A stretch of DNA of 64,000 bases from an uncultured Planctomycetia bacterium. Lineage in GTDB: Bacteria; Omnitrophota; Gorgyraeia; VGKH01; JBHPFN01. The stretch lies in NCBI GenBank assembly GCA_964406665.1, contig CAYOSQ010000003.1:102641-166640 (forward strand), in the 5' to 3' direction. Below are positions 1 to 64,000 of the stretch, piece by piece. The notes beneath the pieces are model-generated. The model was not told the origin of the DNA, made no database searches, and saw only the letters and a program-made list of their open reading frames with translations. Both the position numbers and the translations under genes were made by a program. How positions within the stretch are numbered: position 1 is the stretch's first letter; each line of letters opens with the position of its first letter.

Positions 1-203
<203 letters not shown>

Positions 204-206
204 ATC

Positions 207-770
207 ATGATAGTTGTAATAGATAATTATGATTCTTTTACTTATAACTTAGTTCAGTATTTAGGAGAACTAGGCGAGGATCTAAAGATTTTCCGTAACG
301 ATAAGACTACGGTTGAAAAAATAAGAAAGCTAAAGCCTAAACAGATAATTATTTCTCCAGGCCCGGGTAGGCCAAAAGATGCTGGTATTTCAAAATCAGT
401 AATTAAGGAACTCTCCGGTAAGATACCTATTTTAGGTGTATGCTTAGGCCATCAATGTATCGGTGAGGTTTTCGGTGGAAAAATAATACAGGCGAAAAAG
501 CTTATGCACGGCAAGACATCTTTTATTTACCATAACAAAAAAACAATCTTTGAGAATCTTAAGAATCCTTTTGAAGCCACGAGATATCATTCTTTGGTTG
601 TAGATAAAAAGACATTTCCTAAATGTCTAGAAATCATCGCTCAAACCAAAGATAAAGAAATCATGGGGCTTAAGCATAAGACTTTACCGGTTTGGGGAGT
701 GCAGTTTCATCCGGAATCAATTTTAACCAAAGCAGGAAAAGATTTATTAAGGAATTTTTTAAAACAATGA
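207..770 (+). CDS. trpG: anthranilate synthase component II / glutamine amidotransferase (TrpG/PabA type)
   Basis: N-terminus MIVVIDNYDSFTYNLVQYL, catalytic GVCLGHQ and C-terminal HPES are class-I GATase hallmarks; followed by trpDCF. Confidence 0.85.
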   Translation: MIVVIDNYDSFTYNLVQYLGELGEDLKIFRNDKTTVEKIRKLKPKQIIISPGPGRPKDAGISKSVIKELSGKIPILGVCLGHQCIGEVFGGKIIQAKKLMHGKTSFIYHNKKTIFENLKNPFEATRYHSLVVDKKTFPKCLEIIAQTKDKEIMGLKHKTLPVWGVQFHPESILTKAGKDLLRNFLKQ

Positions 771-1780
771 TTAACGAAATCAATAGTAAATTGAAAGAAA
801 AGTCGGATTTATCCGTTGAAGAAATTCAGAATGTCTTTAAGCAAATAATGAGTGGTAAGTTGGCAAAAGAAGACATTGTATCTTTTTTAATCGCATTGAA
901 AGAAAAAGGTGAAACCGCAGAAGAAATTTCTGGTGCAGCAAGCATTATGCGAGAATTTGCAAATAGGATAGATGATTTAAAAGTTGCGGCAGTCGATACT
1001 TGTGGAACCGGAGGAGATAACGCCGGGACGTTTAATATTTCTACTGTGAGTGCATTTGTTGTTGCAGGAGCAGGTCAATCAGTGGCTAAACATGGAAATC
1101 GCTCAGTATCCAGTAAGTGCGGAAGCGCTGATCTTCTCGAAGCTTTAGGGGTTAATATTTCTGTAGATAAAGAGATAGTAGCAAAATGCATTAATGAGAT
1201 CGGCATAGGATTTCTATTTGCTCGAAGTTTTCATCCGGCAATGAAATATGCTGCAGAAGCCAGGAAAGAGATTGCAACGCGTACTATATTTAATATCTTG
1301 GGCCCCCTTACTAATCCTGCCGGTACAAAGCATCAACTTTTAGGTGTATTTGATGCCAGTTTGACATTACCTATTTGCACAGCTTTGAAAAATCTGGGAC
1401 TAAGACATGCTATGGTAGTTCATGGAATGGATGGCTTAGATGAGGTAACAACCACTGCAGCAACAGCTGTGTGTGAGTTAAAAGATGAACAAATTAATAC
1501 TTATGATATATTTCCTGAAAATTTCGGAATCCCGAGAACATCTATGGATTTGTTAAAAAGTGATGGTGTAGAAGACAATGTTGCTATTGCTGAAGAAATC
1601 TTAGAGGGAAAAATCTCCGCAAAGCGAGACATAGTAGTTTTAAATGCCGCTTGTGCTCTCTATGTGGGAGATAAAGTTAAAGATATAAAAGAAGGAGTAA
1701 AATTAGCGTCTCATTCTATTGATTCGGGAAATGCCAGAAAGAAACTAGATTTGTTGCGTCAATATACCAAAAATAGCTGA
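767..1780 (+). CDS. trpD: anthranilate phosphoribosyltransferase
   Basis: GTGGDNAGTFNISTVSAFVVAGAG and NPAG motifs. Start moved to the ATG at 767 (ATGA overlap with the trpG stop), because the 692 start would overlap trpG by 79 nt. Confidence 0.88.
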   Translation: MINEINSKLKEKSDLSVEEIQNVFKQIMSGKLAKEDIVSFLIALKEKGETAEEISGAASIMREFANRIDDLKVAAVDTCGTGGDNAGTFNISTVSAFVVAGAGQSVAKHGNRSVSSKCGSADLLEALGVNISVDKEIVAKCINEIGIGFLFARSFHPAMKYAAEARKEIATRTIFNILGPLTNPAGTKHQLLGVFDASLTLPICTALKNLGLRHAMVVHGMDGLDEVTTTAATAVCELKDEQINTYDIFPENFGIPRTSMDLLKSDGVEDNVAIAEEILEGKISAKRDIVVLNAACALYVGDKVKDIKEGVKLASHSIDSGNARKKLDLLRQYTKNS

Positions 1781-2562
1781 TGCATGATTTTTTATCAAAA
1801 ATAATCCAGGAAAAAAGGGATCATCTTGAAAAGCTTAAACAGCTTATTCCGGATATTGAATCAAAAGCAAAATCAAAAGATCCTCACAAAGATACATTAT
1901 TTAAAGATGCTTTATCTAATCAGAAGAAATTTAGCTTGATCGCTGAGATAAAGAAATCGTCTCCGTCAAAAGGTTTGATAAGAAAAGATTTCAACCCAGT
2001 GTCGCTAGCTAAGGCCTATGAAGGCTTTGGGGCAGATGCGCTTTCGGTTTTAACAGAAGCAAGCTTTTTTGAAGGGGATGTGTCGCATATAAAAGAAGTC
2101 AGCGGTGTTGTCGCGCTTCCTATTCTTCGGAAGGATTTTATAATAGATTCATATCAAATTTATGAATCTTTTTTAATTGGCGCTCGTGCTATTTTGTTGA
2201 TTGCAGCTATATTAACAGAAAAAGAACTTGATGATTTTATCTTACTTGCACAATCATTAGGGATTGATTGTTTGGTTGAGGTGCACAACAAAGAAGAATT
2301 AGGTAAAGCAATTAATACATCTGCAGAAATTATCGGAGTGAATAATCGTAATCTACGTACACTTGATGTTTCTTTGGATACTTCAAAAGAAATAATTCCT
2401 TTAATACCAAAAGATAAAATAATCGTTGCCGAAAGCGGTATCGCCACTAGGGAAGATATGGTTGTTTTGGAAAAGTTAGGTGTTGATGCGGTTTTAGTCG
2501 GAGAAGCACTGCTTAAAAGTGATAACATAGAAATAAAGATAAAAGAATTGATGGCATGGTAA
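1780..2562 (+). CDS. trpC: indole-3-glycerol phosphate synthase
   Basis: LSVLTEASFFEGD, LRKDFIIDSYQIYES and a TIM-barrel IGPS pattern; sits in the trp operon. Confidence 0.88.
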   Translation: MHDFLSKIIQEKRDHLEKLKQLIPDIESKAKSKDPHKDTLFKDALSNQKKFSLIAEIKKSSPSKGLIRKDFNPVSLAKAYEGFGADALSVLTEASFFEGDVSHIKEVSGVVALPILRKDFIIDSYQIYESFLIGARAILLIAAILTEKELDDFILLAQSLGIDCLVEVHNKEELGKAINTSAEIIGVNNRNLRTLDVSLDTSKEIIPLIPKDKIIVAESGIATREDMVVLEKLGVDAVLVGEALLKSDNIEIKIKELMAW

Positions 2563-3230
2563 ATAAATCAAAAATACCTCCCTTAGGCAAAGCAAATTCC
2601 GGAAAAACCAGAGTTAAGGTTTGTGGTATAACTAATCTTAGTGATGCTAAGGTTGCAGTTGCTGCCGGCGTAGATGCCCTAGGGTTTATTTTTTATAGCA
2701 AAAGTAAGCGTTATATTGCTCCCCAAAAAGCAAAAGAGATAATTGTCCAGTTACCTAAATCGGTTAAGAAAGTTGGTGTATTCGTTAACTCTGACAAAAA
2801 ACGAGTTAGAAATATATTCAGATTATGCAAGCTGGACGTTTTGCAGTTTCACGGAGATGAATCTACTAAATATTGTAAGGATTTCAAGAATTATGCAGTT
2901 ATAAAAGCAATTCGAATTAAGAATCGCAGAAGCTTAGAGTGTATTGAGAATTATAAAGTTAGCTCTTTTATCTTGGATACGTTTGATAAAAGTAGGTTTG
3001 GTGGCACGGGCAAGATTTTTAAATGGGATTTAGTAAAAGAAATAAAGTGTTTCAATAGGCCGATTATTCTTTCCGGTGGTCTTACAGCTAATAATATTAA
3101 GGCTGCAATCAGACAAATAAAGCCGTATGCTGTAGATGCATCTTCCGGATTAGAAATCTCTCCGGGAAGAAAAGACCATAAACTTATAGAAAAGTTTGTT
3201 CGGGCTGCAAAGAATACAAAAATTACCTAG
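2556..3230 (+). CDS. trpF: phosphoribosylanthranilate isomerase
   Basis: VKVCGITNLSDAKVAVAAGVDALGFIFYSKSKRYI and QFHGDES are PRAI motifs; overlaps the trpC end. Confidence 0.85.
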   Translation: MVNKSKIPPLGKANSGKTRVKVCGITNLSDAKVAVAAGVDALGFIFYSKSKRYIAPQKAKEIIVQLPKSVKKVGVFVNSDKKRVRNIFRLCKLDVLQFHGDESTKYCKDFKNYAVIKAIRIKNRRSLECIENYKVSSFILDTFDKSRFGGTGKIFKWDLVKEIKCFNRPIILSGGLTANNIKAAIRQIKPYAVDASSGLEISPGRKDHKLIEKFVRAAKNTKIT

Positions 3231-3251
3231 CCCCTGTCCATTTATTTCAAT

Positions 3252-4268
3252 ATGAAAAAAGATACTTTTTATTTTCAGTGGCATATAACAAATTTATGTA
3301 ACTTACGCTGTAAGCATTGTTATCAGGATGATTTTTCTTCTGATAATGAATTACAGTTTCCGCAACTTAAGATTGTTGCTAATAATATTTTTAATACGCT
3401 TAAGATGTGGAATAAAGATGCCTTGATAACAATAACCGGTGGAGAACCTCTGGTAAAGAAGGAAACCTTTGCACTGCTTGGTCACTTGAATAATTCCGAA
3501 GTAGTTAAAGAGCTTAATATAATTACTAACGCAACTTTGTTTGATAAAAAAACAGTTGATGGTTTAAAGTATATTCCTAAGCTTAAAAGAGTAAAATTTT
3601 CTCTTGAGGGGCTGACAGAGGAATCTAATGATTTCATTCGCGGAAAAGGCTCATTTAAAAGAATAATGAACACCTTAGAATTATTGCGGGCACAGGATCA
3701 TGTTAAGATTCATCTTATGTTTACTCTTATGAAAAGCAATATGAAAGATATTCCAAAATTATTTTCTTTCTGTATTAAAAATGGAATTCAGGGTGTTATA
3801 TTAGAGCGTTTTATTCCCATAGGAGAAGGGAAGCAAATAAAAGATGAAGTATTATCCAGCGAAGATTGGCGGGAAGTAGCTAATTTATTAATTGAGTTTT
3901 GTCAGCTCAATATTGAGGAAAAAGACATATTGAGTCAACGGGCTTTCTGGATAAAGTTTATTGAAGGAAGTCATCCAGAAGTATTGGGTGCTCCGTGTAC
4001 TGTTAGCTGTGATGGGCTTTGTGTTATGCCGGATGCTACAGTTTATCCCTGTAGAAGATTTAATCTACCAATTGGTAATCTACTTAAAGAAAAGCTTGAT
4101 GATATTTGGAGTAATTCAAAAGTTCTTAACGCAGTTAAGGAAAAGAAAAACTTAAAAGGAAAGTGCAGTTCTTGTGTAATTAATGATTGTCGGGGTTGTC
4201 GTGCTTTGGCTTATGCTTTAACCGATGATTATTTAGCCGAAGATCTGCAGTGCTGGTATAATGGCTGA
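3252..4268 (+). CDS. radical SAM / SPASM-domain protein (AhbD/NirJ/PqqE-like architecture)
   Basis: N-terminal CNLRCKHCY (CxxxCxxC) and a C-terminal Cys-rich SPASM region (CVMPDATVYPC ... CSSCVINDCRGC). Confidence 0.75.
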   Translation: MKKDTFYFQWHITNLCNLRCKHCYQDDFSSDNELQFPQLKIVANNIFNTLKMWNKDALITITGGEPLVKKETFALLGHLNNSEVVKELNIITNATLFDKKTVDGLKYIPKLKRVKFSLEGLTEESNDFIRGKGSFKRIMNTLELLRAQDHVKIHLMFTLMKSNMKDIPKLFSFCIKNGIQGVILERFIPIGEGKQIKDEVLSSEDWREVANLLIEFCQLNIEEKDILSQRAFWIKFIEGSHPEVLGAPCTVSCDGLCVMPDATVYPCRRFNLPIGNLLKEKLDDIWSNSKVLNAVKEKKNLKGKCSSCVINDCRGCRALAYALTDDYLAEDLQCWYNG

Positions 4269-5160
4269 AGGTAGTTATATTAATTTACATGCATGTGGAA
4301 AACTTACTGAATATAGAAAAATTCTGTATGAAATATTAAAGTCTTGCGAGCTTTGTGCTAGAAAATGCAAAGTTGACAGAACAAAAGGAGAGATAGGGTT
4401 CTGTCATTCTACCGATGAGTTAAAAGTTTCTAGCATCGGGCCTCATTTCGGCGAAGAGCCAGAGCTAATAGGAAGCCACGGTTCAGGAACTGTATTTTTA
4501 ACTAATTGTAATCTCGGCTGTGTTTACTGCCAAAATTACGATATTAGTCATTTAGGAAAAGGTGAAATAATATCTGCAAAAGAGCTAGCTATTAAATTGC
4601 TTTATTTGCAAAACATCGGTTGCCATAACATAAACTTTGTATCTCCTACCCACTTTTTACCGCAGGTTGTCGAAGCAGTTGAATATGCATGTCAGGATGG
4701 TTTGTGTATTCCCTTGGTATATAATTGCGGAGGATACGAAAATAAAGATATAATAAATTTGATTGAAGATGTTTTTGATATTTATATGCCTGATATAAAA
4801 TATTCAGATTGCATAAAATCCAAAGAATATTCTGCAGCCGAAGATTATTTTGATGTTGTTAAGGAAGTTATAAAAGAAATGCATAGGCAAGTGGGAGATC
4901 TTAATGTTCAAGATGGCATAGCCGTTAGGGGATTATTGGTAAGGCATTTAGTGCTTCCTAATAATGCGGCTGGTTCAAGAGAAGCGCTATCTTTTCTTGC
5001 AGAAGAAATTTCAAAAGAAACATATGTTAACATTATGGATCAATATCGACCAGTATACCAGGCGGATAAGTTTCTTGATATAGACCGAAGACCAGAACGT
5101 GAGGAGTTTGAAGCTGTTATCGAGATAGCTAAAGAGCTTGGTTTGCATCGCGGTTTTTAA
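4261..5160 (+). CDS. radical SAM protein, PflX-like (COG1313-type)
   Basis: N-terminal CELCARKCKV...GFCH zinc-ribbon-like cluster followed by the radical SAM CNLGCVYCQN motif; ATGA overlap with the previous gene. Confidence 0.6.
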   Translation: MAEGSYINLHACGKLTEYRKILYEILKSCELCARKCKVDRTKGEIGFCHSTDELKVSSIGPHFGEEPELIGSHGSGTVFLTNCNLGCVYCQNYDISHLGKGEIISAKELAIKLLYLQNIGCHNINFVSPTHFLPQVVEAVEYACQDGLCIPLVYNCGGYENKDIINLIEDVFDIYMPDIKYSDCIKSKEYSAAEDYFDVVKEVIKEMHRQVGDLNVQDGIAVRGLLVRHLVLPNNAAGSREALSFLAEEISKETYVNIMDQYRPVYQADKFLDIDRRPEREEFEAVIEIAKELGLHRGF

Positions 5161-5175
5161 ATAAGGGGATTTAGT

Positions 5176-5757
5176 TTGACTGTATATTCAGCAGTTAAAA
5201 AAAGAAGAAGCATTAGAAGGTTTAAAAAAAAGCGTATCCCGTATTTTATTTTACGTAAATTAGTTGATGTGGCACGCCTAGCTCCGACAGCGGCAAATTT
5301 TCAACCTTTAGAGTTCGTCATCGTAGACAAAAAAAAGTTACTAGATGACGTATTCCAGCATCTTAGGTGGGCCGGGTATCTTAAGAAAAAAGGCGCCCCG
5401 GAAGAAGGTAGGCGACCGGTTGCCTATATTGTTGTATTGGTAAATAAGAATAGATGTAAGTTTCCGCAATATGTGCAGACAGATTTGGGTGCTGCTGCTG
5501 AAAATATTCTACTTACTGCTGTTGAGGAGGGTTTGGGAGCTTGCTGGATTGGTGCTATGGATAAAAAGAAAATTTCTGGAATTTTACAGTTACCAAAGTT
5601 CTTATCGGCAGAATATACTATTGCTTTGGGATATCCGGATGAGATCTCAAAAATTGAGGTTTTAAAAAGAAGTCATAAATACTATAAAGACAAAAACGCA
5701 GTTATGCATGTTCCTAAACGCAAAATTTCTGCTGTATTACATAGAAATGGTAGATAG
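5176..5757 (+). CDS. nitroreductase family protein
   Basis: KRRSIRRF N-terminal motif and a nitroreductase fold signature; the start is probably TTG at 5176, after an AAGGGGA ribosome-binding site. Confidence 0.7.
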   Translation: MTVYSAVKKRRSIRRFKKKRIPYFILRKLVDVARLAPTAANFQPLEFVIVDKKKLLDDVFQHLRWAGYLKKKGAPEEGRRPVAYIVVLVNKNRCKFPQYVQTDLGAAAENILLTAVEEGLGACWIGAMDKKKISGILQLPKFLSAEYTIALGYPDEISKIEVLKRSHKYYKDKNAVMHVPKRKISAVLHRNGR

Positions 5758-5774
5758 TTTTTTAAGGAGGAAAT

Positions 5775-6467
5775 GTGAAATTTAATTTTTATTCACGAAA
5801 ATCAATTACTCGTATAGCGATAATCGCCATTGTGGTTTTGTTGCTAGTATCAACAGTCTATTTTCCTAAAATTCGCTCGACAACACTTAATTTTTTAAGC
5901 ACGGTGTATCTTGTTAAGGGTAATATTGCTGTGAAAAAAGGGACTGTAGATAAGGGGATATCTTTTTATATGAGAGGTCTGGAGTTTAAACCTGAAGATG
6001 AAAGAATTTATAATCAGCTTTCCGTAGCTTTCCAGAAACAGCAACGCTATGGGGAATCAGTTAATGCTTCCGAAGAAGCAATAAGAATTAATCCTGAGTT
6101 TCTTCGCGCTTATATGAATCTGGCAGTTACATATCGTAAGATGGGGCATTATTTAGATTCTATCAAAGTTTGTAAACGTACGTTGGAAGTTTCTCCGGAT
6201 TTTGCTAAGGCATATTGTAGCATGGGTTGGGCTTATGAGGATATGGGCAATTATGATATGGCTATTGAATGTCATAAGAAGGCACTTAAAATGAAACCTA
6301 ACTATCATTATGCGCGTTATAGATTAGCATTATGTTATATTGAGATAAACGACAATAAAGCAGCCTTAAAAGAATATGAACTTCTTAAAGAAATGATGCC
6401 CCTTTTAGCCAAAGAGATAGCTGAAAAGATTTACGGAAAATTAGAGAAGACTGACTATTATCGGTAA
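5775..6467 (+). CDS. TPR-repeat protein with N-terminal transmembrane anchor
   Basis: Multiple 34-residue TPR-like units (AYxNLA..Y...G.Y..A); GTG start after AAGGAGG. Confidence 0.55.
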   Translation: MKFNFYSRKSITRIAIIAIVVLLLVSTVYFPKIRSTTLNFLSTVYLVKGNIAVKKGTVDKGISFYMRGLEFKPEDERIYNQLSVAFQKQQRYGESVNASEEAIRINPEFLRAYMNLAVTYRKMGHYLDSIKVCKRTLEVSPDFAKAYCSMGWAYEDMGNYDMAIECHKKALKMKPNYHYARYRLALCYIEINDNKAALKEYELLKEMMPLLAKEIAEKIYGKLEKTDYYR

Positions 6468-6480
6468 TTAAGGAGAAAAT

Positions 6481-6900
6481 ATGAAATCTTTTTACTGGGC
6501 ATTACTTACAGCACTTGTTTGGGGTATGGTTCCTTTATTAGAGAAAATGGGCATAGCTAAGACTACAGTAGCTACCGGAATATTTTTGCGTTGCACGGGG
6601 GTTCTTGTAGGGGTAATTCTGCTTATGATTTTCAAGTTTGAAGCTGTCAAAGGCGCATTTTCCGTAAATCCCAAAGCTGCTATATATATAATGGCTGGTG
6701 GGATAATGGCAAGTTTTATTGGTCAGATATTCTTTTATAAGGCTTTAAAACACGGGGAGCTTTCTAAAGCAGTTCCTGTAGCAGCCGCGTATCCGTTAGT
6801 TTCTTTTATTCTGGGGTTAATATTTTTGTCTGAAAAACTAACAGTAGCTAAATGTTTCGGCGTGTCTTTTGTTTTAGCTGGAATTATATTGCTTAAATAA
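6481..6900 (+). CDS. small EamA-like (DMT superfamily) membrane protein
   Basis: 139 aa with four predicted TM helices, in an EamA-domain-like arrangement. Confidence 0.45.
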   Translation: MKSFYWALLTALVWGMVPLLEKMGIAKTTVATGIFLRCTGVLVGVILLMIFKFEAVKGAFSVNPKAAIYIMAGGIMASFIGQIFFYKALKHGELSKAVPVAAAYPLVSFILGLIFLSEKLTVAKCFGVSFVLAGIILLK

Positions 6901-6924
6901 TAGTAATTTTAAACCGATTAAAGA

Positions 6925-7641
6925 ATGAGTAAAAAAGATAAATTAAAAAAAATTAGTTTTAAACAAATGAAAAGGACAATTCGTCTTTTAATAATTGTTA
7001 TTGTAATTTGTGCAGGTATTATTGTTTCTCATAATTTAATGCGATACTTTAACGAAAATAAAATCTTAAAAGAAGTTGTCTTAAGATTGCAGGCGGATTC
7101 GCGAATCGCCGAGATACTTGTTACCAACATTTATTATGATGAGGCGCAGAACAAAACTTTTACTACCATTAAGTTCTTAGAATATGATGCTAAGGGTAAT
7201 TCGCTGAAACCACGTTATTTTACACTTCCGGGAAATATAATACAGTTTCAGTCTCTGGTGATTAGGTTTGATGATTTTTTTGTAAAAGATAACGATCCGT
7301 TAAAGGGAAAGAGCGCGTATCTTTTCTGGAAAGTATTTGTGCTTGATGGGGTCAATACTGTATCTTACGATTTAACAAGGGTAAACGAGATACCACTTGG
7401 GTATAAGATAGAAGGTTTAGATAATTCTTTTGAGGAGAAATTGTGGCGAGAGTTTTGGATGTTTGCATTAGATTCTGAAAAGGCAAAGAATATGGGTATC
7501 AAAAATGCCCAGATTGAAGCGCCTGGTACAATGTTTATACCCGGAACAATTTATACAATAAGAATAGAGCATGACGGAGGAATGCGTATTGATGTTCGAC
7601 CTTTACCTGAAATTTTAAAGGGAGAGTCTATTCCTAAGTAG
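6925..7641 (+). CDS. hypothetical membrane-anchored protein
   Basis: N-terminal TM helix (LLIIVIVICAGIIV); no recognisable domain. Confidence 0.4.
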   Translation: MSKKDKLKKISFKQMKRTIRLLIIVIVICAGIIVSHNLMRYFNENKILKEVVLRLQADSRIAEILVTNIYYDEAQNKTFTTIKFLEYDAKGNSLKPRYFTLPGNIIQFQSLVIRFDDFFVKDNDPLKGKSAYLFWKVFVLDGVNTVSYDLTRVNEIPLGYKIEGLDNSFEEKLWREFWMFALDSEKAKNMGIKNAQIEAPGTMFIPGTIYTIRIEHDGGMRIDVRPLPEILKGESIPK

Positions 7642-7738
7642 AAATTGTATTCTTTTGTAAAAAAGGGAAGGGTAAAGATGGTTTTAAGTATTATAAAATT
7701 AACAATGCCCAGTAACAAAATTTAAAAAGGAGATAGAA

Positions 7739-8422
7739 ATGAGCAAAAGATTTACATTGGTTTTATTGATAATAACTTTTTCTTTTCTTCAAGGATGTTC
7801 TTTATTTATGGTAAAGGATAAGGCAAAACTGGAAAACCTTGAAGTTGAAGTAAGATATTTAAAAAATCAACTTGATAAGGTAACCGAAGAAAAAGATGCA
7901 GCTATTAATAGGCTACAAAGTGAAAAAACCAGAGAGATTACGAAGCTTGAAGAAGCAAAGTCAGAACTTGAGCGTTCTTTAATAAAAGAAATCGGTGAGT
8001 ATAAGGCGAAATTGGAAATGACTGAAAGAGGGCTAGTTATTACTTTTTTAACTGAGATTTTCTTTGATTCTGGAAAAGACGTGGTTCGCGATGAAGGTCA
8101 GGAGGTTCTTGCTAAAGTAGCGGAAGTTCTGAATTCTAACGTGCCAGATTCTTTTATCGCCGTAGAAGGGCATACTGATAATGTACCTATAAAATATTCC
8201 GGCTGGAGGTCAAACTGGGAGCTTTCATCTGCTCGAGCTTTAGCTGTGTTGCATTATTTAATTGAACAGGCTGAAGTAAAGCCCGAAAGACTCTCGGCAA
8301 ACGGATATGGAGAATATAGGCCTGTTGATTCTAATGAGGCAGAAGAAGGTCAACAGCAAAATAGACGAGTAGAAATCGTAATTTTACCAGAGAAGATAAA
8401 GAAGGTAAAATCTGAGGAATAG
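7739..8422 (+). CDS. OmpA-family lipoprotein with coiled-coil region
   Basis: Lipobox LQGCS, a long coiled coil, and a C-terminal OmpA-like peptidoglycan-binding domain (NRRVEIVI). Confidence 0.7.
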   Translation: MSKRFTLVLLIITFSFLQGCSLFMVKDKAKLENLEVEVRYLKNQLDKVTEEKDAAINRLQSEKTREITKLEEAKSELERSLIKEIGEYKAKLEMTERGLVITFLTEIFFDSGKDVVRDEGQEVLAKVAEVLNSNVPDSFIAVEGHTDNVPIKYSGWRSNWELSSARALAVLHYLIEQAEVKPERLSANGYGEYRPVDSNEAEEGQQQNRRVEIVILPEKIKKVKSEE

Positions 8423-8444
8423 CCGTAAGCTTAATAATACACTA

Positions 8445-9257
8445 ATGAGTTTATTTAAAAAGATTACCAGTTTACAGAATATAAGAATCAAAGAAGTTGC
8501 TAAATTACGGCAGAGAAAGTTTAGGGATATCTCTAGCTTAACTATTGTAGAAGGAGTAAGGGAAATATCCCAAGCATTAAAGGCAAATATCCGCATTCAG
8601 GAATTTTATTTCTGTAAAGATTGTATTTCTGGAAAAGAGAATGATGCATTAATCAGAAATATTTCTTCTTGTTGTAAAGCTGTGTTTGAAGTGTCTGATA
8701 AGGTATTTAAAAAAATTGCTTTTGGAGATAGACTTGAAGGTTGCCTTGCCGTTGTTAGGCCTTCAGTTTATAGTTTGGATAATTTAAAATTAGGAAAAAA
8801 TCCCTTTTTGGTTGTGGTCGAAAAAGTTGAAAAACCAGGGAATATCGGTGCAATATTAAGGACGTGTGATGCTGCTGGAGTTACAGGATTGATTATTTGT
8901 GATGCAGCCACAGACATATATAATCCTAATGTCATACGAGCAAGCCTGGGAGCTGTGTTTTCTGTCAAAGTTGTACAAGGTTTAAATCAGGAAGTATTCA
9001 AGTTTCTCAAAAGAAACAATATTTCAACATATGCTACTACTCCTTATTCTAGTTCATTGTATGCAGATGTTGATTTTACTAAACCTTCTGCCATTATTCT
9101 CGGTAGTGAGCAGGATGGTTTAACTGATTTTTGGCTTGAGAATTCAGATGAAAAGATAACAATTCCCATGAAGGGAAAAGTTGATTCTTTAAATGTTTCT
9201 GCGTCTGCGGCAGTAACAGTTTTTGAAGTTGTTCGTCAGAGAAGTTTTCTTAAATAA
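8445..9257 (+). CDS. TrmH/SpoU-family RNA 2'-O-methyltransferase
   Basis: GNIGAILRTCDAAGV and LNVSASAAV SPOUT motifs. Confidence 0.8.
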   Translation: MSLFKKITSLQNIRIKEVAKLRQRKFRDISSLTIVEGVREISQALKANIRIQEFYFCKDCISGKENDALIRNISSCCKAVFEVSDKVFKKIAFGDRLEGCLAVVRPSVYSLDNLKLGKNPFLVVVEKVEKPGNIGAILRTCDAAGVTGLIICDAATDIYNPNVIRASLGAVFSVKVVQGLNQEVFKFLKRNNISTYATTPYSSSLYADVDFTKPSAIILGSEQDGLTDFWLENSDEKITIPMKGKVDSLNVSASAAVTVFEVVRQRSFLK

Positions 9258-9275
9258 ATTAATCGAGATATTTTT

Positions 9276-10013
9276 ATGAAACAGATTAGCCCTGAAAAAT
9301 TTGGATTGAGGTTGCAGGTTTTTTTGTCTCGTAGTGGAGTGTGTTCAAGAAGAGAAGCCTTGAAGTTTATACAAGAGGGGTGTGTTTCGTTAAACGGAAA
9401 GACTGAAAAAGAGCCGTCTACTTTGATAAATCCCGAAAAAGACGAGATTGTATTTCGTGGTAAGATTATTAAAGAAAAACCATACACTTATATTTTGCTT
9501 AATAAGCCAAAGGGGTTTGTTACGACCGTAGAAGATAGATATGCTAAGAAGACCGTTTTGGATTTATTGCCTGGTAAATTTCGCCATCTACGTCCAACAG
9601 GCCGGCTGGATAAAGATACCGAGGGATTGCTTTTATTAACAAATGACGGAGAGTTGATTTATAGGCTTACTCATCCTAGTTTTAATGTTGAAAAAACCTA
9701 CTTTGTGCGCGCAACTGGTCAGCTTAAGAATTCAAGTATAAGGCGTCTCGAGAGAGGAGTTAGAATAGAAAGGAAACTTACTCATCCGGCTAAAATATCG
9801 AGTGTTAGGTACTTAAAGAATAAGACTGAATTTCTTATTGTTATACATGAAGGCCGGAAAAGACAGATCCGCAGGATGGTTTCTATAGTTGGGCATAAGG
9901 TTTTGGATTTACGTAGAATTAAACAAGGGCCTTTAACTTTGAAACATTTAGAGCCTGGTAAGTGGAGGCTACTAAATAAACAAGAAATCCTAGAGCTTAA
10001 AGCAATACAGTAG
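9276..10013 (+). CDS. pseudouridine synthase, RsuA/RluB family (S4 domain + catalytic domain)
   Basis: N-terminal S4 domain, LNKPKG, and the catalytic RLDKDTEGLLLLTNDGEL motif. Confidence 0.8.
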   Translation: MKQISPEKFGLRLQVFLSRSGVCSRREALKFIQEGCVSLNGKTEKEPSTLINPEKDEIVFRGKIIKEKPYTYILLNKPKGFVTTVEDRYAKKTVLDLLPGKFRHLRPTGRLDKDTEGLLLLTNDGELIYRLTHPSFNVEKTYFVRATGQLKNSSIRRLERGVRIERKLTHPAKISSVRYLKNKTEFLIVIHEGRKRQIRRMVSIVGHKVLDLRRIKQGPLTLKHLEPGKWRLLNKQEILELKAIQ

Positions 10014-10024
10014 CGCAATAATTT

Positions 10025-11968
10025 ATGATTACAATAAATAATCTCTCTAAAAACTTCGATCAGCGACTACTTCTTAAGGGAGTATCTTTAAGCATATACC
10101 CAAACGAAAAAATAGGATTGACCGGTCCTAATGGTGTAGGAAAAAGCACTCTCTTTTCCATCATTCTTGGTGAAACTGAGCCTTCTGCCGGTACTGTTCA
10201 GATTCAAAAGAATATTAGAATTGCCCATCTGGCCCAAGAAGCGCATTTTGATTCTGGCAAAACAGTGATTGATGAATTAACTTGCGGAGATAAGGCTATG
10301 CAAAAGTTGCTTCAGGAGAAGCAAAAATTGGAAGATGAGCACCATGCTGATAGCATGAGATATGGGGATATCTTACATGAATTAGAGACAATGGGAATTT
10401 ATGAGCTTGAGGCAAAGGCAAAAAAAATACTTATTGGTTTGGGCTTTAATATTGAAGATTGCAACAGACCAGTTAGTACCCTAAGCGGAGGTTGGCAAAT
10501 GAGGGTACTGTTGGCCAAACTTCTAACATATCACTACGATATTCTTTTACTTGATGAGCCTACAAACTATTTAGATTTATCCGCAACACTTTGGCTTAAA
10601 GATTTTTTATCGAAATATCGAGGTACGTTTATAATTATTTCTCACGATAAGATTTTTCTTAATGATGTGACAAATTATACAATAGTGCTTGAAGATGGAT
10701 TCATTGTAAAAACAAAAGGTAACTATGCCCAATATGAGCAAACTAAAGAAATGAGGATTAAATCCTTAGAAAAAAAGAAAAAAGAAGTTGAAAAGAAGCG
10801 GCTACAATTAGAAAAATTCACTCAGCGTTTTCATGCTCAGCCAAACAGAGCAGCCGCAGTAAGAAATAAACGTAAAATGATTGAACGTCTTGAATTGATT
10901 GACTTACCGGCGGAGAAAAAAAGTATTAAGGATTTTGAGTTTCCTGAAACAAGGAGAAGTGGACATACAGTTATTTCTCTAGAGAATATAAGTAAATTTT
11001 ATGAAGATAGAAAAGTTTATAAAGATTTATCTTTAGATATTAACCGCAAGCAAAAGATTTGTTTGGTGGGGCCCAACGGCGCAGGTAAATCTACCCTACT
11101 TAAGATTCTTGCGGGAGTTATTGAAAGTGATTCTGGTAAAAGAAAACTTGGACATCAGGTGGATGTCGGGTATTTTTCACAGACTCGGTTAGATGTACTT
11201 AATCCTGAGAGAGAAGTGTTTGATGAAGTTGCTTCAGTCGCAACAGGTAGGGTAGCAGCACTGCAGGTAAGAAGCCTGCTTGGTTTGTTCAATTTCCACG
11301 GAGACGATGTTTTCAAACAGGTAAAAATATTATCTGGAGGAGAGAAAAGTAGAGTTATTTTAGCTAAATTATTAATTAATCCCCCTAATTTTATTTTATT
11401 AGATGAGCCTACAACCCATTTAGATATTGATGGTGTTGAGGCATTAACCAAAGCATTTAAGGCATATGAAGGAACTCTATGTTTTATTAGCCACGATTTA
11501 TTTTTTATAAAAGAAGTAGCCTCAGGAATTATTGAGATCAATAACGGCTCTCTTAGTAATTACCCGGGAGGATTAGACTATTATTTAGGTAAGACTAAAG
11601 AGGGTGGCGTTATTTCTGCTGCTAGCGAAAGAAATTCTTTTAAAGAGAAAAAGCATAAAGCAAACAAAAAAGATAAGAAAAATGAATCTAATCCTGTGGT
11701 TGAACAGGTGCATAAGCGTTTAAAACAGGCGAAAGAAAGAGTTAAGGAAATCAAAAATAAAATCAAGTTTCTCGATAATGAAAAACAGGAGCTTGAATCT
11801 GAAAATTATGTGAAAGCAAGAGTTCTTTCTGATAAATTTAAGGTTAGAGATGAACAATTGATGAAAGAATACGGACAGCGCCTGAAATTTATCCAGAAAC
11901 GCATGAGAGAAATTGATATAGAAATTAAGAAATTGATTGATGAGCGCAACAGAATAAACAAAGTTTAA
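10025..11968 (+). CDS. ABC-F family ATPase (Uup/EttA-like) with C-terminal coiled-coil extension
   Basis: Two ABC cassettes (GPNGVGKST / GPNGAGKST Walker A, LSGG signatures), no TM domain, and a C-terminal charged coiled coil. Confidence 0.85.
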   Translation: MITINNLSKNFDQRLLLKGVSLSIYPNEKIGLTGPNGVGKSTLFSIILGETEPSAGTVQIQKNIRIAHLAQEAHFDSGKTVIDELTCGDKAMQKLLQEKQKLEDEHHADSMRYGDILHELETMGIYELEAKAKKILIGLGFNIEDCNRPVSTLSGGWQMRVLLAKLLTYHYDILLLDEPTNYLDLSATLWLKDFLSKYRGTFIIISHDKIFLNDVTNYTIVLEDGFIVKTKGNYAQYEQTKEMRIKSLEKKKKEVEKKRLQLEKFTQRFHAQPNRAAAVRNKRKMIERLELIDLPAEKKSIKDFEFPETRRSGHTVISLENISKFYEDRKVYKDLSLDINRKQKICLVGPNGAGKSTLLKILAGVIESDSGKRKLGHQVDVGYFSQTRLDVLNPEREVFDEVASVATGRVAALQVRSLLGLFNFHGDDVFKQVKILSGGEKSRVILAKLLINPPNFILLDEPTTHLDIDGVEALTKAFKAYEGTLCFISHDLFFIKEVASGIIEINNGSLSNYPGGLDYYLGKTKEGGVISAASERNSFKEKKHKANKKDKKNESNPVVEQVHKRLKQAKERVKEIKNKIKFLDNEKQELESENYVKARVLSDKFKVRDEQLMKEYGQRLKFIQKRMREIDIEIKKLIDERNRINKV

Positions 11969-11969
11969 A

Positions 11970-12224
11970 ATGAAGCTTAAGCTAGACCTGCATAATATCT
12001 ATTCTAACGGAGAAAAGCTAAATCAAGCCTTAGCTGGTATTATGGAAGAAGCCCAAAGGAAAAAAGCCAAGCTTGTTGAGATTATTCCGGGTAAAGGAAG
12101 CGGACAACTGAAAAAATCAGTTCTTAGATTTCTAGAAAAAGGCTATAAAAACACATTCATTAGAATCGAGAAGGATGATAAAAATTGGGGCAGGATATTT
12201 GTTCATTTCAGATGGAAGAAATAA
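11970..12224 (+). CDS. Smr-domain protein
   Basis: LDLHNIYSNGEKL ... IIPGKGSG resembles the Smr (small MutS-related) domain. Confidence 0.5.
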   Translation: MKLKLDLHNIYSNGEKLNQALAGIMEEAQRKKAKLVEIIPGKGSGQLKKSVLRFLEKGYKNTFIRIEKDDKNWGRIFVHFRWKK

Positions 12225-12910
12225 AAAGAGCACTTAAAAAAGTAAGCAGTAAAAAGAAAGCAAAAATATTACAACGCTTTTTTAAAACCGGTGCAGGTGA
12301 ATACGGCGAGGGAGATATCTTTTTAGGTGTTGTTGTTCCTGATATCAGAAAATTATCCAGGAAGTTTCAAGCTTCAGATATTAGGCACATTATCAAGCTT
12401 CTTAAATCTGCGATTCATGAAGAAAGACTGCTGGCACTTCTAATTCTGGTTTTAAAATATGAAAAAGGCAAAGAGAATGAGAAGAAAGGAATCTATCAAA
12501 TATATTTAAGTAATACGAAATACATCAATAATTGGGATCTGGTTGATCTAACTGCTCATCATATTGTGGGAAACTTTCTTATGGATAGAAGTAGGAAGCC
12601 ATTATATCTTTTGGCAAAATCAAAAATACTCTGGGAGAGAAGAATAGCCGTAATTTCTACTTTTCATTTTATTAGGAATCTACAGTTTGAAGATACTTTC
12701 AATATATCTAAGATATTATTGTTGGATGATCATGATTTGATACACAAAGCTGTTGGTTGGATGTTGCGTGAAGTAGGTAAGAGAAATATGGTTGCTGAAG
12801 AGAAATTCTTAAAAAGACATTATAAAGCTATGCCCAGGACAATGCTTCGCTATGCAATAGAGAGATTTCCAGAAAATCGTAGAAAAGCATATTTGAAAGG
12901 AACAATCTAG
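12212..12910 (+). CDS. DNA alkylation repair protein (AlkC/AlkD-like HEAT-repeat glycosylase family)
   Basis: N-terminal KKAKILQRFFKTGAGEYGEGDIFLGVVVPDIRKL is typical of the family. The start is probably Met10 of the listed ORF (12212); a 12185 start would overlap the previous gene. Confidence 0.55.
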   Translation: MEEIKRALKKVSSKKKAKILQRFFKTGAGEYGEGDIFLGVVVPDIRKLSRKFQASDIRHIIKLLKSAIHEERLLALLILVLKYEKGKENEKKGIYQIYLSNTKYINNWDLVDLTAHHIVGNFLMDRSRKPLYLLAKSKILWERRIAVISTFHFIRNLQFEDTFNISKILLLDDHDLIHKAVGWMLREVGKRNMVAEEKFLKRHYKAMPRTMLRYAIERFPENRRKAYLKGTI

Positions 12911-13009
12911 ATCGTTTGGATATATTGATCTTGGATAATAAATCTTGCTTAAGAGATAAGTTATAGATACAATAATATTTAATTAGGTATTTTGGAAAGG
13001 AGATTTACT

Positions 13010-13234
13010 ATGCCAGATCAAAACTTTGAAGAGATTTCTGATGAAAAAATAGAACTTCTTTTGCGTCAAGAGAAAGAATACTACCAGAATGATTTTAAAG
13101 AAGCCATGGAAACAATTCTTGCTCAGCATAAAATTGATAAAGAAAGAGTTGAGAATTTAGCCAAGAAATTTTACACAGAAGAAGAAATTGAAGCTTCTAT
13201 GAAAAAGAAAGATATTGACTACGACGACGATTAA
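13010..13234 (+). CDS. small acidic hypothetical protein
   Basis: ORF with AAGGAG 7 nt upstream of the ATG at 13010; a TTGCTT-N17-TACAAT promoter lies upstream; no domain recognised. Confidence 0.35.
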   Translation: MPDQNFEEISDEKIELLLRQEKEYYQNDFKEAMETILAQHKIDKERVENLAKKFYTEEEIEASMKKKDIDYDDD

Positions 13235-13281
13235 GCTTGAAGTGTTCTGGTTGAATTTAGATATTAATATTAAAGGGTAAA

Positions 13282-14241
13282 ATGACCAAAAGAGTTGCTG
13301 ATTATATGACTTCAGACATTGAAAGTATTGATGGTGAACGCACAATACTGGAAGCAGTAATGTTGATGAGAAAGACACACGTTAGCTCGCTTCTTATAAA
13401 AGAAGCCGATAAGACCGTAGGTATCTTTACCGAGCGGGATTTGCTTACGAGGGTAGACGTTAACTCATCTTCCGGGTTTGATTCTATCAAGGTCAAAGAT
13501 GTAATGACTAAGGATTTGAAAACTGTAGATTGTTCTGAGGCCTATGTTGATGTGATTGAATTAATGCAGCATCATAGAATTCGACACACGCCTGTCTTGG
13601 AAAATGGAGAGATAGTTGGAATTGTCTCTTTAAGAGATTTGGTGGATCATTACTATGAAAATCTCGAGCATTTACTTGAAGAAATTATTGCTGCGTTATC
13701 TTCTGCCGTTGAAAAAAGAGACCCTTATACCGCAGGTCACCAAGAACGTGTCCGTCAGTTGGTTTTTGCAATCGCCAATGAAATGCAACTTCCCGAGAAA
13801 CAAAAAAGCGGGATCAACATGGCAGCGGTTATTCACGATATCGGTAAGATGTATGTTCCTTCAGAGATACTTGCTAAACCCGGAGCACTTTCTGAGGCCG
13901 AATTGACTTTAATAAGGATTCATCCTCAAGTTGGGTATGATATCTTAAAGGGTGTTGAATTTCCCTGGCCTATAGCAGAAATAGTATTACAGCATCATGA
14001 GAGGCTTGATGGTACTGGTTATCCCAAAGGTATGCATGGGGATGAAATTTTACTTGAGGCAAAAATTATTGGCGTCGCAGATGTTGTCGAAGCGATGGCT
14101 TCTCATCGTCCTTATAGGCCGGCACTTGGAATAGATAAGGCTTTGGATGAAATCAGCAAAAATAAAGGTACGGCGTACGAGTCTAGAGTTGTTGATATTT
14201 GCTGTAAGCTATTTAAAGAAAAAGGATTTCAGTTTAAATAA
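13282..14241 (+). CDS. CBS-pair + HD-GYP domain protein (putative c-di-GMP phosphodiesterase)
   Basis: Tandem N-terminal CBS domains, then the HD motif (VIHDIGK) and HHERLDGTGYP (GYP motif). Confidence 0.7.
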   Translation: MTKRVADYMTSDIESIDGERTILEAVMLMRKTHVSSLLIKEADKTVGIFTERDLLTRVDVNSSSGFDSIKVKDVMTKDLKTVDCSEAYVDVIELMQHHRIRHTPVLENGEIVGIVSLRDLVDHYYENLEHLLEEIIAALSSAVEKRDPYTAGHQERVRQLVFAIANEMQLPEKQKSGINMAAVIHDIGKMYVPSEILAKPGALSEAELTLIRIHPQVGYDILKGVEFPWPIAEIVLQHHERLDGTGYPKGMHGDEILLEAKIIGVADVVEAMASHRPYRPALGIDKALDEISKNKGTAYESRVVDICCKLFKEKGFQFK

Positions 14242-14267
14242 TATATGTAGATAGACTATGATAGCTT

Positions 14268-14295
14268 CTCCGTAAGAAATTTACGGAGTTTTTTT
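14268..14295 (+). terminator. Rho-independent terminator
   Basis: CTCCGTAA-GAAAT-TTACGGAG hairpin followed by TTTTTTT. Confidence 0.7.
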
Positions 14296-14306
14296 GTTTA
14301 GGATAT

Positions 14307-15011
14307 ATGAAAATTAAAAGACAATCAGAAATTAATCTATTATCTTATTCTAAATCAGCATTGATTATTATATCTATAAATATCATTGCTTTTTTCTATT
14401 TGCATTATTCTAATATAGATAAAAATACTATTTCACAACTTGTGTTAACTCCGGCAAACATATTAAATAGAAACTACCTTTGCATTTTTGTCTCTGGATT
14501 TTTGCATAAAGATATGATGCATCTTGGGCTAAACATGTTGGGGGTTTTTATATTTTCACGAATTGTTGAGAAACATTTTGGTGTCTTCAGGACAATTTTT
14601 CTCTATATGGGAGCATTGTTTATATCTATGTCGTTGACGGTAGTAACGCATATTTTTTTCCGCCAGAATATAGGAATAATAGGTGCGTCCGGTGCAGTTA
14701 TGGGATTAGTTGCAAGTGCAATGCTAGTAGAACCATTTTGTCTTACTTTTGAAATGATTGTGCCAATTCCTGTTATGATTAAGGGGTGGTTATTCTTGTT
14801 CGCTGATTTAAAAGGTTTCTTAGGTGGTAAGCAGGATGGGATAAGTCATTTAGCTCACCTATTTGGTTTCTTCTCTATAGCAATTTTGGCATATTTTTTG
14901 AATAAAAAAGAAAAAGCAGTAATGCATACTGGATTAATCATTAATATTTTATCTTTTTTTGCTTTTCTAGGATTAAAATACTGGATGTCAAACGGAGACA
15001 TTTTTAAATAA
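14307..15011 (+). CDS. rhomboid-family intramembrane serine protease
   Basis: Six TM helices, GASGAVMGL catalytic Ser motif and AHLFGF catalytic His. Confidence 0.7.
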   Translation: MKIKRQSEINLLSYSKSALIIISINIIAFFYLHYSNIDKNTISQLVLTPANILNRNYLCIFVSGFLHKDMMHLGLNMLGVFIFSRIVEKHFGVFRTIFLYMGALFISMSLTVVTHIFFRQNIGIIGASGAVMGLVASAMLVEPFCLTFEMIVPIPVMIKGWLFLFADLKGFLGGKQDGISHLAHLFGFFSIAILAYFLNKKEKAVMHTGLIINILSFFAFLGLKYWMSNGDIFK

Positions 15012-15081
15012 TTGCAAGTATTTAAAACTATCATTTTCTGAGTTGTTTTTATGATATAATTACTAGAAAGCAAGGAGAATC

Positions 15082-15849
15082 ATGGATCTAATTTATTCAG
15101 TTATATTTGGTATTGTAGAGGGTTTTACAGAGTTCTTACCGGTATCTTCAACCGGACATCTTATTTTAACCGCAAAAATTCTGAATTTACAGCAGACAAA
15201 TTTCCTGAAGAGTTTTGAGATTGCAATACAACTTGGTGCTATTGCTGCCGTAGTTGTGCTTTATGGAAGGCGTTTTTTAAAAGATGCCGAGGTGATTAAG
15301 CGAATTATCACTGCTTTTATCCCTACGGCAGTAATCGGACTTTCTGCTTATGGATTTATAAAAAACTCTTTATTAGGCAATGATAATGTTGTTATCTGGT
15401 CGTTGATGATTGGCGGAATTATTTTGATAATTTTTGAAGTTCTTTTTGGGGAAAAGGATGATTCACTTGATGAGATTAAGAAGATTTCTTATAAACAGTC
15501 GTTTTTTATTGGCGTATTTCAATCTTTAGCTATTATTCCGGGAGTATCCCGCGCTGCTGCTACAATTGTCGGAGGTTTACTTTTAGGCTTAAGACGTAAG
15601 ACTATAGTAGAGTTTTCTTTTCTTCTGGCGGTGCCGACTATGTTAGCGGCAACATCATTGGATTTATATAAGAATATTCATAGTTTTAGTTTGGATCAGT
15701 TCACTTTCCTCGCTGTAGGATTTATTACGTCTTTTGTGGTTGCAGTTTTTGCAATCAAATTCTTACTTAAATATATAAAAAATCATAACTTTGTAATCTT
15801 TGGGATCTACCGTATTTTGATTGCTTTAACATTTCTTCTTTTTAGCTGA
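15082..15849 (+). CDS. uppP: undecaprenyl-diphosphate phosphatase
   Basis: VSSTGHL and PGVSRAAATIVGGLLLGL are BacA/UppP signature motifs. Confidence 0.85.
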   Translation: MDLIYSVIFGIVEGFTEFLPVSSTGHLILTAKILNLQQTNFLKSFEIAIQLGAIAAVVVLYGRRFLKDAEVIKRIITAFIPTAVIGLSAYGFIKNSLLGNDNVVIWSLMIGGIILIIFEVLFGEKDDSLDEIKKISYKQSFFIGVFQSLAIIPGVSRAAATIVGGLLLGLRRKTIVEFSFLLAVPTMLAATSLDLYKNIHSFSLDQFTFLAVGFITSFVVAVFAIKFLLKYIKNHNFVIFGIYRILIALTFLLFS

Positions 15850-15872
15850 AGTTATGTTTTTTAAACCAGTTT

Positions 15873-17609
15873 ATGCTCAATAAAAAATTAATTTATATCA
15901 TTCTTATAGGTCTTTGCGTATTAACTTATGCAAACTCATTGCATAATGATTTTATTTCAGATGATCTTACTGCAATTGTTGCTAATCCACGCATTTCTCA
16001 GCCAATCAAATATTGGGATACCCCACACGAACTGATTAATTGCCTAAGTTACAAAATAGCTGGATTGAATGTCATTCCTTACCATGTTTTCAGCGTTTTC
16101 TTTCATGTGGTAAGTACTATTCTCGTATTCTTTTTGATAAGATTATTTCTTGATGATTTATCCAGTTTAATGGGAGCATGTTTGTTTGCGGTTCATCCTA
16201 TTCATGTTGAGGCAGTTAGTTGGATTTCCGGAAGGTGGCATGTAATCAACGCTTTTTTTGTATTAATAACGTATTTTTTATATCAGAAATCTGTCAACAC
16301 TGGCATTGAGAAAAAACGTTTAAAAGTATTTCTTTACTTATCATCATTAGGCATTTTCTTTTACTATATCAATAAACATTATCCTTTTTATATATTTCTT
16401 CCGTTTCTATTAATTTTATCTGATTTAGTTTTTAAACAATGGCGCAGAAGCTGGAGAATGTGGATTCCTTTTATTTCCATCGCGTTTCTTAAATTGATTT
16501 TTGTTATGAGCGCAGTGCAAGGCAGAGTAGATATTATTGCTTTTGAAGCTGCAGGGGGAGGGCAGTGGAGAAATCCACTTCCTTATTTTGTATATTCATT
16601 CTTTTCGCATCTTTGGCTAATGCTTTATCCGGTGAAACTTAGATTTTATCAAGATGCTGTTTCTTTAACTTTCTTTAACTGGCAGATAATTATTGGCTCA
16701 ATCGCAATTTTGGTCTTATTTTTATTTTTACCTTTTATTTACAAAAGAGCCAAGAGTCTTTTTTTCGGCCTAGGAATATTTATACTATTTCTTGCACCAA
16801 CTTATAGTCCAATTCTTGTTACACATTTAGTTGCAGAAAGATATGCCTATTTACCATCAATATTTTTCAGCATTATTTTTTCTTTTTGTTTTGCGAGGCT
16901 TTATTTCAAATCAAAGAAAATAGGAAAAGTATTAGTTTTATTAATTTTCAGTTCTATTATAATGATTTATGCAGCTAGAACAATTTTGCGCAATGAAGAC
17001 TGGAAGAATAACCAGAGTTTTTGGAGAAGAGAGCTTAAGCTCTCTCCTAGAAGCCCTGATGCTCATAACAATATGGGTGTTATTCATATTAAAGAAGGTA
17101 ATCTTTCAGGGGCAATTAAAGAATTCAAAGAAGCAATCAGGTTAAATAAGAATTATTATAATGCATATAATAATCTCGGATTAATATATAAAGATTTAGG
17201 TCGTATTGATGAAGCTTTAATGTTCTTCAGTAAAGCTATTGAAGTTAATCCGCGTAGACCTTTAGCTTATTATAATATTGGTCGTGTGTATTTTAGATTT
17301 CGCAGGATACCTGATGCAATAAGTTCTTTTGAGAAGGCCATCGAAAACAATCCGAATTATCTAAAGGCATACGAAAGACTTGCAGATTTATACTCCTACT
17401 TAGGTCAAAAAGAAAATGTCGTCAGGACTTACGAAAGAATTATTGATATTGACCCCAATAATGCCGAAGTACATTACAATTTAGCAGTTGTGAATTTCAA
17501 GTTGAATAATTTTGATTTAGCACGTAAGCACTGCGATAGGGCGGTGGCATTGGGGTATAAAGTTGAATCTGAGTTTCTCGATACTCTTAAACCCTATAGT
17601 AAACCTTAA
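15873..17609 (+). CDS. TMTC-like membrane protein: N-terminal multi-TM (DUF1736/PMT_2-like) domain plus C-terminal TPR repeats
   Basis: About 10 TM helices at the N-terminus, then several canonical TPR units (AHNNMG.., AYNNLG.., AYYNIG.., AYERLA..). Confidence 0.65.
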   Translation: MLNKKLIYIILIGLCVLTYANSLHNDFISDDLTAIVANPRISQPIKYWDTPHELINCLSYKIAGLNVIPYHVFSVFFHVVSTILVFFLIRLFLDDLSSLMGACLFAVHPIHVEAVSWISGRWHVINAFFVLITYFLYQKSVNTGIEKKRLKVFLYLSSLGIFFYYINKHYPFYIFLPFLLILSDLVFKQWRRSWRMWIPFISIAFLKLIFVMSAVQGRVDIIAFEAAGGGQWRNPLPYFVYSFFSHLWLMLYPVKLRFYQDAVSLTFFNWQIIIGSIAILVLFLFLPFIYKRAKSLFFGLGIFILFLAPTYSPILVTHLVAERYAYLPSIFFSIIFSFCFARLYFKSKKIGKVLVLLIFSSIIMIYAARTILRNEDWKNNQSFWRRELKLSPRSPDAHNNMGVIHIKEGNLSGAIKEFKEAIRLNKNYYNAYNNLGLIYKDLGRIDEALMFFSKAIEVNPRRPLAYYNIGRVYFRFRRIPDAISSFEKAIENNPNYLKAYERLADLYSYLGQKENVVRTYERIIDIDPNNAEVHYNLAVVNFKLNNFDLARKHCDRAVALGYKVESEFLDTLKPYSKP

Positions 17610-17621
17610 GGAAATAAAATT

Positions 17622-18719
17622 ATGTGGAGAAAATTTCTTATAGTATTTATTATCTGTTTGATTGTAACAATAACCTGTAAAGATGTTTTGATTACGGCTT
17701 GTGTTTCTTTTTTACTAAGGCAAGAATTTGGTCGTTTGGCTAAAATAGGCAAAATTAGTATTTCTCATAAAAAGATAACGATTGACGACTTAAGTGTAAT
17801 TCAAGAAGATTTTATTGTTAAATTAAAAAGTGGATTGGTTGGTTTAAAATTCTCTGGTTTATCCATGCCTTACATTTCAGATATTAATTTAGAAGATTTA
17901 GTTATTGAAGCAAGAAAAACAAAAGATTCTCAAGATATGTTCCAACAGGCAGGCAGAAAAGATTTAGATGGTAGCTTTTTTACAATAAAAGCTACAGAAT
18001 CTTTTTCGATAAAAGCTTCTTTTTATTTTAAAGGAAAGATAGCTGGCGAAAACGATATTTTTGTTGATGATTTGCGCATTCCTTACTGCAGTGTAGCTTA
18101 TAATGATCTAGCTATAGAAGTTAATCTTGATAAAGTAGAGGATAGCACTTACGAGTTAAGCATTCCGCTGCTTAGAATAAAAGATAAAGCAATTCAAGAC
18201 ATATTATTATTGGCAGAATTAAAAGATGACATTATTATAATAAAGCAATCCGAAATTGGACTTCTAGGTTCATTGGCTGACGTTCAGGGAGTAATCGATT
18301 TTAGCAATTTAGATAAAGTCTGCTTAAAACTTATGCTGTCCGATATTAGTTTGAATAATATTGTAAGCTTACTTGATAAAGAAAACAGCGTTACATTTAA
18401 AGGTCCGTTTGGTGGTGACTTAGATATTTGCTTTAAAGACAACATGCTCTATACTGCTCAGGGAGCATTGCGCAATACTGAAGGAGGAATTATAAGAATA
18501 GAAAAAGAGACTTCTTTAGGTTTTTTGCAGACCTATTTTGATGAGGCATCATATAATAGCTTAATTGACAATTTGAAGAATTATGCGTACAATGAAGGAG
18601 AATTAACGCTCACGCAAGACGCCGATGCTGTGATAGTAAACTTGAAATTTGATTCTGAAAATCTTGGAAAAAGAAACATTACTATAAGCTTTCACAATAT
18701 CTTAGGAGGTGCTCAATGA
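17622..18719 (+). CDS. hypothetical membrane-anchored protein
   Basis: N-terminal TM helix; no domain recognised; translationally coupled to the next gene. Confidence 0.4.
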   Translation: MWRKFLIVFIICLIVTITCKDVLITACVSFLLRQEFGRLAKIGKISISHKKITIDDLSVIQEDFIVKLKSGLVGLKFSGLSMPYISDINLEDLVIEARKTKDSQDMFQQAGRKDLDGSFFTIKATESFSIKASFYFKGKIAGENDIFVDDLRIPYCSVAYNDLAIEVNLDKVEDSTYELSIPLLRIKDKAIQDILLLAELKDDIIIIKQSEIGLLGSLADVQGVIDFSNLDKVCLKLMLSDISLNNIVSLLDKENSVTFKGPFGGDLDICFKDNMLYTAQGALRNTEGGIIRIEKETSLGFLQTYFDEASYNSLIDNLKNYAYNEGELTLTQDADAVIVNLKFDSENLGKRNITISFHNILGGAQ

Positions 18720-19273
18720 AAAAAATATGTAGATTACTTTTGATTTTAGCTGTAATTGGCTGTGCTAAAGTAAGCGTTGAAACTACAAAGCCAATACAAG
18801 TAGACATAAACATGCGTGTTGATATTTACCAGCATGTTGAACAGGACGTTCAATCGATAAACGACCAGATTTACGGAAATTCTGCGATGGAGATGAATTC
18901 TATCTTTATTGCCGGATATGCATATGCTCAAGAGGTTTCCGAGGGAATTGATGCGGCTATACAGAGACGTAAAGTAAGAGCCAATCAGATATTAACTTAT
19001 TTTGAAAAGGATTATGTCGGTGAGAATAAAGATGCTTTGCTTAGCCTGCGTGATGGTATTCCAGAAGACATGCAAACAGAAGTAAAAAACGCGGTTCTGG
19101 CTGAGAATAAAGATAGGTCTATTATCTATTTTGAAACTACAAAGAAAAACAATGCTGATATTGCAGGAGTTAGAAAGATATTTTTTGACGGAGATTATAA
19201 GAGGGCCGCTAAAGGGTATTGGTTTGAGGTTTATGATCAAACATCTGGGAAACATACATGGAAGAAAAAATAG
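18716..19273 (+). CDS. YdbL-like (DUF1318-type) periplasmic lipoprotein
   Basis: Lipobox IGCAK. The C-terminal pattern N..R...Y.....A..G.K....G.Y.....G.W.KK resembles the E. coli YdbL family. Confidence 0.4.
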   Translation: MKKICRLLLILAVIGCAKVSVETTKPIQVDINMRVDIYQHVEQDVQSINDQIYGNSAMEMNSIFIAGYAYAQEVSEGIDAAIQRRKVRANQILTYFEKDYVGENKDALLSLRDGIPEDMQTEVKNAVLAENKDRSIIYFETTKKNNADIAGVRKIFFDGDYKRAAKGYWFEVYDQTSGKHTWKKK

Positions 19274-19307
19274 TTTTCAATTTTTTCTTCGATAATCGGA
19301 GGTTGGA

Positions 19308-20960
19308 GTGCTAGAAAAAGTTAATCCTGCGCAAACGTATTCTTGGAAGAAACTAAAAGACCAGTTTGAAATCTTGAAAGATAAGCATATGAAAGATATG
19401 TTTGTCGAAGATCCTCAAAGATTTAAGAAGTTTTCTCTGCGATTTGAAGACATTATTCTTGATTACTCCAAAAATATTATTGATGAACAGACAATAAATA
19501 TTCTTTTAGCACTCGCTGATGAAGTAAAGCTACCTGATTCAATCCGCAAGATGTTTACAGGTGAAAGGATTAACGAGACTGAAAATAGGGCAGTGCTTCA
19601 CGTGGCACTCAGGAATTTAAGCGGCAATCCAATTTTATTAGATAAAAATGATGTTATGCCTGAAGTGGATAGCGTTTTAAGTCAAATGAGAGAATTCTCA
19701 GAAGGAATTATATCCGGAAAATGGAGAGGTTATAGTAACAAGGCGATAGCAGACATTGTTAACATCGGAATCGGTGGCTCTGATTTAGGACCGGTTATGG
19801 CAACGGAAGCACTTAAACCTTATAAAAAACCCAACATTAATGTTCACTTTGTCTCTAATGTTGATGCAACTGATATAAGCGAGGTATTGAAAAAAGTCAA
19901 ACCAGCAACAACACTTTTCTTGATAGCTTCTAAGACGTTCACTACCCAAGAAACTATGACTAACGCTTTAACTGCCAGAGAGTGGTTTCTTAATGCTGTA
20001 AAAGATAAAAAGAATATCAAGAAGCACTTTGTTGCAATTTCTACTAATGAAGAAAAAGTAAAAGAGTTTGGTATTGATCCTAAGAATATGTTTCGTTTCT
20101 GGGATTGGGTGGGAGGCAGATACTCACTGTGGTCTGCCATCGGACTTTCTATCTGTTGTTCTATTGGATATGATAATTTTTTCCAAATGCTCGAAGGCGC
20201 CTATGCTATGGATAGGCATTTTAGAAACGCGCCTCCAGAAAAGAACATGCCGTTGATACTTGCTTTATTGAGCATTTGGTATAACAACTTTTTTTCTGCC
20301 GAGACAGAAGCAATCTTACCTTATGATCAATACATGCATAGATTCCCTGCATATTTTCAACAGGCAGATATGGAGAGTAACGGAAAATCTATTGATAGAG
20401 ATGGAAAAGAAGTTGATTATCAGACAGGTCCGATCATCTGGGGAGAGCCGGGAACCAACGGTCAGCATGCTTTTTATCAGCTTATTCATCAAGGTACTAA
20501 ATTGATCCCCTGTGATTTTCTCGCTCCGTCAATAAGTCATAATCCTATAGACGATCATCACAACATACTTCTTTCTAATTTTTTAGCCCAGACACAGGCT
20601 TTGATGCAGGGGAAAACCGATGATGAAGTTGCAAAAGAACTGGAAGATGCAGGGAAAACCAAAGCAGAGATAGAAAAACTTAAACCGTTTAAGGTTTTTA
20701 AAGGTAATAAACCGACCAACACAATATTATTTAAGAAATTAACACCTCGTACATTGGGTAGTCTTATTGCAATGTATGAACATAAAATATTTATTCAAGG
20801 TGTTGTTTGGAATATTTTTAGTTTTGATCAATGGGGCGTAGAACTGGGTAAACAACTGGCTAAGAAAATACTACCCCAACTGCATGAAAAAGGCAAAACT
20901 GCATCCAACGATTCTTCTACCGATGGTTTAATTAACGCCATTAGAGAGTTTCGTTCGTAA
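19308..20960 (+). CDS. pgi: glucose-6-phosphate isomerase
   Basis: Long PGI signature regions ([39 protein letters not shown]); GTG start after GGAGG. Confidence 0.9.
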
Positions 20961-20972
20961 CCATTTTAAAAT

Positions 20973-21812
20973 ATGGCAAATTTACGTCTATCACCTACCG
21001 GGAGCCTAGCTCTTTTTATAAATTGCCCCAGATGTTTCTGGCTACAGATGAATAAAAAGATAAAGAGACCCCGGGGAATTTTTCCGTCTCTTCCTTCTGG
21101 CATGGATATAGTAATTAAATCTTATTTTGATACTTACAGGAAAAAGAATTTATTGCCTCCGGAATTGGAGGGAAAAGTAGAGGGTAAATTATTCAGCGAC
21201 GAGCTCCTGCTTAAAAAATGGCGTAGTTGGAGAGCAACTAATTTAACTTATGAAGATAAAAAACTGGGTGCAACATTATCCGGTGCGCTTGATGATTGCT
21301 TGGTTGATAATGGTTTTTATGTACCTTTAGATTATAAGACTAAAGGGTTTGAGCCTACCAGAGAACAATCCTATCAGTTTTATAAGCTACAACTAGATTG
21401 TTATTGTCTTATGCTTGAAGAGAATGGTTATAAGACAAATGGTAAGGCATACCTGGTTTATTATTTTCCTAAATCTGTTTCAGCTAAGGGAAAAGTAAGT
21501 TTTGAAGTAATGCCTTTTGAAATCAAAACTGATTTTAATAATTCCAGAAAAATATTTGAAGAAGCAGTAAAATTATTAAAGGAACCTCTGCCAAAAACAA
21601 ATCCTGATTGTGAATACTGCAGTTGGCTTAATAAAGTAGAGCGTGAAAAAAAACGGTTTAAACCAGGCAGATTTTGGTTGGTAATTGAAATGAAACAGGT
21701 TAATAATCGACAAAACAAAACTCATCAGATGAAATCGCAGCATTCAGTTAAGGGGAAAAATCAGATTAAAAGAGCCAAGTACATTGAACAATTAGACAGG
21801 AGAGCCAAATGA
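20973..21812 (+). CDS. PD-(D/E)XK nuclease, Cas4/RecB-like, with 4-Cys cluster
   Basis: N-terminal CPRC, motif II D (DDCLVD), motif III PLDYKTK, QLDCY (QxxxY), and a C-terminal CEYCSW cysteine cluster; a basic C-terminal tail. Confidence 0.6.
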   Translation: MANLRLSPTGSLALFINCPRCFWLQMNKKIKRPRGIFPSLPSGMDIVIKSYFDTYRKKNLLPPELEGKVEGKLFSDELLLKKWRSWRATNLTYEDKKLGATLSGALDDCLVDNGFYVPLDYKTKGFEPTREQSYQFYKLQLDCYCLMLEENGYKTNGKAYLVYYFPKSVSAKGKVSFEVMPFEIKTDFNNSRKIFEEAVKLLKEPLPKTNPDCEYCSWLNKVEREKKRFKPGRFWLVIEMKQVNNRQNKTHQMKSQHSVKGKNQIKRAKYIEQLDRRAK

Positions 21813-22480
21813 ATCAAATTATTTTTGATATTGAAACCTCCGGAGCAGATTTTGATTCTTTAGATGAAACGTCTAAAGAGTATTTTCTTAAATATGCCCA
21901 AAGCGATGAAGAAAAACAAGAAGTAAGAGATAGCATGAGCTTTTATCCTTTAACAGCCCAGATTGTAGCATTAGGTATGCTGGATGCCGATAAAGATAAA
22001 GGGTATATGTTTTATCAGGATAAAGAAAATTCTAAAAAACGCTTCAACGAGGGCGGTATTGAATTTATTGCAGCAGATGAGAGGGAGATCTTGGAATATT
22101 TCTGGGCTCAGATAAAAGAATGTAGGCAGTTTGTTACATTTAACGGTAGAGGATTTGATGGTCCTTTTATTATGATCCGTTCAGCCATACTTAAAGTTAA
22201 GCCTACCAGAAATCTTGTGCCGTATCGTTATGACCATAAGCAGCATGTTGACCTTATGGATCAGTTAATGTTTTATGGGGCATCAAGGAGGAAATTCAGT
22301 CTGCATATGTGGTGCAAGGCTTTTGGAATTCCTAGTCCCAAAGAAGAAGGTGTTACAGGATTAGAGGTAAAGGACCTATTCAATCAAGGCAAATGCCTTG
22401 ATATAGCACGTTATTGCGTCGGTGATTTAAAGGCTACCAGGGCACTTTTTCATTATTGGGATAAATATTTGAAATTTTAG
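21809..22480 (+). CDS. RNase H-like 3'-5' exonuclease (PolB-exonuclease-like, COG3359/YprB type)
   Basis: FDIETSG Exo-I motif, later HVDLMD and YCVGDLKAT (Exo-III YxxxD); ATGA overlap with the upstream nuclease. Confidence 0.6.
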   Translation: MNQIIFDIETSGADFDSLDETSKEYFLKYAQSDEEKQEVRDSMSFYPLTAQIVALGMLDADKDKGYMFYQDKENSKKRFNEGGIEFIAADEREILEYFWAQIKECRQFVTFNGRGFDGPFIMIRSAILKVKPTRNLVPYRYDHKQHVDLMDQLMFYGASRRKFSLHMWCKAFGIPSPKEEGVTGLEVKDLFNQGKCLDIARYCVGDLKATRALFHYWDKYLKF

Positions 22481-22488
22481 CCCAAACC

Positions 22489-22516
22489 TTGAAAATCATC
22501 TAAAGTGTGCTATACT
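22489..22516 (+). promoter_or_regulatory. sigma-70-type promoter (TTGAAA-N16-TATACT)
   Basis: Near-consensus -35 and -10 with 16 nt spacing, immediately upstream of a GC-rich structured segment. Confidence 0.55.
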
Positions 22517-22521
22517 TTTAG

Positions 22522-22708
22522 TGCCGATAAAGGTAAACCCGGTGAAAGCCGGGGGCGCAAAGCCAACAGACCTAAGTTGCCTTTTGGCAGTGAACCTGCA
22601 GGATGCAGGTAAGCCGTGGCCGGCTAGGCTGTGAATGCTGTGGCGATATGGTGGCTGGGTTGCCGAAGTGGGAGGTGAACCAAGGTCTTTATCGGCCTTT
22701 TTTTTTGC
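22522..22708 (+). ncRNA. unclassified structured small RNA (~187 nt), possibly 6S-like
   Basis: About 55% GC against a roughly 35% GC background; 5' GCCGATAAAGG pairs with 3' CCTTTATCGGC, followed by a U9 tract; several internal hairpins (CCCGG-TGAAAG-CCGGG, TTGCC-TTTT-GGCAG, CCTGCA-GGA-TGCAGG); own promoter and terminator; no ORF. Confidence 0.45.
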
Positions 22709-22743
22709 CTTATTCTGCGTAACTTGTTTATTTCCAGTATAAT

Positions 22744-23043
22744 ATGAATAAAGACCATAATTTATATCAAGAATATCAGAAAAATAAACAAAAAGAGTAC
22801 GAGTCTTTATGCAGCCGCTGTGGTGCTTGTTGTGGTTCTTTCGAAGGAGATCCCTGTGAGCATTTGATTATGGATGAAGAAGGCAAATATTACTGCAATA
22901 CCTACGAAAACAGGTTTGGTTTAAAAAGGTCAAGAAATGGTCGAGAGTTCCTCTGTGTGCCTATCCGAAAAATCCTTTCTGAATCATGGTCTGGTTCCTG
23001 GCGTTGTAATTACAAAAAGGAACTGCGCCGTATCAAAGATTAG
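22744..23043 (+). CDS. YkgJ-family cysteine-cluster protein (putative zinc/iron-chelating domain)
   Basis: CSRCGACCGS (CxxCxxCC) motif plus additional Cys residues. Confidence 0.5.
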   Translation: MNKDHNLYQEYQKNKQKEYESLCSRCGACCGSFEGDPCEHLIMDEEGKYYCNTYENRFGLKRSRNGREFLCVPIRKILSESWSGSWRCNYKKELRRIKD

Positions 23044-23125
23044 TTAAATAGTTTTTATCAACCCCGATTTGTATTGCCTGCAAGCTTCAAACATGCTACA
23101 ATACAACAAATTTTGAGGTAAAGTT

Positions 23126-23428
23126 ATGGAAAAAAGATTTGTCAGAGTTTGGGATGAGCTTGATATCGAAGAAGTTTCAAAGCATCTATTGATAATCGGT
23201 GAAGTTTTGGCAACATGCAATAACTGTCAAGCCCTAGGATTAGATGTAAAAGTAAAAACATGTCCAAAATGCAACGTGGAATTTAAATTCGCTGCTTTTA
23301 GCTCAAAAAAATTAGGAATTTCAGAGTTTAATAAAATAAGAGGAAGAAGAGGCGAGGCAGCTTTTATTGATTACGACGATTTCAAGAAAGCCATCGGTGA
23401 TATTAAAGCAAAGAATTTCATGAAATAG
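23126..23428 (+). CDS. hypothetical protein with zinc-ribbon-like CxxC...CxxC
   Basis: CNNC ... CPKC; a TTGCCT-N17-TACAAT promoter lies upstream. Confidence 0.4.
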   Translation: MEKRFVRVWDELDIEEVSKHLLIIGEVLATCNNCQALGLDVKVKTCPKCNVEFKFAAFSSKKLGISEFNKIRGRRGEAAFIDYDDFKKAIGDIKAKNFMK

Positions 23429-23432
23429 CAAA

Positions 23433-24560
23433 ATGGTAAATAAAAAAAGACTGATTAAATTAACTCAGGATTTAATCAGGATTAATTCAGAAAACCCACC
23501 TGGAAAAGAATTCAAAATAGCAGTTTTTGTCAAAAAGCTTCTTGATAAGCATGGTTTTAAAACTAGGCTATACGAGTTTGCCAAAGGAAGAACTAATATT
23601 GTTGCTACGTTAGAAGGTAAAGATAAAAGCAAATCTCTTCTGTTGACACCCCATTTAGATACTGTTCCGGTAGGAAAGGGCTGGTCTTATCCTGCGTTTT
23701 CTGGGTTGATTAGAAATGGAAGAATTTACGGCCGCGGGGCAACAGACTGTAAGGGCAATGTTGCTGCAGGAATTGAATCTATAATAAGCTTGGCAGAAGA
23801 AAAACAAGAATTAAATCATTCTTTGGTTTTTGCCGCAACCGCGGATGAAGAAACAGGCAGTAAGCTAGGTTTGATTCCACTCGTTGATAAAAAAATACTT
23901 AAGCCTTCAGCAGCCGTGATACTAGATTCCGATGTTTTTAATATCATTGTTGCTCAAAAAGGATTAATACATTTTAAGATTTGCTTATTTGGTAAGAAGT
24001 CACACGGCGCATATCCAGAAAGAGGGATGAATGCAATTGATTTAGCAACCAAAGTTATCTTAAAGCTTAAAAAGCATAAGTTTAAATACAAAAGACATTC
24101 TTTGCTTAGAGCTCCAACAGTAAATATTGGAATTATCCGTGGCGGAGATAAAGTAAATATGGTTGCTGACTGGTGTGATGTTGAAGTGGATCTAAGATTT
24201 TTACCAGGAATGGACCATAGAAAGATACTTAAAGAAGTCCGTAGTATTATTAAGAGCGTAACAAATAAATTTAAATTAGAGGTTCATGATGTACAAAGAC
24301 CCTGTGAGATTGACACAAGACATGATTTAGTTAAATGTCTTAAAACAACCAGTAAAAGAATTGCAGGAAGAGCGAAGTTAAAAGGAAGTGAGGGAGCAAC
24401 GGTTATTACATTTTTAGCTGCCAGAAAGGTACCCTCGGTAGCAACAGGTTTTGGCACTTCACGGTGTGCCCATACAACTGATGAGTACGTAAAGATTAAC
24501 GATCTTTATAAAGGTGCTAAGGTTCTAGAAGAATTTATTAAAGAGTTCGATAAAAGATGA
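23433..24560 (+). CDS. M20-family metallopeptidase (ArgE/DapE-like deacylase)
   Basis: HLDTVP, GRGATDCKG and ADEETG metal-binding motifs. Confidence 0.8.
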   Translation: MVNKKRLIKLTQDLIRINSENPPGKEFKIAVFVKKLLDKHGFKTRLYEFAKGRTNIVATLEGKDKSKSLLLTPHLDTVPVGKGWSYPAFSGLIRNGRIYGRGATDCKGNVAAGIESIISLAEEKQELNHSLVFAATADEETGSKLGLIPLVDKKILKPSAAVILDSDVFNIIVAQKGLIHFKICLFGKKSHGAYPERGMNAIDLATKVILKLKKHKFKYKRHSLLRAPTVNIGIIRGGDKVNMVADWCDVEVDLRFLPGMDHRKILKEVRSIIKSVTNKFKLEVHDVQRPCEIDTRHDLVKCLKTTSKRIAGRAKLKGSEGATVITFLAARKVPSVATGFGTSRCAHTTDEYVKINDLYKGAKVLEEFIKEFDKR

Positions 24561-25318
24561 AACGGTCAAAGATTTTAAATCTAATTTTTGCTATTTTTAT
24601 TGCTACAGCCATAATTTACCCTAACGTAAATAAACTTTCTGCAGATGACGTAATTGCTGAAAATAAAACATGTGAAATATTACCATTTAAGCAGGGAGAA
24701 AAGTTCATCTATGCGGTGAAGATGGCTGGTTTAAGCGTTGGAACCTCTGAGCTTATTTTTGATGGGATAGCAGAATTAGACGGCAAAGAAGTAATAGTGA
24801 TAATTTTTACTACCAAGATTACTAATTTTTTTGATGAAGAAAAGATATTCGCAGATAAAGAAACCTTTCTTCCCATAAGGGTAGAGCGCAACATTAATCG
24901 TTTCGGAAAAAAAGAATTTATTGTTGAAGAATACGACCAAGGTAATAATATTTTGACCATAACAAAGCAAACTGGAAACAAAGAAACGCAGCAGGTGATT
25001 GAAAAAGAATTACCACTTCAGAATATGATATGTTTTATATATAATTTTCGCAGAAGACAAAATTTGGAAATAGATGGTATAATAGATGTGGACTTACCGC
25101 TTAAAAAAGTAAGTTTTCAATCTGCTGGAGAAAAGAAGCTAAAGGTTTATGCGGGTAGATTCGAGGCTTTTTTAGTACAAAGCGTTCCTAAGAAATACAA
25201 CTTCTGGCTTTCTGCAGATAAAGATAGGATACCACTTAGGATAGATGGTGCGGTAGGCTTTGCTAAAACAAGAATGATACTTAAAGATTATGATTTGGAC
25301 GGGAAAAATGATGGTTAA
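24557..25318 (+). CDS. hypothetical secreted protein
   Basis: N-terminal signal peptide; no confident domain. Confidence 0.4.
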
Positions 25319-26480
25319 AAAGGGACATTTTTTACAGTTCGGCGGGCAGTTTGTTCCGGAGACTTTAATGACTTGTCTTAGCGAACTTGAGAAAATATAC
25401 GCAAAGGCAAAAAAAGATACTCGTTTTAAAAAAGAGTTAGATTATTATCTATCGGTTTACGCCGGAAGACCTACACCTTTATATTTTGCTAAGAGACTTT
25501 CTGAAAAACTGGGTAAAATTAAAGTCTATCTTAAAAGGGAAGACTTACTGCATACCGGGGCGCATAAGATTAATAATACTTTAGGCCAGGTACTTTTAGC
25601 TTTAAGGATGGGAAAAAAGCGCATCATCGCAGAAACCGGTGCAGGTCAGCATGGAGTTGCTACAGCAACAGTTGCTGCACTTTTTGGACTTAAGTGCGAT
25701 GTGTATATGGGTACTGAGGATATCGAACGTCAAAGGCTCAATGTTTTCAGGATGAATCTTTTAGGGACTAAAGTTATACCAGTAGAAAGCGGTTCAAAGA
25801 CTTTAAAAGATGCTACTTCCGAAGCCATAAGAGATTGGGTTACCAATGTAAAAGATACTCATTATATTATCGGTTCTGTGGTTGGTCCTTATCCTTATCC
25901 TGAGATGGTCAGGGATTTTCAGTGTGTAATTGGTAAAGAAACCAGGCAACAAATATTAAAAGCAGAAAAAAGATTACCCGATTGTCTTATTGCATGTGTT
26001 GGTGGAGGAAGTAATTCTATAGGATTATTTCATCCTTTTGTAAAAGACAAAAAAATTAGGCTTGTCGGTATTGAAGCTTCCGGATTAGGTATATCTAGCA
26101 ATAAACATGCAGCAACGCTAGTAAAAGGGCAAATCGGCATTTTACATGGAAGCAAAAGTAATCTTTTGCAAGATAAGTTTGGGCAGGTAAATATCGCACA
26201 TTCTATTTCTGCTGGCTTAGACTATCCCGGTGTCGGTCCGGAACATGCATATTATAAGAGCATTGGCAGGGCTGAATATTTTGCAGTTAGTGATAAAGAG
26301 GCCTTAGGGGGTTTTCAACTTCTTGCTGAAACAGAAGGAATTATTCCGGCACTGGAACCGTCTCATGCCATTGCATATTTAGGTAAACTTAGAAAGAAGT
26401 TAAAGAAAGGCGCTGTTGTTGTGTTGTGTCTTTCCGGGCGAGGAGATAAGGACGTAGAAACAGTTTCAAAGGTTTTATAA
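25308..26480 (+). CDS. trpB: tryptophan synthase beta chain
   Basis: [28 protein letters not shown] and GGGSN motifs. The start is probably Met7 (25308) rather than 25290. Confidence 0.9.
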
Positions 26481-26484
26481 TAAG

Positions 26485-27282
26485 ATGAAAAATAGAATTG
26501 AGAAAAAATTTGCAGAATTAAAATCAGCGAAGAAAAAAGCCTTTATCGCATTTATTACCGCCGGTGATCCATCACTTGATACAACCTATCGATTGGTTCT
26601 TGACATGGAAAAGCAGGGTGTAGATGTTGTTGAACTGGGAGTTGCGTTTTCTGATCCTTTAGCAGATGGACCAATAATCCAGGCAGCGTCTCAGCGTGCA
26701 CTTAAAAAAGGTGTAAATATACTGAAAATTTTAAAGCTTGTTAAAAAGCTGCGCAAGAAAACACATATACCTATTGTTCTAATGACTTATTATAATCCGG
26801 TATTTAAATTCGGCGATGAAAAATTCATAAAGGCTGCGAGGGGTGCAGGTGTTGACGGTGTGATTATTCCTGATTTACCTCCTGAAGAGGCAGCGACAAT
26901 GTTGAAATCTGCTAGAAAACATAGTATCTCCACGATATTTTTCTTATCTCCTACTAGTTCTAAGGAAAGAATTAAACTGATATCAAAAGTCTCCAGCGGT
27001 TTTATTTATTATGTTTCTTTAACTGGGGTAACGGGGACGCGCAGTGCGATTTCTGCGGATATTGTTAAAAATATTCGCTTAATTAAGAAATATACAAAGA
27101 AGCCGATTTGCGTAGGTTTTGGTATATCAAAATCAGAACATGTCAAAAAGATTTCTCGAGTTGCTGACGGAGTTATCGTTGGCAGCGCTATAGTAAAGCA
27201 GATTGAGAAAAATATTGGTAAAAAAGATCTGGTTGCTAAAGTGCTAGCTTTTATTAATAAGTTATCCAGTCCAATAAAATAA
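26485..27282 (+). CDS. trpA: tryptophan synthase alpha chain
   Basis: FITAGDP, ELGVAFSDPLADGP and GFGIS motifs. Confidence 0.9.
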   Translation: MKNRIEKKFAELKSAKKKAFIAFITAGDPSLDTTYRLVLDMEKQGVDVVELGVAFSDPLADGPIIQAASQRALKKGVNILKILKLVKKLRKKTHIPIVLMTYYNPVFKFGDEKFIKAARGAGVDGVIIPDLPPEEAATMLKSARKHSISTIFFLSPTSSKERIKLISKVSSGFIYYVSLTGVTGTRSAISADIVKNIRLIKKYTKKPICVGFGISKSEHVKKISRVADGVIVGSAIVKQIEKNIGKKDLVAKVLAFINKLSSPIK

Positions 27283-27292
27283 TAAGATATCA

Positions 27293-28564
27293 ATGTATAA
27301 AAAAACAGTATTGAATAATGGCCTTAGGGTCTTAACGTGTAAAATGGCTGACAGGCAATCTATAGGGTTAGGTATCTGGGTGTGTGCTGGGGGTCGCTAT
27401 GAAGATAAGCGCAATAAAGGTGTAGCTCATTTCTTAGAACATCTGTTATTTAAAGGAACAAAAAAATACTCTAATAGAGCAATAAAAGAGTCAATTGAAG
27501 GCATAGGTGGGACACTTAATGCTTTTACCTCAGAAGAGCATACTTGTTATTTCGTAAAGATCCCTAAGAAATACGTAAAGCTCTCCCTCAATATTCTAGC
27601 TGATATGGTAATCAATCCATTGCTTAAAACAACCGATATTGAAAGGGAGAGAACTGTTATTCTAGAAGAAATAAAGATGTACAGAGATATGCCTCAACAT
27701 TATGTTAATGATCTTTTAGAAAACCTTCTTTGGCCGGGTCATCCTTTAGGTATAGGAATAGCTGGTTCGGAGAAATCTATTGGTAGTCTAAATAGAAAAG
27801 ATATTGCCGGATTTAAAGATGTGTTTTACCAGCCTGCTAACTTGCTTGTAGTTGCCTGTGGAGATATTAAACATCGAGACATCGTCTCTATGTCTGACAA
27901 ACTATTTAAGAAACAACATGCCCGAGCAAAAACAGAATTTCTTAAAGCTGGTAATGTGCAAAACAAGGCGAGTTTCAAACTAGCGCATAAAGATGTTGAA
28001 CAAACACATATCGCCTTAGGACTGCACAGCTATAAGAGAGAGCATCCTAGTAACTATGCGCTGGGTATTTTAAATACGATTCTAGGTGGAAATATGTCTA
28101 GCAGGTTATTTCATGAGTTAAGAGAGAAAAGAGGCTTAGCTTATGCTGTGGGCAGTTCAGCCAGAGTCTTGCAGGATACTGGAGCATTTTTTGTCCGTGC
28201 CGGAGTTGATAATAGAAAAGTCGTTGATTCTATCAAAGTAATCCTTAAAGAGCTGAAGAAAATCTCCAAATTCAATGTAAGTAAGAAAGAATTAGATAGG
28301 GCTAAAGAATATTATTCTGGTCAGCTTATGCTTGCATTAGAAGATACATTGGATCATATGATATTTGCCGGTGAAAAAATCGCAACAATAAATAGAGTTA
28401 AAACTCCTGCGGAAATATCAAGAAAGATCAAGAAAGTTTCTGTTGCTGATGTACGCCAAGTAGCAGGGGAGCTGTTTAAGAAACATAGTATGAATATAGC
28501 TTTGGTTGGTCCAGTAACTCAAAAGGATAAAAAAGCAATTAAAAAACTTATCGGTATAGGGTAA
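27293..28564 (+). CDS. M16-family zinc peptidase (insulinase/pitrilysin-like)
   Basis: HFLEHLLFKGT inverted zinc-binding HxxEH motif and the REVILEE-like glutamate region. Confidence 0.8.
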   Translation: MYKKTVLNNGLRVLTCKMADRQSIGLGIWVCAGGRYEDKRNKGVAHFLEHLLFKGTKKYSNRAIKESIEGIGGTLNAFTSEEHTCYFVKIPKKYVKLSLNILADMVINPLLKTTDIERERTVILEEIKMYRDMPQHYVNDLLENLLWPGHPLGIGIAGSEKSIGSLNRKDIAGFKDVFYQPANLLVVACGDIKHRDIVSMSDKLFKKQHARAKTEFLKAGNVQNKASFKLAHKDVEQTHIALGLHSYKREHPSNYALGILNTILGGNMSSRLFHELREKRGLAYAVGSSARVLQDTGAFFVRAGVDNRKVVDSIKVILKELKKISKFNVSKKELDRAKEYYSGQLMLALEDTLDHMIFAGEKIATINRVKTPAEISRKIKKVSVADVRQVAGELFKKHSMNIALVGPVTQKDKKAIKKLIGIG

Positions 28565-28642
28565 TCTTTGTCTATTGTTAATTGACAAAGAAATGAAATT
28601 GTGATACATTTAAGTATATTTATTAACCCATAGGAGGTGGAG

Positions 28643-28786
28643 ATGGAAGCATATTGTGTAAAGTGTAAAGCTAAGCAAGAAATGAAAGATGCAAAAGAAG
28701 TAACCATGAAGAATGGTAGAAAAGCAATGAAAGGTAAGTGTCCAGTCTGCGGTACAGGAATGTACAGGATAACTGGAAAAAAATAG
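28643..28786 (+). CDS. small zinc-ribbon protein (47 aa), not in the supplied ORF track
   Basis: Strong ribosome-binding site AGGAGGTG 5 nt upstream; MEAYCVKCKAKQEMKDAKEVTMKNGRKAMKGKCPVCGTGMYRITGKK has CxxC...CxxC. Probably a conserved small family, and DUF5679 is a possible match that was not verified. Confidence 0.45.
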   Translation: MEAYCVKCKAKQEMKDAKEVTMKNGRKAMKGKCPVCGTGMYRITGKK

Positions 28787-28790
28787 TTTA

Positions 28791-29174
28791 ATGCCCGTAA
28801 GAAGTTCTAGTAACCCCGATAAGAGAAACAAAAAACGTCCTAATACCAAAAATAAAGCAAAGCTTGTAGTTAAGCTAGCCTCTGATAAAAAAGCAGAAAA
28901 TCTTGTCATTTTAAATATGAGCAAGGTCGCAAATTTTTGCGAGTATTTCGTTATTTGTAGCGGAAATTCAGATAGGCAAGTTAAAGCAATAGCTGAAGGT
29001 ATTGAATACGGCTTAAAACAAGAAGGATTTAAGGTCTACCACAGAGAAGGTCTTAATACTGCCGCTTGGGCTTTATTGGATTTAGGCGATATTATTGTTC
29101 ACATTTTTGATAAAGAATCGCGGGATTTTTACAATCTTGAGCATCTTTGGCAAGAAGCCCCCGTGGTCAAATAA
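28791..29174 (+). CDS. rsfS: ribosomal silencing factor RsfS (Iojap family)
   Basis: ...YFVICSGNSDRQVKAIAEGI...DLGDIIVHIFDKESRDFYNLEHLW is the Iojap/RsfS signature. Confidence 0.75.
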   Translation: MPVRSSSNPDKRNKKRPNTKNKAKLVVKLASDKKAENLVILNMSKVANFCEYFVICSGNSDRQVKAIAEGIEYGLKQEGFKVYHREGLNTAAWALLDLGDIIVHIFDKESRDFYNLEHLWQEAPVVK

Positions 29175-30859
29175 CACTCATTAAAAAGAATTACATCCCT
29201 TCAGTTCCCATGATCAAAGATGTAAGGAATATCTGCGAATCTGCCTTGAAAAAGGCAGTAAAAACAATCTCTCCTAAAAAAAATCAAGAAATCTCTTTAG
29301 AAATCCCTAAAGATAATGCCAATGGTGATTTATCTTCTAATATTGCGCTTAAACTTGCTAGGGAATTAAAGAAATCACCCATTGATATTGCAAAGCAAAT
29401 AAAAGAGAAGCTTGATATAGGCAAATCATTATCATGCTTTTCGAAAATAGAAGTAAAGCCTCCTGGCTTTATTAATTTTTTCTTAGGCAGTACATTTTTA
29501 TCTGAAACACTTAAATCAGTGCTTACTCTTGAAGATCAATTTGGAAGTTCTGAATTGGGAAAATCTAAAAGTATTCAAATAGAATTTGTAAGCGCAAATC
29601 CAACAGGTCCTTTAAGTGTTGCTCATGCCCGCCAGGCAGCAGTAGGTGATGCATTGGGTAATATCTTAAAGCATATTGGGTATAAAGTCACAAAAGAATA
29701 CTATGTTAATGACGAAGGAAATCAAATTAATATATTGGGGGCATCGATTAAGGCCAGGGCTCTGCAGAATTTTACTGATATTTCTTTATCCGAAGAAATG
29801 TATCAGGGAGAGTATGTAAAAGATATTGCTGATAAATTTATCAAAGATAATAGTATTAAGAATGAAAAAGACTTAGAAGGCAAGGATGAAAAAATCACTT
29901 TATTTGGTGTTAAGTATCTGCTGGATGTAATAAAAAAAGAACTTCAAGACTTTGGCGTAGTATTTGATGTTTGGTCTTTTCAGTCTAAAATTGCAACGCA
30001 AGAGAAGATTGTTTCCACATTGGGGTATTTAGAGAAAAAAGATTATATCTATGAGCAAGATGGCGCTCAGTGGTTTAAATCAACAGATTTCGGAGATGAT
30101 AAGCCACGTGTAGTGAAAAAATCTGATGGTACTTTTACTTATCTAGCTCCCGATATTGTGTATCATAAGAATAAATTTGATAGAAAATTTAGTAAGGTTG
30201 TAAATATTTGGGGGCCGGATCACCACGGTTATATACCAAGAATAAAAGCTGCAGTTGAAGCCTTGGGTCATTCGCGTGATTCTATAGAAGTAAAAATAGT
30301 CCAATTGGCAACTATTTATCGAAATGGTCAACCTGTATCTATGTCGACTCGCCGCGGTCAGTTCATTACTTTACGCGAAGTTATTGATGACGTTGGTACA
30401 GATGTTGCCAGATTTTTCTTTCTTATGCGCAGAGTTGAAGCTCACCTTGATTTTGATCTGGAGCTGGCTAAAAAAGATGCACCAGAGAACCCTGTATTTT
30501 ATGTTCAGTATGCCCACGCCCGTATCTCAAGCATTAAGAGGAAATCAGAGCTTAAGAATATTAATTTAAAAAAAATTAATCTAGAATTGCTAAACCAACC
30601 TGAAGAGTTAGTTCTTATTAAGCTGATGGGGCAGTTCAGCGTTGCTCTTGAGAACTGTGCAGCCGCACTTGATCCTTATGGATTAATTAGCTATCTTCAG
30701 GAATTTGCCACAGCGTTTCACAGTTTTTATGATAAATATAAAGTTATTTCTGATGATTCTTCACTTACCGATGCACGCTTAGCATTGGTTGAGGCGGTTA
30801 GAATTGTTCTAGCTCGTGGTTTGAGCCTTCTAGGTATTTCTGTTCCGGAGAAGATGTAG
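29147..30859 (+). CDS. argS: arginine--tRNA ligase
   Basis: ANPTGPLSVAHARQAAVGD (class I HIGH region) and an ArgS anticodon-binding C-terminus. The true start may be the ATG at 29210 (MIKDVRN...). Confidence 0.88.
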   Translation: MARSPRGQITLIKKNYIPSVPMIKDVRNICESALKKAVKTISPKKNQEISLEIPKDNANGDLSSNIALKLARELKKSPIDIAKQIKEKLDIGKSLSCFSKIEVKPPGFINFFLGSTFLSETLKSVLTLEDQFGSSELGKSKSIQIEFVSANPTGPLSVAHARQAAVGDALGNILKHIGYKVTKEYYVNDEGNQINILGASIKARALQNFTDISLSEEMYQGEYVKDIADKFIKDNSIKNEKDLEGKDEKITLFGVKYLLDVIKKELQDFGVVFDVWSFQSKIATQEKIVSTLGYLEKKDYIYEQDGAQWFKSTDFGDDKPRVVKKSDGTFTYLAPDIVYHKNKFDRKFSKVVNIWGPDHHGYIPRIKAAVEALGHSRDSIEVKIVQLATIYRNGQPVSMSTRRGQFITLREVIDDVGTDVARFFFLMRRVEAHLDFDLELAKKDAPENPVFYVQYAHARISSIKRKSELKNINLKKINLELLNQPEELVLIKLMGQFSVALENCAAALDPYGLISYLQEFATAFHSFYDKYKVISDDSSLTDARLALVEAVRIVLARGLSLLGISVPEKM

Positions 30860-30860
30860 T

Positions 30861-32543
30861 ATGCAGAAGCTCTGGAAAATCGCAACCGCAAATCCCCTAC
30901 TGCAATCCAGATTAGCAAAAGCTTCAAATATCCACCCAATAATTTCTCAGGTTCTCTCCAACCGTGGGGTAAATACCATTAATGAAGCTGAAAATTTCTT
31001 AAAGGCGGATTTGTCTGCGCTGCACGATCCTTTTGACCTTGAGGATATGCATAAGGCAGTAGAAAGAATAAAGAAGGCCGCAGAAAAAAAAGAGAAGGTC
31101 ATAATAGTTTCAGATTATGATGTTGACGGCGTGACTTCCTGTGCTGTTCTGATATTGGCTCTGCGTAAACTTAATATAAAGCCATATCATCATATTCCTC
31201 ATCGAGTAAATGAGGGTTATGGGATAAGTGAAAAAGCAATAAATTATGCTAAAGAAAAAAAGGTATCTTTACTTATTAGCTTAGATTGTGGCATAGCTAA
31301 TTTTGAGGAATTAAAGCAATTAAAGAAACTTAACATAGATACAATTGTAGTTGATCATCATCGTCCCATAGAAGATAAGCTTCCCAGTGCATTCGCAATA
31401 ATTAATCCAAAAAAAAGTAGCTGCGGATATCCCTTTGAAGATTTGGCAAGTGTTGGGCTGGTGTATAAGCTTATCGAGGCATTATTTGAGAGAGGGCTTA
31501 AAGATCATCTCGATTTAGTTGCCTTAGGTACAGTTGCCGATGTAATGAGCTTGCAAGGTGAGAACAGGATTTTAGTTAAAGAAGGTTTAAAAGAAATTAA
31601 TACAACTAACCGCATTGGATTAAAGGCGTTAATCGATGTTTGTAAATTAAAAGGTAAAACAATTGTTCCTGGATTTATAGGATATATTTTAGGGCCACGC
31701 ATAAATGCAAGCGGAAGGATTGATTCAGCTGAAAAGGCATTAAAACTTCTTCTTAGCGAAGATGCTCAGGAAGCAGAAGAATTAGCTTCTCAGCTAAATA
31801 CATATAACCGTCAGCGTCAGAAAATCGAAAGTGATATATTAAAAGAGGCATTGAATTTAGTTGAAAGAGAAGTTAATTTCAAAGAACACTCTGTAATAGT
31901 CTTAAGTAGAAAAGGTTGGCATCATGGAGTTCTAGGAATAATAGCTTCCAAAATTTCAGATAAATTTTACCGCCCTACAATCATAATTTCTGTTGATGAG
32001 AAAGAAGGAAAGGGCTCTGCGCGCTCTATAGAAAAGTTTCATATATTTGATGCAATTTCTAAATGTGCTGATACTTTGCTTGGTTTCGGAGGGCATAAGT
32101 ACGCTGCCGGTATTACAGTGGAAGCGGATAAGATAGATATTTTTAGAGATGCTATTAATGAGGTTGCTAGAAATACACTATCTAAAGATGATCTATTTCC
32201 TGTTTTAAAAGTTGATGCTCAGGTTCCTTTAAGCATGCTTAATTTAAAAATTGCCTATTCAATAGAAGAGCTGGCTCCGTTTGGCATAGGTAATCCTAAA
32301 CCAGTATTTTGTTCTCGGAATATAAAAGTAAAATCTCAGCCTGTAATTCTTGGACGGGATACTATTAAGTTTTGGGTTACAGATGGAAAGTTGACTGCTC
32401 AGGTAATCGGATTTGGAATGGCAGATGTTTTAAATATAGTTGCAAATGCAAAACATGTAGATATAGCTTATTCAGTATCGGTAGATACTTGGCAAAGCGA
32501 TCCTCAGATTCAGTTGGAATTAAAAGATGTTAAGGCAAGCTAG
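30861..32543 (+). CDS. recJ: single-stranded-DNA-specific exonuclease RecJ
   Basis: DHH family motifs (VSDYDVDG, LDCGIA, VVDHH) plus a DHHA1 region (GGHKYAAG). Confidence 0.85.
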   Translation: MQKLWKIATANPLLQSRLAKASNIHPIISQVLSNRGVNTINEAENFLKADLSALHDPFDLEDMHKAVERIKKAAEKKEKVIIVSDYDVDGVTSCAVLILALRKLNIKPYHHIPHRVNEGYGISEKAINYAKEKKVSLLISLDCGIANFEELKQLKKLNIDTIVVDHHRPIEDKLPSAFAIINPKKSSCGYPFEDLASVGLVYKLIEALFERGLKDHLDLVALGTVADVMSLQGENRILVKEGLKEINTTNRIGLKALIDVCKLKGKTIVPGFIGYILGPRINASGRIDSAEKALKLLLSEDAQEAEELASQLNTYNRQRQKIESDILKEALNLVEREVNFKEHSVIVLSRKGWHHGVLGIIASKISDKFYRPTIIISVDEKEGKGSARSIEKFHIFDAISKCADTLLGFGGHKYAAGITVEADKIDIFRDAINEVARNTLSKDDLFPVLKVDAQVPLSMLNLKIAYSIEELAPFGIGNPKPVFCSRNIKVKSQPVILGRDTIKFWVTDGKLTAQVIGFGMADVLNIVANAKHVDIAYSVSVDTWQSDPQIQLELKDVKAS

Positions 32544-32767
32544 GCCTTTTTTATCTTACCGGCTTTAATACATTTGGTGCAGACTTTTATACTACGAACG
32601 GTTTTACCAATAATAACTCTGATCTTTTGAAGGTTAGGAAGGAAAACGCGTTTGTTAACGCGGGTAGTTTTACTTCCGGTACCGCCTTTTTTCTTAAGCA
32701 TACCTTTTCTTCTGATGCGTCTGCCGGCCATTGGTCCGACACCGCAGATTTCACATACTCTTGACAT
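32540..32767 (-). CDS. rpmB: 50S ribosomal protein L28
   Basis: MSRVCEICGVGPMAGRRIRRKGMLKKKGGTGSKTTRVNKRVFLPNLQ is a canonical L28. Confidence 0.85.
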   Translation of the reverse strand: MSRVCEICGVGPMAGRRIRRKGMLKKKGGTGSKTTRVNKRVFLPNLQKIRVIIGKTVRSIKVCTKCIKAGKIKKA

Positions 32768-32952
32768 TATTTACCTCATTTTTTCGTAAGTTGTTTTTCA
32801 AATAGAATAAAAGCATTTTACTCGAAAATTTAGTTTTGTCAAGATTTTTATGGACTGTTTATCTAAAGTATTGTATGCTATGGAGTAAGAGTAATAGCCT
32901 GAAAATATAACAAAAATAGATTAGTTTAGTTTCAAAAATTCATGGAGGAGAA

Positions 32953-33333
32953 ATGGCAGAGAAAATTTTAGTCGTTGATGATGATACTAATTCAATCCAG
33001 GTAGCAGAGTCTACTTTAAAAGGTGCGGGTTATGAGGTAGTAACTATGCAGGATCCCAAGTTTGTATTTAAGGCAATAAAAATGGAAAATCCTGACCTTA
33101 TCATTTCAGATATTATCATGCCTCATAGAGATGGTTATGCACTTTGTAAAGAGGTTAAGGAATTATATGGAGATAGGATACCTGTTTTGCTTTGTACTTC
33201 AAAATCTTACGAAGAAGATTTAATCGAAACGGCCTACAAAGAATTTGGAGCAGAAGATTATATAATAAAACCTTTTAATACTGACGAGTTGCTTGAGAAG
33301 GTAGAGGCGCTTCTTAAGGAAAAAAAGGATTAA
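32953..33333 (+). CDS. stand-alone response-regulator receiver (CheY-like) protein
   Basis: KILVVDDD, phospho-acceptor D in IISDIIMP, and T/K positions conserved; no output domain. Confidence 0.75.
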   Translation: MAEKILVVDDDTNSIQVAESTLKGAGYEVVTMQDPKFVFKAIKMENPDLIISDIIMPHRDGYALCKEVKELYGDRIPVLLCTSKSYEEDLIETAYKEFGAEDYIIKPFNTDELLEKVEALLKEKKD

Positions 33334-33369
33334 TTTTTTAGCCTGAAACAAACCCAAGGGAGGGAATGC

Positions 33370-33735
33370 ATGCTGATATTAGCTAAATTAATCGGAATAA
33401 TGATAATAAGTTTAGGAATAGCTGCATCCTTAAAGCCGGAATTACTAAAACAGTTTATTGCCTTCTGGACAAAAGAAAAGAGACTTTATTTAGCAGGAAT
33501 TTTAAGGATTGCTTTCGGTTTTATTATTCTAATGGCTGCTCCTGAAGCCAAACTATTTTGGGTAGTTGTGTTATTTGGTTTGATATGTCTGGCGAAAGGA
33601 GTATTGATTTTTGTCTTTAAGCCTGCAAAGATTAAGTCTTTGCTTAAATGGTGGTCAGATAAACCAGCTGAAACTATTCGCTTTCTTTCCTTTGCAGCTA
33701 TTGCGATAGGGATTTTATTTCTGCTTTCTCTCTGA
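33370..33735 (+). CDS. small hypothetical membrane protein
   Basis: Four predicted TM segments; no domain. Confidence 0.35.
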   Translation: MLILAKLIGIMIISLGIAASLKPELLKQFIAFWTKEKRLYLAGILRIAFGFIILMAAPEAKLFWVVVLFGLICLAKGVLIFVFKPAKIKSLLKWWSDKPAETIRFLSFAAIAIGILFLLSL

Positions 33736-33771
33736 TTGTTAAGAGAGCAGTAGAAGCAAATTAAATAATTT

Positions 33772-34563
33772 ATGAAAAAAGATAGAAAGACCTATCTTGA
33801 CATTGCAATTTTAGCTGCTAAAAGGGCAGGTAAGGTACATAGAAAGTATTTCGAAAAGAAATTCAGAATAACCACCAAGGGTAAACCGTTTGATCTTCTT
33901 ACCACAGCTGATATTCAAGCTGAGAAAATAATAATTGATACAATAAAGCGCAGTTTTCCTGAGCATAACTTTCTCGCCGAAGAAAATCATTACAAAAAAA
34001 CATCATCCGAATATACATGGATTATAGATCCACTGGATGGAACTAATAATTTTTCTTCCGGTATGCCAATTTTTTGTTCATCGGTTGCACTGTCTAAAGG
34101 TAAAGAGGTAATTTTAGGTGCCATTTATGATGTTAGCAAAGATGAGCTTTTCTGTGCGGTTAAAGGAAAAGGATCTTACTTAAACGGTAAACGTATAAGA
34201 GTAGCGCGTTCTAAGAACTTGAAAGAGTCGCTGTTGATTACCGGTTTTTATTATGACCGGGGAAAAGACATGCGCGAGACATTAAACAAAATAGAAATAT
34301 TCTTTAAAAAACCCATAAGAGGATTAAGAAGGTTGGGCGCTGCAGCGCTCGATCTTTGTTATATTGCCTGTGGGCGCGCAGCTGGTTTCTGGGAGTTTAA
34401 ATTAAGCCCCTGGGATTTCGCAGCCGGGAATCTATTAGTTAAAGAAGCAGGCGGGGAGGTAACTGATCGTTTTGGAAAAAAAGTTCCACTGGAATCTTCT
34501 TTTGTAGTGGCTTCAAATGGAAAAATTCATTCTGCCATGCTTTCTGTGCTTAGAAAGCATTGA
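33772..34563 (+). CDS. inositol monophosphatase family protein (SuhB-like)
   Basis: LAEEN, WIIDPLDGTNNF and WDFAAG motifs. Confidence 0.8.
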   Translation: MKKDRKTYLDIAILAAKRAGKVHRKYFEKKFRITTKGKPFDLLTTADIQAEKIIIDTIKRSFPEHNFLAEENHYKKTSSEYTWIIDPLDGTNNFSSGMPIFCSSVALSKGKEVILGAIYDVSKDELFCAVKGKGSYLNGKRIRVARSKNLKESLLITGFYYDRGKDMRETLNKIEIFFKKPIRGLRRLGAAALDLCYIACGRAAGFWEFKLSPWDFAAGNLLVKEAGGEVTDRFGKKVPLESSFVVASNGKIHSAMLSVLRKH

Positions 34564-35003
34564 GAGGTTTTGGAGGAGATATGAAAAAACTCATAATATT
34601 AATTTGCCTTTTAATTTTCATAATTTGTACACAAGTATTCGCTCAAAGCTATATACATGTAAAACCAAGCCCTGATGTTGATAGGTTACTAGAAATGACT
34701 CGGGAGATATCATTTTTGTTGTCTGATTGTTTAATGGGGGGCATGAATCATGACGATGATTATGTTTTTTCCGGAAAACAAAAAAAGTTAAAGGACAAAC
34801 AGCGGGAATGCGCCTGTGCCAATAAAGAAGAAGTAAAGAAAATACTTAAAGGACTCAACATAATACTTGCCCGTCATCCTAAATGGAAGGGGAAAGTTTT
34901 ATTTGTTGCAGGAGAAGATGTGGGCCCAAAAAACACTCCTATACAGGTATCAGTAAGAAATCTTCAGGATAATAAGAGATTGATAGGTAATTGTCCTAAA
35001 TAG
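34560..35003 (+). CDS. hypothetical secreted protein
   Basis: N-terminal signal peptide; several Cys; no domain. Confidence 0.35.
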   Translation: MRGFGGDMKKLIILICLLIFIICTQVFAQSYIHVKPSPDVDRLLEMTREISFLLSDCLMGGMNHDDDYVFSGKQKKLKDKQRECACANKEEVKKILKGLNIILARHPKWKGKVLFVAGEDVGPKNTPIQVSVRNLQDNKRLIGNCPK

Positions 35004-35011
35004 AGAAAAAT

Positions 35012-35353
35012 ATGGAAGATAAAATTATCATGGTAATATTATGGCTTGGAGGTTCTTTAATTATGTTGTTTCTTTCTATCCCGCTTATTATGAGAATGGT
35101 TCCACCAAATCTTCTCTACGGATTTAGGACAAAAAAGACATTATCAAATAAGGACATATGGTATCAGGCAAATAAATTCTCCGGTAAAGGCTTGCTGGTA
35201 ATAAGTTTATTTGGTTTAGTTGGTTCTTTGGTTTTATTTTTAGTCAGAGATAATTTATCTTTGGATTTAATGAGCTGGATTGCAGCAGTAGGTATTCTCT
35301 TGCCGCTTTGGATTGTTTTTATTTTAAGCTCCAGATATGTTAAGAAAATCTGA
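35012..35353 (+). CDS. small hypothetical membrane protein
   Basis: Three or four TM helices. Confidence 0.35.
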   Translation: MEDKIIMVILWLGGSLIMLFLSIPLIMRMVPPNLLYGFRTKKTLSNKDIWYQANKFSGKGLLVISLFGLVGSLVLFLVRDNLSLDLMSWIAAVGILLPLWIVFILSSRYVKKI

Positions 35354-35422
35354 ATTACTACGTTTGGGCTAACCGACCAAAATAAAAACTTTTGTTTTAA
35401 TTTAAGGAGGTTAAGAAGTTCG

Positions 35423-35776
35423 ATGGATAAAAGAAAATCAGTTAGATGTAATAAAGAATTTAGCGTCTCCTATAAAGTTCACCAGGGTGGTGATTTTACA
35501 GAAACAGTTTGCCTGGTAAAGGACTGTAGCTTAGAAGGCATGAAGCTTTCAACTACTCAGTGGTTAAACCCTAAAGCAGTTTTAGAGTTTATTATTACAA
35601 AACCATTAGGAAAAGATCAAATTACAGTACTTGGTAAAGTCATAGATTGTGAAAGGGATAAAGAAAAAGGTCTGTATTCATCCAGAGTTTCTTTTATTCA
35701 ACTGGATGAAAAAACAAAAGACAAGCTGGCTGATACATTAGAGGAAATCCGCTGGTATAAAAAGAAGAATTTTTAG
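35423..35776 (+). CDS. PilZ-domain protein (putative c-di-GMP receptor)
   Basis: RKSVR (RxxxR) near the N-terminus and DCSLEG (DxSxxG) about 30 residues later. Confidence 0.55.
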   Translation: MDKRKSVRCNKEFSVSYKVHQGGDFTETVCLVKDCSLEGMKLSTTQWLNPKAVLEFIITKPLGKDQITVLGKVIDCERDKEKGLYSSRVSFIQLDEKTKDKLADTLEEIRWYKKKNF

Positions 35777-35793
35777 TTAAAAGGAGGTACACT

Positions 35794-36198
35794 GTGAAAA
35801 AAAATGTAGTTCAGAAGTTCATGAGGACAATTGTAGCAGCATCGTTTCTTGTAGTTGCCGGTTCTATTTTTTATTTTTATGTTATTTTTCTACCTCGTTT
35901 AAACAGAGAGACTTTGAAGATGCAGCATGAGCTTGCAGAAACTCGCCTAGTGCAGGATAAGGCGTTTTTCTTAGAAATGTTTGAGCATAAAAGAAAAATA
36001 TTAAATACTTGTTTAGATGATGCCTACGCAGATTATAAATTAGAGTTGCAAAATAGTTGTTATAATTTAGGTGAGTCAAAAGAATGTGTTTTACCAAATG
36101 ATATCTTAAGTAGCTCTAATGTAAAATATCAGAGTGCAAAAGATAGATGTTATGAGAGATTTCCTTTAGATTTACCAGAAGAGAAACTTCCTGAATAA
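35794..36198 (+). CDS. hypothetical membrane-anchored protein
   Basis: N-terminal TM helix; no domain. Confidence 0.3.
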   Translation: MKKNVVQKFMRTIVAASFLVVAGSIFYFYVIFLPRLNRETLKMQHELAETRLVQDKAFFLEMFEHKRKILNTCLDDAYADYKLELQNSCYNLGESKECVLPNDILSSSNVKYQSAKDRCYERFPLDLPEEKLPE

Positions 36199-36212
36199 GT
36201 AAGAATTGATAT

Positions 36213-36866
36213 TTGTTATTGAATAATAAAGTTATGATAAAAAGTATATTCTTGATAGCTTTGGCCTGTTTAGTTATTCTTGCTCTGGTTTATATGCCCC
36301 CACTTTTTAAATCTATTTATAAGCTGACAACCAGAGAAGAACCGAAAATCTCAGCTGATATAAAGCGGCAAGCATTAGATATCGCAAAAGAAACAGATGT
36401 AGTTAAGTCTTTTTTGGTGCATTATGGTTCTTGTGATGATTGTAATCCCAAATTTTTTAAAGGTAGAGATAACCTTATCGGTTGTGTAGAATATAACTTT
36501 ATTGATCCAAAGAAATATATTTTTACACAAGAGTTTGATAATCCTGTGGTAATTAAGTTTAGAGTAAGTGAAGCATGCAGATTTCGCTATCCAGGAATTC
36601 CAAGTTTGGAAAGCTCTTTTAAGTTTTATAACGGTATAATTGTTGCAGTTGATGTCCAAAAGCGAGAGCTTCTCGCTCAACATCCCAAAAATACACGCTT
36701 AATAGAAGATCAGAATTATTGTGTTGATGGTTGTGCATGTTTAGCGGGTAGCGGGATGCCGTTTGTAGGCTGTGCAAATTATGTTCATGCTCCGTTTGTA
36801 TCTGCCGGTGGTAGCTATATGTGTGATAGTTGTGAATGCGTAGATAACGTTTGTACAAAGAAATAA
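36213..36866 (+). CDS. hypothetical secreted cysteine-rich protein
   Basis: Signal anchor; the C-terminal region has at least 12 Cys (CVDGCACLAGSG...CDSCECVDNVC). Confidence 0.4.
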   Translation: MLLNNKVMIKSIFLIALACLVILALVYMPPLFKSIYKLTTREEPKISADIKRQALDIAKETDVVKSFLVHYGSCDDCNPKFFKGRDNLIGCVEYNFIDPKKYIFTQEFDNPVVIKFRVSEACRFRYPGIPSLESSFKFYNGIIVAVDVQKRELLAQHPKNTRLIEDQNYCVDGCACLAGSGMPFVGCANYVHAPFVSAGGSYMCDSCECVDNVCTKK

Positions 36867-37085
36867 TTCATTATATGGGAAAAAAAATTAAAGAAATAGT
36901 TTGGCATAAGAAAAAAAGCAAAATGCTTTCTTCGAAGTATTTGAAGGAAACAAAAAGCAATTTGCCAACTTCTAATAAAAGTAGACATCCTACATTAGAA
37001 AATAATAGCAGAGCTAAAGATTACGCATGTAAATTTACTGAAGCAATAAAAAAAGCTACAAAATAATTTTGGAAAGGAAGATAAG

Positions 37086-39347
37086 ATGTTTCGAAGAAAA
37101 AAGACAACTTTTTTATGTTTAAAGTTCTTTTCTTGTTTAATAGTTTTTGTATTTTTATGTGGCTGTGGTTGCGGCAAAGAAAAGGAAGTTGAAAAACCCT
37201 CAGCAGTTGATTTGGTAAAAGCGGATTTCCAAAAGGGTAAGCTGGATTATGAAACATCTCTGCTGTATCAGATTTACGCAGTTTATGAGGATTCTAAGCT
37301 TCCCAAAAAATACCGCTCTAAGGAGCCAACGCGTGCAGGCGATAGAATATTTAATGAATTGATGCGCAACTGGAAAGATTTTTCTCCAGAGAATAAGAAA
37401 AGGTTTGAGCCGTTTATGGTGAATCCGTTAGATGAGAAAAGTTATTATCGTCAGTCAGCCAAAAATGAATCATCTTTTGTAAAAGAAGCTTATGCTGCTG
37501 GGCCTTCTCTTGCCGGATTGAATTCTCTTACCACAAATAACAATAAAGTAAAGATCTGGTATCGTGCGGGAGAAGAACAGCAGGCAGCTTGGGTTTTGGA
37601 GGCGTTTGATGACGATAACATATACGAAAGGGAAATTGCCTTAATGGGCAAAACTCCGATTTCTGATAACGGAGGTTTTGGAGATGATGCAAAGCTGGAT
37701 ATATTTTTTAAAAGCATGAGCGATATGGGTGTCTGTCACGGAGCAGCGACCTCGACCCAAAAAACATCTGCGTATATAGAGCTAAATAAGACGATGTCCA
37801 AAAAGGAGATGAAGTCTACCGCAGCCCATGAGCTTTTTCATGCAATCCAATATGCATTTGATTGTTTTGAGAAAACCTGGTGGCAGGAGCAAACTGCTAC
37901 CTGGTGTGAGGATTATATCTATCCAACTTATGACACTGAACAGGTTTATTTGAGATTATATTTTAGAAATTATAAGATGAGGGAAAGTTTAACTAAACAA
38001 GATGATTATCACGAATATGGTTCTTATGTCTGGGCGTTGTATCTTTCCCAAAAACACGGAGATTCAATGATTAAAAAGGTTTGGGATGCCTGTGAACCAC
38101 AAGCGGTGGGTGCAATAAAAGCACTAAAAACCACGGTACCTGGTGGCTTAGAGGAAGCATTTAAAGAATTTTCATCCTGGGTCTACAATAAAGAACCGGT
38201 TAAGAAATTCAAAGATAAATCAGGAAGCTATTTGCAGATAGAGCCTTCAAGAAAAAATGTCAGGGTACGCTTGGAGCCAGGCCTGCATGTGTTAACGGAT
38301 ATTGAACATCTGGCTTTAACAATTGAAAGATATTGGATAAAGCCGCAGGATAAAACCCGTATGCGCTCTGTTGAGTTTGACCTAAATACTATCCGCAACA
38401 ATTATCCTGATTTAGCTGTTTGGGCTATTGTTAAAATTGTTAATGAGGATGCTGAGCTTGAAGATTGGACACCAGTAAGTTTTAAGAATTTCTGCTTTGA
38501 TTTACCCGAAGAAGATCTAGAAGAGATTGTTTTTATTTTCAGCAACACTCATTCCGTTAACAAAAAGACTTCAGTTAATGATATCATTTATGAGCCCAGA
38601 GAATATGGTTGTAAGGCAAAGATTGATTTAACCTGGACTATTCTTAGTTCCTGGGCTGGAGATTGGAGTCATGAGTATAAAGATAGCGATGTTATGCCAG
38701 CATCTATGACTGGTAAAATCAATTTTTCAGAAAGTGGGCAGGTAAATGCTAACTTTTTAGAGATGATTATTGATCCGGATGATCCGGATGATCCCGAAAG
38801 CGGAAAACAGCTTGTTCCGTCTGGTTCATTTTCTTTGCAGCAGAAAACTGTCAGTCAGGGTACTTGGGCACCTACGCTGGACCATGCAATAGGGGGATCA
38901 AATACAATTTTTTGTAATGCTTCTGATTCCTGGGATAAAAATAATGAAAGTAAAAATAAATATGCAAAGTTATATCTTAAAATTACCGGGCCAGAGAAAC
39001 AATCTGAAAATGTTTCAGAGGAGGATTTAAATATGCTTCCCTCCAGTATGCAGCAGCAGATGAGGCAGCTTATGGATTTAGCAAATAATATGGAGAGTCA
39101 GCTGGAATCTTATGGTATGATAAACGAGCCAAAAGAAGGCGAATTAAAATATGATCTCAGGATTTATTTTGATTGGCTACCGGCAACGGAATCTTTAAGC
39201 CCAGAGCCCAGTAAAATTAAACCAGAGCCTATTGAGCTAGAAGGTATTTTTGACGAAGAAGAAAGAAATATAGCGCTTGATAAAACTATTAATATAAACG
39301 GAGGCACTGCGCGCCTGCAGGGAATATTAAGGCTCAGCGGGCAGTAG
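37086..39347 (+). CDS. large secreted lipoprotein with HExxH zinc-metalloprotease motif
   Basis: Lipobox-like CGCGCGK after a signal peptide; AAHELFHAIQY (HExxH); 753 aa; a PDDPDDPE linker. Confidence 0.55.
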   Translation: MFRRKKTTFLCLKFFSCLIVFVFLCGCGCGKEKEVEKPSAVDLVKADFQKGKLDYETSLLYQIYAVYEDSKLPKKYRSKEPTRAGDRIFNELMRNWKDFSPENKKRFEPFMVNPLDEKSYYRQSAKNESSFVKEAYAAGPSLAGLNSLTTNNNKVKIWYRAGEEQQAAWVLEAFDDDNIYEREIALMGKTPISDNGGFGDDAKLDIFFKSMSDMGVCHGAATSTQKTSAYIELNKTMSKKEMKSTAAHELFHAIQYAFDCFEKTWWQEQTATWCEDYIYPTYDTEQVYLRLYFRNYKMRESLTKQDDYHEYGSYVWALYLSQKHGDSMIKKVWDACEPQAVGAIKALKTTVPGGLEEAFKEFSSWVYNKEPVKKFKDKSGSYLQIEPSRKNVRVRLEPGLHVLTDIEHLALTIERYWIKPQDKTRMRSVEFDLNTIRNNYPDLAVWAIVKIVNEDAELEDWTPVSFKNFCFDLPEEDLEEIVFIFSNTHSVNKKTSVNDIIYEPREYGCKAKIDLTWTILSSWAGDWSHEYKDSDVMPASMTGKINFSESGQVNANFLEMIIDPDDPDDPESGKQLVPSGSFSLQQKTVSQGTWAPTLDHAIGGSNTIFCNASDSWDKNNESKNKYAKLYLKITGPEKQSENVSEEDLNMLPSSMQQQMRQLMDLANNMESQLESYGMINEPKEGELKYDLRIYFDWLPATESLSPEPSKIKPEPIELEGIFDEEERNIALDKTININGGTARLQGILRLSGQ

Positions 39348-39374
39348 AGCATTTTCTTAAAAAGGAGTAGTTGA

Positions 39375-41204
39375 TTGAAATTCAAAAGAGAGCTTAATTT
39401 AATAGATGTTTTCTGTATTGCAACCGGAGCAATGATAAGCTCAGGTTTATTTATATTGCCTGGGCTTGCGCATGCTCAGGCAGGTCCGGCTGTTGTTTTT
39501 TCTTACTTTTTTGCCGGGTTATTGGCTTTAACCGGGATGCTTTCTCAGGCTGAATTAGTTTCTGCAATGCCTAAAACAGGAGGTGACTATTTTTATGTTA
39601 CCCGTAGTATGGGTCCGGCAGCAGGTACAATAGATGGTTTGATTATCTGGTTTTCTTTGTCTTTAAAAACCGCATTTGCATTAGTTGGTATGGCTGCCTT
39701 TACAAAGATATTGGTAGTCATGGATATCCACGCTATAGCAGTGATTCTTTGTTTTATTTTTGTTCTAGTTAATATTATTGGAGTAAAAGAAGTTGCCAAA
39801 TTACAGCGTTTGCTGGTTTTTGGTCTTTTGTGCATTTTAACTTTTTATGTAGTGATGGGACTTGGCTCTGTTAAAGTTAGCAACTTCGATCCATTCTTTA
39901 CAAAAGGAATTCCTGCGGTATTTGCTACGGCCGGATTTGTTTTTGTTTCTTTTGGTGGATTGTTAAAAGTTACCAGCGTTGCCGAAGAGGTAAAAAATCC
40001 TGATAAAATAATTCCTTTAGGTATGATTTTATCACTTTTTGTGGTAACTATTTTTTACTCGCTTGTTGTATTTGTAACTTCCGGAGTTTTAGGGGCAGGG
40101 CAACTAGATTATTCAATGACTCCTATTTCTGATGCGGCAGGTGTATTTTTAGGTGATAAAGGAGTTTTGCTATTAAGCATAGCTGCTATACTGGCTTTTG
40201 TATCAACTGCTAATGCCGGTATCTTGGCCGCTGCCAGATATCCTGCTGCGTTAGCCCACGATGGATTATTGCCAGATTTCTTTGGTGTTGTTCATAAAAG
40301 ATACAAGACTCCCTATATTGCAATTATTATTACCGGAGCCTGTATAGGTCTTGCTTTATTCTTCGATTTAACGATTTTGGTTAAAATGGCATCAACCGTT
40401 TTAATCTGTACATTTATGTTTTCCTGTCTGGCAATCATCATCATGCATGAGAGTAAAGTCCAGAATTACCAGCCAAAGTTTCGGTCTCCGTTTTATCCCT
40501 GGGTGCAGATCTTAGGAATCATTGGCTGTGGTTTGCTTATTTTCGAGATGGGAAAGCAGTCGATAATAGCATTCTTTGTTTTTATTATCACCGGGCTTTT
40601 TATTCACTGGTTCTATGGAAGGATTAAAGTAACAAAAGAATATGCCCTTTTGCACCTTATTGAAAGGATAACAGCCAAGGAATTGACCACTCATTCATTG
40701 GAAACTGAGCTAAAAGAAATTATCCGTGAGAGAGACGATATTATTAAGGATAGGTTTGATTCGATAATTGAAAAGAGTTTGGTTTTAGATATTGATCAAC
40801 CTATGGAACGGGATGATTTCTTTAAACTGATATCTAAAACCTTATCTAGAAGGTTAAAAATTCCACAGAATATTCTTTATGAGCTTGTTGTTGCAAGAGA
40901 GGATGAGACTAGCACGGTTATTGCCCCGGGTATTGCCATACCCCATATTGTTATTGAGGGTGAGAAGTTGTTTGATATTCTCTTAGTTAGATGCAAGAAG
41001 GGAATCAAATTCTCAGAATCTACAAAGAGAATCCAGGCAGTTTTTGTTCTTGTGGGATCAAGGGATGAGAGGAATTTTCATTTGCGCGCTTTAGCAGCGA
41101 TTGCTCAGATATTGCAGAGCTTGAATTTTATGAAAAAATGGTTATCGGCAAAAAATGAGAAGGTTTTGAAGGATATAATACTATTAGCAAAGAGGGTGCG
41201 TTAA
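39375..41204 (+). CDS. APC-family amino-acid permease fused to C-terminal PTS EIIA(Ntr/Fru)-type regulatory domain
   Basis: About 12 TM helices with APC motifs, then a roughly 150 aa cytoplasmic domain containing GIAIPH (the EIIA-2 phosphorylation-site His motif). Confidence 0.75.
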   Translation: MKFKRELNLIDVFCIATGAMISSGLFILPGLAHAQAGPAVVFSYFFAGLLALTGMLSQAELVSAMPKTGGDYFYVTRSMGPAAGTIDGLIIWFSLSLKTAFALVGMAAFTKILVVMDIHAIAVILCFIFVLVNIIGVKEVAKLQRLLVFGLLCILTFYVVMGLGSVKVSNFDPFFTKGIPAVFATAGFVFVSFGGLLKVTSVAEEVKNPDKIIPLGMILSLFVVTIFYSLVVFVTSGVLGAGQLDYSMTPISDAAGVFLGDKGVLLLSIAAILAFVSTANAGILAAARYPAALAHDGLLPDFFGVVHKRYKTPYIAIIITGACIGLALFFDLTILVKMASTVLICTFMFSCLAIIIMHESKVQNYQPKFRSPFYPWVQILGIIGCGLLIFEMGKQSIIAFFVFIITGLFIHWFYGRIKVTKEYALLHLIERITAKELTTHSLETELKEIIRERDDIIKDRFDSIIEKSLVLDIDQPMERDDFFKLISKTLSRRLKIPQNILYELVVAREDETSTVIAPGIAIPHIVIEGEKLFDILLVRCKKGIKFSESTKRIQAVFVLVGSRDERNFHLRALAAIAQILQSLNFMKKWLSAKNEKVLKDIILLAKRVR

Positions 41205-41218
41205 ACAGGGAGGGAAGA

Positions 41219-41362
41219 ATGAGCTTGAAGATGTTTGGTCAGATAGTTTTGTTAATTATCATCCTTGCGTTTGTAACAACGGCGGTAAAATGTTTACACA
41301 AAAATACTTGTCCTCAATGTAAAGCTATGTGGAAGGCCTGTTCTATGAAAGGCATGAAATAA
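41219..41362 (+). CDS. small membrane peptide (47 aa) with CxxC...C, not in the supplied ORF track
   Basis: GGGAGGG ribosome-binding site 5 nt upstream; one TM helix then CPQCKAMWKAC; immediately followed by a strong terminator. Confidence 0.3.
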   Translation: MSLKMFGQIVLLIIILAFVTTAVKCLHKNTCPQCKAMWKACSMKGMK

Positions 41363-41385
41363 AAGTAGTAAGAAAAATTTGTATG

Positions 41386-41426
41386 GTGCCCAGCTTGATA
41401 ATTTAAGCTGGGCACTTCTGTCTTTT
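41386..41426 (+). terminator. Rho-independent terminator
   Basis: GTGCCCAGCTT-gataattt-AAGCTGGGCAC 11 bp stem followed by a T-rich tract. Confidence 0.7.
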
Positions 41427-41478
41427 AAGTCAATCCCGCCAGGAGTATCTTAATAACAAAAATAACTAGAAAAATTAC

Positions 41479-41747
41479 TTGACAATAATCTCTATTGTGT
41501 TATACTCGATAATGTCGATGGGATAAGTAGACAATAGGATCTAGGTTAAGTATATGAAAAGAAAATCAATAGTTTCTATTCGCAGAGAAAAAAAATATTC
41601 CAGAGGAATCCTGGTCTGTTGTATGGCTATGCGTTGCCTCCCTGGCGGGAGGGGGATTCCGATGTAGATTGTGCAAGAAGTATATATTTACAGATCGATT
41701 CCCACTACTAGAAAAAAAGGTAAGTGGGTTTTTATTTAGGAGGTTAT
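41479..41747 (+). promoter_or_regulatory. promoter (TTGACA-N16-TATACT) plus ~230 nt structured leader with terminator-like hairpin before the RBS
   Basis: Consensus -35/-10 at 41479-41506. The leader contains GGAATCC...GGATTCC and CCTCCC-TGGC-GGGAGG helices, and CCCACT...AGTGGG followed by TTTTT (41701-41733) just upstream of the AGGAGG ribosome-binding site. Confidence 0.5.
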
Positions 41748-41969
41748 ATGGAGCATCATAAAAGGACTATTTGCAAAACGTTAACTTGGCGTGGATTCGG
41801 GGCGTGTTTTACTGTGATTTTAATTTATCTGTATAGCGGTGATATTGGAGAATCGCTTGCGGTTGGTTTTCTTATGGAGTTAGTAAAAATGGGAATATAT
41901 TACTTACACGAAAGAGTTTGGAATAGAGTTTCTTTTGGTAGGTCTAAACCTCCAGAATACCAAATATAA
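41748..41969 (+). CDS. small membrane protein, DUF2061-like
   Basis: ATG at 41748 (5 nt after AGGAGG) is a better start than the upstream GTG; two TM helices; KTLTWRGFG... pattern; this family commonly sits beside cysH. Confidence 0.5.
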   Translation: MEHHKRTICKTLTWRGFGACFTVILIYLYSGDIGESLAVGFLMELVKMGIYYLHERVWNRVSFGRSKPPEYQI

Positions 41970-41998
41970 CATTTTTCTATTGAGAAAGGGGAATTACT

Positions 41999-42718
41999 AT
42001 GAGTTTATTAGAACAAAAAGAAGATTTGAAATTGTTAGTTGAGAAATTGAATTTTAAAGAAAAGGTTAAGCGATCAAAGGAGCTAATCAGGCAAGCTTAT
42101 GAGAAATACGGTGATTCGCTTGTTGTTGCCAATAGTTTAGGTAAGGATTCGGTTGCAGTCTGGGATTTAGCAAAAAAGGTAAATCCTAAAATTAGAGGTT
42201 TTATAGTAACTACACGTTATAAGCCAAAAGAGACAATTGAGTTTATGAATGGAGAGGTTACAAGATATCCAGAATTAAAAATTTACAAAAACGATAAAGA
42301 GATTCCTGAGAAACTTTATGAAACTAGCCCTGATCGTTGCTGCGATATTTTAAAGGTGCAGCCGGTAAAATGGGCTGTTGAAGAAATGGGAGTAAAATGC
42401 TGGGTAACCGGTTTACGTTGTACTGAGGGACGCACACGTACTGATTTTCAAGAAGTGGAAGAGCGAGATGTAGGTTTGATTAAACTTAATCCCATCCTTA
42501 TCTGGAAAGAACGTGAAGTCTGGCAGTATCTTGCTCTCTACGGCGTTAGAGTAAATCCTTTATATGGGGAAGGTTATCGTTCCCTAGGTTGTGCTCCTTG
42601 TACAAAGATAACTACTGATGACAATGAGAGAGCAGGCCGCTGGATAGGCACAAGTAAATGCGGAGGAGAGTGTGGAATTCATACCAGGCCACTTACAGGT
42701 GGCGGTGATGGAATATGA
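41999..42718 (+). CDS. cysH: adenylyl-sulfate (APS) reductase, thioredoxin-dependent, Fe-S type (CysH)
   Basis: PAPS/APS reductase fold with the C-terminal KCGGECGIH catalytic motif plus a CC ... CxxC iron-sulfur motif (RCCDIL ... CAPC) diagnostic of APS-specific enzymes. Confidence 0.8.
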   Translation: MSLLEQKEDLKLLVEKLNFKEKVKRSKELIRQAYEKYGDSLVVANSLGKDSVAVWDLAKKVNPKIRGFIVTTRYKPKETIEFMNGEVTRYPELKIYKNDKEIPEKLYETSPDRCCDILKVQPVKWAVEEMGVKCWVTGLRCTEGRTRTDFQEVEERDVGLIKLNPILIWKEREVWQYLALYGVRVNPLYGEGYRSLGCAPCTKITTDDNERAGRWIGTSKCGGECGIHTRPLTGGGDGI

Positions 42719-43209
42719 CAAAAAAGCAAGAGTCTTTACAATATTATCCGCTTGCAATAAGACTATCTGGAAAAGTTGCTTTGGTTGTTGGTGGCGGAAA
42801 TGTAGCCCAGCGTAAAATAGAGGCATTATTTATCTCTAAAGTTAAGGTGCGCTTAGCTTCTCCTGTGATAACGCCTAAACTTGAAATCTTAGCAAAAAAA
42901 GGCAAGATTGAATGGCTACCAAGATATGTTAAAAAAAGCGATATCAAAGGCGCAGATATTGTTATTGCTGCAACAGATAATAAGGCAGTAAATGAAAAAG
43001 TCAGTCGTTGGGCAGGTAAAGAAAAGGCTTGGATTAATGTTGTGGATAAACCTCTGTTGAGTGACTTTATCTCACCAGCTGTTTTTCGTACAAATAAAAG
43101 CATAATAACCGTGTATTCCGATGGTAAGGACCCTGTGTTATCTCGCGATTTGAAGGATTTTTTAAAGGAACACTGGAATGATTTTTTATCTTATAGGAAT
43201 AGATTATAA
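42715..43209 (+). CDS. sirC: precorrin-2 dehydrogenase / sirohydrochlorin ferrochelatase (SirC/Met8, CysG N-terminal domain type)
   Basis: N-terminal Rossmann motif VALVVGGGNVAQRKIEAL and about 160 aa length; lies in the siroheme cluster. Confidence 0.7.
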   Translation: MTKKQESLQYYPLAIRLSGKVALVVGGGNVAQRKIEALFISKVKVRLASPVITPKLEILAKKGKIEWLPRYVKKSDIKGADIVIAATDNKAVNEKVSRWAGKEKAWINVVDKPLLSDFISPAVFRTNKSIITVYSDGKDPVLSRDLKDFLKEHWNDFLSYRNRL

Positions 43210-44203
43210 AACAGCAACTCTAAAAGAGCGCGAAACCGCTATCTGTCTGCGTAAAGAAATTGAGCAGTATTGGCAGCAGGTTAGTCCTGGTAAGTTCGCC
43301 CTGCTTAACACGTGCAATAGAACCGAGATATATGCTGCTGCCTTAAGTAAAGGTGAAGCCGAAACTTTTGCTAAATCATTCAAAGCTAATTTTGCTACCA
43401 GTTTTAGAAACGCTTATTTCATTTATGGTAGTGACAAAATTTTTGCACATGGTTTGCGTTTAGCGTGTGGGTTAGAATCTCAACTTAAAGGAGAGTTGCA
43501 GATTATGCAGCAATTAGAAACTTGGTTTAATCAAGATAGTTTTCCAATATTGCTTAAGGGGATCTGGAAAAAGATTATTAAAGCAGGCAAAGGAATTCGC
43601 ACAAAGTCAGGCTTAGATAATAATAAGGTTAATATAGCAGAAATAGTGTTTAGTGATTTAAATAGAAATAATGTCTTAAGAGAAAGAACAAAAGTTATTA
43701 TAGTCGGCACAGGTAAAATAGCAGAAATTATTGCACGAAGTAAACATTCTTTATTTGATTTTATTTTTGTAGCACGCAGGGAGAAATCAAAATCAAAGGT
43801 ACTTGCTAGATTAGCGAAAGGTAAGACAATACTATACGATGAGCTACCTAAATATCTTGATGAAGCTGATGTTTTGATTGGTGCAACGTCCAGCCCGCAT
43901 TATATTCTACGCGCTGACGATTTTAAAAACTTATCAGGTATTCGCAAGAGCCTTCTGTATGTTTATGACTTAGCTATGCCTCGTGATTTTGCTGAAGATG
44001 TTAATGATTTATCTTTTGTTAGAAAGAAAGATCTTAATGGTTTACTTAGCACCTTTTATCAACAAAATAGCTATGTCATCAGGTGTCTTAAACTAGCGGA
44101 AAAATTTATTGAAGAAAAAGCATATGAGTATAAGGAGTATTTAAATAATGAAAAGTATACTAATTGGCTCACGGCCCAGCCTGCTTGCGCTAAAACAGGT
44201 TGA
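43178..44203 (+). CDS. hemA: glutamyl-tRNA reductase
   Basis: LNTCNRTEIYAA catalytic-Cys motif and a GTGKIAE NADPH-binding motif. Confidence 0.8.
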   Translation: MIFYLIGIDYKTATLKERETAICLRKEIEQYWQQVSPGKFALLNTCNRTEIYAAALSKGEAETFAKSFKANFATSFRNAYFIYGSDKIFAHGLRLACGLESQLKGELQIMQQLETWFNQDSFPILLKGIWKKIIKAGKGIRTKSGLDNNKVNIAEIVFSDLNRNNVLRERTKVIIVGTGKIAEIIARSKHSLFDFIFVARREKSKSKVLARLAKGKTILYDELPKYLDEADVLIGATSSPHYILRADDFKNLSGIRKSLLYVYDLAMPRDFAEDVNDLSFVRKKDLNGLLSTFYQQNSYVIRCLKLAEKFIEEKAYEYKEYLNNEKYTNWLTAQPACAKTG

Positions 44204-44798
44204 AGAAATTAAACAGCACTTTCCGCAAACAGATTTTAAGATAGTGACTATTAAGACAAGCGGGGACAAGGATAAATTTACGCCTTTGGCAGAATTAGAA
44301 AGAGAAGATTTTTTTACCCGGGAGATTGAGCAGGCATTGCTAGAGGGAAAAATTGATGCAGCAATTCATAGTGCTAAAGATTTAGAAAAAATACCCCCAG
44401 CAAATACTACTATTGCTGCTATGACGCACTCAATCAGTATTTTTGAATGTTTAATTTCCAGGGGAAATCTAACCCTAGGTCATCTATCTGCTGGAGCAGT
44501 TGTGGGAACAAGCAGTTTAAAGCGAAAGACTTCCTTGATAGATTTTCGGGAAGATCTTATTGTAAAAGACATCCGGGGAAATGTTGATGAGCGCATTAAG
44601 CAACTTGATCAAGGCAAATTTGATGCGATTATCGTTGCCCATGCTGCATTAATCAGATTAGGGTATGAAAGCAGAATTGCAGAAATAATACCGGAAAATA
44701 TTATTGAGCCACATCCTCTGCAAGGGAGATTATCTGTGCAGGTTCTTGCTAATAGGCCTGAGATGATAAATCTATTTAGGAGTATCAATGAACAATAA
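44148..44798 (+). CDS. hemC: hydroxymethylbilane synthase (porphobilinogen deaminase), short form lacking C-terminal domain 3
   Basis: LIGSRPSLLALKQ, IKTSGDK and domains 1-2 are conserved, but the ORF is only 216 aa and cobA starts immediately at 44788, so the roughly 90 aa domain 3 (carrying the cofactor-binding Cys) is absent. Confidence 0.7.
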   Translation: MKSILIGSRPSLLALKQVEEIKQHFPQTDFKIVTIKTSGDKDKFTPLAELEREDFFTREIEQALLEGKIDAAIHSAKDLEKIPPANTTIAAMTHSISIFECLISRGNLTLGHLSAGAVVGTSSLKRKTSLIDFREDLIVKDIRGNVDERIKQLDQGKFDAIIVAHAALIRLGYESRIAEIIPENIIEPHPLQGRLSVQVLANRPEMINLFRSINEQ

Positions 44799-45513
44799 AT
44801 CAGGAAAAATATATATTATTGGGGCTGGCCCAGGAGACCCAGAGCTGATAACGGTTAAAGGTCTTAAGGTTTTAAAACAGGCAGACTGTGTGTTGTATGA
44901 TTTTCTAAGCAGTGTGGAATTAATAAATTATGTGAAAACATCTGCTGAGAAAATATGCGTTGGTAAAGCAGATGGGTTGCATTTAAAAGAACAGGATGAA
45001 ATAAATGAGCTTCTTCACAAAAAAGCTAATGAACATAATATTGTGGTTCGTTTAAAAGGTGGAGACCCTTTTATTTTTAGCCGCGGCAGCGAAGAGGTAC
45101 GTTACTTAAGACAAAAAGGTTTAGACGCCCAAGTGATTCCTGGAGTAACTTCAGCAATTGCGGGTCCGGGATCATTTGATATCCCACTTACCATAAAAAA
45201 TAAAATATCTTCAGTTGCCATAATAACCGGCAGAAAGAAAGATATCAATGCCAGGATAGAAGCGCCTCGATGTGGCACTCTGGTTTATCTCATGGCAGTT
45301 AGTAATATTGTTAATGTGGTTAAGGCGCTAAAGGAAAATGGTTGGTCAGATGAGACACCTTGTGCATTTATTGAGCGTGCAACCTGTAAAGATTCCCGGA
45401 TTGTCCGTGCTGCTATCAACATGATAGAAAAAGAAACCAAGAAGCAGAAAGTTAAATCCCCAGCAGTTTTTGTTGTGGGAGAGGTGGTGAATTATGCCAG
45501 AGCAAATTCATAA
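44788..45513 (+). CDS. cobA: uroporphyrinogen-III C-methyltransferase (SUMT)
   Basis: IYIIGAGPGDPELITVKGLKVLKQADCVLYD plus the VVRLKGGDP motif. Confidence 0.85.
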   Translation: MNNKSGKIYIIGAGPGDPELITVKGLKVLKQADCVLYDFLSSVELINYVKTSAEKICVGKADGLHLKEQDEINELLHKKANEHNIVVRLKGGDPFIFSRGSEEVRYLRQKGLDAQVIPGVTSAIAGPGSFDIPLTIKNKISSVAIITGRKKDINARIEAPRCGTLVYLMAVSNIVNVVKALKENGWSDETPCAFIERATCKDSRIVRAAINMIEKETKKQKVKSPAVFVVGEVVNYARANS

Positions 45514-46441
45514 TATAAGTTTGGATTCTCTGATTTATCCGTTATTTGTAAAGCAAGGCAACGGTGTACGTGAACCAATTTCTTCCCTGCCGGGAATTTT
45601 CAGATTTTCTCTCGATACTATTATCGAAGAGGTAGAGTTTCTGAAACAAAACGGAATCAATAGAATTCTTTTATTTGGAATACCGGATAAAAAAGATTCA
45701 TTAGGTAGTGCTGCATATAGCGACGACAATGTTATTTCTGAAACTGTTACACTGATAAAGAAAGAATTCCCTGAAATAATTATTTTTACTGACGTATGCC
45801 TTTGTGCTTATGCATTGCATGGACATTGTGCAGTGCTTGATCAATCAGATAATTCGCTGTCTATAGACAAAAAACAAACTTTATCCACATTGGCAAGAAT
45901 GGCATTGTCTCATGCTGCGGCAGGAGCTGATTTTGTTGCACCTTCAGCTATGGCAAAAGAACAAGTGGGCACAATAAGGAATGCATTGGATAAAAATAGT
46001 TACAACAATACGAAAATTATGGGTTATTCCGCAAAGTTTGCATCCCAGTTCTACGGCCCTTTTAGGGAAATTGCAGATTCTGCTCCCAAATTCTCAGATC
46101 GCAGTAGCTATCAACTGAATTATAGCAGCAGTGATAGTGCTTTATCAGAGGTCGCAGATGATATTAAAGAAGGGGCAGATATCGTTATGGTTAAACCTGC
46201 GTTGGCTTATCTGGATGTTATCCGTCAAGTAAGGAATAAGTTTAACCATCCAATCGCAGCATACAATGTTAGCGGGGAATATGCAATGGTGAAAGCGGGT
46301 GTTAAGTCAGGATATTGGGATGAGAAAGAAATTGTTTTTGAAATAATTAATTCAATAAAAAGGGCTGGCGCAGATATCATTATTACGTATCATGCACTTG
46401 ATATTGCAAAGTGGTTTAAGAAAGAGCAGGTATTGGTATGA
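45494..46441 (+). CDS. hemB: porphobilinogen synthase (delta-aminolevulinate dehydratase)
   Basis: ALAD active-site regions (DVCLCAY, VAPSAMAKEQV, MVKPA). Confidence 0.85.
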   Translation: MPEQIHNISLDSLIYPLFVKQGNGVREPISSLPGIFRFSLDTIIEEVEFLKQNGINRILLFGIPDKKDSLGSAAYSDDNVISETVTLIKKEFPEIIIFTDVCLCAYALHGHCAVLDQSDNSLSIDKKQTLSTLARMALSHAAAGADFVAPSAMAKEQVGTIRNALDKNSYNNTKIMGYSAKFASQFYGPFREIADSAPKFSDRSSYQLNYSSSDSALSEVADDIKEGADIVMVKPALAYLDVIRQVRNKFNHPIAAYNVSGEYAMVKAGVKSGYWDEKEIVFEIINSIKRAGADIIITYHALDIAKWFKKEQVLV

Positions 46442-47712
46442 GAAATAAGGAAGTTAATAAATTCGCAGATCGCGTACTTGTAGGTGGGGTTAATAGTCCT
46501 GTGCGTGCATTCACTTGCGTTGGGGGAAAGCCTATACCAATACAGCGCGGCCGTGGATCAAAGATCTATGATTATGACGGCAGGCAATATTTAGATTACG
46601 TGCTTTCTTTTGGTGCACTCATTCTGGGGCATTCACGTCCTGAAGTTATAAAGGGGATAAAAAATGCAGCTGGTTTTGGCGTGGGTTTTGGGGCAACGAA
46701 TATTTCTGAGGTAGTTTTGGCTAAACGAATTCAAGAGACAATACCGCTAATAAAAAAGATTAGGTTTGTTTCATCAGGTACAGAAGCCGTAATGGGTGCA
46801 ATAAGATTGGCTCGGGGTGTTACGGGGAAAAATAAGATAATTAAATTTAAAGGGTCATACCATGGGCATGCTGATTATCTTCTTAAAAATGCAGGCTCTG
46901 GGCTTGCCACACTAGGGTTGCCTGCAAGTAAGGGTGTGCCAAATGATTTTATCCGCCATACGCTTATCGCCCGATATGGTGATGCAAAACAGATAGATAA
47001 AATATTTGCAAGGTTTGGTTCTGATATAGCTGCTGTTATTGTGGAACCTGTGGGGGGCAATGATGGCGTTATCTTACCGGATAAGACTTTTCTCAAATAC
47101 CTAAGAAAACAGACAAAAAAATTCAATGCTTTGTTAATCTTTGATGAAGTTATAACTGGCTTTCGTTTTCACTATGGTAGTGCGGCAACCTATTTTGGTA
47201 TGCAGCCAGACATCATCTGTTTAGGTAAAATCATTGGCGGTGGTTTACCTATTGGAGCATATGGAGCTAGTAAGAAGATAATGGATCATTTAGCACCGCT
47301 AGGTGGTGTTTATCAGGCTTCAACGTTTTCTGGTAATCCGATTGTGATGAAAGCAGGAATTAATACTTTAAAAGTTTTATCTTCGCTGAAGAATAATTAC
47401 AAGTACACTAAAAAAGCAACAGCATATTTAGTCCAATCAATTTCCTCTGAAGCTTATAAGCATGGTATTGACTTAACCATAAAACATTTCGCAAGTATGT
47501 TCAGCATACGTTTTAAAAATAAGGATTATTTTAAAATCTTTCATAGACAATTGTTAAATAAAGAAATATATCTTGCTCCCTCAGAGCACGAGTCGAATTT
47601 TTTATCATTTGCTCATACTAATAAAGATATTGAAAAAACTATAAGCGCTGTTAAAAATGCGCTAATTTTCTTAGCAAAAAGAAAGGTGAAGTATGGAAAA
47701 TGTAGATTATGA
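46438..47712 (+). CDS. hemL: glutamate-1-semialdehyde 2,1-aminomutase
   Basis: Class-III aminotransferase fold with the IFDEVITGFR and GKIIGGGLPIGAYG PLP-Lys region. Confidence 0.85.
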   Translation: MRNKEVNKFADRVLVGGVNSPVRAFTCVGGKPIPIQRGRGSKIYDYDGRQYLDYVLSFGALILGHSRPEVIKGIKNAAGFGVGFGATNISEVVLAKRIQETIPLIKKIRFVSSGTEAVMGAIRLARGVTGKNKIIKFKGSYHGHADYLLKNAGSGLATLGLPASKGVPNDFIRHTLIARYGDAKQIDKIFARFGSDIAAVIVEPVGGNDGVILPDKTFLKYLRKQTKKFNALLIFDEVITGFRFHYGSAATYFGMQPDIICLGKIIGGGLPIGAYGASKKIMDHLAPLGGVYQASTFSGNPIVMKAGINTLKVLSSLKNNYKYTKKATAYLVQSISSEAYKHGIDLTIKHFASMFSIRFKNKDYFKIFHRQLLNKEIYLAPSEHESNFLSFAHTNKDIEKTISAVKNALIFLAKRKVKYGKCRL

Positions 47713-48409
47713 TGCCTTAAAGAAACGTGGGTTCTTGCGACAAAAACAAGAAGACCTTTTCATGTTAAGGGCAAGAGGAAGGTGTGGAAATTATACCGGG
47801 GAGCAGTTTATTGTTTTTGCTGAGATATCAAAAAAATATGGTAGTGGGATTATTCATGCTACTACACGTCAGGGAATAGAAATTCCTTTTATTCGTTTTG
47901 AGGATATTGAGAATGTCGAAGCAGAGATTCAATCTGCAGGTATTGATCCAGGAACTTCAGGCCCACGCATGCGTACAACCACAACATGTCCGGGAAACAA
48001 CTGGTGTAAAAGCGGACTTATAAATACTTTTTCATTATATGAAAAGATAGAAAATGAATTAAACATTAAATGCGGCATGGATTTACCTCATAAGTTCAAA
48101 ATAGCTATATCGGGTTGTCCTAATAAATGCACAAGAGCACAAGCCTCGGAAATCGGCATCCATGGGCAACCAAGGTTCTTAAACGGAAAATCAAAAATAG
48201 GTTATGCTGTTTATTTAGGTGGTTGTGGTGGTAAGACTCCGCGCATGGGATTTAAATTGGATAAGATCTTCAGCGAAGATGAAGTTCTCTCCATTATTAA
48301 AAATGTAGTTAATTTTTATAAAGAGAGCGCAAAATCACGTCAGCGGCTTGCTTTGCTCATTGAAAAGATAGGTAAAGATACTTTTCTAAAGGCAATAGGT
48401 TTATTGTAA
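47693..48409 (+). CDS. small (238 aa) siroheme-type sulfite/nitrite reductase, low-molecular-weight assimilatory type
   Basis: Nitrite/sulfite reductase ferredoxin-like half domain (TTRQGIEIPFI) plus the siroheme/4Fe-4S motif CPGNNWC ... ISGCPNKC (Cx5C ... CxxxC). Confidence 0.65.
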   Translation: MENVDYDALKKRGFLRQKQEDLFMLRARGRCGNYTGEQFIVFAEISKKYGSGIIHATTRQGIEIPFIRFEDIENVEAEIQSAGIDPGTSGPRMRTTTTCPGNNWCKSGLINTFSLYEKIENELNIKCGMDLPHKFKIAISGCPNKCTRAQASEIGIHGQPRFLNGKSKIGYAVYLGGCGGKTPRMGFKLDKIFSEDEVLSIIKNVVNFYKESAKSRQRLALLIEKIGKDTFLKAIGLL

Positions 48410-48468
48410 AATAAGAATTAATTCTTGCATAAGAATTCAATCCGATTATCTTTAAGTTTTCTTTATTT

Positions 48469-48573
48469 TTGACAAGCAAAGCTTAAAAGTATATAATAGC
48501 CCCAAGATTAAGAAAAGCAGCTTTAATATTTAGGAGCGAAAGTTCTTGGATATTTGAACTTTCGCCATTTTTA
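48469..48573 (+). promoter_or_regulatory. perfect-consensus promoter (TTGACA-N17-TATAAT) driving a ~70 nt leader/sRNA that ends in a 10 bp hairpin + U-tract
   Basis: -35 at 48469-48474 and -10 at 48492-48497. GCGAAAGTTC-ttggatattt-GAACTTTCGC at 48536-48565 is followed by CATTTTTA, upstream of the FKBP gene ribosome-binding site. Confidence 0.45.
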
Positions 48574-48612
48574 TAATGAGATTATAACTATTTCAACAAA
48601 AGGGAGGTTGTA

Positions 48613-49107
48613 GTGAAAAGATTAGTAACTTTGATGGTGATTGCAGTATTATGTTTAGGAGTTGTCCCGGGTGTTTATGCTGGCGGAAAAATTGAAAATG
48701 GTAAAAAGGTTGCCATGGATTATGTTTTAACAGTAGAAGGTAAAATAGTGGATCGTTCTCAAGAAGGTTCACCTTTAGCGTTTATTCAAGGAAAAGGAAT
48801 GATTATTCCTGGATTGGAGAAACGTATTGTAGGATTGAGTACAGGAGATAGAAAAACCGTTCAAATTCCACCGCAAGAGGCCTATGGGTTACCAAATCCC
48901 AAGGCAATCCAACAAATCCCGCGTGCGCAATTTCCTGCGGGTCAAACTCCTAAAGTGGGTATGATGCTTCAGATGAGTGATCCCAGCGGTCGTAAGGTTC
49001 CTGCTGCGATAGTAGGCGTAACCGGTGAAGCAATTACCTTAGATTTCAATCATCCTTTAGCAGGAAAAACTCTGACATTTGATGTAAAGATTGTTGGTGT
49101 TGAATAA
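48613..49107 (+). CDS. FKBP-type peptidyl-prolyl cis-trans isomerase with signal peptide
   Basis: Signal peptide, then an FKBP domain (VAMDYVLTVEGKIVD ... GMIIPGLEKRIVGLSTGD ... AYG); GTG start after GGGAGG. Confidence 0.8.
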   Translation: MKRLVTLMVIAVLCLGVVPGVYAGGKIENGKKVAMDYVLTVEGKIVDRSQEGSPLAFIQGKGMIIPGLEKRIVGLSTGDRKTVQIPPQEAYGLPNPKAIQQIPRAQFPAGQTPKVGMMLQMSDPSGRKVPAAIVGVTGEAITLDFNHPLAGKTLTFDVKIVGVE

Positions 49108-49132
49108 CATATTATTTTATTTAGATTAAGAA

Positions 49133-49167
49133 TAGGCCCGGCAATTCATTGCCGGGCCTATTTCTTT
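49133..49167 (+). terminator. Rho-independent terminator
   Basis: TAGGCCCGGCAA-ttca-TTGCCGGGCCTA perfect 12 bp stem followed by a TTTCTTT tract. Confidence 0.75.
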
Positions 49168-49229
49168 AAATAGTGATTCACGATTCTTTTTGACAATCGT
49201 AAGGAGCGAGAGTAAAATTAGGTATTAGG

Positions 49230-50510
49230 TTGATTATAATAAATAAGGAGAAAAACATGAAGAAAATAAGTTTTATAGCGTACATTCTTTTTATCATTTT
49301 ATCGGCATATGCAGGTTTCACCTTGCAAGCAATCGAAGGTGCTGAGAGCTTAACGCTGACAACTTATTATCCTGCTCCTTTTGGAACTTATAAGGCGCTG
49401 AGGCTGTTCCCCGGAGCAACCCTTGGGGGTGCAGAGTGTAATGCAGATACTGAAGGGTTAATGTATTATGACGAAACCGGTACACAGGTAATGTTGTGTC
49501 GTGATACCGGGGCAGGTGTGTTTGCTTGGACACCATTTGGTGGTGGTTTATGGGAAATTTCTCCTGATGAAAATCAGATATATCCTATTGGCTGGGATGT
49601 TCCGCAGGTGGTAGGCGTAGGAACCGATAGCCCAATTGTTTCCGGATATGAAGATAGAGGGACACTCTTTCATGTCAAAAATGGTAGTGTACTTTTTCAG
49701 GGCGAACCTGGCTCAACAGTAGGGCTTGCACCCATGGAAGGTCCAGGAAGCCGGTTGATGTGGATGCCTGGAAAAAAAGGCGCTTTTAGAGCCGGCCATC
49801 TCACTGTAACTAACCACGATAATTGGGATGATGATACTATCGGCGAGACTTCTATAGCATTAGGCGGTGGTCCAGTGGCAAGCGGGGAATATAGCGTTGC
49901 TATCGGGCACGGGGTATTTGCAACAGGCGATAACAGTATTGCTATCGGATCAAGCCAAAGTACGCGAGCCGATTGCCAACAATGTTTAGCAATCGGGCAC
50001 TCAATAACGAATGCGATTGATCGATCTTTGATGATAGGCTTTGGTGGTACACCGGATATTTTTGTCAGTAGTGGGAAGGTAGGTATAAATAGAATAGTTG
50101 CCGCAAGTGGTAATGCATTGGAAGTTGAAGGACAGGCATCAAATACTGCTGGAGGGGTATGGCTTGTAAATTCTGACAGTGCAATAAAAACTGATATCCA
50201 TAATTTAGATAATGCTTCAGAAACTATAAACCAGCTAAGACCGGTTAGCTTTCGCTATATTAAAGAATATGCTGCGCAACATAAATCAATAAAAGATCAT
50301 GACTATTATAATTTTATAGCACAGGATTTTCAGAAGATTTTCCCTGATAATGTCAAGGAAGGCTCAGATGGGTATCTGCAGATAGATACTCATCCGGTTA
50401 CCCCGTATTTAGTTGCTGCGTTTCAAGAATTAAGCAGTAAAGTTGAAAAACTGGCACAGGAGAACAAACAACTGAAGGATATGATTAGTGCTCTGTCATT
50501 ACAAAAGTAG
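49230..50510 (+). CDS. membrane-anchored tail-fibre-like protein with C-terminal intramolecular chaperone (peptidase S74 / endosialidase-chaperone) domain
   Basis: N-terminal signal anchor. The central region has SxAxG head/fibre-like repeats (SIALGGG..SVAIGHG..SIAIGSS). The C-terminal ~120 aa (NSDSAIKTDIHNLDNASETINQLRPVSFRY...YNFIAQDFQKIFPD...YLQIDTHPVTPYLVAAFQELSSKVEKL) matches the autoproteolytic IMC domain of phage tail spikes (Ser-Lys dyad context). Confidence 0.6.
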   Translation: MIIINKEKNMKKISFIAYILFIILSAYAGFTLQAIEGAESLTLTTYYPAPFGTYKALRLFPGATLGGAECNADTEGLMYYDETGTQVMLCRDTGAGVFAWTPFGGGLWEISPDENQIYPIGWDVPQVVGVGTDSPIVSGYEDRGTLFHVKNGSVLFQGEPGSTVGLAPMEGPGSRLMWMPGKKGAFRAGHLTVTNHDNWDDDTIGETSIALGGGPVASGEYSVAIGHGVFATGDNSIAIGSSQSTRADCQQCLAIGHSITNAIDRSLMIGFGGTPDIFVSSGKVGINRIVAASGNALEVEGQASNTAGGVWLVNSDSAIKTDIHNLDNASETINQLRPVSFRYIKEYAAQHKSIKDHDYYNFIAQDFQKIFPDNVKEGSDGYLQIDTHPVTPYLVAAFQELSSKVEKLAQENKQLKDMISALSLQK

Positions 50511-50545
50511 ATTAGAATTTACAGAAAGAAAAGAAGGAGGGAGAA

Positions 50546-50935
50546 ATGCAAGATTCAATATTTATTGCCAGGATTATTGGCCCGGTTTTAGTAACTGTTG
50601 CTTTAGGTCTTATGGTAAACCGTAAAACTTACCAGGCAGTTATGAGTGAATATTTTGAGAATGCGGCTTTAGTCTATTTTGGAGGACTAATTTCATTGGT
50701 TATCGGTATTCTTGTAATGTTAAATCATAATATTTGGGTTTCTCAGTGGCCGGTTATCATTACTGTTTTTGGCTGGATGGGGTTTGTTAAGGGAGTATTT
50801 CTTATTATTTCTCCTAATTCAATGGTTAAATTGACTGAGGCTTATGCAAAGAATACAACTTTACTAGTTATTCATTCTATTTTGATACTTGCCCTGGGAA
50901 TATTTTTAACAGCTAAGGGATATTTTATCGTATAA
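50546..50935 (+). CDS. hypothetical membrane protein
   Basis: Four TM helices. Confidence 0.35.
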   Translation: MQDSIFIARIIGPVLVTVALGLMVNRKTYQAVMSEYFENAALVYFGGLISLVIGILVMLNHNIWVSQWPVIITVFGWMGFVKGVFLIISPNSMVKLTEAYAKNTTLLVIHSILILALGIFLTAKGYFIV

Positions 50936-50943
50936 ACTTTATA

Positions 50944-51615
50944 ATGCAGAAAGAAAGCGCACAAGATAAAAAAAGATTGCAGTGGCTGACTCCGTCAGCC
51001 ACTGTTTTAGTTGTAGCAAACTTAATTCCTCTTTACGGTGTATTGTTTTTAGGCTGGTCAGTTTTTTCAATTATTTTTCTTTTTTGGTTTGAGAATGTCA
51101 TTGTTGGATTCTTTAATGTATTACGTTTAGCTACAGTTAGAGTTGATCAGCCGTTAAAGAACTTGGCCAAACTATTTTTTATCCCGTTTTTTACAGTTCA
51201 TTACGGGATGTTTACTGCAGTACACGGGATTTTTGTTGTTGCACTTTTTGGTAGAGATGTTATAGATTCATCCTCGATGTCTTCACTTAATATCGAAATC
51301 TTAAGCACAATATTTAAAGAAAATTATTTACTTTTGGCTGCTGAGTTTCTTTTTATTAGTCATGCGTTTTCTTTCTTTTATAATTATCTTCATAAAGGGG
51401 AATATCGTCGTAGCTCTTTAGAGAAGCTCATGGGTCAGCCGTATAAAAGGATTGTGGTTTTACATCTGGCGATTATTTTTGGTGGATTTTTACTTATGGC
51501 ACTTAAAGCCCCAATTGCAGGACTTATTCTGTTTATAGTCTTAAAGATATTTATGGATGTTCTTTCACACCTTAAGGAACATCGACAGGTGGCAGATAAA
51601 AAGGAGAATGTATGA
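50944..51615 (+). CDS. hypothetical polytopic membrane protein
   Basis: Six TM helices; no domain. Confidence 0.4.
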   Translation: MQKESAQDKKRLQWLTPSATVLVVANLIPLYGVLFLGWSVFSIIFLFWFENVIVGFFNVLRLATVRVDQPLKNLAKLFFIPFFTVHYGMFTAVHGIFVVALFGRDVIDSSSMSSLNIEILSTIFKENYLLLAAEFLFISHAFSFFYNYLHKGEYRRSSLEKLMGQPYKRIVVLHLAIIFGGFLLMALKAPIAGLILFIVLKIFMDVLSHLKEHRQVADKKENV

Positions 51616-52202
51616 AATATTCAAAAGTTGTTTTTATGCTTTTATGTTTTGTTTTGTGTTTTGGTGTTTTAGTATCAGCAGAATCAATGCCGGGTTATTC
51701 TGGTGGGGGATTTGGAGATTCACCAAGCAAAGTTATACCTAAATCAATAAAAGGTGCAAAGGTAGTGCCGGGGCCGTTTCAGGTTCAAAAAGTTGAGTTT
51801 AGCACGGTTAATTTGAATAATCAAACTCGTCTGGCCGCTGCAGTCATTTTCAATAAAAATGTAGATGCGTCAACTGTCCAGCAAAACGTAAACATAAGAT
51901 TGCTTAAGAAAGACGAAAACAATTTTTGGCGGGATGCCTCAACTCAAAATAACAACGTAAATATAAGGCCAAATTTCATCACTTGGGTAAGCGGCGCATC
52001 GCTAGAAAGCGGTGTATATAAAATGCATCTGAGGGGAACAATAAAAAGCGCTGGCGGAATATCCCTTGATTGTGATGGTGATGGTAAAGGCGAAGGAGGA
52101 TATCCTCCGCCATATGAGTCACAACTGTATCAGTCGAATGTTATTGAGCTAGAGGAAGCGGATCCGGGCAGGCTGGAAGGTATAATTGGAGATTTCCGTT
52201 AA
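51612..52202 (+). CDS. hypothetical secreted protein
   Basis: Signal peptide; no domain. Confidence 0.35.
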   Translation: MKYSKVVFMLLCFVLCFGVLVSAESMPGYSGGGFGDSPSKVIPKSIKGAKVVPGPFQVQKVEFSTVNLNNQTRLAAAVIFNKNVDASTVQQNVNIRLLKKDENNFWRDASTQNNNVNIRPNFITWVSGASLESGVYKMHLRGTIKSAGGISLDCDGDGKGEGGYPPPYESQLYQSNVIELEEADPGRLEGIIGDFR

Positions 52203-52234
52203 GAAAACTCAAAAAAGAATAGGAGCAGGAAATC

Positions 52235-53470
52235 ATGATTAAAAAGATTGCTATTAGAATTATTTTTGTTTTATTATTTTTATTTGCCCTGCCTATTTTT
52301 CAGGGCACTTTTTTTGATATTAATTATTTTACAGGAGAAGGCTTTTGCCAACCTAAAACAGCAAGTGAAAAGTGCCCAGATAATTATGTGCCTGGTACCT
52401 GTTCGCCGAATCCTTGCAAGGAGCTTGAGAGCTGTAGTACAAGAGCATCGCATCCGCAATGTCATATGTGTACTGGTCAGGGTTGTCCTGCTAGTTATTC
52501 TAAGGGTAGGTGTACCTCTGATTCATGCAGCGAGAATGAAGTCTGCCAGCCGGATAATAGCAGGAAATGCCATAGATGTATGCCTAAGCCAGATTGGGAA
52601 GATTGCCCGGATGGTTATGCGCCCGGGACATGTTCGCCTAATCCTTGTCAACAGTACGCAAGTTGTGGCACAAGAGCATCACACCCGTTGTGCCATATGT
52701 GTACAGGTCAGGGATGTCCTACGGGGTATTCCAAGGGAAGATGTACATCTGAATCATGCAGTGAAGGCGAAACCTGTCAAGCAGATAAAAGCGGTAAGTG
52801 TCATAGATGTAGGCCTAAGCCAGGCTGGGAAAATTGCCCGGATGGTTATGCGCCCGGGACATGTTCGCCTAATCCTTGTCAACAGTACGCAAGTTGTAGC
52901 ACAAGAGCATCACATCCGTTGTGCCATATGTGTACAGGTCAAGGTTGTCCTGATGGTTTTCAAAAAGGGAGTTGTACATCTCAAACATGCAGCGAAGATG
53001 AAACCTGTCAATCTGATAAGAGTGGAAAATGTTATAGATGCATGCCTAAACCAGAGAAGGAAAAATGCCCGGATGGATATGTACCGGGGACATGCTCGCC
53101 TAATCCCTGTGAGTTAGGAGATAGCTGCAGCACCAGAGCATCACATCCGCTGTGCCATAAATGTAACTCTCGCTGTCCGGATGGATATTCGCTTGGGAAA
53201 TGTTCGCCCAATCCCTGCGAGCGAGGTCAAAGTTGCAGTACATTAGCTAAGTATCCATGTTATATGTGTAGAAATGCGATGGCCGTACAGGATGATGGGT
53301 TAAAGGTACAAAAGGCGCTTGGTGTGTTTGAAAAACGAGATAAAAAAAGAATAATCGTACCGGTTCCAGGCTATCAACATCAGACTCAAGGAGAAGAGTC
53401 TATGATTCCTGGCGTTACCACAACACCTAAGGCAGAAGACAAGCCGACTTGTCCAAGCTCTTCTCATTGA
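52235..53470 (+). CDS. secreted cysteine-rich tandem-repeat protein
   Basis: Signal peptide, then 3 complete and 2 partial copies of a 77 aa, 12-Cys unit (CPDGYAPGTCSPNPCQQYASCSTRASHPLCHMCTGQGCP.GY.KG.CTS..CSE.E.CQ.D.SGKC.RC.PKP). Confidence 0.6.
   Translation: MIKKIAIRIIFVLLFLFALPIFQGTFFDINYFTGEGFCQPKTASEKCPDNYVPGTCSPNPCKELESCSTRASHPQCHMCTGQGCPASYSKGRCTSDSCSENEVCQPDNSRKCHRCMPKPDWEDCPDGYAPGTCSPNPCQQYASCGTRASHPLCHMCTGQGCPTGYSKGRCTSESCSEGETCQADKSGKCHRCRPKPGWENCPDGYAPGTCSPNPCQQYASCSTRASHPLCHMCTGQGCPDGFQKGSCTSQTCSEDETCQSDKSGKCYRCMPKPEKEKCPDGYVPGTCSPNPCELGDSCSTRASHPLCHKCNSRCPDGYSLGKCSPNPCERGQSCSTLAKYPCYMCRNAMAVQDDGLKVQKALGVFEKRDKKRIIVPVPGYQHQTQGEESMIPGVTTTPKAEDKPTCPSSSH
52373..53280 (+). repeat. 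231 bp tandem DNA repeat (about 4.5 copies) inside the cysteine-rich protein gene
   Basis: Copies begin at about 52373, 52604, 52835, 53066 and 53174 (partial); copies 2 and 3 are nearly identical over more than 110 bp. Confidence 0.8.
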
Positions 53471-53599
53471 GTTTCTGCCCGCAGATTTTTAAACTAGGGC
53501 GGACTGGAATTTCACTCGAGGTAATCTAGGGCGAAATTCCTGGGACATGCATTATTTGAAAAGGGGAAGGCTTGTGAAGCGGAAGGGAATGAGGTATAT

Positions 53600-54400
53600 A
53601 TGACGATAAAACTAATACTTATTTTACTATGTTGTATGTTAATAGGCTGCGTGAGTTTTTGTTTTGCTGAAACCACGGAAGAAATTGAAGAATATTTTCA
53701 GCAAGGCTTACAATTAGGTCAATCGGGAATGTTGGATGCGGCAATACAGGAATTTAAGAAAGTTGTCTCAGTTGATCCGGCCAATTTAGATTTTACTTAC
53801 TATTTTCAAACATATAGTGAATCATATTATAACATTGGGCTGCTTTATGCAAAAAAAGAGCAGTGGGAGGATTCTATAGTTGCCTACGAAAAGGCGCTTA
53901 AGATTCATCCCCAGCATAAGAGAGCTCTTTATTATCTTTCATTTTCTTATATGGCTTCAGGTGAAATCGCAAAGGCATTGGATTATTATGATAAAGCTAA
54001 GGCTTCAGGATTCCTAGAGGGCGCTGCAGGGGCAGATTTTGTTGGTGAGCATCTTAAAAATTATACAAAAAGAGAATTTGATATTGAGTATAAACCTCTT
54101 TTAAATGACGAGGATGATAAGATTACTATTAGAATTAAAGGTAATCCTATTGGGGATAATGAATTGATTAAAGATACTATTACAGGTCTTGAGAAGCAGG
54201 AATTAATTAATAGAAGAAGCCTGTTTATTTTCGCAGAAGTGGAATTTATTCGATTCAAAGAAAATGGAACTATTGCCGTAGAGAAATGGTCTGTAACCGG
54301 GAAAGAAGGATTAAAAGAGTATTGGGTTAGCTCTGATTCTACGCCGCCGGAAGGTTTTCCATTTAAAATTATGGTAAAAGTTTCAGAACATGAGCTGTAA
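53600..54400 (+). CDS. TPR-repeat lipoprotein
   Basis: Lipobox LIGCVS; three or four TPR units in the N-terminal half. Confidence 0.5.
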   Translation: MTIKLILILLCCMLIGCVSFCFAETTEEIEEYFQQGLQLGQSGMLDAAIQEFKKVVSVDPANLDFTYYFQTYSESYYNIGLLYAKKEQWEDSIVAYEKALKIHPQHKRALYYLSFSYMASGEIAKALDYYDKAKASGFLEGAAGADFVGEHLKNYTKREFDIEYKPLLNDEDDKITIRIKGNPIGDNELIKDTITGLEKQELINRRSLFIFAEVEFIRFKENGTIAVEKWSVTGKEGLKEYWVSSDSTPPEGFPFKIMVKVSEHEL

Positions 54401-54452
54401 GTGCTTTATGTAATGGTAAAACGTTAAGTAAAGAGTTTAGGATTTAGGATTT

Positions 54453-55889
54453 TTAGAATCTGATGGGGAAGTTTACTTCGAGAGTAAAGTCTGGCGCGTC
54501 TTCGGTAAGTCCGTAACCCGCAGTAATCTGCAAAGGTATTTTTCGATTAATCAGCCAAGAAACTCCGGTTTTAAAATTCGCTACATTAGTAAATGAGCCA
54601 GCGACCATATTATCATCCACTTCCATCTTTTGAGTAACATGTTGCTCTAACCCAAAATTAAGACTCAGTTGATAATTTAAGGAAAACGCAAGGCCCAAAC
54701 CATAGCTAATGGTATCTCCTGGGTTGACCTTGCCGTAATCATTGATATCTCTGGGAATATTCCAGGTATAGCCTAAGTTACCAAAAAGGATTGCAGGGTC
54801 AGCCGATTTTACCCAGGTTAGCCCTGCCTTGGTTGCCCAGTGTCCGGTTCCAACTCCGATAGATTCTCCGTAAGGTGATTCTCCGGTGTCTGACTTTACA
54901 GTCAATCCCGCGATCAAATCAGGCTTGCCGCCTTCCTCATGCATAAACTGATAAAATAGACCGGTTTCGATATCGCCTAGGCCACCTTTAGAGCGCGATG
55001 ATTCGGAGCCGTCCGATGATGTAACGCGTTCGTGTTGTCCTCTTAAGGGAACCCTCAAGTCCCATTGAAGATTGTCGGTTAATCCATAATGAGAGGTAAA
55101 TGTTTGAATAAAGATATCCCTTTTAACTGTCTCTGAGGATATTTCTCCAATAACCAGGACCGGTAAGATAGTAACTCCTTGGATAGAAATGTTGTTTGCT
55201 GAGAGGTGGGCATAAGTAAATTCAGAGTCAATTTTCCAATTTCCTTTGGGAAGCAGAACGCCACCGGTTCTAAACAGGGTTCTTTGTATAGTAACTTCTT
55301 TCTTGACTAAAGATTCAGGATCACCGGTAAACTCTGGTGCTGCGTCAGGATCGATATCTTCATCTCCCGGACCAGCGGCAACAATATTCTCAGCTTCACT
55401 GTCTTTAAGTTTTATTGGTTGATCTAATGTTTTTACGTATTCGCTAGCTACGGGTTCAGGTGATTTTGCACTTGCAGCGATATTTACTGACTCTACAGCA
55501 GAAATCTTCGGCGGCACTTTGGCTAAGGCAGATTCTTCGGTAATTAAAGTGAAATCATCACTGATAGACTCATTACCAAAAATATCTACACTGATTACAC
55601 GGTAGTGAATAGTAGTTGTAGCAGGTAAGTTATTAATTACAATGGTATGTCTAGTAACTAAGGCTGGATCTTCAGCGGTTTTGCTTCCAAAGGTGGTATC
55701 GCTTCCGTATTCGACTTGTGAAGTGGAAGGTTTATCTGTTTCCCAAACAATAGTTGCAGAATAGGTTTCCGGTTGAGCCTGCGCTGTTTGATCTTCTGAG
55801 GCTATGGTTACTTTTGCGCTTAAACAAATGAGAGCTACTAAAATTATACAGCTGAGTTTTTTCATGGTTCTACTATTGTAGGATAACAT
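54453..55889 (-). CDS. outer-membrane beta-barrel protein with N-terminal Fn3-like domain (candidate fibre-secretion channel, FapF-like role)
   Basis: Signal peptide, Fn3-like stretch (YSATIVWETDKPSTSQVEYGSDTTFG), an acidic Pro-rich linker, and about 280 aa of alternating amphipathic beta-strands ending ...LEVNFPIRF (a C-terminal aromatic OMP signature). Confidence 0.6.
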   Translation of the reverse strand: MLSYNSRTMKKLSCIILVALICLSAKVTIASEDQTAQAQPETYSATIVWETDKPSTSQVEYGSDTTFGSKTAEDPALVTRHTIVINNLPATTTIHYRVISVDIFGNESISDDFTLITEESALAKVPPKISAVESVNIAASAKSPEPVASEYVKTLDQPIKLKDSEAENIVAAGPGDEDIDPDAAPEFTGDPESLVKKEVTIQRTLFRTGGVLLPKGNWKIDSEFTYAHLSANNISIQGVTILPVLVIGEISSETVKRDIFIQTFTSHYGLTDNLQWDLRVPLRGQHERVTSSDGSESSRSKGGLGDIETGLFYQFMHEEGGKPDLIAGLTVKSDTGESPYGESIGVGTGHWATKAGLTWVKSADPAILFGNLGYTWNIPRDINDYGKVNPGDTISYGLGLAFSLNYQLSLNFGLEQHVTQKMEVDDNMVAGSFTNVANFKTGVSWLINRKIPLQITAGYGLTEDAPDFTLEVNFPIRF

Positions 55890-55930
55890 ATCCGTAAAAT
55901 CAACTTAAAAATTATGTCGTAAAGGGAGAA

Positions 55931-56623
55931 TTAGAATTCCCCGGATTTGTAAATAATGCCCATCGAACGTATTCCGAGGAGTCGTTTGACCATTGTTGGA
56001 TCGGAGAAGATTGCTTTTTCTTCTTCGCTAAGCTGAAGAGGAGAGTTTTCATTAACTACGACGTCTGACTTTGCAAGTACCAAGCCAACCCCGTCTTGCC
56101 AAACTTTTAAGAAGCGATCAATCTTCATAGTCATATTACCCATTGAGGGATCAGCCAAGAAAACGCGGCCTCCTTTTGCACCGCGGAAGATAACAAAATG
56201 AGCGTAATCCGTTATATTAACCGGTATAAGTACAGGTTTATCAAGGTTAGTGAGAAATTCAAAATCCATCCTGTAGCCTATTACATCATATCCTTTGTAT
56301 TTGGCAAAATTCTTCAGATCTAATAGAGAAAAGCCTTTGCGTTGTCTTAGTTTCTTCAGATCACTGGCAAGGACCAAAGACTTGATGATTTCTTCTTCGC
56401 TGATATCATCCTGGAAATAAAAGCTTAGGAGTGTTGCCAGAGATGCCGGCCCGCAAGAATAATCAAACGATTGTTTAACTACATTTTCTTCACGTATATC
56501 TTTGAGCGATTTGACTTCTTTATTAATGCCGGGTCCGAAGTTAACTGAGAGTGCTTCTGTGCTGGTGCAAAGACCGCATAGTGCAAACGCAAAAACAGAA
56601 AGGATAATAGTAATTTGTTTCAT
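55931..56623 (-). CDS. periplasmic C39-like papain-fold peptidase-domain protein (FapD-like role)
   Basis: Signal peptide. VKQSFDYSCGPASLATLLSFYF (Q...CG.A.LA catalytic-Cys context of the C39 domain) and a downstream AHFVIF...ADP His/Asp region. Confidence 0.6.
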   Translation of the reverse strand: MKQITIILSVFAFALCGLCTSTEALSVNFGPGINKEVKSLKDIREENVVKQSFDYSCGPASLATLLSFYFQDDISEEEIIKSLVLASDLKKLRQRKGFSLLDLKNFAKYKGYDVIGYRMDFEFLTNLDKPVLIPVNITDYAHFVIFRGAKGGRVFLADPSMGNMTMKIDRFLKVWQDGVGLVLAKSDVVVNENSPLQLSEEEKAIFSDPTMVKRLLGIRSMGIIYKSGEF

Positions 56624-57537
56624 TATAGGTTATTTATGATATTAGAAATGTTTATGTTTTCTATGTTAACTCCACTTAAGGAGTTTAATGAACTTCCAAT
56701 GACTGATAAAATTGTGATGTTATTCTGTATAATTCCGATTGAGTTTGTCACTGATTCGGCATTGATGGTGATGTTTAGATTGCCTTTATTAAGTACAAAA
56801 CTACCAACCTGCGCACCTCCGTCTACACCGTTTACGTTATTGATAACCGTGGCTTCGTTGGTGTTGCTTATTGTGACGTTATCGATTATCCCATTGCGTG
56901 CAATAGCAATTGCTATATTGTTCTGAGCAACTAAAGCAGCATTGCCTAAATTAAATACCTCTGCAATGTTCGAATTGATGATTGAGCTATTAAGTACACT
57001 TCCTTCCAGTGCAACGAGTGCTGCAATATTGTACTGTGAGGCTACTGAAGAGTTGGAAGCACTCACTAGTCCTGAGAAGAAATTAAGGCCTCCAGAAAAA
57101 AGTGAGGTTTGGGTGATATTAGCCCCTGCGTCTGTTGAACCATTACTCAAGTTGGTAATATCGGCGTAGTTGGAATTTTCAATGCTTACACCATCAACAT
57201 CGCCATTTCTGGCAAAGCCCACTGCAATATTTCCCTGTCCAACGATACTGGAATTTCCAACATTAAATACCTCAGCAAAATTAGAATTAACAATAGAGCT
57301 GTTAAGTAATCCGCCATTGAGAACAAGGAGGGCACCAATATTACCTTGGGATACAACAGTGGATGCACCTGAGGAGATGGTGTTAATAGATATATTTAGT
57401 CCACCTAATCCTTGGGCAGATATTTCATCTAGCTCTTGATCAGAAAGAATAACCGCATGACCTCTTTGATCTGCGTATGAAATTGGAACACAGCTAAAGG
57501 TAAAAATAATAACTAAGATGAGTGAAAATATTCGCAT
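56623..57537 (-). CDS. secreted N/Q/S/G/A-rich imperfect-repeat protein, candidate major amyloid-like fibre subunit
   Basis: Signal peptide, two ~75 aa repeats each containing sub-motifs S..V.SQ.NI.AL and NSSI.NSN.AEVFN.GN...V.Q.NIA...ARNG; almost no charged residues within the repeats; an N/I/S-rich C-terminus. Confidence 0.55.
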   Translation of the reverse strand: MRIFSLILVIIFTFSCVPISYADQRGHAVILSDQELDEISAQGLGGLNISINTISSGASTVVSQGNIGALLVLNGGLLNSSIVNSNFAEVFNVGNSSIVGQGNIAVGFARNGDVDGVSIENSNYADITNLSNGSTDAGANITQTSLFSGGLNFFSGLVSASNSSVASQYNIAALVALEGSVLNSSIINSNIAEVFNLGNAALVAQNNIAIAIARNGIIDNVTISNTNEATVINNVNGVDGGAQVGSFVLNKGNLNITINAESVTNSIGIIQNNITILSVIGSSLNSLSGVNIENINISNIINNL

Positions 57538-57604
57538 TCGTTTCCTATGTATAACTTTTTTTGATAGTTTCTACTTAAATTTTTATTTTTTTTCGTGGGT
57601 TAAA

Positions 57605-57633
57605 GGAGGGGACATGCAAGAGGCGTCCCCTCC
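57605..57633 (-). promoter_or_regulatory. GC-rich intergenic hairpin between the two repeat-protein genes (possible intra-operon attenuator / RNA processing site)
   Basis: GGAGGGGAC-N11-GTCCCCTCC, a 9 bp perfect stem in an otherwise AT-rich spacer; on the minus strand it is followed by TTTAA...A8. Confidence 0.4.
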
Positions 57634-57653
57634 CGTATGTTAATCCTAATGAA

Positions 57654-58256
57654 TTAAAGCTGATCTATTATGTATAGAGCAGCATCATTAGAGATATTTC
57701 CCACAACTGCACAATTGCTGTTTGTAACCGAAGAGTCACCAACTCCGTTAGAACCAACAATTGCTCCAATGTTGCTCTGTGCTGCAACCGCTGATTTAGA
57801 TAATCCTAAATCATTGATTGAACCACCATCTTCGCCAACTTCAATACCTACTGTTTCTACGTCAGCATAACCTTCGCCCCATTTTTCATAGACGTTGATT
57901 ACGAGAGCTCCATTGTTATTTTCAACTGAAGAGCTTGTTACATCGCCACCTAAAGAAGCGATTGCTCCAATATTGCTCTGTGCTGCTGCAGCGGAATTTC
58001 CATCGATATTTGCTACGAGTGCCATGTTGTTGTTAATAACTTCAGTAGACCAGATGGGTCCTCCAGCAGCAATCGCACCTATATTGCTTTGAGTAACTAT
58101 TGCTGAGTTACCAGCGTCGACATCGTTAAGATTGACGTCAATAGCTCCTGCAGTAATTCCAGCGAGTTCAGCATCTGTCATTACTGTTTCTGCAAATACA
58201 GGTACGCACAGCGCTACTACAACCAATGCGAGTAATAATGATTTCATGTATTTCAC
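57654..58256 (-). CDS. secreted three-repeat N/Q/S/G/A-rich protein, candidate amyloid nucleator-like subunit
   Basis: Signal peptide, then three ~37 aa imperfect repeats (GNSAIVTQSNIGAIAAGG..., GNSAAAAQSNIGAIASLGG..., SKSAVAAQSNIGAIVGSNG...), each followed by V.N.N.A.V.NI. Confidence 0.55.
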   Translation of the reverse strand: MKYMKSLLLALVVVALCVPVFAETVMTDAELAGITAGAIDVNLNDVDAGNSAIVTQSNIGAIAAGGPIWSTEVINNNMALVANIDGNSAAAAQSNIGAIASLGGDVTSSSVENNNGALVINVYEKWGEGYADVETVGIEVGEDGGSINDLGLSKSAVAAQSNIGAIVGSNGVGDSSVTNSNCAVVGNISNDAALYIIDQL

Positions 58257-58527
58257 CTCCCTTCAAAGAATTTTAAAAGGTTATTTTTTATTACTTTATT
58301 ATTTGTAAAGGGTTTTGTTTCAGATAAAAAAGGTAAGACTTCGTGGCAAGATGAAACTAAAACTGTAGTTTTCTTAATTCGCATACTGATTCTTTTAAAT
58401 TGTTTAGGTTGGGTTGCTACTTTTTAAAACATTTTAACTAATCAGGTGTAACAAAGTAAAGACATTTTAGCAAAAATGAACAAGAATAGTCAATGGACAA
58501 ATTTGCTTTTAATTTGTACTTTTTTGC

Positions 58528-58953
58528 TCAAGGGGGGATAGTTTCTAGTGGCTTGGAGAAGCAAAGACCTAATTCATAAGAAGAGAGTACCTTGTTCCAT
58601 TTTGACCAAACAACATGCGCATTCATTGTTTCATTTTGATTTTGTGATTTAATAGCGAGAGGCGTTCCCGGTGTAAGTGGCCTACTGCGGAAAGTATGTT
58701 TGTGATTATTTTGATGGTTGTTACCGTTACGCAAAGAGCATGAATCATTGAAGAACCAAAAGCGGCATTTGCTGCACTGTTGGCATTGCCATCCCTTTGG
58801 CCAAAGTATCATCATCCCACCTTGGCTTAAGTTGCGCGTGGTAACGGGGACATCGTTAGGGATCTTTTTCTTTCTTGGTGTTATCAAGTTGGCAGAGAGG
58901 TTTACTTTTCTTGTCAGACGTTTAAATTCTCTTCTCTCGATTTTAGGCTTCAT
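58528..58953 (-). CDS. PilZ-domain protein (putative c-di-GMP receptor)
   Basis: RREFKR (RxxxR) and NLSQGG ((D/N)xSxxG) about 30 residues apart. Confidence 0.5.
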   Translation of the reverse strand: MKPKIERREFKRLTRKVNLSANLITPRKKKIPNDVPVTTRNLSQGGMMILWPKGWQCQQCSKCRFWFFNDSCSLRNGNNHQNNHKHTFRSRPLTPGTPLAIKSQNQNETMNAHVVWSKWNKVLSSYELGLCFSKPLETIPP

Positions 58954-58957
58954 AACT

Positions 58958-59797
58958 TTACATCAAATCTTTTTTGTTTTTTAAATAATCAAAGAATGAA
59001 TTAGCATTCTTTTTTGAAATACAGTGTTTTTGTCTAAAATGTGTAGGTGAAATCTTCAACTTCTTTTTAAATACCCTAGAGAAGTATGCTGGGTCTTGAT
59101 ATCCGGTTGCACTGGCAATTTGAGCAATGCTAAGTTTTAGATTCTTAAGCAGCCGAATACTTTTTTCCAAGCGAATTCTGGTTAAGTAATCCTTGAAATT
59201 TTCCTTAGCATATTTTTTGAGCAAGTGGCTTAAGTAATGATATCCGATATTATTCTCTTGAGCCACCTCTTTAAGTGTAAGCGAGCTTTGATAATAGTGG
59301 TTTTGAATATAAAGAATAGATCTTTTCAGTATCTCTTGCGAATGGGTAAGGCCGCTTGGTGAAAAATCTAAGTGAGTGATGGGCAAATCAAGGTGGGAGA
59401 GAGCATTGGTAAATTCATATATGTGATTAGAAATCTCAGAGAACGACTTTTTTAACTGTGTTTTGTTGTCTTTTATTTTAATAAAAAGTAGTCGTGCAAG
59501 TTTATTATTATAATATATAGGAATAAAAACGATTCTTTGCTTGATTGGGCAAGGGTAAATATGAAATTTTCCATTGTTGCCTATTTCGCAGGGAGTGATT
59601 GCGCACTGCAATTTATTTAAACGGCATTTTTTTAGGCAGGGGAGCTTTTTCGAGCTTGTTGGATTAGCAATATCAAGAAATTTAACTTCAAACCCGCTAC
59701 ACTCTTGAAAAGATTGTTTCCAACTATTAATTAAAGCGAGGGGGGCAACGTGTTTCATCGGTAAATTATTATTATACTCAGGCAGAAAAAAATACAA
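58958..59797 (-). CDS. AraC-family transcriptional regulator
   Basis: C-terminal dual HTH_AraC region (LTLKEVAQENNIGYHYLSHLLKK ... IAQIASATGYQDPAYFSRVFKK); the N-terminal domain is Cys-containing. Confidence 0.75.
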   Translation of the reverse strand: MYFFLPEYNNNLPMKHVAPLALINSWKQSFQECSGFEVKFLDIANPTSSKKLPCLKKCRLNKLQCAITPCEIGNNGKFHIYPCPIKQRIVFIPIYYNNKLARLLFIKIKDNKTQLKKSFSEISNHIYEFTNALSHLDLPITHLDFSPSGLTHSQEILKRSILYIQNHYYQSSLTLKEVAQENNIGYHYLSHLLKKYAKENFKDYLTRIRLEKSIRLLKNLKLSIAQIASATGYQDPAYFSRVFKKKLKISPTHFRQKHCISKKNANSFFDYLKNKKDLM

Positions 59798-59992
59798 GCT
59801 AAAATTTTAGGTGCTTCCCAGACTAGATGGTCAAAATAAGAAGGGTAAAGATGCCTAGTTTTCTTTTCTATGGTATAATCGCCCACGTAAATATTGCTTC
59901 ACTTTATCTTTATTTATTCTATAATAAATGTGTTGCTGATTTGAAAGATTTGAAATGGTATCCTTAGGCTTACATATTAAAAAAGGAAAGAA

Positions 59993-60613
59993 ATGAAAAA
60001 GAAAGTAACAGGGTTGATGATAGTTTTGTTATGTTTGGCTTTTGCAGCACCTCTATTTGCTAATGAGCCGACATCAATTTCTATTATAGAGTTGATTTCA
60101 AACCCTGAAAAACATCACGGTAAGTTTATAAGGATTCTTGGTTATGTAGAGCTAGAATTTGAAGGTACGGCAATATATTTGTCAAAAGAAGGCGCTAATA
60201 AAAATCTAAATAAAAATGGCTTATGGCTTACGTTATCTTACTTTCCAGATTATAAAGATCTTGATGGGAAATTATGCTTAATTGAAGGAATTTTTAATTC
60301 AAAACATAAAGGACATTTTGGTCTCTGGAGCGGTTCCGTTGAAGATATTACTAGATTCGAACTTTGGGAGGAGCAGCCCAGCGGTGCTGAAAATGATCCA
60401 GGGTATTACGACGATCTAGCTCAGGTCTGCAGAGATAAACAAAGTGTAAGTTGCTGTATGGCGTCAGTAAACAGAATGAAAGAAGATGGCCTCAAACTTG
60501 CGTCTGAAGATGGTAGCTGTCCGGAAGGGTTTGTGCGAAATATGATGAGGTGCATTGATAGTTTTAGGTGGTGCCAGCCAGTAGAATCTAAAACTGGTTT
60601 TAAGAAGGATTAA
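59993..60613 (+). CDS. hypothetical secreted protein
   Basis: Signal peptide; C-terminal Cys-containing region. Confidence 0.4.
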   Translation: MKKKVTGLMIVLLCLAFAAPLFANEPTSISIIELISNPEKHHGKFIRILGYVELEFEGTAIYLSKEGANKNLNKNGLWLTLSYFPDYKDLDGKLCLIEGIFNSKHKGHFGLWSGSVEDITRFELWEEQPSGAENDPGYYDDLAQVCRDKQSVSCCMASVNRMKEDGLKLASEDGSCPEGFVRNMMRCIDSFRWCQPVESKTGFKKD

Positions 60614-60614
60614 A

Positions 60615-61103
60615 GTGAAAAAAATTAAATTATTTGCAAAGACAGTATTAGTAATAAATTTAGTAAATTTTTTCTGTACTTTTTCGTTTAGAATAAATAG
60701 TTTTGTGAGACAGTTTACAAGGTGGGTAGAAATGGGCCATAGTAATTATTTAGGTAAAGATCAATCTTTCTTCGGTCTCATTATCCAAGAGTTTCTTATG
60801 TATGCTCTTTGCGTACTTCCATTTATCATTATTATATTTCTTGTATCCGTAGCTACAATCAAGAATTTGGAGCGCTTCAGAGGTGTTAAAAAAGGAATTC
60901 TGCTAGGTTCTCTTATTGGTGGGGGATTTTCTTCTGTAATAATCGCCTTGTCTACAATCCCGCGCTTTTTTCATATAATGCATGATGGAACAGCCGAGTG
61001 GATGTTTTCATTGTTGACCGTATTTTGGCTTGGATATCCTTCAATTATCATAGGAATCGGCCTAGGTGCGTTGGTAGCTATAATAAGGAAAGATAAGACT
61101 TAG
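60615..61103 (+). CDS. hypothetical membrane protein
   Basis: Four TM helices. Confidence 0.4.
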   Translation: MKKIKLFAKTVLVINLVNFFCTFSFRINSFVRQFTRWVEMGHSNYLGKDQSFFGLIIQEFLMYALCVLPFIIIIFLVSVATIKNLERFRGVKKGILLGSLIGGGFSSVIIALSTIPRFFHIMHDGTAEWMFSLLTVFWLGYPSIIIGIGLGALVAIIRKDKT

Positions 61104-61169
61104 CCCGCTGAAAGGCTTGCGAAAAAAACAATATGTTTCTAAGTAGTGCTGAGAGAATCGAAGTGCGGG

Positions 61170-61195
61170 CTAGCACCGAGAGTAACGAGGTGTAC
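61170..61195 (+). repeat. GC-rich hairpin repeat, copy 1 (CTAGCACCGAG-N6-CGAGGTGT)
   Basis: A second, directly oriented copy lies at 61964-61990; the two flank the pcm gene. Confidence 0.5.
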
Positions 61196-61230
61196 GCAAG
61201 AAATTAATTAGAGAGGCATAGAATCTTAAA

Positions 61231-61956
61231 ATGAAAATTTTAGGTTTGGCAGTTGGTTTATTAATTTTGGTTTGTGGTTGTGCTGATTCAAACGCAACCA
61301 AACATAGGTTCTCTTCAGATGAACCGATATTTTCTCGGGCTAGAAAAAACATGGTCGATACTCAGATAAAATCCCGCGAGGTTAAGGACAGACGGGTAAT
61401 TCGGGCAATGCTTAAGGTGAAAAGGCATATTTTTGTTCCGGCGCGTATTAGGAATTTTTCTTATGCTGATCGGCCGTTGCCCATTGGTGAAGACCAGACG
61501 ATTTCTCAACCCTATATTGTTGCTCTTATGAGCGAACTATTAAATTTAGAAGGCGATGAGAAAGTTTTAGAGATTGGAACCGGCTCTGGCTATCAAGCAG
61601 CTATATTAGGTGAATTGGCAGATGAAGTTTATACAATTGAGATTTTAGAGCCTTTAGCCATTCGAGCAGAAAGTACTTTAGAGTATTTAGGGTATAAAAA
61701 TATCACGGTTAAATTCGGTGATGGATATCTTGGCTGGCCAGAGCACGCACCTTTTGATGCGATTATTGTTACCTGTGCACCGCCAGAAATCCCCCAGCCT
61801 TTGATTGATCAGCTAGCCGAAGGTGGTAGAATGGTTATACCAGTTGGGGTACGCTGGCAGGAATTGAAGGTATTGGAAAAAGTTGATGGCCAGATAAAGA
61901 CTAGTAGCAGCATCCCAGTCAGATTTGTTCCTATGATAAAAAGCTTAGACCGTTGA
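61231..61956 (+). CDS. pcm: protein-L-isoaspartate O-methyltransferase, lipoprotein-type N-terminus
   Basis: VLEIGTGSGYQAAIL SAM-binding motif and PCMT conserved regions (QTISQPYIVA, PVGV); N-terminal LVCGCA lipobox. Confidence 0.85.
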   Translation: MKILGLAVGLLILVCGCADSNATKHRFSSDEPIFSRARKNMVDTQIKSREVKDRRVIRAMLKVKRHIFVPARIRNFSYADRPLPIGEDQTISQPYIVALMSELLNLEGDEKVLEIGTGSGYQAAILGELADEVYTIEILEPLAIRAESTLEYLGYKNITVKFGDGYLGWPEHAPFDAIIVTCAPPEIPQPLIDQLAEGGRMVIPVGVRWQELKVLEKVDGQIKTSSSIPVRFVPMIKSLDR

Positions 61957-61963
61957 AAACGGT

Positions 61964-61990
61964 CTAGCACCGAGCTTCAGCGAGGTGTGC
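61964..61990 (+). repeat. GC-rich hairpin repeat, copy 2
   Basis: CTAGCACCGAG-cttcag-CGAGGTGTGC, immediately after a GACCGTT-gaaa-ACGGTC hairpin that spans the pcm stop codon. Confidence 0.5.
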
Positions 61991-62055
61991 GGTTTGTGCC
62001 GATGGTTAGGGAAGATATTAAGAAGCAGTAGATTTTTCTATTTAGCATAACAAAT

Positions 62056-62095
62056 TTACACTACATTCCTGTGTTTATGCTATAATGTAGTGTAA
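62056..62095 (+). promoter_or_regulatory. promoter -10 (TATAAT at 62081-62086) embedded in an 11 bp perfect inverted repeat (operator-like)
   Basis: TTACACTACAT ... ATGTAGTGTAA; typical of an autoregulated small-operon promoter. Confidence 0.5.
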
Positions 62096-62110
62096 AAGGA
62101 ACATGCGGCC

Positions 62111-62413
62111 ATGAAAATATTAAAAGGAATCTTATCGGAAAGTAAAGAATACTACCTTAGATTAAAAAGGCAGATAGAAAGAAAGATTGCTGAACTTGCC
62201 AAAGGAAGTATTAAAGAAAGAAAAATCTCCGGTAGGAAGTATTACTATTTGCAAAGACGAGAAGGCAATAAGATTGTGCATAAATATCTGGGTAGATGCA
62301 AGCCCGAAGACCTTTCAAAGCAGATACGAAGAAGAAGAGAATTAAAAAATGAGCTAAAAAAAGTTAACGAAGCTTTAAAAATACTAAAGAGGTCTGAGGG
62401 AAGAAGGAAATGA
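62111..62413 (+). CDS. small basic protein (100 aa), partner of the downstream nucleotidyltransferase
   Basis: Highly basic and Lys/Arg-rich; ATGA overlap with the next gene; no recognised domain. Confidence 0.4.
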   Translation: MKILKGILSESKEYYLRLKRQIERKIAELAKGSIKERKISGRKYYYLQRREGNKIVHKYLGRCKPEDLSKQIRRRRELKNELKKVNEALKILKRSEGRRK

Positions 62414-63108
62414 TTAAAATTATTACGGACATTCTAAATGTCTTTGCTCAAAATAATCTTTTTGATGAGGGTGTTGAACTTATCGGAAGTTGGTGTTTTA
62501 AATTGTATCAAAAACATTTGGGAGCTAAGAATTTTCCTTTAAGAACTCAGGATATTGATTTTCTTATTCCCAGCCCTTATCTTGGAAGAGAGCATCCGGA
62601 TTTTGTGAATCAACTAGAGCAGCTAGGGTTCAATTACAATTTCAAGAGAGACGGATCGCTATATCTATGGAATGCGGAATTAAAAATAGAATTCATAACT
62701 CCAGAGAAGGGCTGTGGCGTGGATGGTTCTCTAAAAATCAAAAAGCTTGGACTAAATGCCATACCACTGCGATACGTCGGGTTATTGTTGGATAGCCCCA
62801 TTACTATTGTTGAAAATGGTATTAAGGTCAGACTTCCTAATCCTGCTCATTTTTGCCTACATAAGCTTATTATTGCCAGTCAGAGACGTAAAATTGATAA
62901 GAGTTTGAAAGATTTACAGCAAGCAATTTGTACTTCTGTAATTGTTAATAGCGAAGAAATTCAGAAAATATTTGAATCTTTACCGAAGAAGTGGCAAGGT
63001 GCTATTGTCCGGATGCTTGAAAAGGCTAAGGTGGCATTGCCGTTATTAATTGAAGATATAGAGAAGCTTGAACATACACTACAAAATGTCAAGAAAAAGA
63101 AGATGTAG
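62410..63108 (+). CDS. nucleotidyltransferase-fold protein (minimal NTase, possible toxin/defence-module component)
   Basis: IGSWCFKLY ... LRTQDIDFLI (the hG[GS] ... [DE]h[DE]h NTase motif) and a downstream acidic KIEF; C-terminal helical region. Confidence 0.5.
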   Translation: MIKIITDILNVFAQNNLFDEGVELIGSWCFKLYQKHLGAKNFPLRTQDIDFLIPSPYLGREHPDFVNQLEQLGFNYNFKRDGSLYLWNAELKIEFITPEKGCGVDGSLKIKKLGLNAIPLRYVGLLLDSPITIVENGIKVRLPNPAHFCLHKLIIASQRRKIDKSLKDLQQAICTSVIVNSEEIQKIFESLPKKWQGAIVRMLEKAKVALPLLIEDIEKLEHTLQNVKKKKM

Positions 63109-63112
63109 TGTA

Positions 63113-63166
63113 AAGATAAAGACCAGTACCAGCATCCCTGTTAGGTTTGTTCCTATGGTGCAAAAG
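63113..63166 (+). repeat. degenerate duplicate of the 3' end of pcm (roughly 85% identical to 61893-61948)
   Basis: Encodes ...TSTSIPVRFVPMVQK, compared with the pcm C-terminus ...SSSIPVRFVPMIKSL. Confidence 0.6.
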
Positions 63167-63174
63167 GAGTTAAA

Positions 63175-63537
63175 ATGAAAAAAATAATACTTGTTTTGGT
63201 TTGCTTGGGATTCGTTGGATGTGCGACGATTAGTTTTGCTCAAGATGCTGATGTTAAATTAATCACAAAAGATGATGCTATTCGTATTGCTAAAGAATTC
63301 TGGAGTAAACAAGGTTTAAAGATCTTGAGAATATCAGCACGTGAAGATAAAGGTGGATGGATGATTTATGCAGAAACCTTTATAGAAGAACAACCCAATA
63401 TTAAAGGTGAAATAATGGTAGGTGAGGTTATTTTGGCTCTAAGGCTTGACGAGAATGGAAATTGGATAAATGATGGACGCCAACTAAAAAAAAGTTTTAC
63501 TAATCGTGAATGGATGGTTTGGCAAGATGTGGAATAA
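63175..63537 (+). CDS. hypothetical lipoprotein
   Basis: Lipobox FVGCAT; no domain. Confidence 0.4.
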   Translation: MKKIILVLVCLGFVGCATISFAQDADVKLITKDDAIRIAKEFWSKQGLKILRISAREDKGGWMIYAETFIEEQPNIKGEIMVGEVILALRLDENGNWINDGRQLKKSFTNREWMVWQDVE

Positions 63538-63546
63538 TAGGGGGTT

Positions 63547-63756
63547 ATGGAAATGAATAAAAAACAACTGAGAGTTATTATTGCCATGGGGATTTTAGAA
63601 ATTCTCATTTTTTATATTCAAACATTTCATGTCGCTTTATTGTGTGATAATTTCTTTCAATGCTATAGAGATATTTTACCTGGAGCAATAATAATCTTAG
63701 TTATCGGTAGCTTCTCAATCTATATCTTCAGAGACAGAAAGAATAAGGAGTCCTAA
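63547..63756 (+). CDS. small hypothetical membrane protein
   Basis: Two TM helices. Confidence 0.3.
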   Translation: MEMNKKQLRVIIAMGILEILIFYIQTFHVALLCDNFFQCYRDILPGAIIILVIGSFSIYIFRDRKNKES

Positions 63757-63757
63757 A

Positions 63758-64000
63758 GTGAAAAAACTATTCATCATCTTTATGTGTGTGATGCAGCGAG
63801 GGAATAGATTATTTCCGAGTAGTACTGCCTATGCAAAGCAATGCAAAATAGCATTTGTTGTTTTGCTTTGCTCAGTGTTGGTTGGATATACGAGTTTTTG
63901 TTTTGCTCAAGATGCTGTAGATGAAGAAGAATATCTATATTCTGCATCGATTCGTGAGTTTGGTGAAATTACCGTAACTGGAAAATATAAACGGAAAGAG
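63758..64000 (+). CDS. hypothetical secreted protein, 5' partial (continues beyond the window)
   Basis: GTG start after AAGGAG; the signal peptide is followed by an FGEITVTG-type stretch, possibly an outer-membrane-receptor N-terminus. Confidence 0.3.
   Translation, partial: MKKLFIIFMCVMQRGNRLFPSSTAYAKQCKIAFVVLLCSVLVGYTSFCFAQDAVDEEEYLYSASIREFGEITVTGKYKRKE

Follow-up and report, generated by a model that had tools for sequence, protein, structure and literature searches.

A predicted class I c-di-GMP riboswitch in a Candidatus Omnitrophota operon leader, with a 3′ arm complementary to its own 5′ end

A short GC-rich element lying in the 5′ leader of a Candidatus Omnitrophota operon can be assigned, with very high confidence, to the class I c-di-GMP riboswitches (c-di-GMP-I, GEMM-I). 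It lies on the forward strand of a 64,000-nucleotide stretch of genomic DNA, hereafter called the window. Scanning the whole window against Rfam with cmscan at gathering thresholds returned RF01051 as the sole match, located at 22522–22667 (+). The match reaches 63 bits, well above the gathering score of 35, with E-values of 5.8e-10 over the whole window and 3.1e-12 on the region alone, and the alignment covers the full model (positions 1–87 of 87). A permissive scan of 22440–22780 brought up no other significant family, and none of the 6S or cobalamin families at E≤10. Judged by homology, the element is a further member of a known RNA family and no unclassified RNA.

A preliminary description had arrived at a different view, namely that of an unclassified and possibly new RNA family with likenesses to 6S RNA and to the core of the cobalamin riboswitch. 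The cmscan comparison that it had itself named as a check gave a confident match to a known family, which by its own criterion refutes the novelty; the candidate novel RNA resolves into a known riboswitch class. A length of ~185 nt and paired ends do superficially recall 6S RNA. However, the interior is a riboswitch aptamer without a central bubble, the end pairing is the expression platform of a riboswitch instead of a 6S-type closing stem, and the segment that had suggested cobalamin, AGGTAAACCCGGTGAAAGCCGG, is P1b, the first hairpin of the c-di-GMP-I aptamer with its GAAA tetraloop. Given the full-length, high-scoring match to RF01051, the presence of the hallmark nucleotides and helices, and the covariation of these helices, a previously unrecognised family, be it 6S-like or distantly related to cobalamin riboswitches, is hardly credible. 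Other parts of the description are borne out: the GC content is 0.54 in 22500–22699 compared to ~0.30–0.42 in the flanks, internal hairpins are present and the genes on either side lie on the + strand. It was likewise right that the element lacks an open reading frame, since none of at least 40 aa exists on the + strand; the only overlapping one, a 44-aa minus-strand ORF at 22624–22758, is mechanical, and a protein-coding reading was rejected.

Comparative evidence comes from 15 related elements (L008, L009, L010, L017, L033, L074, L112, L123, L128, L154, L180, L208, L210, L212 and L213), which were gathered from 80 species-representative loci, each centred on a homologue of the 99-aa gene downstream of the element, from a pattern scan of metagenomes and from look-ups of the closest homologues. 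The metagenome scan employed the 15-mer GCTGRGTTGCCGAAG and, after nhmmer filtering, provided five real members among at least 120 stretches that were mostly chance matches. Two further loci, L209 and L211, are truncated upstream, and P0007, P0010, P0012 and P0014 added no elements, in part because the gene directly adjoins its upstream neighbour. Against RF01051, relatives score 36–72 bits, with four lying above the gathering score.

Transcription is predicted to start at ~22522–22524, downstream of a sigma-70-type promoter (22489–22516, +) that consists of the −35 box TTGAAA at 22489–22494, a TG at 22508–22509 and the −10 box TATACT at 22511–22516. The TTGAAA-N16-TATACT arrangement had been recognised in the preliminary description; with its 16-nt spacer and TG-extended −10 it scores 10/12 and ranks first across the 2.5 kb that were scanned. 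All 15 relatives share the same layout of (C)TTGAAAA, −10 box, about 6 nt and leader, and all of them begin at the predicted transcript start with the leader (A/U)GCCGAUAA(A/G)GG, which is near-invariant in the 16 species. The fold of the whole 190-nt RNA amounts to −74.5 kcal/mol, a modest z of −2.3 relative to shuffles; folding energy alone is weak evidence and would not have singled out the element.

Mapping the cmscan alignment on the pairs of Vc2, the tfoY leader of Vibrio cholerae, provides a register for the individual nucleotides of the aptamer (22522–22667, +). The leader (22523–22534, +), which is at the same time the 5′ strand of the long-range helix P0 discussed below, is composed of GCCG as the 5′ strand of P1a (with G22526 equivalent to Vc2 G14), AUAAA at 22527–22531 corresponding to Vc2 residues 15–19, G22532 corresponding to G20 and hence a ligand contact by homology, and G22533 and U22534 at the base of P1b. 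The P1b hairpin (22533–22558, +; structure line of cmscan) is closed by G22533–C22558 and U22534·G22557, continues with the stem CCCGGU/GCCGGG (22538–22543/22548–22553) and is capped by the GAAA tetraloop at 22544–22547; four of its pairs have changed on both sides across nine relatives. A22559 aligns with Vc2 A47, the junction reads GCAAAG, and P2 (22561–22661, +; cmscan alignment and consensus fold of the closest relatives) contains the tetraloop receptor halves CCUAAG (22571–22576) and UAUGG (22647–22651). The 3′ tail GCCGAAGU (22662–22669, +) places C22663 at Vc2 C92, which pairs with the ligand, and C22664 and G22665 in the 3′ strand of P1a (C93 and G94), followed by the bulged A22666–A22667 and by G22668 and U22669, which are able to pair with C22524 and G22523, respectively.

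A possible P1a is made up of G22526–C22664, C22525–G22665, the AA bulge, C22524–G22668 and G22523·U22669, i.e. merely 2+2 bp. Only its last position varies, with pairing kept in 9 of 12 members read, and this short helix hence offers no covariation signal. The GCCGAA of the tail is invariant in the 16 species, five of which were retrieved by a pattern containing GCCGAA. The equivalents of G20, A47 and C92 carry the same letters in all 16 members. Because G22532, A22559 and C22663 fall on these three positions in the Vc2 register, the predicted ligand is c-di-GMP; a G at position 20 is characteristic of c-di-GMP sensors, while A20 is found in cGAMP sensors.

The sole large departure from the RF01051 model is a 61-nt distal extension of P2 (22582–22642, +), inserted where the model has a loop of ~3 nt. 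It is predicted to fold into a longer P2 stem plus two hairpins, one at 22594–22610 (ACCUGCA-GGA-UGCAGGU) and the other at 22617–22631, and 7 of its 26 predicted pairs have changed on both sides among the five closest relatives. The extension is absent from L128, and we conclude that it is a peripheral, lineage-specific three-way domain. Beyond the aptamer tail, the spacer contains a Shine–Dalgarno-like motif, GGAGGUGA (22671–22678, +), without a start codon after it; its RAGGUGA is conserved in the window, L008, L208, L210, L212 and L213.

The putative expression platform is built on the 3′ arm GUCUUUAUCGGC (22685–22696, +), which is complementary to the leader and forms the 3′ strand of P0 in the predicted folds. 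P0 pairs G22523–G22532 with C22687–C22696 in 10 Watson–Crick pairs, to which the wobbles G22533·U22686 and U22534·G22685 can be added. The preliminary description had noted that the two ends of the RNA pair, and this helix is real, although the 3′ sequence is GGTCTTTATCGGCC and not CCTTTATCGGC as given there. The U-run that it placed after the end helix is present as well (T9 in the DNA, 22698–22706, +) and is the predicted U9 tract of an intrinsic terminator; a single base, C22697, separates it from P0. In the unconstrained ensemble, P0 has a probability of 0.97, it becomes dominant once the CGGC of the arm is transcribed, and folding favours it by 9–14 kcal/mol over the alternative states, roughly the binding energy of a pM–nM ligand, going by Vc2 affinities. 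The GCCGA sequence is duplicated, occurring in both leader and tail, so that the arm can also pair, more weakly, with the tail (GCCGA/UCGGC); in several relatives, it is additionally able to pair with a leader-like stretch of the spacer.

The arm has a third, local option. A mini-hairpin, AAGGUC-UUUAUC-GGCCUU (22682–22699, +; terminator scan and folds), adjoins the remaining U7 at about −6 kcal/mol. It covaries in the closest relatives, reading AAAGCC/GGCUUU in L008, L208 and L213 and AAGAGC/GCUCUU in L210, with −6 to −11 kcal/mol across the window and these relatives. L210 retains it while giving up three pairs at the base of P0, and seven members do not have it; in L010, L017, L033 and L112, the arm and U-run have no local partner other than leader or tail. 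A G+C stem that ends 0–2 nt before a U-run, the usual mark of an intrinsic terminator, is predicted both for the mini-hairpin with U7 and for P0, although as a terminator stem the latter would be closed by a folded domain of ~150 nt instead of a loop. Downstream of the arm, 11 of the 16 members have a U-rich stretch (7 or more of 9 positions) and four have a poor one.

The arm is conserved, CUUUAUCGGC or a close variant being found in the 16 species 16–95 nt after the aptamer tail. Since each arm was located by its complementarity to the leader and both P0 strands are nearly invariant, the pairing counts have to be read with this in mind: between leader and arm, 11–13 of 13 positions pair per member, and 93% of the leader–arm cells are paired compared to 25–51% in slid registers. 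Changes that preserve pairing comprise A–U to G–C (L008, L208), A–U to U–A (L154), G·U (L128) and U·G (L180). Covariation is sparse, with two pairs changed on both sides, a count that 128 of 500 shuffles reach as well, and with so few independent compensatory events covariation cannot be claimed on firm statistical grounds. What is solid is that, in each of 16 species, a 10-nt block outside the aptamer and at variable distance from it has remained an exact complement of the leader.

As to the genes presumably under its control, the element is followed by a gene for a 99-aa protein (22744–23043, +; ORFs and family scans) with a CxxCxxCC cluster and a weak match to YcgN. The protein is also encoded on JGI marine metagenome contigs, and its homologues are annotated as Candidatus Omnitrophota. 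Further downstream on the + strand are genes for a 100-aa CxxC...CxxC protein, an ArgE/DapE-type M20 deacylase and a DUF3108 protein, followed by trpB and trpA, while a PD-(D/E)XK nuclease and a PolB-exo-like exonuclease are encoded upstream of the element; every sizeable ORF from 13 to 36 kb is on the + strand. The ATG of the 99-aa gene is located 37 nt after U9, too close for a promoter to fit in between, and its N-terminus is conserved. A promoter scan found no promoter between U9 and this ATG; a TATAAT at 22738–22743 abuts the ATG and cannot serve as the −10 box for that start, and there is no alternative in-frame start. Because of the promoterless 37-nt gap and the conserved N-terminus, read-through would be the only way to transcribe the gene, and this speaks for cis control.

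The position of the element is constant across lineages, although the genes are not. In 12 of 12 members examined, as well as in L208, L210, L212 and L213, it sits directly upstream of an ORF on the same strand, with the ORF starting 46–197 nt after the arm in the 12 members checked. The gene downstream encodes the YcgN-like protein in nine members (window, L008, L009, L010, L074, L208, L210, L212 and L213), DAHP synthase followed by the YcgN-like gene in two, the 100-aa protein plus M20 deacylase in one, a GH1 glycosidase in three and a membrane protein in one.

Taken together, the element is probably a transcription-termination riboswitch that acts via the leader–arm helix, most plausibly as an ON switch, and gates the 99-aa Cys-cluster gene. 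Without c-di-GMP, P1a would remain unformed and the leader free, such that the emerging arm would zip onto it to form a P0 of 10–12 bp that encloses the whole aptamer; with P0 ending one base before the U-tract, polymerase would terminate and release a ~185-nt RNA closed at both ends. In the presence of c-di-GMP, the leader GCCG would pair with the tail as P1a, and the linker and G22532 would make up the ligand pocket. With both possible partners of the arm's CGGC then locked, only the weak local hairpin would be left to it, and more polymerases would read into the 99-aa gene and beyond. P0 pairs the equivalents of Vc2 G11–G14, 15–19 and G20, and for the majority of members it extends into the two pairs at the base of P1b; because it thereby occupies the P1a strand, the linker and the ligand-contacting G, the full P0 and the ligand-bound pocket should exclude each other. 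The analysis establishes the family membership, the anatomy, the conservation of promoter, leader and arm, and the energetics; we infer this mutual exclusivity, termination itself and the ON direction, the last since the ligand would lock both GCCG copies and leave the CGGC beside the U-tract partnerless. According to the folds, the mini-hairpin may allow some termination to persist with ligand bound.

Known systems offer parallels. In the solution structure of Vc2, P1a consists of G11–C97, A12–U96, C13–G94 and G14–C93 and forms only with ligand, residues 15–19 and G20 are part of the pocket, and G20 and C92 contact the ligand (PMC11705072). Reports describe Vc2 as an OFF switch that works on translation and RNA stability, and sRNAs with 3′ ends at the aptamer have their stability controlled by it (bioRxiv 10.1101/617340). 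The window RNA shares with it the GAAA tetraloop of P1b, the receptor CCUAAG/UAUGG and the equivalents of G20, A47 and C92; its putative short P1a would likewise begin with G–C and C–G and have a bulged A in the 3′ strand. It differs by its 61-nt P2 extension, the AA bulge and 2+2 bp of the putative P1a, and its leader-complementary arm and U9, whereas Vc2 does not act via an intrinsic terminator.

Closer in terms of logic is Bc2 from the cap leader of Bacillus thuringiensis, a c-di-GMP-I ON switch of the terminator type according to in vitro transcription and in vivo reporters, with a terminator that folds in the ligand-free state and read-through upon c-di-GMP binding (PMC4933901). There, as in the window, a class I aptamer is followed by an intrinsic terminator immediately before the ORF, and it is the same logic that we infer here; in the window, the terminator strand is predicted to prefer the 5′ leader, and the stem would enclose the aptamer. 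Bc1 of the B. cereus group possesses two terminators, of which T1 unfolds with c-di-GMP while T2 does not and masks the response (PMC11218506). This T1/T2 arrangement is matched by L008, L009, L074, L123, L128, L154 and L180, in which a second strong terminator is intact in both modelled states and thus apparently ligand-independent, but not by the window element, which is a single U-run terminator without a second hairpin between U9 and the ORF. The idea that the freed arm serves as an antiterminator of the relatives' second terminator was rejected, as in constrained folds neither state disrupts that terminator. The pairing of tail and arm (GCCGA/UCGGC) is exactly of the type known from pbuE-type ON riboswitches, in which a ligand-stabilised P1 competes with a downstream terminator strand by strand exchange; unlike these, the arm in the window has a second, stronger partner 5′ of P1, and the ligand would lock both.

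Family membership does not settle the direction of the switch, as the class I c-di-GMP riboswitches of Clostridioides difficile are OFF switches (PMC6200980). We also considered the opposite direction, in which ligand binding promotes termination. This could come about in two ways: the basal GCCG/CGGC of the leader–arm helix might itself be the real, ligand-stabilised P1a, its four G–C pairs being more stable than the canonical 2+2 bp with the tail, or locking of the leader might let the mini-hairpin form as the terminator, with the long-range helix of the ligand-free state being too slow to terminate. The conservation of the mini-hairpin in the closest relatives, and its preference over the base of P0 in L210, would suit an OFF switch. 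Such a switch is at odds with a leader–arm helix that runs on through the linker and the G20 equivalent, often into P1b, and is not fully formable with ligand bound, and with the invariance of CCGAA, the tail segment from which the canonical P1a is made. A helix that zips up too late for termination would come too late for antitermination as well, the ligand-free helix ends at the U-run in most members and should itself terminate, and L010, L017, L033 and L112, which do not have the mini-hairpin, would be left with no terminator in the ligand-bound state. We consider an OFF switch distinctly unlikely.

A different reading does away with gene control in cis altogether. The element would be a stand-alone c-di-GMP-binding sRNA that is always terminated at U9, by P0 without ligand and by the mini-hairpin with it, and the released ~185-nt RNA might act as a ligand buffer, as a molecule of c-di-GMP-dependent stability or in trans, with exposure of arm or spacer depending on its state. 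Its compactness, with a strong conserved promoter, an aptamer and a terminator in one unit, would fit such an RNA, as would the covariation of the mini-hairpin at the U-run and its probability of ~0.85 in the ligand-mimic fold, even though this hairpin is weak in the window and missing from the seven members mentioned above. Also in its favour are the second terminators of the relatives, which look constitutive, and a perfect extended −10 (TGTTATAAT) that members of the GH1-linked group have between the second terminator and the gene. Precedents are the sRNA stability controlled by Vc2 (bioRxiv 10.1101/617340) and the response masked by T2 in Bc1 (PMC11218506). However, the promoterless 99-aa gene 37 nt after U9 means that some read-through must occur, and a constant same-strand position upstream of ORFs, with different genes in different lineages, is the typical pattern of a cis-regulator. 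To our knowledge, there is no trans target for this RNA. A stand-alone sRNA is thus an unlikely explanation, and the terminator-type ON switch is the one that we prefer.

If that reading is extended to the whole group, one may tentatively, and with more doubt than conviction, speak of a distinct c-di-GMP-I subclass in Omnitrophota. In its members, the terminator helix would enclose and inactivate the aptamer, the duplicated GCCGA would provide a double lock, the product would be a closed, non-binding RNA of ~185 nt, and the regulon would comprise YcgN-like Cys-cluster proteins among aromatic amino-acid and tryptophan genes as well as GH1 glycosidases. The released closed RNA of such a subclass would be unable to soak up c-di-GMP. 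A terminator strand that engages both the binding pocket and the 5′ side of P1 would give nature a compact way to gate termination by a ligand. Known from computation only, the three-way extension of P2, the leader-complementary arm with its duplicated GCCGA and the gene associations are unusual and, if confirmed, should be of interest to riboswitch specialists.

With respect to biology, the elements provide a record of c-di-GMP-I riboswitches from the uncultured phylum Candidatus Omnitrophota. The linked genes, which include those for the YcgN-like CxxCxxCC protein, the 100-aa zinc-ribbon-like protein, the M20 deacylase, DAHP synthase, trpB/trpA and GH1, are outside the usual c-di-GMP targets of motility, adhesion and biofilm and hint at processes that may be under c-di-GMP control in these bacteria. 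A full-text literature search for c-di-GMP riboswitches together with Omnitrophota returned a single paper, which deals with ComFB receptor proteins. The window itself also encodes a protein with CBS and HD_5 (HD-GYP-type) domains and a PilZ protein, which, as far as such domain assignments go, fits an organism that uses c-di-GMP.

Finally, other Omnitrophota loci harbour the c-di-GMP-I-GGC variant RF03167, found in L043 at 70 bits, with similar elements in L050 and L069. These belong to the same clan, occur in the same phylum and have a similar leader (CGAUAAAGGCAAA). Unlike the window element, which scores best as a standard c-di-GMP-I riboswitch, they have a short P2 and a different platform without a leader-complementary arm.

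The YcgN-like (CxxCxxCC) gene directly downstream of the c-di-GMP-I riboswitch, the 100-aa gene and the M20 gene form a cluster that is repeatedly found among genes for aromatic amino-acid synthesis, namely those encoding DAHP synthase, trpF (PRAI) and trpB/trpA. This setting, which is unusual for c-di-GMP control, was seen in the window itself (25290-27282), in the Omnitrophota loci L212 (1516-2676), L017 and L033 (in the latter two as the ORF after the element), and on the contig of the homologue P0012. Immediately upstream, the riboswitch is flanked by two nuclease genes with a 4-nt overlap (window 20973-22480), encoding a PD-(D/E)XK nuclease (Cas4-like, albeit below the cut-off) and a PolB-exo-like 3′-5′ exonuclease; this arrangement is retained in relatives (L213, 1-831; L210, 716-928).

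Candidate components of c-di-GMP signalling are encoded in the same genome as the riboswitch: a CBS + HD_5 protein of the HD-GYP type, carrying the motif HHERLDGTGYP (window 13282-14241), and a 117-aa PilZ-domain protein (35423-35776). A stand-alone response-regulator receiver lies at 32953-33333. All real-looking ORFs of at least 95 aa between 13000 and 36000 are on the + strand and the GC skew is positive everywhere between 20 and 25 kb, which together indicate that this part of the genome is strongly strand-biased.

The 99-aa ORF of the YcgN-like gene lacks a Shine-Dalgarno sequence ahead of its start in the window, unlike many other genes there, which have GGAG-type sites; a TATAAT hexamer immediately adjoins its ATG (22738-22746). 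A perfect Shine-Dalgarno-like GGAGGUGA is found at 22671-22678, in the spacer separating the aptamer tail from the terminator arm, and is not followed by a start codon. At the equivalent spacer position, RAGGUGA is kept in five relatives (L008, L208, L210, L212 and L213), and the motif may mimic a leader, contact the anti-SD or signal a pause.

The leader (window 22523-22534), i.e. the 5′ strand complementary to the arm, is itself predicted to self-fold before the arm is transcribed, with GCC pairing to GGU/GGC. Both the consensus fold of nine relatives and length-wise folding have this self-fold hiding the equivalents of G20 and G21 (Vc2 numbering), although it may be a chance feature.

Some relatives have additional large insertions in the aptamer. 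Between P1b, the first aptamer hairpin, and the A47 junction, L010 has an extra ~50 nt (about 1078-1126) and L017 an extra ~150 nt (about 96-244), converting GACGCAAAG into G[insert]GACAAAAC; at the gathering threshold, Rfam gave no hit for the L017 element. The insertion of L180 (minus strand) is located within P1b itself.

Short variant riboswitches of the c-di-GMP-I-GGC type (RF03167) occur in three other Omnitrophota loci, L043 (2158-2235; 70 bits), L050 (about 2113-2190) and L069 (about 2875-2950). These are located downstream of the YcgN-like gene and, in contrast to the window riboswitch, have a different expression platform without a leader-complementary arm. A further four loci (L123, L154, L180 and L128) share a conserved second terminator 3′ of the arm, AUCCCAAC...GUUGGGAU followed by a U-run, whose loop ranges from 8 to ~130 nt. 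After this terminator come a conserved TGTTATAAT, an extended -10 element, and then a GH1 beta-glucosidase gene, the start of which is preceded in L128 by an additional structured leader of ~190 nt.

Follow-up and report, generated by a model that had tools for sequence, protein, structure and literature searches.

A species-restricted array of alternating six-cysteine modules, weakly EGF-like, in a probably exported protein of a marine Omnitrophota bacterium

The window analyzed here, a stretch of DNA of 64,000 nucleotides, comes from the MAG of an uncultivated marine Candidatus Omnitrophota bacterium, Omnitrophota being uncultivated organisms with very small cells. The gene under study encodes a cysteine-rich (Cys-rich) repeat protein, identical over all 411 aa to an NCBI protein (P0004) that sits on a 252,147-bp contig. 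It follows four tightly spaced genes, which encode a fibre protein with Peptidase_S74 and YadA-head regions, a 129-aa membrane protein, a DUF6498 membrane protein, and a 196-aa secreted protein (Table 1). Judged by their spacing alone, these genes and the Cys-rich gene are probably co-transcribed. Haem-biosynthesis genes lie farther upstream, together with an FKBP gene and a gene resembling those of sulfite/nitrite reductases, and downstream a TPR protein gene is followed by a Fap/Fil-like secretion operon. The first-pass annotation had placed the gene in a block of secreted and membrane proteins beside a “tail-fibre-like” gene. The block is confirmed, with the S74/YadA-head gene three genes upstream in the run of envelope genes, but the phage link implied by the name is not: the product of that neighbor has YadA-head repeats and a signal peptide, and the gene, which comes after the haem-biosynthesis cluster and the FKBP gene, encodes a surface fibre of the cell. 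A prophage context was rejected, as the surroundings consist of haem-biosynthesis, FKBP, TPR, and secretion genes, with no phage structural or replication genes among the Pfam and NCBIfam assignments.

Table 1. Features of the Cys-rich gene and of the genes preceding it, in window coordinates
Feature	Position	Strand	Description
Four tightly spaced upstream genes	49230..52202	+	gaps −4 to 36 nt; 32 nt separate the last from the Cys-rich gene
Shine-Dalgarno AGGAG	52221..52225	+	9 nt before ATG; read from sequence
Cys-rich repeat protein gene	52235..53470	+	411 aa, 50 Cys (12%); from ORF list
Putative N-terminal export signal or signal anchor	52235..52321	+	aa 1–29: MIKKIAIR and 19 hydrophobic residues
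Module A1	52373..52483	+	aa 47–83, 6 Cys
Module B1	52484..52603	+	aa 84–123, 6 Cys
Module A2	52604..52714	+	aa 124–160; 96.4% DNA identity to A3
Module B2	52715..52834	+	aa 161–200; AlphaFold β-hairpin aa 179–183 / 189–194
Module A3	52835..52945	+	aa 201–237; putative recombination partner of A2
Module B3	52946..53065	+	aa 238–277
Module A4	53066..53173	+	aa 278–313
Module A5	53174..53278	+	aa 314–348; most diverged A-type module
C-terminal tail	53279..53467	+	63 aa, charged, predicted disordered, one unpaired Cys (C406)

The protein is probably exported, as had been proposed from the sequence, because it starts with a hydrophobic segment and its neighbors encode envelope proteins. This segment, for which AlphaFold predicts a helix at residues 3–29 (pLDDT 72–80), contains neither a clear A-x-A cleavage site nor a lipobox on inspection of residues 1–29. 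The C-terminal tail matches no protein family. The GC content at third codon positions (GC3) is 0.34, within the range of the host (0.26–0.35), and the raised GC of the gene is found at codon position 2, that is, it reflects amino-acid composition. Two further assignments were considered and rejected: a multi-haem protein, on the absence of CxxCH motifs, and a RiPP precursor, on size, the presence of a signal peptide, and the absence of maturase genes from the operon.

Between these ends lies a tandem array with a period of 231 bp (3.4 copies, 80% matches, score 876, positions 52367–53159), found by Tandem Repeats Finder. The 231-bp (77-codon) array is the sole one in the modules; the program listed one more row for the gene, an AT-rich 14-nt tract of 27 bp where the signal peptide is encoded. 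Unit alignment agrees with this period and with the 12 cysteines in fixed spacing that had been claimed for each 77-aa unit; there are three such units (residues 47–123, 124–200, and 201–277), and a fourth of 71 aa (residues 278–348) likewise contains 12 cysteines. Each 77-aa unit in turn divides into two diverged homologous six-cysteine modules, A and B, of 35–40 aa each, and the true repeat is a series of eight modules in the order A1-B1-A2-B2-A3-B3-A4-A5. All share the spacing C-8-C-4-C-5-C-7/8-C-2-C, and linkers of 4 and 8 residues go with the two alternating module types. The units are less alike than the “near-identical” of the first-pass annotation: whole-unit DNA identity is 75% between units 1 and 2, 74% between 1 and 3, and 85% between 2 and 3, and protein identity is 70–82%. 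The identity above 90% ascribed to the two central copies applies to their first 111 bp, where A2 and A3 agree in all but 4 positions (107 of 111) and have an exact run of 63 bp in common (52604–52666 and 52835–52897), and does not extend to B2 and B3, which are 74% identical.

A codon comparison in the cysteine frame gave dS values of 1.2–2.9 between modules and dN/dS ratios of 0.05–0.21. Since synonymous sites are saturated and dN/dS is so low, the comparison identifies the modules as old copies held by strong purifying selection; A1 to A4 retain the motif TRASHP despite the saturated dS. The A2/A3 tract, with a dS of 0.13, is the only young one among the modules. The recent expansion or contraction suggested earlier is thus unsupported as a general description and tenable for this tract.

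The three-unit arrangement of the reference is corroborated by independent contigs of the species, two of which (L137 and L138) carry A1-B1-A2-B2, while another (L049) runs from the end of B2 through A3-B3-A4-A5. Three more contigs carry different arrangements. In L001, exactly 231 bp are deleted, with the B1-to-A3 junction inside the 63-bp exact repeat; once the gap is placed, L001 matches the window at 1004 of 1005 nt and has a private synonymous SNP that is absent from both reference A2 and A3. (A BLAST identity of ~95% for the same pair was rejected as a repeat alignment artefact.) In L052, which is 99.9% identical to the window over 8.5 kb, a B2-like module is joined straight to A4, and the novel sequence comprises a new B-type end, eight substitutions in A2′, and VL in place of GW in B2′. 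L140, compared over the first 257 nt of the gene only, contains an A1(5′)/A2(3′)-B2 junction at a point where the reference A1 and A2 share only ~11 nt, as counted by eye. Every variant allele stays in frame. All of them come from short-read assemblies whose contigs stop within the repeat, and any single one could be chimeric. Judging from these contigs, module number and content appear to vary among co-occurring strains. The suggested contingency locus, in the usual sense of the term, is not borne out, as the units are in-frame blocks of 231 bp and the simple-sequence or short tracts of on-off switching were not found in them.

A single stable three-unit allele, with the variant contigs collapsed or chimeric, would be an alternative source of this variation. 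At least 14 short-read contigs of the species end inside the repeat, the L001 junction coincides with the 63-bp exact repeat, a place at which a de Bruijn graph is expected to fork, and one contig (L145) ends in junk sequence. A collapse of the reference allele would account neither for the SNP of L001, found in neither parental module, nor for the novel sequence of L052, and the crossover in L140 occurs at a stretch of shared nucleotides below any assembler k-mer. With fewer than 15 nt of exact sequence in common between A1 and A2, the reference allele should not yield the L140 junction through mis-assembly. We regard a purely artefactual origin as fairly unlikely, although it is the most probable of the alternatives.

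The Cys-rich gene is restricted to one species. A word-index protein search returned the same species alone, and neither GTDB genomes nor JGI metagenomes, when scanned with the protein, yielded a relative. A profile search of 1.84 billion protein representatives retrieved the same species and three marginal matches, to a sponge EGF protein, to a Kazal protein (E 1e-3), and to a low-complexity protein from a bird, the last of which is junk. Among 133 fetched loci (1.45 Mb), an HMM scan located the module in contigs of the same species alone. Comparison of loci through hemL and DUF6498 recovered only distant relatives, at no more than 50% identity. The 196-aa upstream gene is present in sister species, in neighborhoods that differ from this one, and a sister-species locus retrieved through it has no copy of the Cys-rich gene. 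Interesting as it is, we regard this orphan as a curiosity and would not call it a novel type of system.

The earlier statement that the repeat matches neither EGF nor other common folds is correct for curated families: the whole protein matched no Pfam family at E ≤ 1, single modules and units no EGF model at E ≤ 10, fragments in EGF register gave no meaningful Pfam match, and NCBIfam gave no match under an E ceiling of 0.01. It is too strong for EGF, which is the sole fold family that the module, by sequence comparison, weakly resembles. The module profile matched 12 PDB chains (E 0.009–6), all 12 of them EGF domains, including those of DLK1, factor VII, factor IX, EDIL3, Notch1, and PVFP-5, and a reversed-sequence control matched zinc fingers and no EGF domain. 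A profile in EGF register aligns across a whole DLK1 EGF domain. The best match among the 1.84 billion proteins that is neither self nor junk is the sponge Notch-like EGF protein (E 8e-4), which has the same C-4-C-5-C-8-C-2-C spacing and passes the Pfam EGF threshold; hhalign against its modules gave a probability of 96% over 37 columns, for a target picked after the fact. The EGF pattern C1-x(4-7)-C2-x(4-5)-C3-x(5-10)-C4 is present in all eight modules as C-4-C-5-C-7/8-C, counted from the second cysteine. The C4-x-C5 step and the 8–14-residue loop to the domain's own C6 are absent: the gap is of two residues, the next cysteine follows after 3–4 or 8, and the stretch PxGYxxGxC finishes on the first cysteine of the next module.

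Structure prediction points in the same direction with moderate confidence. The AlphaFold model of one module, with the eight modules supplied as the alignment, has a pLDDT of 70 (~80 in the core) and shows a hairpin that carries the third and the fourth/fifth cysteines, as in EGF. The full-length model, calculated without an alignment, is uninformative overall (pLDDT 49) and contains the same hairpins in the B modules. Foldseek found no significant structural neighbor (best E 1.1).

Our preferred reading, to which we give a probability of roughly 0.45, is a Sec-exported, disulfide-stabilized rod or adhesin whose length is varied by recombination between modules. The signal would be either cleaved or left uncleaved, in which case it would hold this envelope protein at the inner membrane as an anchor. 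The extracytoplasmic part would then be a string of eight six-cysteine modules of alternating types A and B, each with an EGF-like core in which the first five EGF-register cysteines (C-4-C-5-C-7/8-C-2-C) surround a β-hairpin. Three local disulfides per module may be expected. With the cysteines of a module designated a to f and the first one of the next module a′, the only self-consistent local scheme would be b-d, c-e, and f-a′, which we offer as a guess. Such an array could be a rod some 20 nm long, stiff and resistant to proteases, that serves as an adhesin or as a spacer at the surface or in the periplasm. Homologous recombination between similar modules, chiefly at the A2/A3 tracts, would remove or reshuffle in-frame blocks, and co-occurring strains would thereby carry proteins of differing length and module order. 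Against this reading, stable extracytoplasmic disulfides would be less self-evident if the source water is anoxic, as might be supposed from the sample names alone; an origin in the Cariaco Basin would be a guess from the assembly names (SUTE22-1, SCRA20-1).

The protein might instead be a secreted effector of binding or inhibitor type and not a structural rod. Every domain would then offer a conserved loop, TRASHP in the A modules and DKSGK in the B modules, to a protein of the prey or host, in the manner of multi-domain Kazal/antistasin-type inhibitors or EGF-type ligands. Purifying selection acts on loop residues besides the cysteines, as the TRASHP of A1–A4 illustrates, the marginal Kazal match would fit, and host-dependent or predatory lifestyles have been inferred for Omnitrophota (PMC10066038). 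Inhibitor families yielded no significant match, however, the loops are conserved here whereas in tandem inhibitors the reactive-site loops usually differ from one domain to the next, and the N-terminus has more the look of an anchor than of a signal that is cleaved; this function appears distinctly unlikely.

We also find it improbable that the modules are a bacterial offshoot of the EGF fold, by old transfer from a eukaryote or independent invention, in which domains overlap through a shared cysteine, adopt a new disulfide topology, and build a length-variable stalk or ruler. An ultra-small, possibly host-dependent Omnitrophota cell would in that case use an attachment stalk or envelope ruler tuned by module recombination. 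More improbable still is metal binding by the cysteines, as a periplasmic thiolate-rich buffer or store for anoxic, sulfidic water. The cysteine content of 12%, the histidines beside cysteines in most modules (SHPxCHMC, KCHRC), and the oxygen-depleted habitat, deduced from sample names only, would accord with it, and the zinc fingers matched by the reversed profile indicate that such cysteine patterns can look metal-binding. Against it, the histidine is not invariant, being replaced by tyrosine in B3 and A5, the metallothionein-like CC and CxC motifs are absent and only one CxxC occurs per module, and the spacing and predicted hairpin suit disulfide domains of EGF type. Finally, the idea that the ORF is spurious, or in decay, within repetitive DNA, to which the orphan status with no annotated family and a second long ORF across the repeat in another frame (52248–53117) might point, is effectively refuted by the dN/dS of 0.05–0.2 with saturated dS in the cysteine frame, the intact reading frame with its Shine-Dalgarno sequence, the in-frame variant alleles, and the cysteine spacing kept perfectly in eight of eight modules.

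Published work raises the suspicion that Omnitrophota attach to other cells or prey on them (PMC10066038). Lineage-specific envelope proteins that differ from strain to strain within one community could plausibly determine partner specificity. A bacterial array confined to one species and with non-canonical cysteine bookkeeping would also test how small disulfide folds arise and are re-wired. Nearly every retrieved short-read assembly of the population breaks inside the gene, and in its place two fragments of 63 and 68 aa have been called; metagenome catalogues therefore systematically cut short or miscall genes of this kind.

Disulfide modules of EGF type occur overwhelmingly in eukaryotes. 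Among known systems, the arrays of the PF00008 clan (Notch, DLK1, factor VII/IX EGF1) share with the Cys-rich protein the head-to-tail arrangement of six-cysteine modules of ~40 aa, the spacing C1-x4-C2-x5-C3-x8-C4 together with a C-S-P-N-P-C motif, a β-hairpin predicted, at moderate confidence, over C3 and C4/C5, and the stretch C-P-x-G-[YF]-x-x-G-x-C, which resembles the EGF C5-C6 loop. The unusual C4-x2-C5 gap has a counterpart in the genuine EGF modules of the Notch-like protein of the sponge Sycon ciliatum (XP_065187490.1). The Cys-rich protein differs from these arrays in that curated EGF models do not match its modules, it alternates two module types, and it occurs in a bacterial host and in one species. 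Moreover, its CPxGY follows an extra cysteine and the closing cysteine doubles as the first of the next module, because of which the canonical 1-3, 2-4, 5-6 disulfide map cannot be applied unchanged. Kazal domains (PF00050) are similar at the start of the module (C-P-x-x-Y-x-P-x-x-C), but the cysteine spacing diverges past the first loop and Pfam gave no Kazal match. The mussel foot protein PVFP-5 (PDB 7qab), the sole PDB match of the full-length protein (E 0.013), is adhesive and likewise built of Cys-rich extracellular tandem EGF-like repeats, although it is Tyr/DOPA-rich and eukaryotic and the likeness is marginal and confined to the NPC...C motif. For the genetic behavior, a parallel is found in bacterial surface proteins with long in-frame tandem repeats, such as streptococcal alpha C and Rib, whose Cys-free repeats are nearly identical in DNA and vary in number by recombination. 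In-frame repeats of hundreds of bp, a surface or envelope setting, and apparent deletion between near-identical copies are common to both, whereas the Cys-rich modules are mostly old and diverged, with saturated dS, and include a single recombination-prone pair.

The cysteine-rich gene is an intact ORF encoding a product of 411 residues, with an AGGAG motif 9 nt 5′ of its ATG. Tandem Repeats Finder detects a period of 231 bp over 52367–53159 (3.4 copies, 80% matches, score 876), and the translation resolves into three units of 77 residues (aa 47–123, 124–200 and 201–277) followed by a fourth of 71 residues (aa 278–348). All four units contain 12 cysteines in a fixed spacing, out of 50 in the whole protein, a pattern that is real and far beyond chance. 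The first-pass annotation, which had described the units as near-identical and two central copies as more than 90% identical in DNA, was mostly correct in substance but got the degree wrong: whole units share 74–85% of their DNA and 70–82% of their protein sequence, and the higher figure holds for the first halves of the central copies (107 of 111 nt, including an exact run of 63 bp) but not for the second halves (74%). Each 77-residue unit is built of two homologous six-cysteine modules, type A of about 37 residues (CPDGYxPGTCSPNPCxxxxSCxTRASHPxCHMCTGQG) and type B of 40 residues (CPxGYSKGxCTSxSCSExExCQxDxSGKCHRCxPKPxxEx), with the common spacing C-8-C-4-C-5-C-7/8-C-2-C. A second long ORF in another frame, at 52248–53117, is a by-product of the repeat.

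Genes and protein segments of the cysteine-rich locus
Feature	Position	Strand	Description
Trimeric-fibre-type protein	49230–50510	+	signal peptide, YadA-head repeats, Peptidase_S74 chaperone domain (C-terminal, intramolecular)
129-aa protein	50546–50935	+	membrane protein
DUF6498 protein	50944–51615	+	membrane protein
196-aa protein	51612–52202	+	secreted, widespread unnamed family
Cysteine-rich repeat protein	52235–53470	+	
N-terminal segment	aa 1–29		hydrophobic
Linker	between N-terminal segment and modules		short, one Cys
Eight modules			order A1 B1 A2 B2 A3 B3 A4 A5
C-terminal tail			63 aa, charged, one Cys

The gene closes a series of five closely spaced genes (Table) on a chromosomal segment that carries argS, recJ, trpB, pgi, hemL and a haem-biosynthesis cluster. 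All named relatives of the RecJ encoded here belong to Candidatus Omnitrophota, the nearest other species by this protein being 71–72% identical. Downstream lies the gene of a TPR protein with a lipobox-like LIGC motif, recognized by eye, and beyond it a convergent operon resembling Fap/Fil fibre-secretion systems. There are no phage genes near the cysteine-rich gene; the first gene of the five, initially taken as tail-fibre-like, is of a cellular trimeric-fibre type, with haem-biosynthesis and FKBP genes directly upstream. In one sister species the 196-aa gene is 78% identical, in a different neighbourhood and with no cysteine-rich gene, so that synteny yields no functional clue. The neighbours of this 196-aa gene vary between sister species; its family gives 97 matches in Omnitrophota and Desulfobacteraceae MAGs, one of them annotated as PF13205 (Big_5), and a current Pfam scan of the protein encoded in the window returned no family.

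Several other features of the window were recorded. The segment 54453–58256 (− strand) resembles an operon for secretion of Fap/Fil-type fibres or functional amyloid, here in an Omnitrophota genome. Its 478-aa outer-membrane protein matches NCBIfam FapF (E 1e-43) and FilC, and its 230-aa C39 peptidase matches FilB (3e-37) and FapD (8e-33), in both cases below curated cut-offs. For the two secreted proteins upstream (304 and 200 aa) there is no Pfam family; they carry imperfect “aQ(S/G)NIGAIa...V.NsN.A.V.N” repeats reminiscent of those of Fap subunits, and AraC-type and PilZ-like genes are found just upstream of the operon. At 22522–22667 (+ strand) there is a riboswitch aptamer of the c-di-GMP-I class (Rfam RF01051), which scores 63 bits against a gathering score of 35; it falls within a gap of ~950 nt preceding the long ORF that comes next, at 23433. 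A compact tetrapyrrole cluster at 42715–48409 (+ strand) comprises a sirohaem-type NAD-binding protein, hemA, hemC, TP_methylase, hemB and hemL; it is preceded by a PAPS-reductase gene and followed by a small nitrite/sulfite-reductase-like protein. Finally, the window has a strong, uniform positive GC skew (~+0.1 to +0.25) over nearly the whole of 1–64000, and up to 54.4 kb nearly all genes lie on the + strand, which is consistent with a leading-strand segment.

Comparison of the modules (Nei-Gojobori) gave saturated dS values of 1.2–2.9 with dN/dS of 0.05–0.21, from which it follows that the modules are old and that the cysteine reading frame is under strong purifying selection; a spurious ORF is thereby effectively excluded. 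The exception is A2 versus A3 (dS 0.13, dN/dS 0.09), and the tracts 52604–52720 and 52835–52951 have been homogenised or duplicated recently. The earlier reading of a secreted, variable repeat protein finds partial support; the recent expansion and the contingency locus that had been attached to it are not supported. The gene has a GC content of 45% against ~36% for the window, an excess that sits in codon position 2 and therefore reflects amino-acid composition. Its GC3 is 0.34 (0.26–0.35 in the other genes), and there is no sign of recent foreign origin.

Many independent short-read contigs of the same population (JGI, ENA and Logan assemblies) are 99.9–100% identical to the window. Every one retrieved (L047–L053, L137–L146) breaks inside the repeat, at 52460–53290, except L001, a deletion variant that spans the gene; on the broken contigs gene callers emit C-terminal fragments of 63 or 68 aa or wrong-frame ORFs, and the gene is thus systematically truncated in public catalogues. 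The first ~50 positions of the ENA scaffold L145 show 26 mismatches to the window and a junk translation, and are probably an adapter or chimeric end. The reference arrangement is corroborated by L137 and L138, which carry A1-B1-A2-B2 up to position 52814, together with L049, which starts at 52791 with the end of B2 and continues through A3-B3-A4-A5. L001 matches the window at 1004 of 1005 nt if a gap of 231 bp is introduced inside the exact A2/A3 repeat; the A module there is A3 with a private synonymous change. Another contig, L052, has the order B*-A2′-B2′-A4-A5: its B-type end is new, A2′ carries eight substitutions, and B2′ joins A4 directly. L140 ends in an A1(5′)/A2(3′)-B2 junction, at which the reference A1 and A2 share only ~11 exact nt, too few for mistaken bridging by an assembler. 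All variant contigs stay in frame, as would be expected from recombination between diverged but related modules. They appear to speak for real allelic diversity, although any single one could be chimeric; the rival explanation would be that the locus is stable and the variation arises from assembly.

The whole protein has no Pfam match at E≤1, single modules none at E≤10, and NCBIfam none at E≤0.01; the unit belongs to no curated family. A single cluster emerged from a word-index search of 5.8 billion proteins. It groups an NCBI protein of 411 aa with the identical sequence, encoded on a contig of 252,147 bp, with a variant of 334 aa and two fragments (63 and 68 aa) that are miscalls. No relatives turned up in scans of GTDB genomes and JGI metagenomes. 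An eight-module profile run against 1.84 billion representatives gave strong E-values for the same species only, besides three marginal matches (E 2e-5 to 1e-3), namely a bird protein of low complexity, a Notch-like protein of Sycon ciliatum and a Kazal-repeat protein. As far as public data show, then, the module family does not extend beyond one species-level population.

The reading with most support is that of an exported array of EGF-like modules, stabilised by disulfides, that would form an elongated envelope or surface structure and whose length and module order would differ between co-occurring strains. The array may act as a spacer or adhesin, a role that agrees, circumstantially, with published work (PMC10066038) inferring that Omnitrophota cells are very small, frequently depend on a host and make use of adhesins at their surface. 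The alternatives are a secreted effector of binding or inhibitor type and a metal-binding thiolate protein. The protein is an orphan from a poorly known phylum; its cysteine topology is odd, and nothing so far points to an unusual mechanism.

The EGF-like reading draws on several comparisons. The sole PDB match of the full protein is the mussel EGF-repeat protein PVFP-5 (E 0.013), and the module profile matches 12 PDB chains (E 0.009–6), all 12 of them EGF domains, through a stretch corresponding to EGF C1–C4 (“tCspNPCxxgxxC...C”). A reversed-sequence profile matched no EGF domain, its hits being three chains of zinc-finger type at E≥1, so the EGF signal is specific, though weak. Re-cut to the EGF register, the profile aligns over the entire EGF domain of DLK1 (E 0.04). 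Without an alignment, AlphaFold modelled the full protein poorly (pLDDT 49), though every B module received a hairpin and aa 3–29 a helix; one module, with all eight as the alignment, reached pLDDT 70 (~80 in the core), its predicted hairpin covering the cysteines equivalent to EGF C3 and C4/C5. Foldseek found nothing significant in the PDB, the weak matches including follistatin/BM-40 FS and EGF domains.

The Sycon ciliatum sponge protein passes the Pfam EGF threshold and contains five similar EGF modules (C-4-C-5-C-8-C-2-C) that have in common with ours the unusual C-x2-C gap. With hhalign, the two module alignments, that of the sponge also taking in a sixth, canonical EGF, matched at 96% probability over 37 columns; the target was chosen after the fact, and the database-corrected E of 8e-4 is therefore the fair number. 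The C-terminal half of our module is non-canonical, with one extra cysteine, and the “CPxGYxxGxC” stretch resembles the EGF C5–C6 loop but closes on the opening cysteine of the next module. With the six cysteines of a period named a–f, and a′ the first of the next module, local pairing b–d, c–e and f–a′ would be the only self-consistent scheme. The unit probably works like an EGF fold, and probably either derives from that fold or converges on it.

Follow-up and report, generated by a model that had tools for sequence, protein, structure and literature searches.

The 64-kb window (the whole stretch of DNA analysed here) contains a two-gene cassette of ~1,060 bp (coordinates 62047–63112) beside pcm, encoding a small 100-aa protein and a nucleotidyltransferase (NTase) and bracketed by two copies of a palindrome. 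The cassette recurs across dozens of Omnitrophota genomes and is previously uncharacterised. Judged by sequence relationships, the gene pair is probably a split, and probably autoregulated, DNA-binding NTase of the GSU2403 family (PF12281), and the cassette was probably gained by recombination. The complete account, in which a split GSU2403/PF12281 DNA-binding and NTase accessory cassette acts and arrived as proposed below, is one to which we give about even confidence.

All of the genes and sites described are oriented rightwards. To the left is an intact pcm gene (61231–61956) coding for protein-L-isoaspartate O-methyltransferase (PF01135, E=1e-63; NF001453, E=2.4e-73). The 3′ end of this gene (61892–61956; ~65 nt) is the functional copy, reading QIKTSSSIPVRFVPMIKSLDR up to its stop codon; its diverged counterpart lies on the far side of the cassette. 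The spacer from the pcm stop to the cassette (61957–62046) is non-conserved, with no similarity to the equivalent stretch at other cassette loci; a two-hairpin element in this region (61946–61991) has a twin copy upstream of pcm. The cassette begins with a left site, LE (62047–62096), which is a presumed promoter and operator composed of an AT-rich lead-in followed by the palindrome. The 100-aa basic open reading frame (62111–62413) is followed by that of the 232-aa NTase (62410–63108), with the stop codon of the first and the start codon of the second overlapping as ATGA; both genes, their overlap and the GS...DxD motif of the NTase are present as described in an earlier note on this DNA. The right site, RE (63075–63112), is the second copy of the palindrome and spans the NTase stop codon, and the pcm 3′-end remnant (63110–63178), reading KIKTSTSIPVRFVPMVQKELK up to its stop codon, begins 1–2 nt past it. 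The next gene downstream is an ORF call for a lipoprotein-like host protein of 120 aa (63175–63537), with its ribosome-binding site within the pcm remnant and its ATG at 63175 overlapped by the remnant TGA. The base composition of the cassette is not distinguishable from that of its surroundings.

LE contains the half-sites TACACTACA (62057–62065) and TGTAGTGTA (62086–62094) separated by a 20-nt spacer. The perfect inverted repeat is 13 bp long (TTTACACTACATT at 62055–62067 and AATGTAGTGTAAA at 62084–62096), not 11 bp as first described, and the TATAAT reported to lie within it is indeed there (62081–62086); together with a TG at 62078–62079 it forms an extended −10 motif (TGcTATAAT; 62078–62086) in the LE spacer. 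A generic promoter scan called no promoter at LE, because there is no good −35. RE, which had been overlooked, is a full second copy of the form TACACTACA–N20–TGTAGTGTA. Its left arm encodes T-L-Q, residues of the NTase that are invariant; the spacer contains the stop codon TAG (63106–63108), the right arm lies past the stop, and only 1 nt separates the outer edge from the pcm remnant. With up to three mismatches allowed, the 64-kb window has two occurrences of the palindrome pattern and 100 shuffles have none, and the cassette has terminal inverted repeats, with TTACACTACA at its start and TGTAGTGTAA at its end.

Both sites are at fixed positions in ~40 of 46 genome loci, LE at about −350 from the NTase start in ~43 of them and RE at +665/+694 in ~40; a consensus and information profile were built from 33 loci. 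The arms (9–10 bp of the 38-bp site) are invariant across loci while the proteins drop to 42–60% identity, and such arm variants as occur are single, uncompensated mismatches. The spacer is fixed at 20 nt (19–21 nt at RE in a few loci), with a variable sequence at RE. Wherever RE is present its arm codons are invariably ACA CTA, and locus L063, which has no RE, encodes the same residues with ACG CTG. By these patterns LE and RE appear to be sequence-specific DNA sites, and the palindrome behaves as the operator-like element it had been taken for, with the addition that two copies bracket the cassette. Reading the palindromes as RNA hairpins is unlikely to be correct: the promoter is inside LE, and the cassette's own transcript therefore cannot hold the full site; in addition, the arm changes are uncompensated and the spacer length is fixed. 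Measured from centre to centre, the half-sites lie 29 bp apart, a spacing that is unusual for a simple dimeric repressor.

The gene pair is present in 46 genome loci (mostly Omnitrophota) as well as in metagenome contigs. Similarity between loci starts ~8–11 nt to the left of LE and ends at the outer edge of RE, cassettes in unrelated contexts have ~90% nucleotide identity over exactly the LE-to-RE span, and one metagenome-assembled genome (MAG) has two copies that are 96% identical and differently flanked. The same boundaries at other loci support the earlier proposal of a discrete accessory unit, comprising the two genes, inserted beside pcm. The insertion targets vary, and include pcm, a BNR-repeat gene, other genes and intergenic hairpins. 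The search for an empty site was negative: the insertion is present in all near-identical contigs, and contigs with the exact lipoprotein or pcm protein either have the cassette or end within it. Other pcm genes reach 74% identity at most, and two contigs with such genes that were checked (70% and 72%) are not syntenic; a metagenome scan with the lipoprotein returned one irrelevant locus only, with matches dominated by the signal-peptide word. The neighbours of cassettes are often toxin-antitoxin or defence genes, with AbiEii and a helix-turn-helix (HTH) protein in L033; an XRE-type HTH pair lies near the cassette in L050 and is HigB-like by eye only.

The duplicated pcm 3′ fragment described earlier (as ~85% identical over 54 nt, 61893–61948 versus 63113–63166) is real, and aligns as 61892–61942 with 63114–63164 at 84% identity over 51 nt. 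The remnant is in frame; past a shared VPM each copy continues for six codons and ends in TGA at the equivalent codon. Of the five codons that differ where the two can be aligned, four are synonymous. The repeat is homeologous, the remnant being a second, diverged pcm end; a decayed insertion duplication is rejected as its origin, given that most differences are synonymous and that frame and stop are retained in the remnant. In-frame remnants with mostly synonymous differences are also found at L035, L058, and L051, and the target gene is restored, with flanking direct repeats, in the window and at L035, L058, L051, and L044. Flank repeats scoring at least 20 are present at 10 of 30 cassette loci and at none of 252 controls (same-size pseudo-elements in the window and related loci), which supports the previous interpretation of the pcm copy as a footprint of recombination. 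One of the two repeat copies lies near a palindrome edge (1–2 nt in the window and 0–78 nt across ten loci), and a truncated host gene is found within 0–11 nt of the outer edge of RE (window, L035) or of LE (L051).

The pcm end at 61892–61956 probably came in with the cassette, replacing the gene's own end, and the C-terminal tails of pcm homologues give no indication as to which of the two tails is native. In the proposed sequence of events the cassette would not be native to this location, and would have come with the diverged pcm 3′ end that now completes pcm, leaving the original end behind as a remnant against the right palindrome. The layout would be that of either a small integrative island with its recombinase lost or an insertion by homologous recombination from a donor fragment.

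The sharp limits of the cassette also bear on whether it could move by itself. It is very doubtful that it is a new small mobile element in which the palindromes are recombination-active ends and the small protein serves additionally as an end-binder, and only marginally less doubtful that the LE–RE unit is an unrecognised mobile cassette with its own DNA-binding protein marking the ends, recombining at the palindrome outer edges, perhaps through a circular form, and spreading with short stretches of flanking genes. The arrest of similarity across contexts at exactly LE−8 and RE+0, the host genes truncated against one or the other site, and the pair of near-identical copies in a single MAG would all fit such an element, as would the fusion of the small domain to HNH nucleases elsewhere. 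Under the same reading, the palindromes may be two halves of one tandem operator, brought together when an intermediate circularises; plasmid relatives have tandem operators 36–43 nt apart, and a circularised RE and LE give the same arrangement. However, there is no target-site duplication (no flanking k-mer match above chance at 33 loci), and no circular or permuted contigs were found; contigs of ~1.05 kb considered as excised circles or repeat units are arbitrary fragments without end overlap. Solo sites or arrays of the palindrome are absent from the 73 loci searched, including fetched flanks, where the site is seen only as LE/RE pairs. Neither cassette protein has a transposase- or recombinase-like domain or resembles a known enzyme of either type. 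Moreover, the functional unit itself ends where the palindromes do, and the flank repeats are homeologous ends of genes, not duplications produced by insertion. The palindrome pattern matched 24 viral contigs, all with solitary, unrelated palindromes lacking the cassette genes, and tblastn searches of phage records returned nothing. An integron gene cassette was rejected as an identity for the unit; in the 73 loci there are no arrays, and the site is confined to the LE/RE pairs of individual cassettes.

A recombinase is associated with the cassette in one lineage (L035, L042–L044, L049, and L050), where the cassette is beside the BNR-repeat gene and a 542-aa large serine recombinase (PF00239 and PF07508) separates RE from the flanking-gene remnant. 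The recombinase gene is present in L044, L049, L042, and L043, reduced to fragments in L050, and missing from L035, suggesting progressive decay of an island. No recombinase was found in the window (tblastn with the L044 recombinase) or beside most cassettes. This island and its decay, and the direct repeats that flank the cassette at a third of loci with no recombinase nearby, are consistent with a passive, non-autonomous element mobilised in trans, either by an integrase acting on att-like repeats or by an IS200/IS605-type TnpA acting on the palindromes, a reading that we consider improbable. IS200/IS605 derivatives have palindromes at both ends and make no target-site duplication, and the cassette has the same two properties. 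But its arm variants lack the compensatory changes expected of a hairpin recognised by structure, the 'loop' is ~20 nt, there is no TnpA in the window or flanks, and neither the fetched loci nor the viral contigs yielded a transposase with matching ends. The recombinase is confined to a single lineage, and the targets differ among loci such that no single att specificity explains them all. Acquisition by recombination together with a replacement gene end is the preferred explanation.

The NTase belongs to PF12281 (GSU2403 family; NTP_transf_8), matching over residues 6–182 with 87.5 bits (cut-off 26.3; E=1.6e-24), and its homologues carry the NCBI name 'GSU2403 family'; there are 466 close homologues in the protein collection (E≤0.001). 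A literature search returned no study of PF12281 or DUF6788. The acidic catalytic residues are retained on alignment, with G26, S27, D48, D50, and E94 of the Pol-beta NTase motif (hG[GS]...DxD plus a third acidic residue) invariant in 16 homologues, and all are located in the predicted strand/helix core. The best match of the NTase model (pLDDT 78) among solved structures using Foldseek is MenT1 (8an5_B; E=1.5e-4, probability 1.0, TM 0.44–0.54), with E values for 8an5_B and 8an4 ranging from 1.5e-4 to 5.5e-4. The small-molecule NTase ANT(2″)-Ia matches about as well, and LinB is also among the best. From its motifs and predicted fold the protein is expected to be a catalytically intact, MenT1/ANT-like enzyme. 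The likeness to the AbiEii or MNT families suggested earlier is not borne out: the protein matches none of PF08843, PF01909, and PF18765 (for PF08843, AbiEii/DUF1814, not even at E≤1), and neither cassette protein has a HEPN signature.

The small protein is predicted to fold as a helix, a three-stranded sheet and a second helix (AlphaFold pLDDT 92). It has 329 homologues, and its profile matches 999 cluster representatives. The earlier statement that it lacks a recognisable antitoxin identity holds, as it has only a weak match to DUF6788 (E=0.005) and none in NCBIfam, and neither it nor the NTase is matched by PADLOC models (E≤1). No significant structural neighbour was found among solved structures using Foldseek, and a profile search of solved-structure sequences was empty. 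A link to the arm-binding domains of P4-type integrases is kept only as a lead; Foldseek matched 3jtz and 3rmp without significance (E about 0.5), and a consensus for these domains aligned at the expected motif, but with an hhalign E value of only 0.27. The informative relatives are fusions. At least six cluster representatives (332–344 aa) have the small domain fused to PF12281, fused metagenomic forms match the small-protein profile with E values down to 1.5e-21, and one or two cluster representatives have it fused to HNH nucleases. The small protein also aligns with the N-terminal domain of a plasmid single-chain GSU2403 protein (hhalign E=3.8e-5). It therefore looks like a detached DNA-binding subunit and not a classical labile antitoxin, and is presumed to bind both palindromes and to partner the NTase.

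The proposed mechanism is as follows. The 100-aa protein, as the detached N-terminal domain, probably dimerises via its two long helices and reads the half-sites TTACACTACA and TGTAGTGTAA through its three-stranded sheet. Bound at LE, with the extended −10 in the spacer, it would repress the cassette's own promoter, and it probably also occupies RE, the identical site spanning the NTase stop codon, and associates with the NTase itself in a complex. By fold similarity only, the most likely activity of the enzyme is the addition of nucleotides to RNA 3′ ends, a reaction that MenT toxins carry out on tRNA, and the cassette would therefore be a selfish module resembling a toxin-antitoxin or abortive-infection system. 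The pair is a candidate toxin-antitoxin system only, and the common single-chain form speaks against a classical two-component pair.

The NTase may also not be a toxin at all. It could be a regulated modifying enzyme for an antibiotic or other small molecule, like ANT(2″)-Ia or LinB, or a factor for plasmid or island establishment or for anti-defence, with the small protein only a regulator; we regard this as unlikely. The presence of ANT(2″)-Ia and LinB among the best structural matches points this way, as does the family's mostly single-chain form, standing alone on 274 plasmids (e.g. beside repABC or ssb), and the lack of a PADLOC match for either protein. MenT1 is, however, the top fold match, many relatives have the small domain and the NTase in one polypeptide, a closer tie than that of a regulator with its target, and the genes near cassettes are often of toxin-antitoxin or defence types (L033; L050 by eye only). 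A repressed, MenT-like enzyme with a DNA-binding partner is the reading that we favour.

PF12281 and the DUF6788-like domain are widespread, spanning Omnitrophota and proteobacterial plasmids, and the cassette is a compact, testable system of a 100-aa protein, a 38-bp site present twice and an NTase with a MenT-like fold. Demonstration of the NTase substrate and of a dual role of the detached domain in repression and enzyme restraint would provide a function for the whole family. The diverged gene-end flanks at a third of cassettes are an unusually clean record of the movement of small modules between uncultivated genomes, and could reveal a recombination route that operates without an element-encoded integrase.

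Several known systems share parts of this organization. Integrative elements such as phage 21 and e14 in the icd gene of E. coli bring a replacement end for the target gene, and cis-mobilisable elements keep att repeats without an integrase. The cassette locus is similar in that its target is completed by a diverged end with an in-frame remnant on the far side, and L044, like integrative islands, has a large serine recombinase between cassette and remnant. It differs in that there is no recombinase in the window, the island would be only ~1.2 kb, the targets vary, and the remnant is 1–2 nt from the palindrome.

The HEPN-MNT (type VII) modules have in common with the cassette a minimal Pol-beta-type NTase in a two-gene module, although there the NTase is the antitoxin; the cassette has no HEPN partner and no PF01909 or PF18765, and its neighbours are pcm and the lipoprotein gene. 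In the MenAT/AbiE systems (DUF1814; MenT1–4 of M. tuberculosis and AbiEi/AbiEii) a small upstream gene likewise overlaps the NTase gene, and AbiEi autoregulates via inverted repeats in its own promoter. The MenT toxins are tRNA 3′-end nucleotidyltransferases (PMC7450476, PMC10435456). The cassette shares with these systems the MenT-like fold and an accessory, patchy distribution, but is without PF08843/DUF1814, and has a partner that is unrelated to the MenA/AbiEi antitoxins and is fused to the NTase in relatives, as well as an extra operator at the 3′ end.

The closest comparison is with the single-chain GSU2403 proteins, found for example on repABC and conjugative plasmids in Rhodobacterales and Rhizobiales, which have an NTase of the same family (PF12281) and an N-terminal domain homologous to the small protein. 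In a tblastn search, genes of the family were found on 274 plasmids, all with less than 60% identity to the window NTase (26–33% in the 15 matches listed). All five plasmid genes examined have a palindrome just upstream, and three of the five have two in tandem. In the cassette the second palindrome is at the 3′ end and not in tandem upstream, and the half-site sequence is lineage-specific. The single-chain proteins are polypeptides of ~340 aa with an N-terminal domain of ~100 aa, which here is encoded by a separate, translationally coupled gene; the separate open reading frame is homologous to the fused domain, so the cassette appears to be a split variant of the single-chain form.

The cassette lies beside pcm (61231-61956; PF01135, E=1e-63; NF001453, E=2.4e-73) and consists of two genes bracketed by two copies of a palindrome. 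The left site (LE) is located ~100 nt past pcm and contains a perfect 13 bp inverted repeat (TTTACACTACATT, 62055-62067, and AATGTAGTGTAAA, 62084-62096); the spacer contains an extended -10 motif (TGcTATAAT; 62078-62086), and the right arm begins with the final T of this motif. A generic sigma-70 scan reports no promoter at LE because a good -35 is absent. To the 3' side is a 100-aa basic ORF (62111-62413) preceded by a ribosome-binding site, which overlaps by ATGA a 232-aa ORF (62410-63108) encoding a nucleotidyltransferase (NTase). The right site (RE; 63075-63112) is a second full palindrome copy, TACACTACA-N20-TGTAGTGTA, with its left arm inside the NTase coding sequence, the NTase stop TAG in its spacer, and its outer edge 1-2 nt from a pcm-like fragment. 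With up to three mismatches allowed, the window has two occurrences of the 38-bp palindrome pattern and 100 shuffles have none. An earlier note on this DNA had described the gene pair, the ATGA overlap and a palindromic promoter at pcm, all of which are present; this observation is confirmed, and the sequence offers more than was described. The single 11-bp repeat reported there is longer, and its second copy was overlooked.

Two copies of a two-hairpin element (TAG(C/A)CCG...CGG(G/T)CTA, then GCACCGAG-N5-6-CGAGGTGT) are present in the 64-kb window and bracket pcm (61100-61196 and 61946-61991), each beginning at or beside a gene's stop codon; it may represent a terminator-like or REP-like element of the source genome. 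The start of a 200-aa ORF on the minus strand (57654-58256) resembles a signal peptide, and the ORF contains a reiterated motif (AAQSNIGAI / NNN.ALV.N).

Scanning one genome per species identifies 46 cassette loci, mostly in Omnitrophota MAGs with a few labelled Planctomycetota, Armatimonadota, Elusimicrobiota or Gammaproteobacteria, and protein searches reveal several hundred further homologues (~60-78% identity). The palindrome is found twice at fixed positions in ~40 of the 46 (~-351/-322 and +665/+694 from the NTase start), and its arms stay invariant even where protein identity falls to 60% (42-47% in outliers). The few arm variants are single mismatches without a compensating change in the partner arm. 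The LE spacer is 20 nt throughout; at RE most loci have 20 nt and a few have 19-21, with freely variable sequence. The RE left arm codes T-L-Q as ACA CTA CAA with no synonymous change, and the same residues read ACG CTG CAA at L063, a locus that has lost RE. The invariant arms, uncompensated variants and fixed RE codons together indicate that the DNA sequence of the half-sites is under selection, beyond what coding constraint alone would explain; hairpin pairing as the selected feature was rejected because the arm variants are uncompensated. One locus (L105, 944-976) has a variant right site with a ~15-nt rather than 20-nt spacer and a mismatched right arm (AGTAGTGTA).

The cassette forms a discrete unit conserved between loci. 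Similarity between loci starts ~8-11 nt left of LE and stops at the last RE base, and L036 shares ~90% nucleotide identity with L044 and L050, in unrelated neighbourhoods, over exactly the LE-to-RE span. The MAG JAZDMB01 contains 96% identical cassettes on separate contigs with different flanks (L041, 3610-4678; L045, 3607-4678); their identity begins ~44 nt left of LE, and L045 ends within RE such that the right boundary is not visible in this pair. Mobilisation of the cassette in trans is improbable, and a self-mobile element with the palindromes as its ends, which the abrupt boundaries and these two copies in differing surroundings would fit, is slightly more improbable still; there are no target-site duplications at the cassette ends and no solo palindrome sites in any fetched flank.

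The 3' end of pcm is repeated beyond the cassette (61892-61942 versus 63114-63164; 84% over 51 nt), as the earlier note had proposed. In the pcm frame the fragment reads KIKTSTSIPVRFVPMVQKELK and the functional end QIKTSSSIPVRFVPMIKSLDR, both having six codons beyond a shared VPM and then TGA; four of the five differing codons in the alignable part are synonymous, and the next gene's ATG overlaps the TGA of the fragment. The same stop position and mostly synonymous differences mark the fragment as another pcm end, formerly functional and derived from a diverged lineage. A chance match was rejected on this evidence, as was a decayed duplication, since frame and stop are kept. Similarly, L035 and L058 have a repeat of the upstream gene's 3' end immediately past RE, with mostly synonymous differences (and the stop at the same position in L058), and L051 has a repeat of the downstream gene's first 263 nt immediately ahead of LE. 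Among 30 loci with enough flank, 10 have flank repeats scoring at least 20, versus 0 of 252 pseudo-elements of equal length from the same sequences. One copy is typically near a palindrome edge (nine of the ten at 0-36 nt, L054 at 78 nt) and the other is further off in most loci (18-254 nt overall), with unique sequence between. The homeologous pcm repeat and the excess of flank repeats support the insertion footprint originally suggested; no empty site was found in the related contigs and pcm homologue neighbourhoods searched. At L007, a tandem pair of ~37-nt repeats (tatttttagggacggttctcaaaccgtgaggagaagt; 5382-5470) lies upstream of the cassette, and an adjoining 62-nt hairpin sequence is repeated on both sides of it (95% identity).

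The same BNR-repeat gene precedes the cassette in six loci (L035, L042, L043, L044, L049 and L050). At L044, the gene for a 542-aa large serine recombinase (PF00239 + PF07508) separates RE from what remains of the BNR gene end (67 codons); coordinates 3020-6240 of L044 (JADHYK010000057.1) thus constitute a minimal integrative island of ~3 kb, with a replacement BNR 3' end, the cassette, and the recombinase gene, whose 3' end overlaps the remnant. L049, L042 and L043 have extra cargo between RE and the recombinase; that of L042 (1422-4490) encodes 744-aa and 269-aa proteins that by eye look like OtsA/OtsB-type trehalose-6-phosphate synthase and phosphatase. L050 has recombinase fragments only, and L035 has no recombinase, its RE abutting the remnant as in the window. 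By analogy the window may be a decayed mini-island; however, no recombinase homologue was found in it or beside cassettes outside the BNR lineage, and insertion targets vary from locus to locus. It is equally possible that a donor fragment or small circle was inserted via the neighbouring gene by homologous recombination.

The NTase is a member of PF12281 (NTP_transf_8; 87.5 bits against a cut-off of 26.3), homologues of which are named 'GSU2403 family nucleotidyltransferase fold protein' by NCBI, and residues G26-S27, D48-x-D50 and E94 are invariant across 16 homologues. Membership of the AbiEii or MNT families, to which the earlier note likened the module, is not supported: there is no match to AbiEii (PF08843) or MNT models and none in PADLOC. 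The best solved match to its AlphaFold model (pLDDT 78) is the MenT1 toxin (8an5_B, E=1.5e-4; 8an4, E=5.5e-4); MenT toxins extend the 3' ends of tRNA with nucleotides (PMC7450476, PMC10435456). The aminoglycoside NTase ANT(2'')-Ia scores nearly equally, and the rival reading of a non-toxic enzyme, ANT-like or other, plus its regulator is unlikely, though somewhat less so than either form of mobility.

The small protein has only a weak, sub-threshold match to DUF6788 (E=0.005). Its confident model (pLDDT 92) consists of two long helices on either side of a three-stranded sheet in the chain, with no significant neighbour among solved structures; the resemblance of the sheet motif (GxKYYYLQxRxGxK..LG..PE) to a P4-type integrase arm-binding domain is a lead only. 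A profile of 35 homologues searched against 1.84 billion cluster representatives finds 999 relatives, most of ~100 aa. At least six representatives (332-344 aa) have this domain N-terminal to PF12281, and P0423 (223 aa) has a DUF6788-like domain in front of a Pfam-confirmed HNH endonuclease, which suggests a reusable nucleic-acid-targeting module. The C-terminal region of another relative (P0383, 211 aa) is His-Me finger-like by eye only, with no Pfam match.

Distant NTase relatives annotated as GSU2403 family are found on 274 plasmids, chiefly of Rhizobium and relatives and Rhodobacterales, with identity below 60% throughout (26-33% among the 15 matches listed). All five plasmid genes examined are single genes (339-362 aa) with a ~110-aa N-terminal extension and their own palindrome directly upstream, and three have two tandem palindromes 36-43 nt apart; the small-protein profile aligns to residues 22-65 of the Rhodobacter pEJ01 protein (36% identity, hhalign E=3.8e-5). 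The family is thus most aptly characterised as an NTase with a joined DNA-binding domain, controlled by lineage-specific palindromic sites; the window cassette is a split version of it. A classical-antitoxin role for the small protein becomes less likely on this evidence, and there is a stronger case that it may bind the palindromes and work physically with the NTase.

In our favoured working model the small protein would bind LE and RE, repress the cassette promoter, and also form a complex with the NTase, which would act MenT-like on an RNA 3' end; with such an activity the cassette would be a selfish module, either toxin-antitoxin-like or abortive-infection-like. At L033, an AbiEii-family NTase and an HTH protein are encoded upstream of the cassette and an HNH endonuclease downstream (2023-3252 and 5226-5912), which places this copy within a cluster of toxin-antitoxin or defence-type genes.

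The cassette belongs to a large family; a literature search found no paper on PF12281 or DUF6788 and one mention of the GSU2403 locus, in a Geobacter IHF study. The toxin-antitoxin reading of the earlier note fits in fold and architecture, but not in family membership or antitoxin identity. Among known systems the cassette shares its NTase family with the single-chain GSU2403 proteins, and with the MenAT type a predicted NTase fold, closest to MenT1, and a small-gene/NTase architecture; it is unusual in its pair of bracketing sites and its record of recombination.
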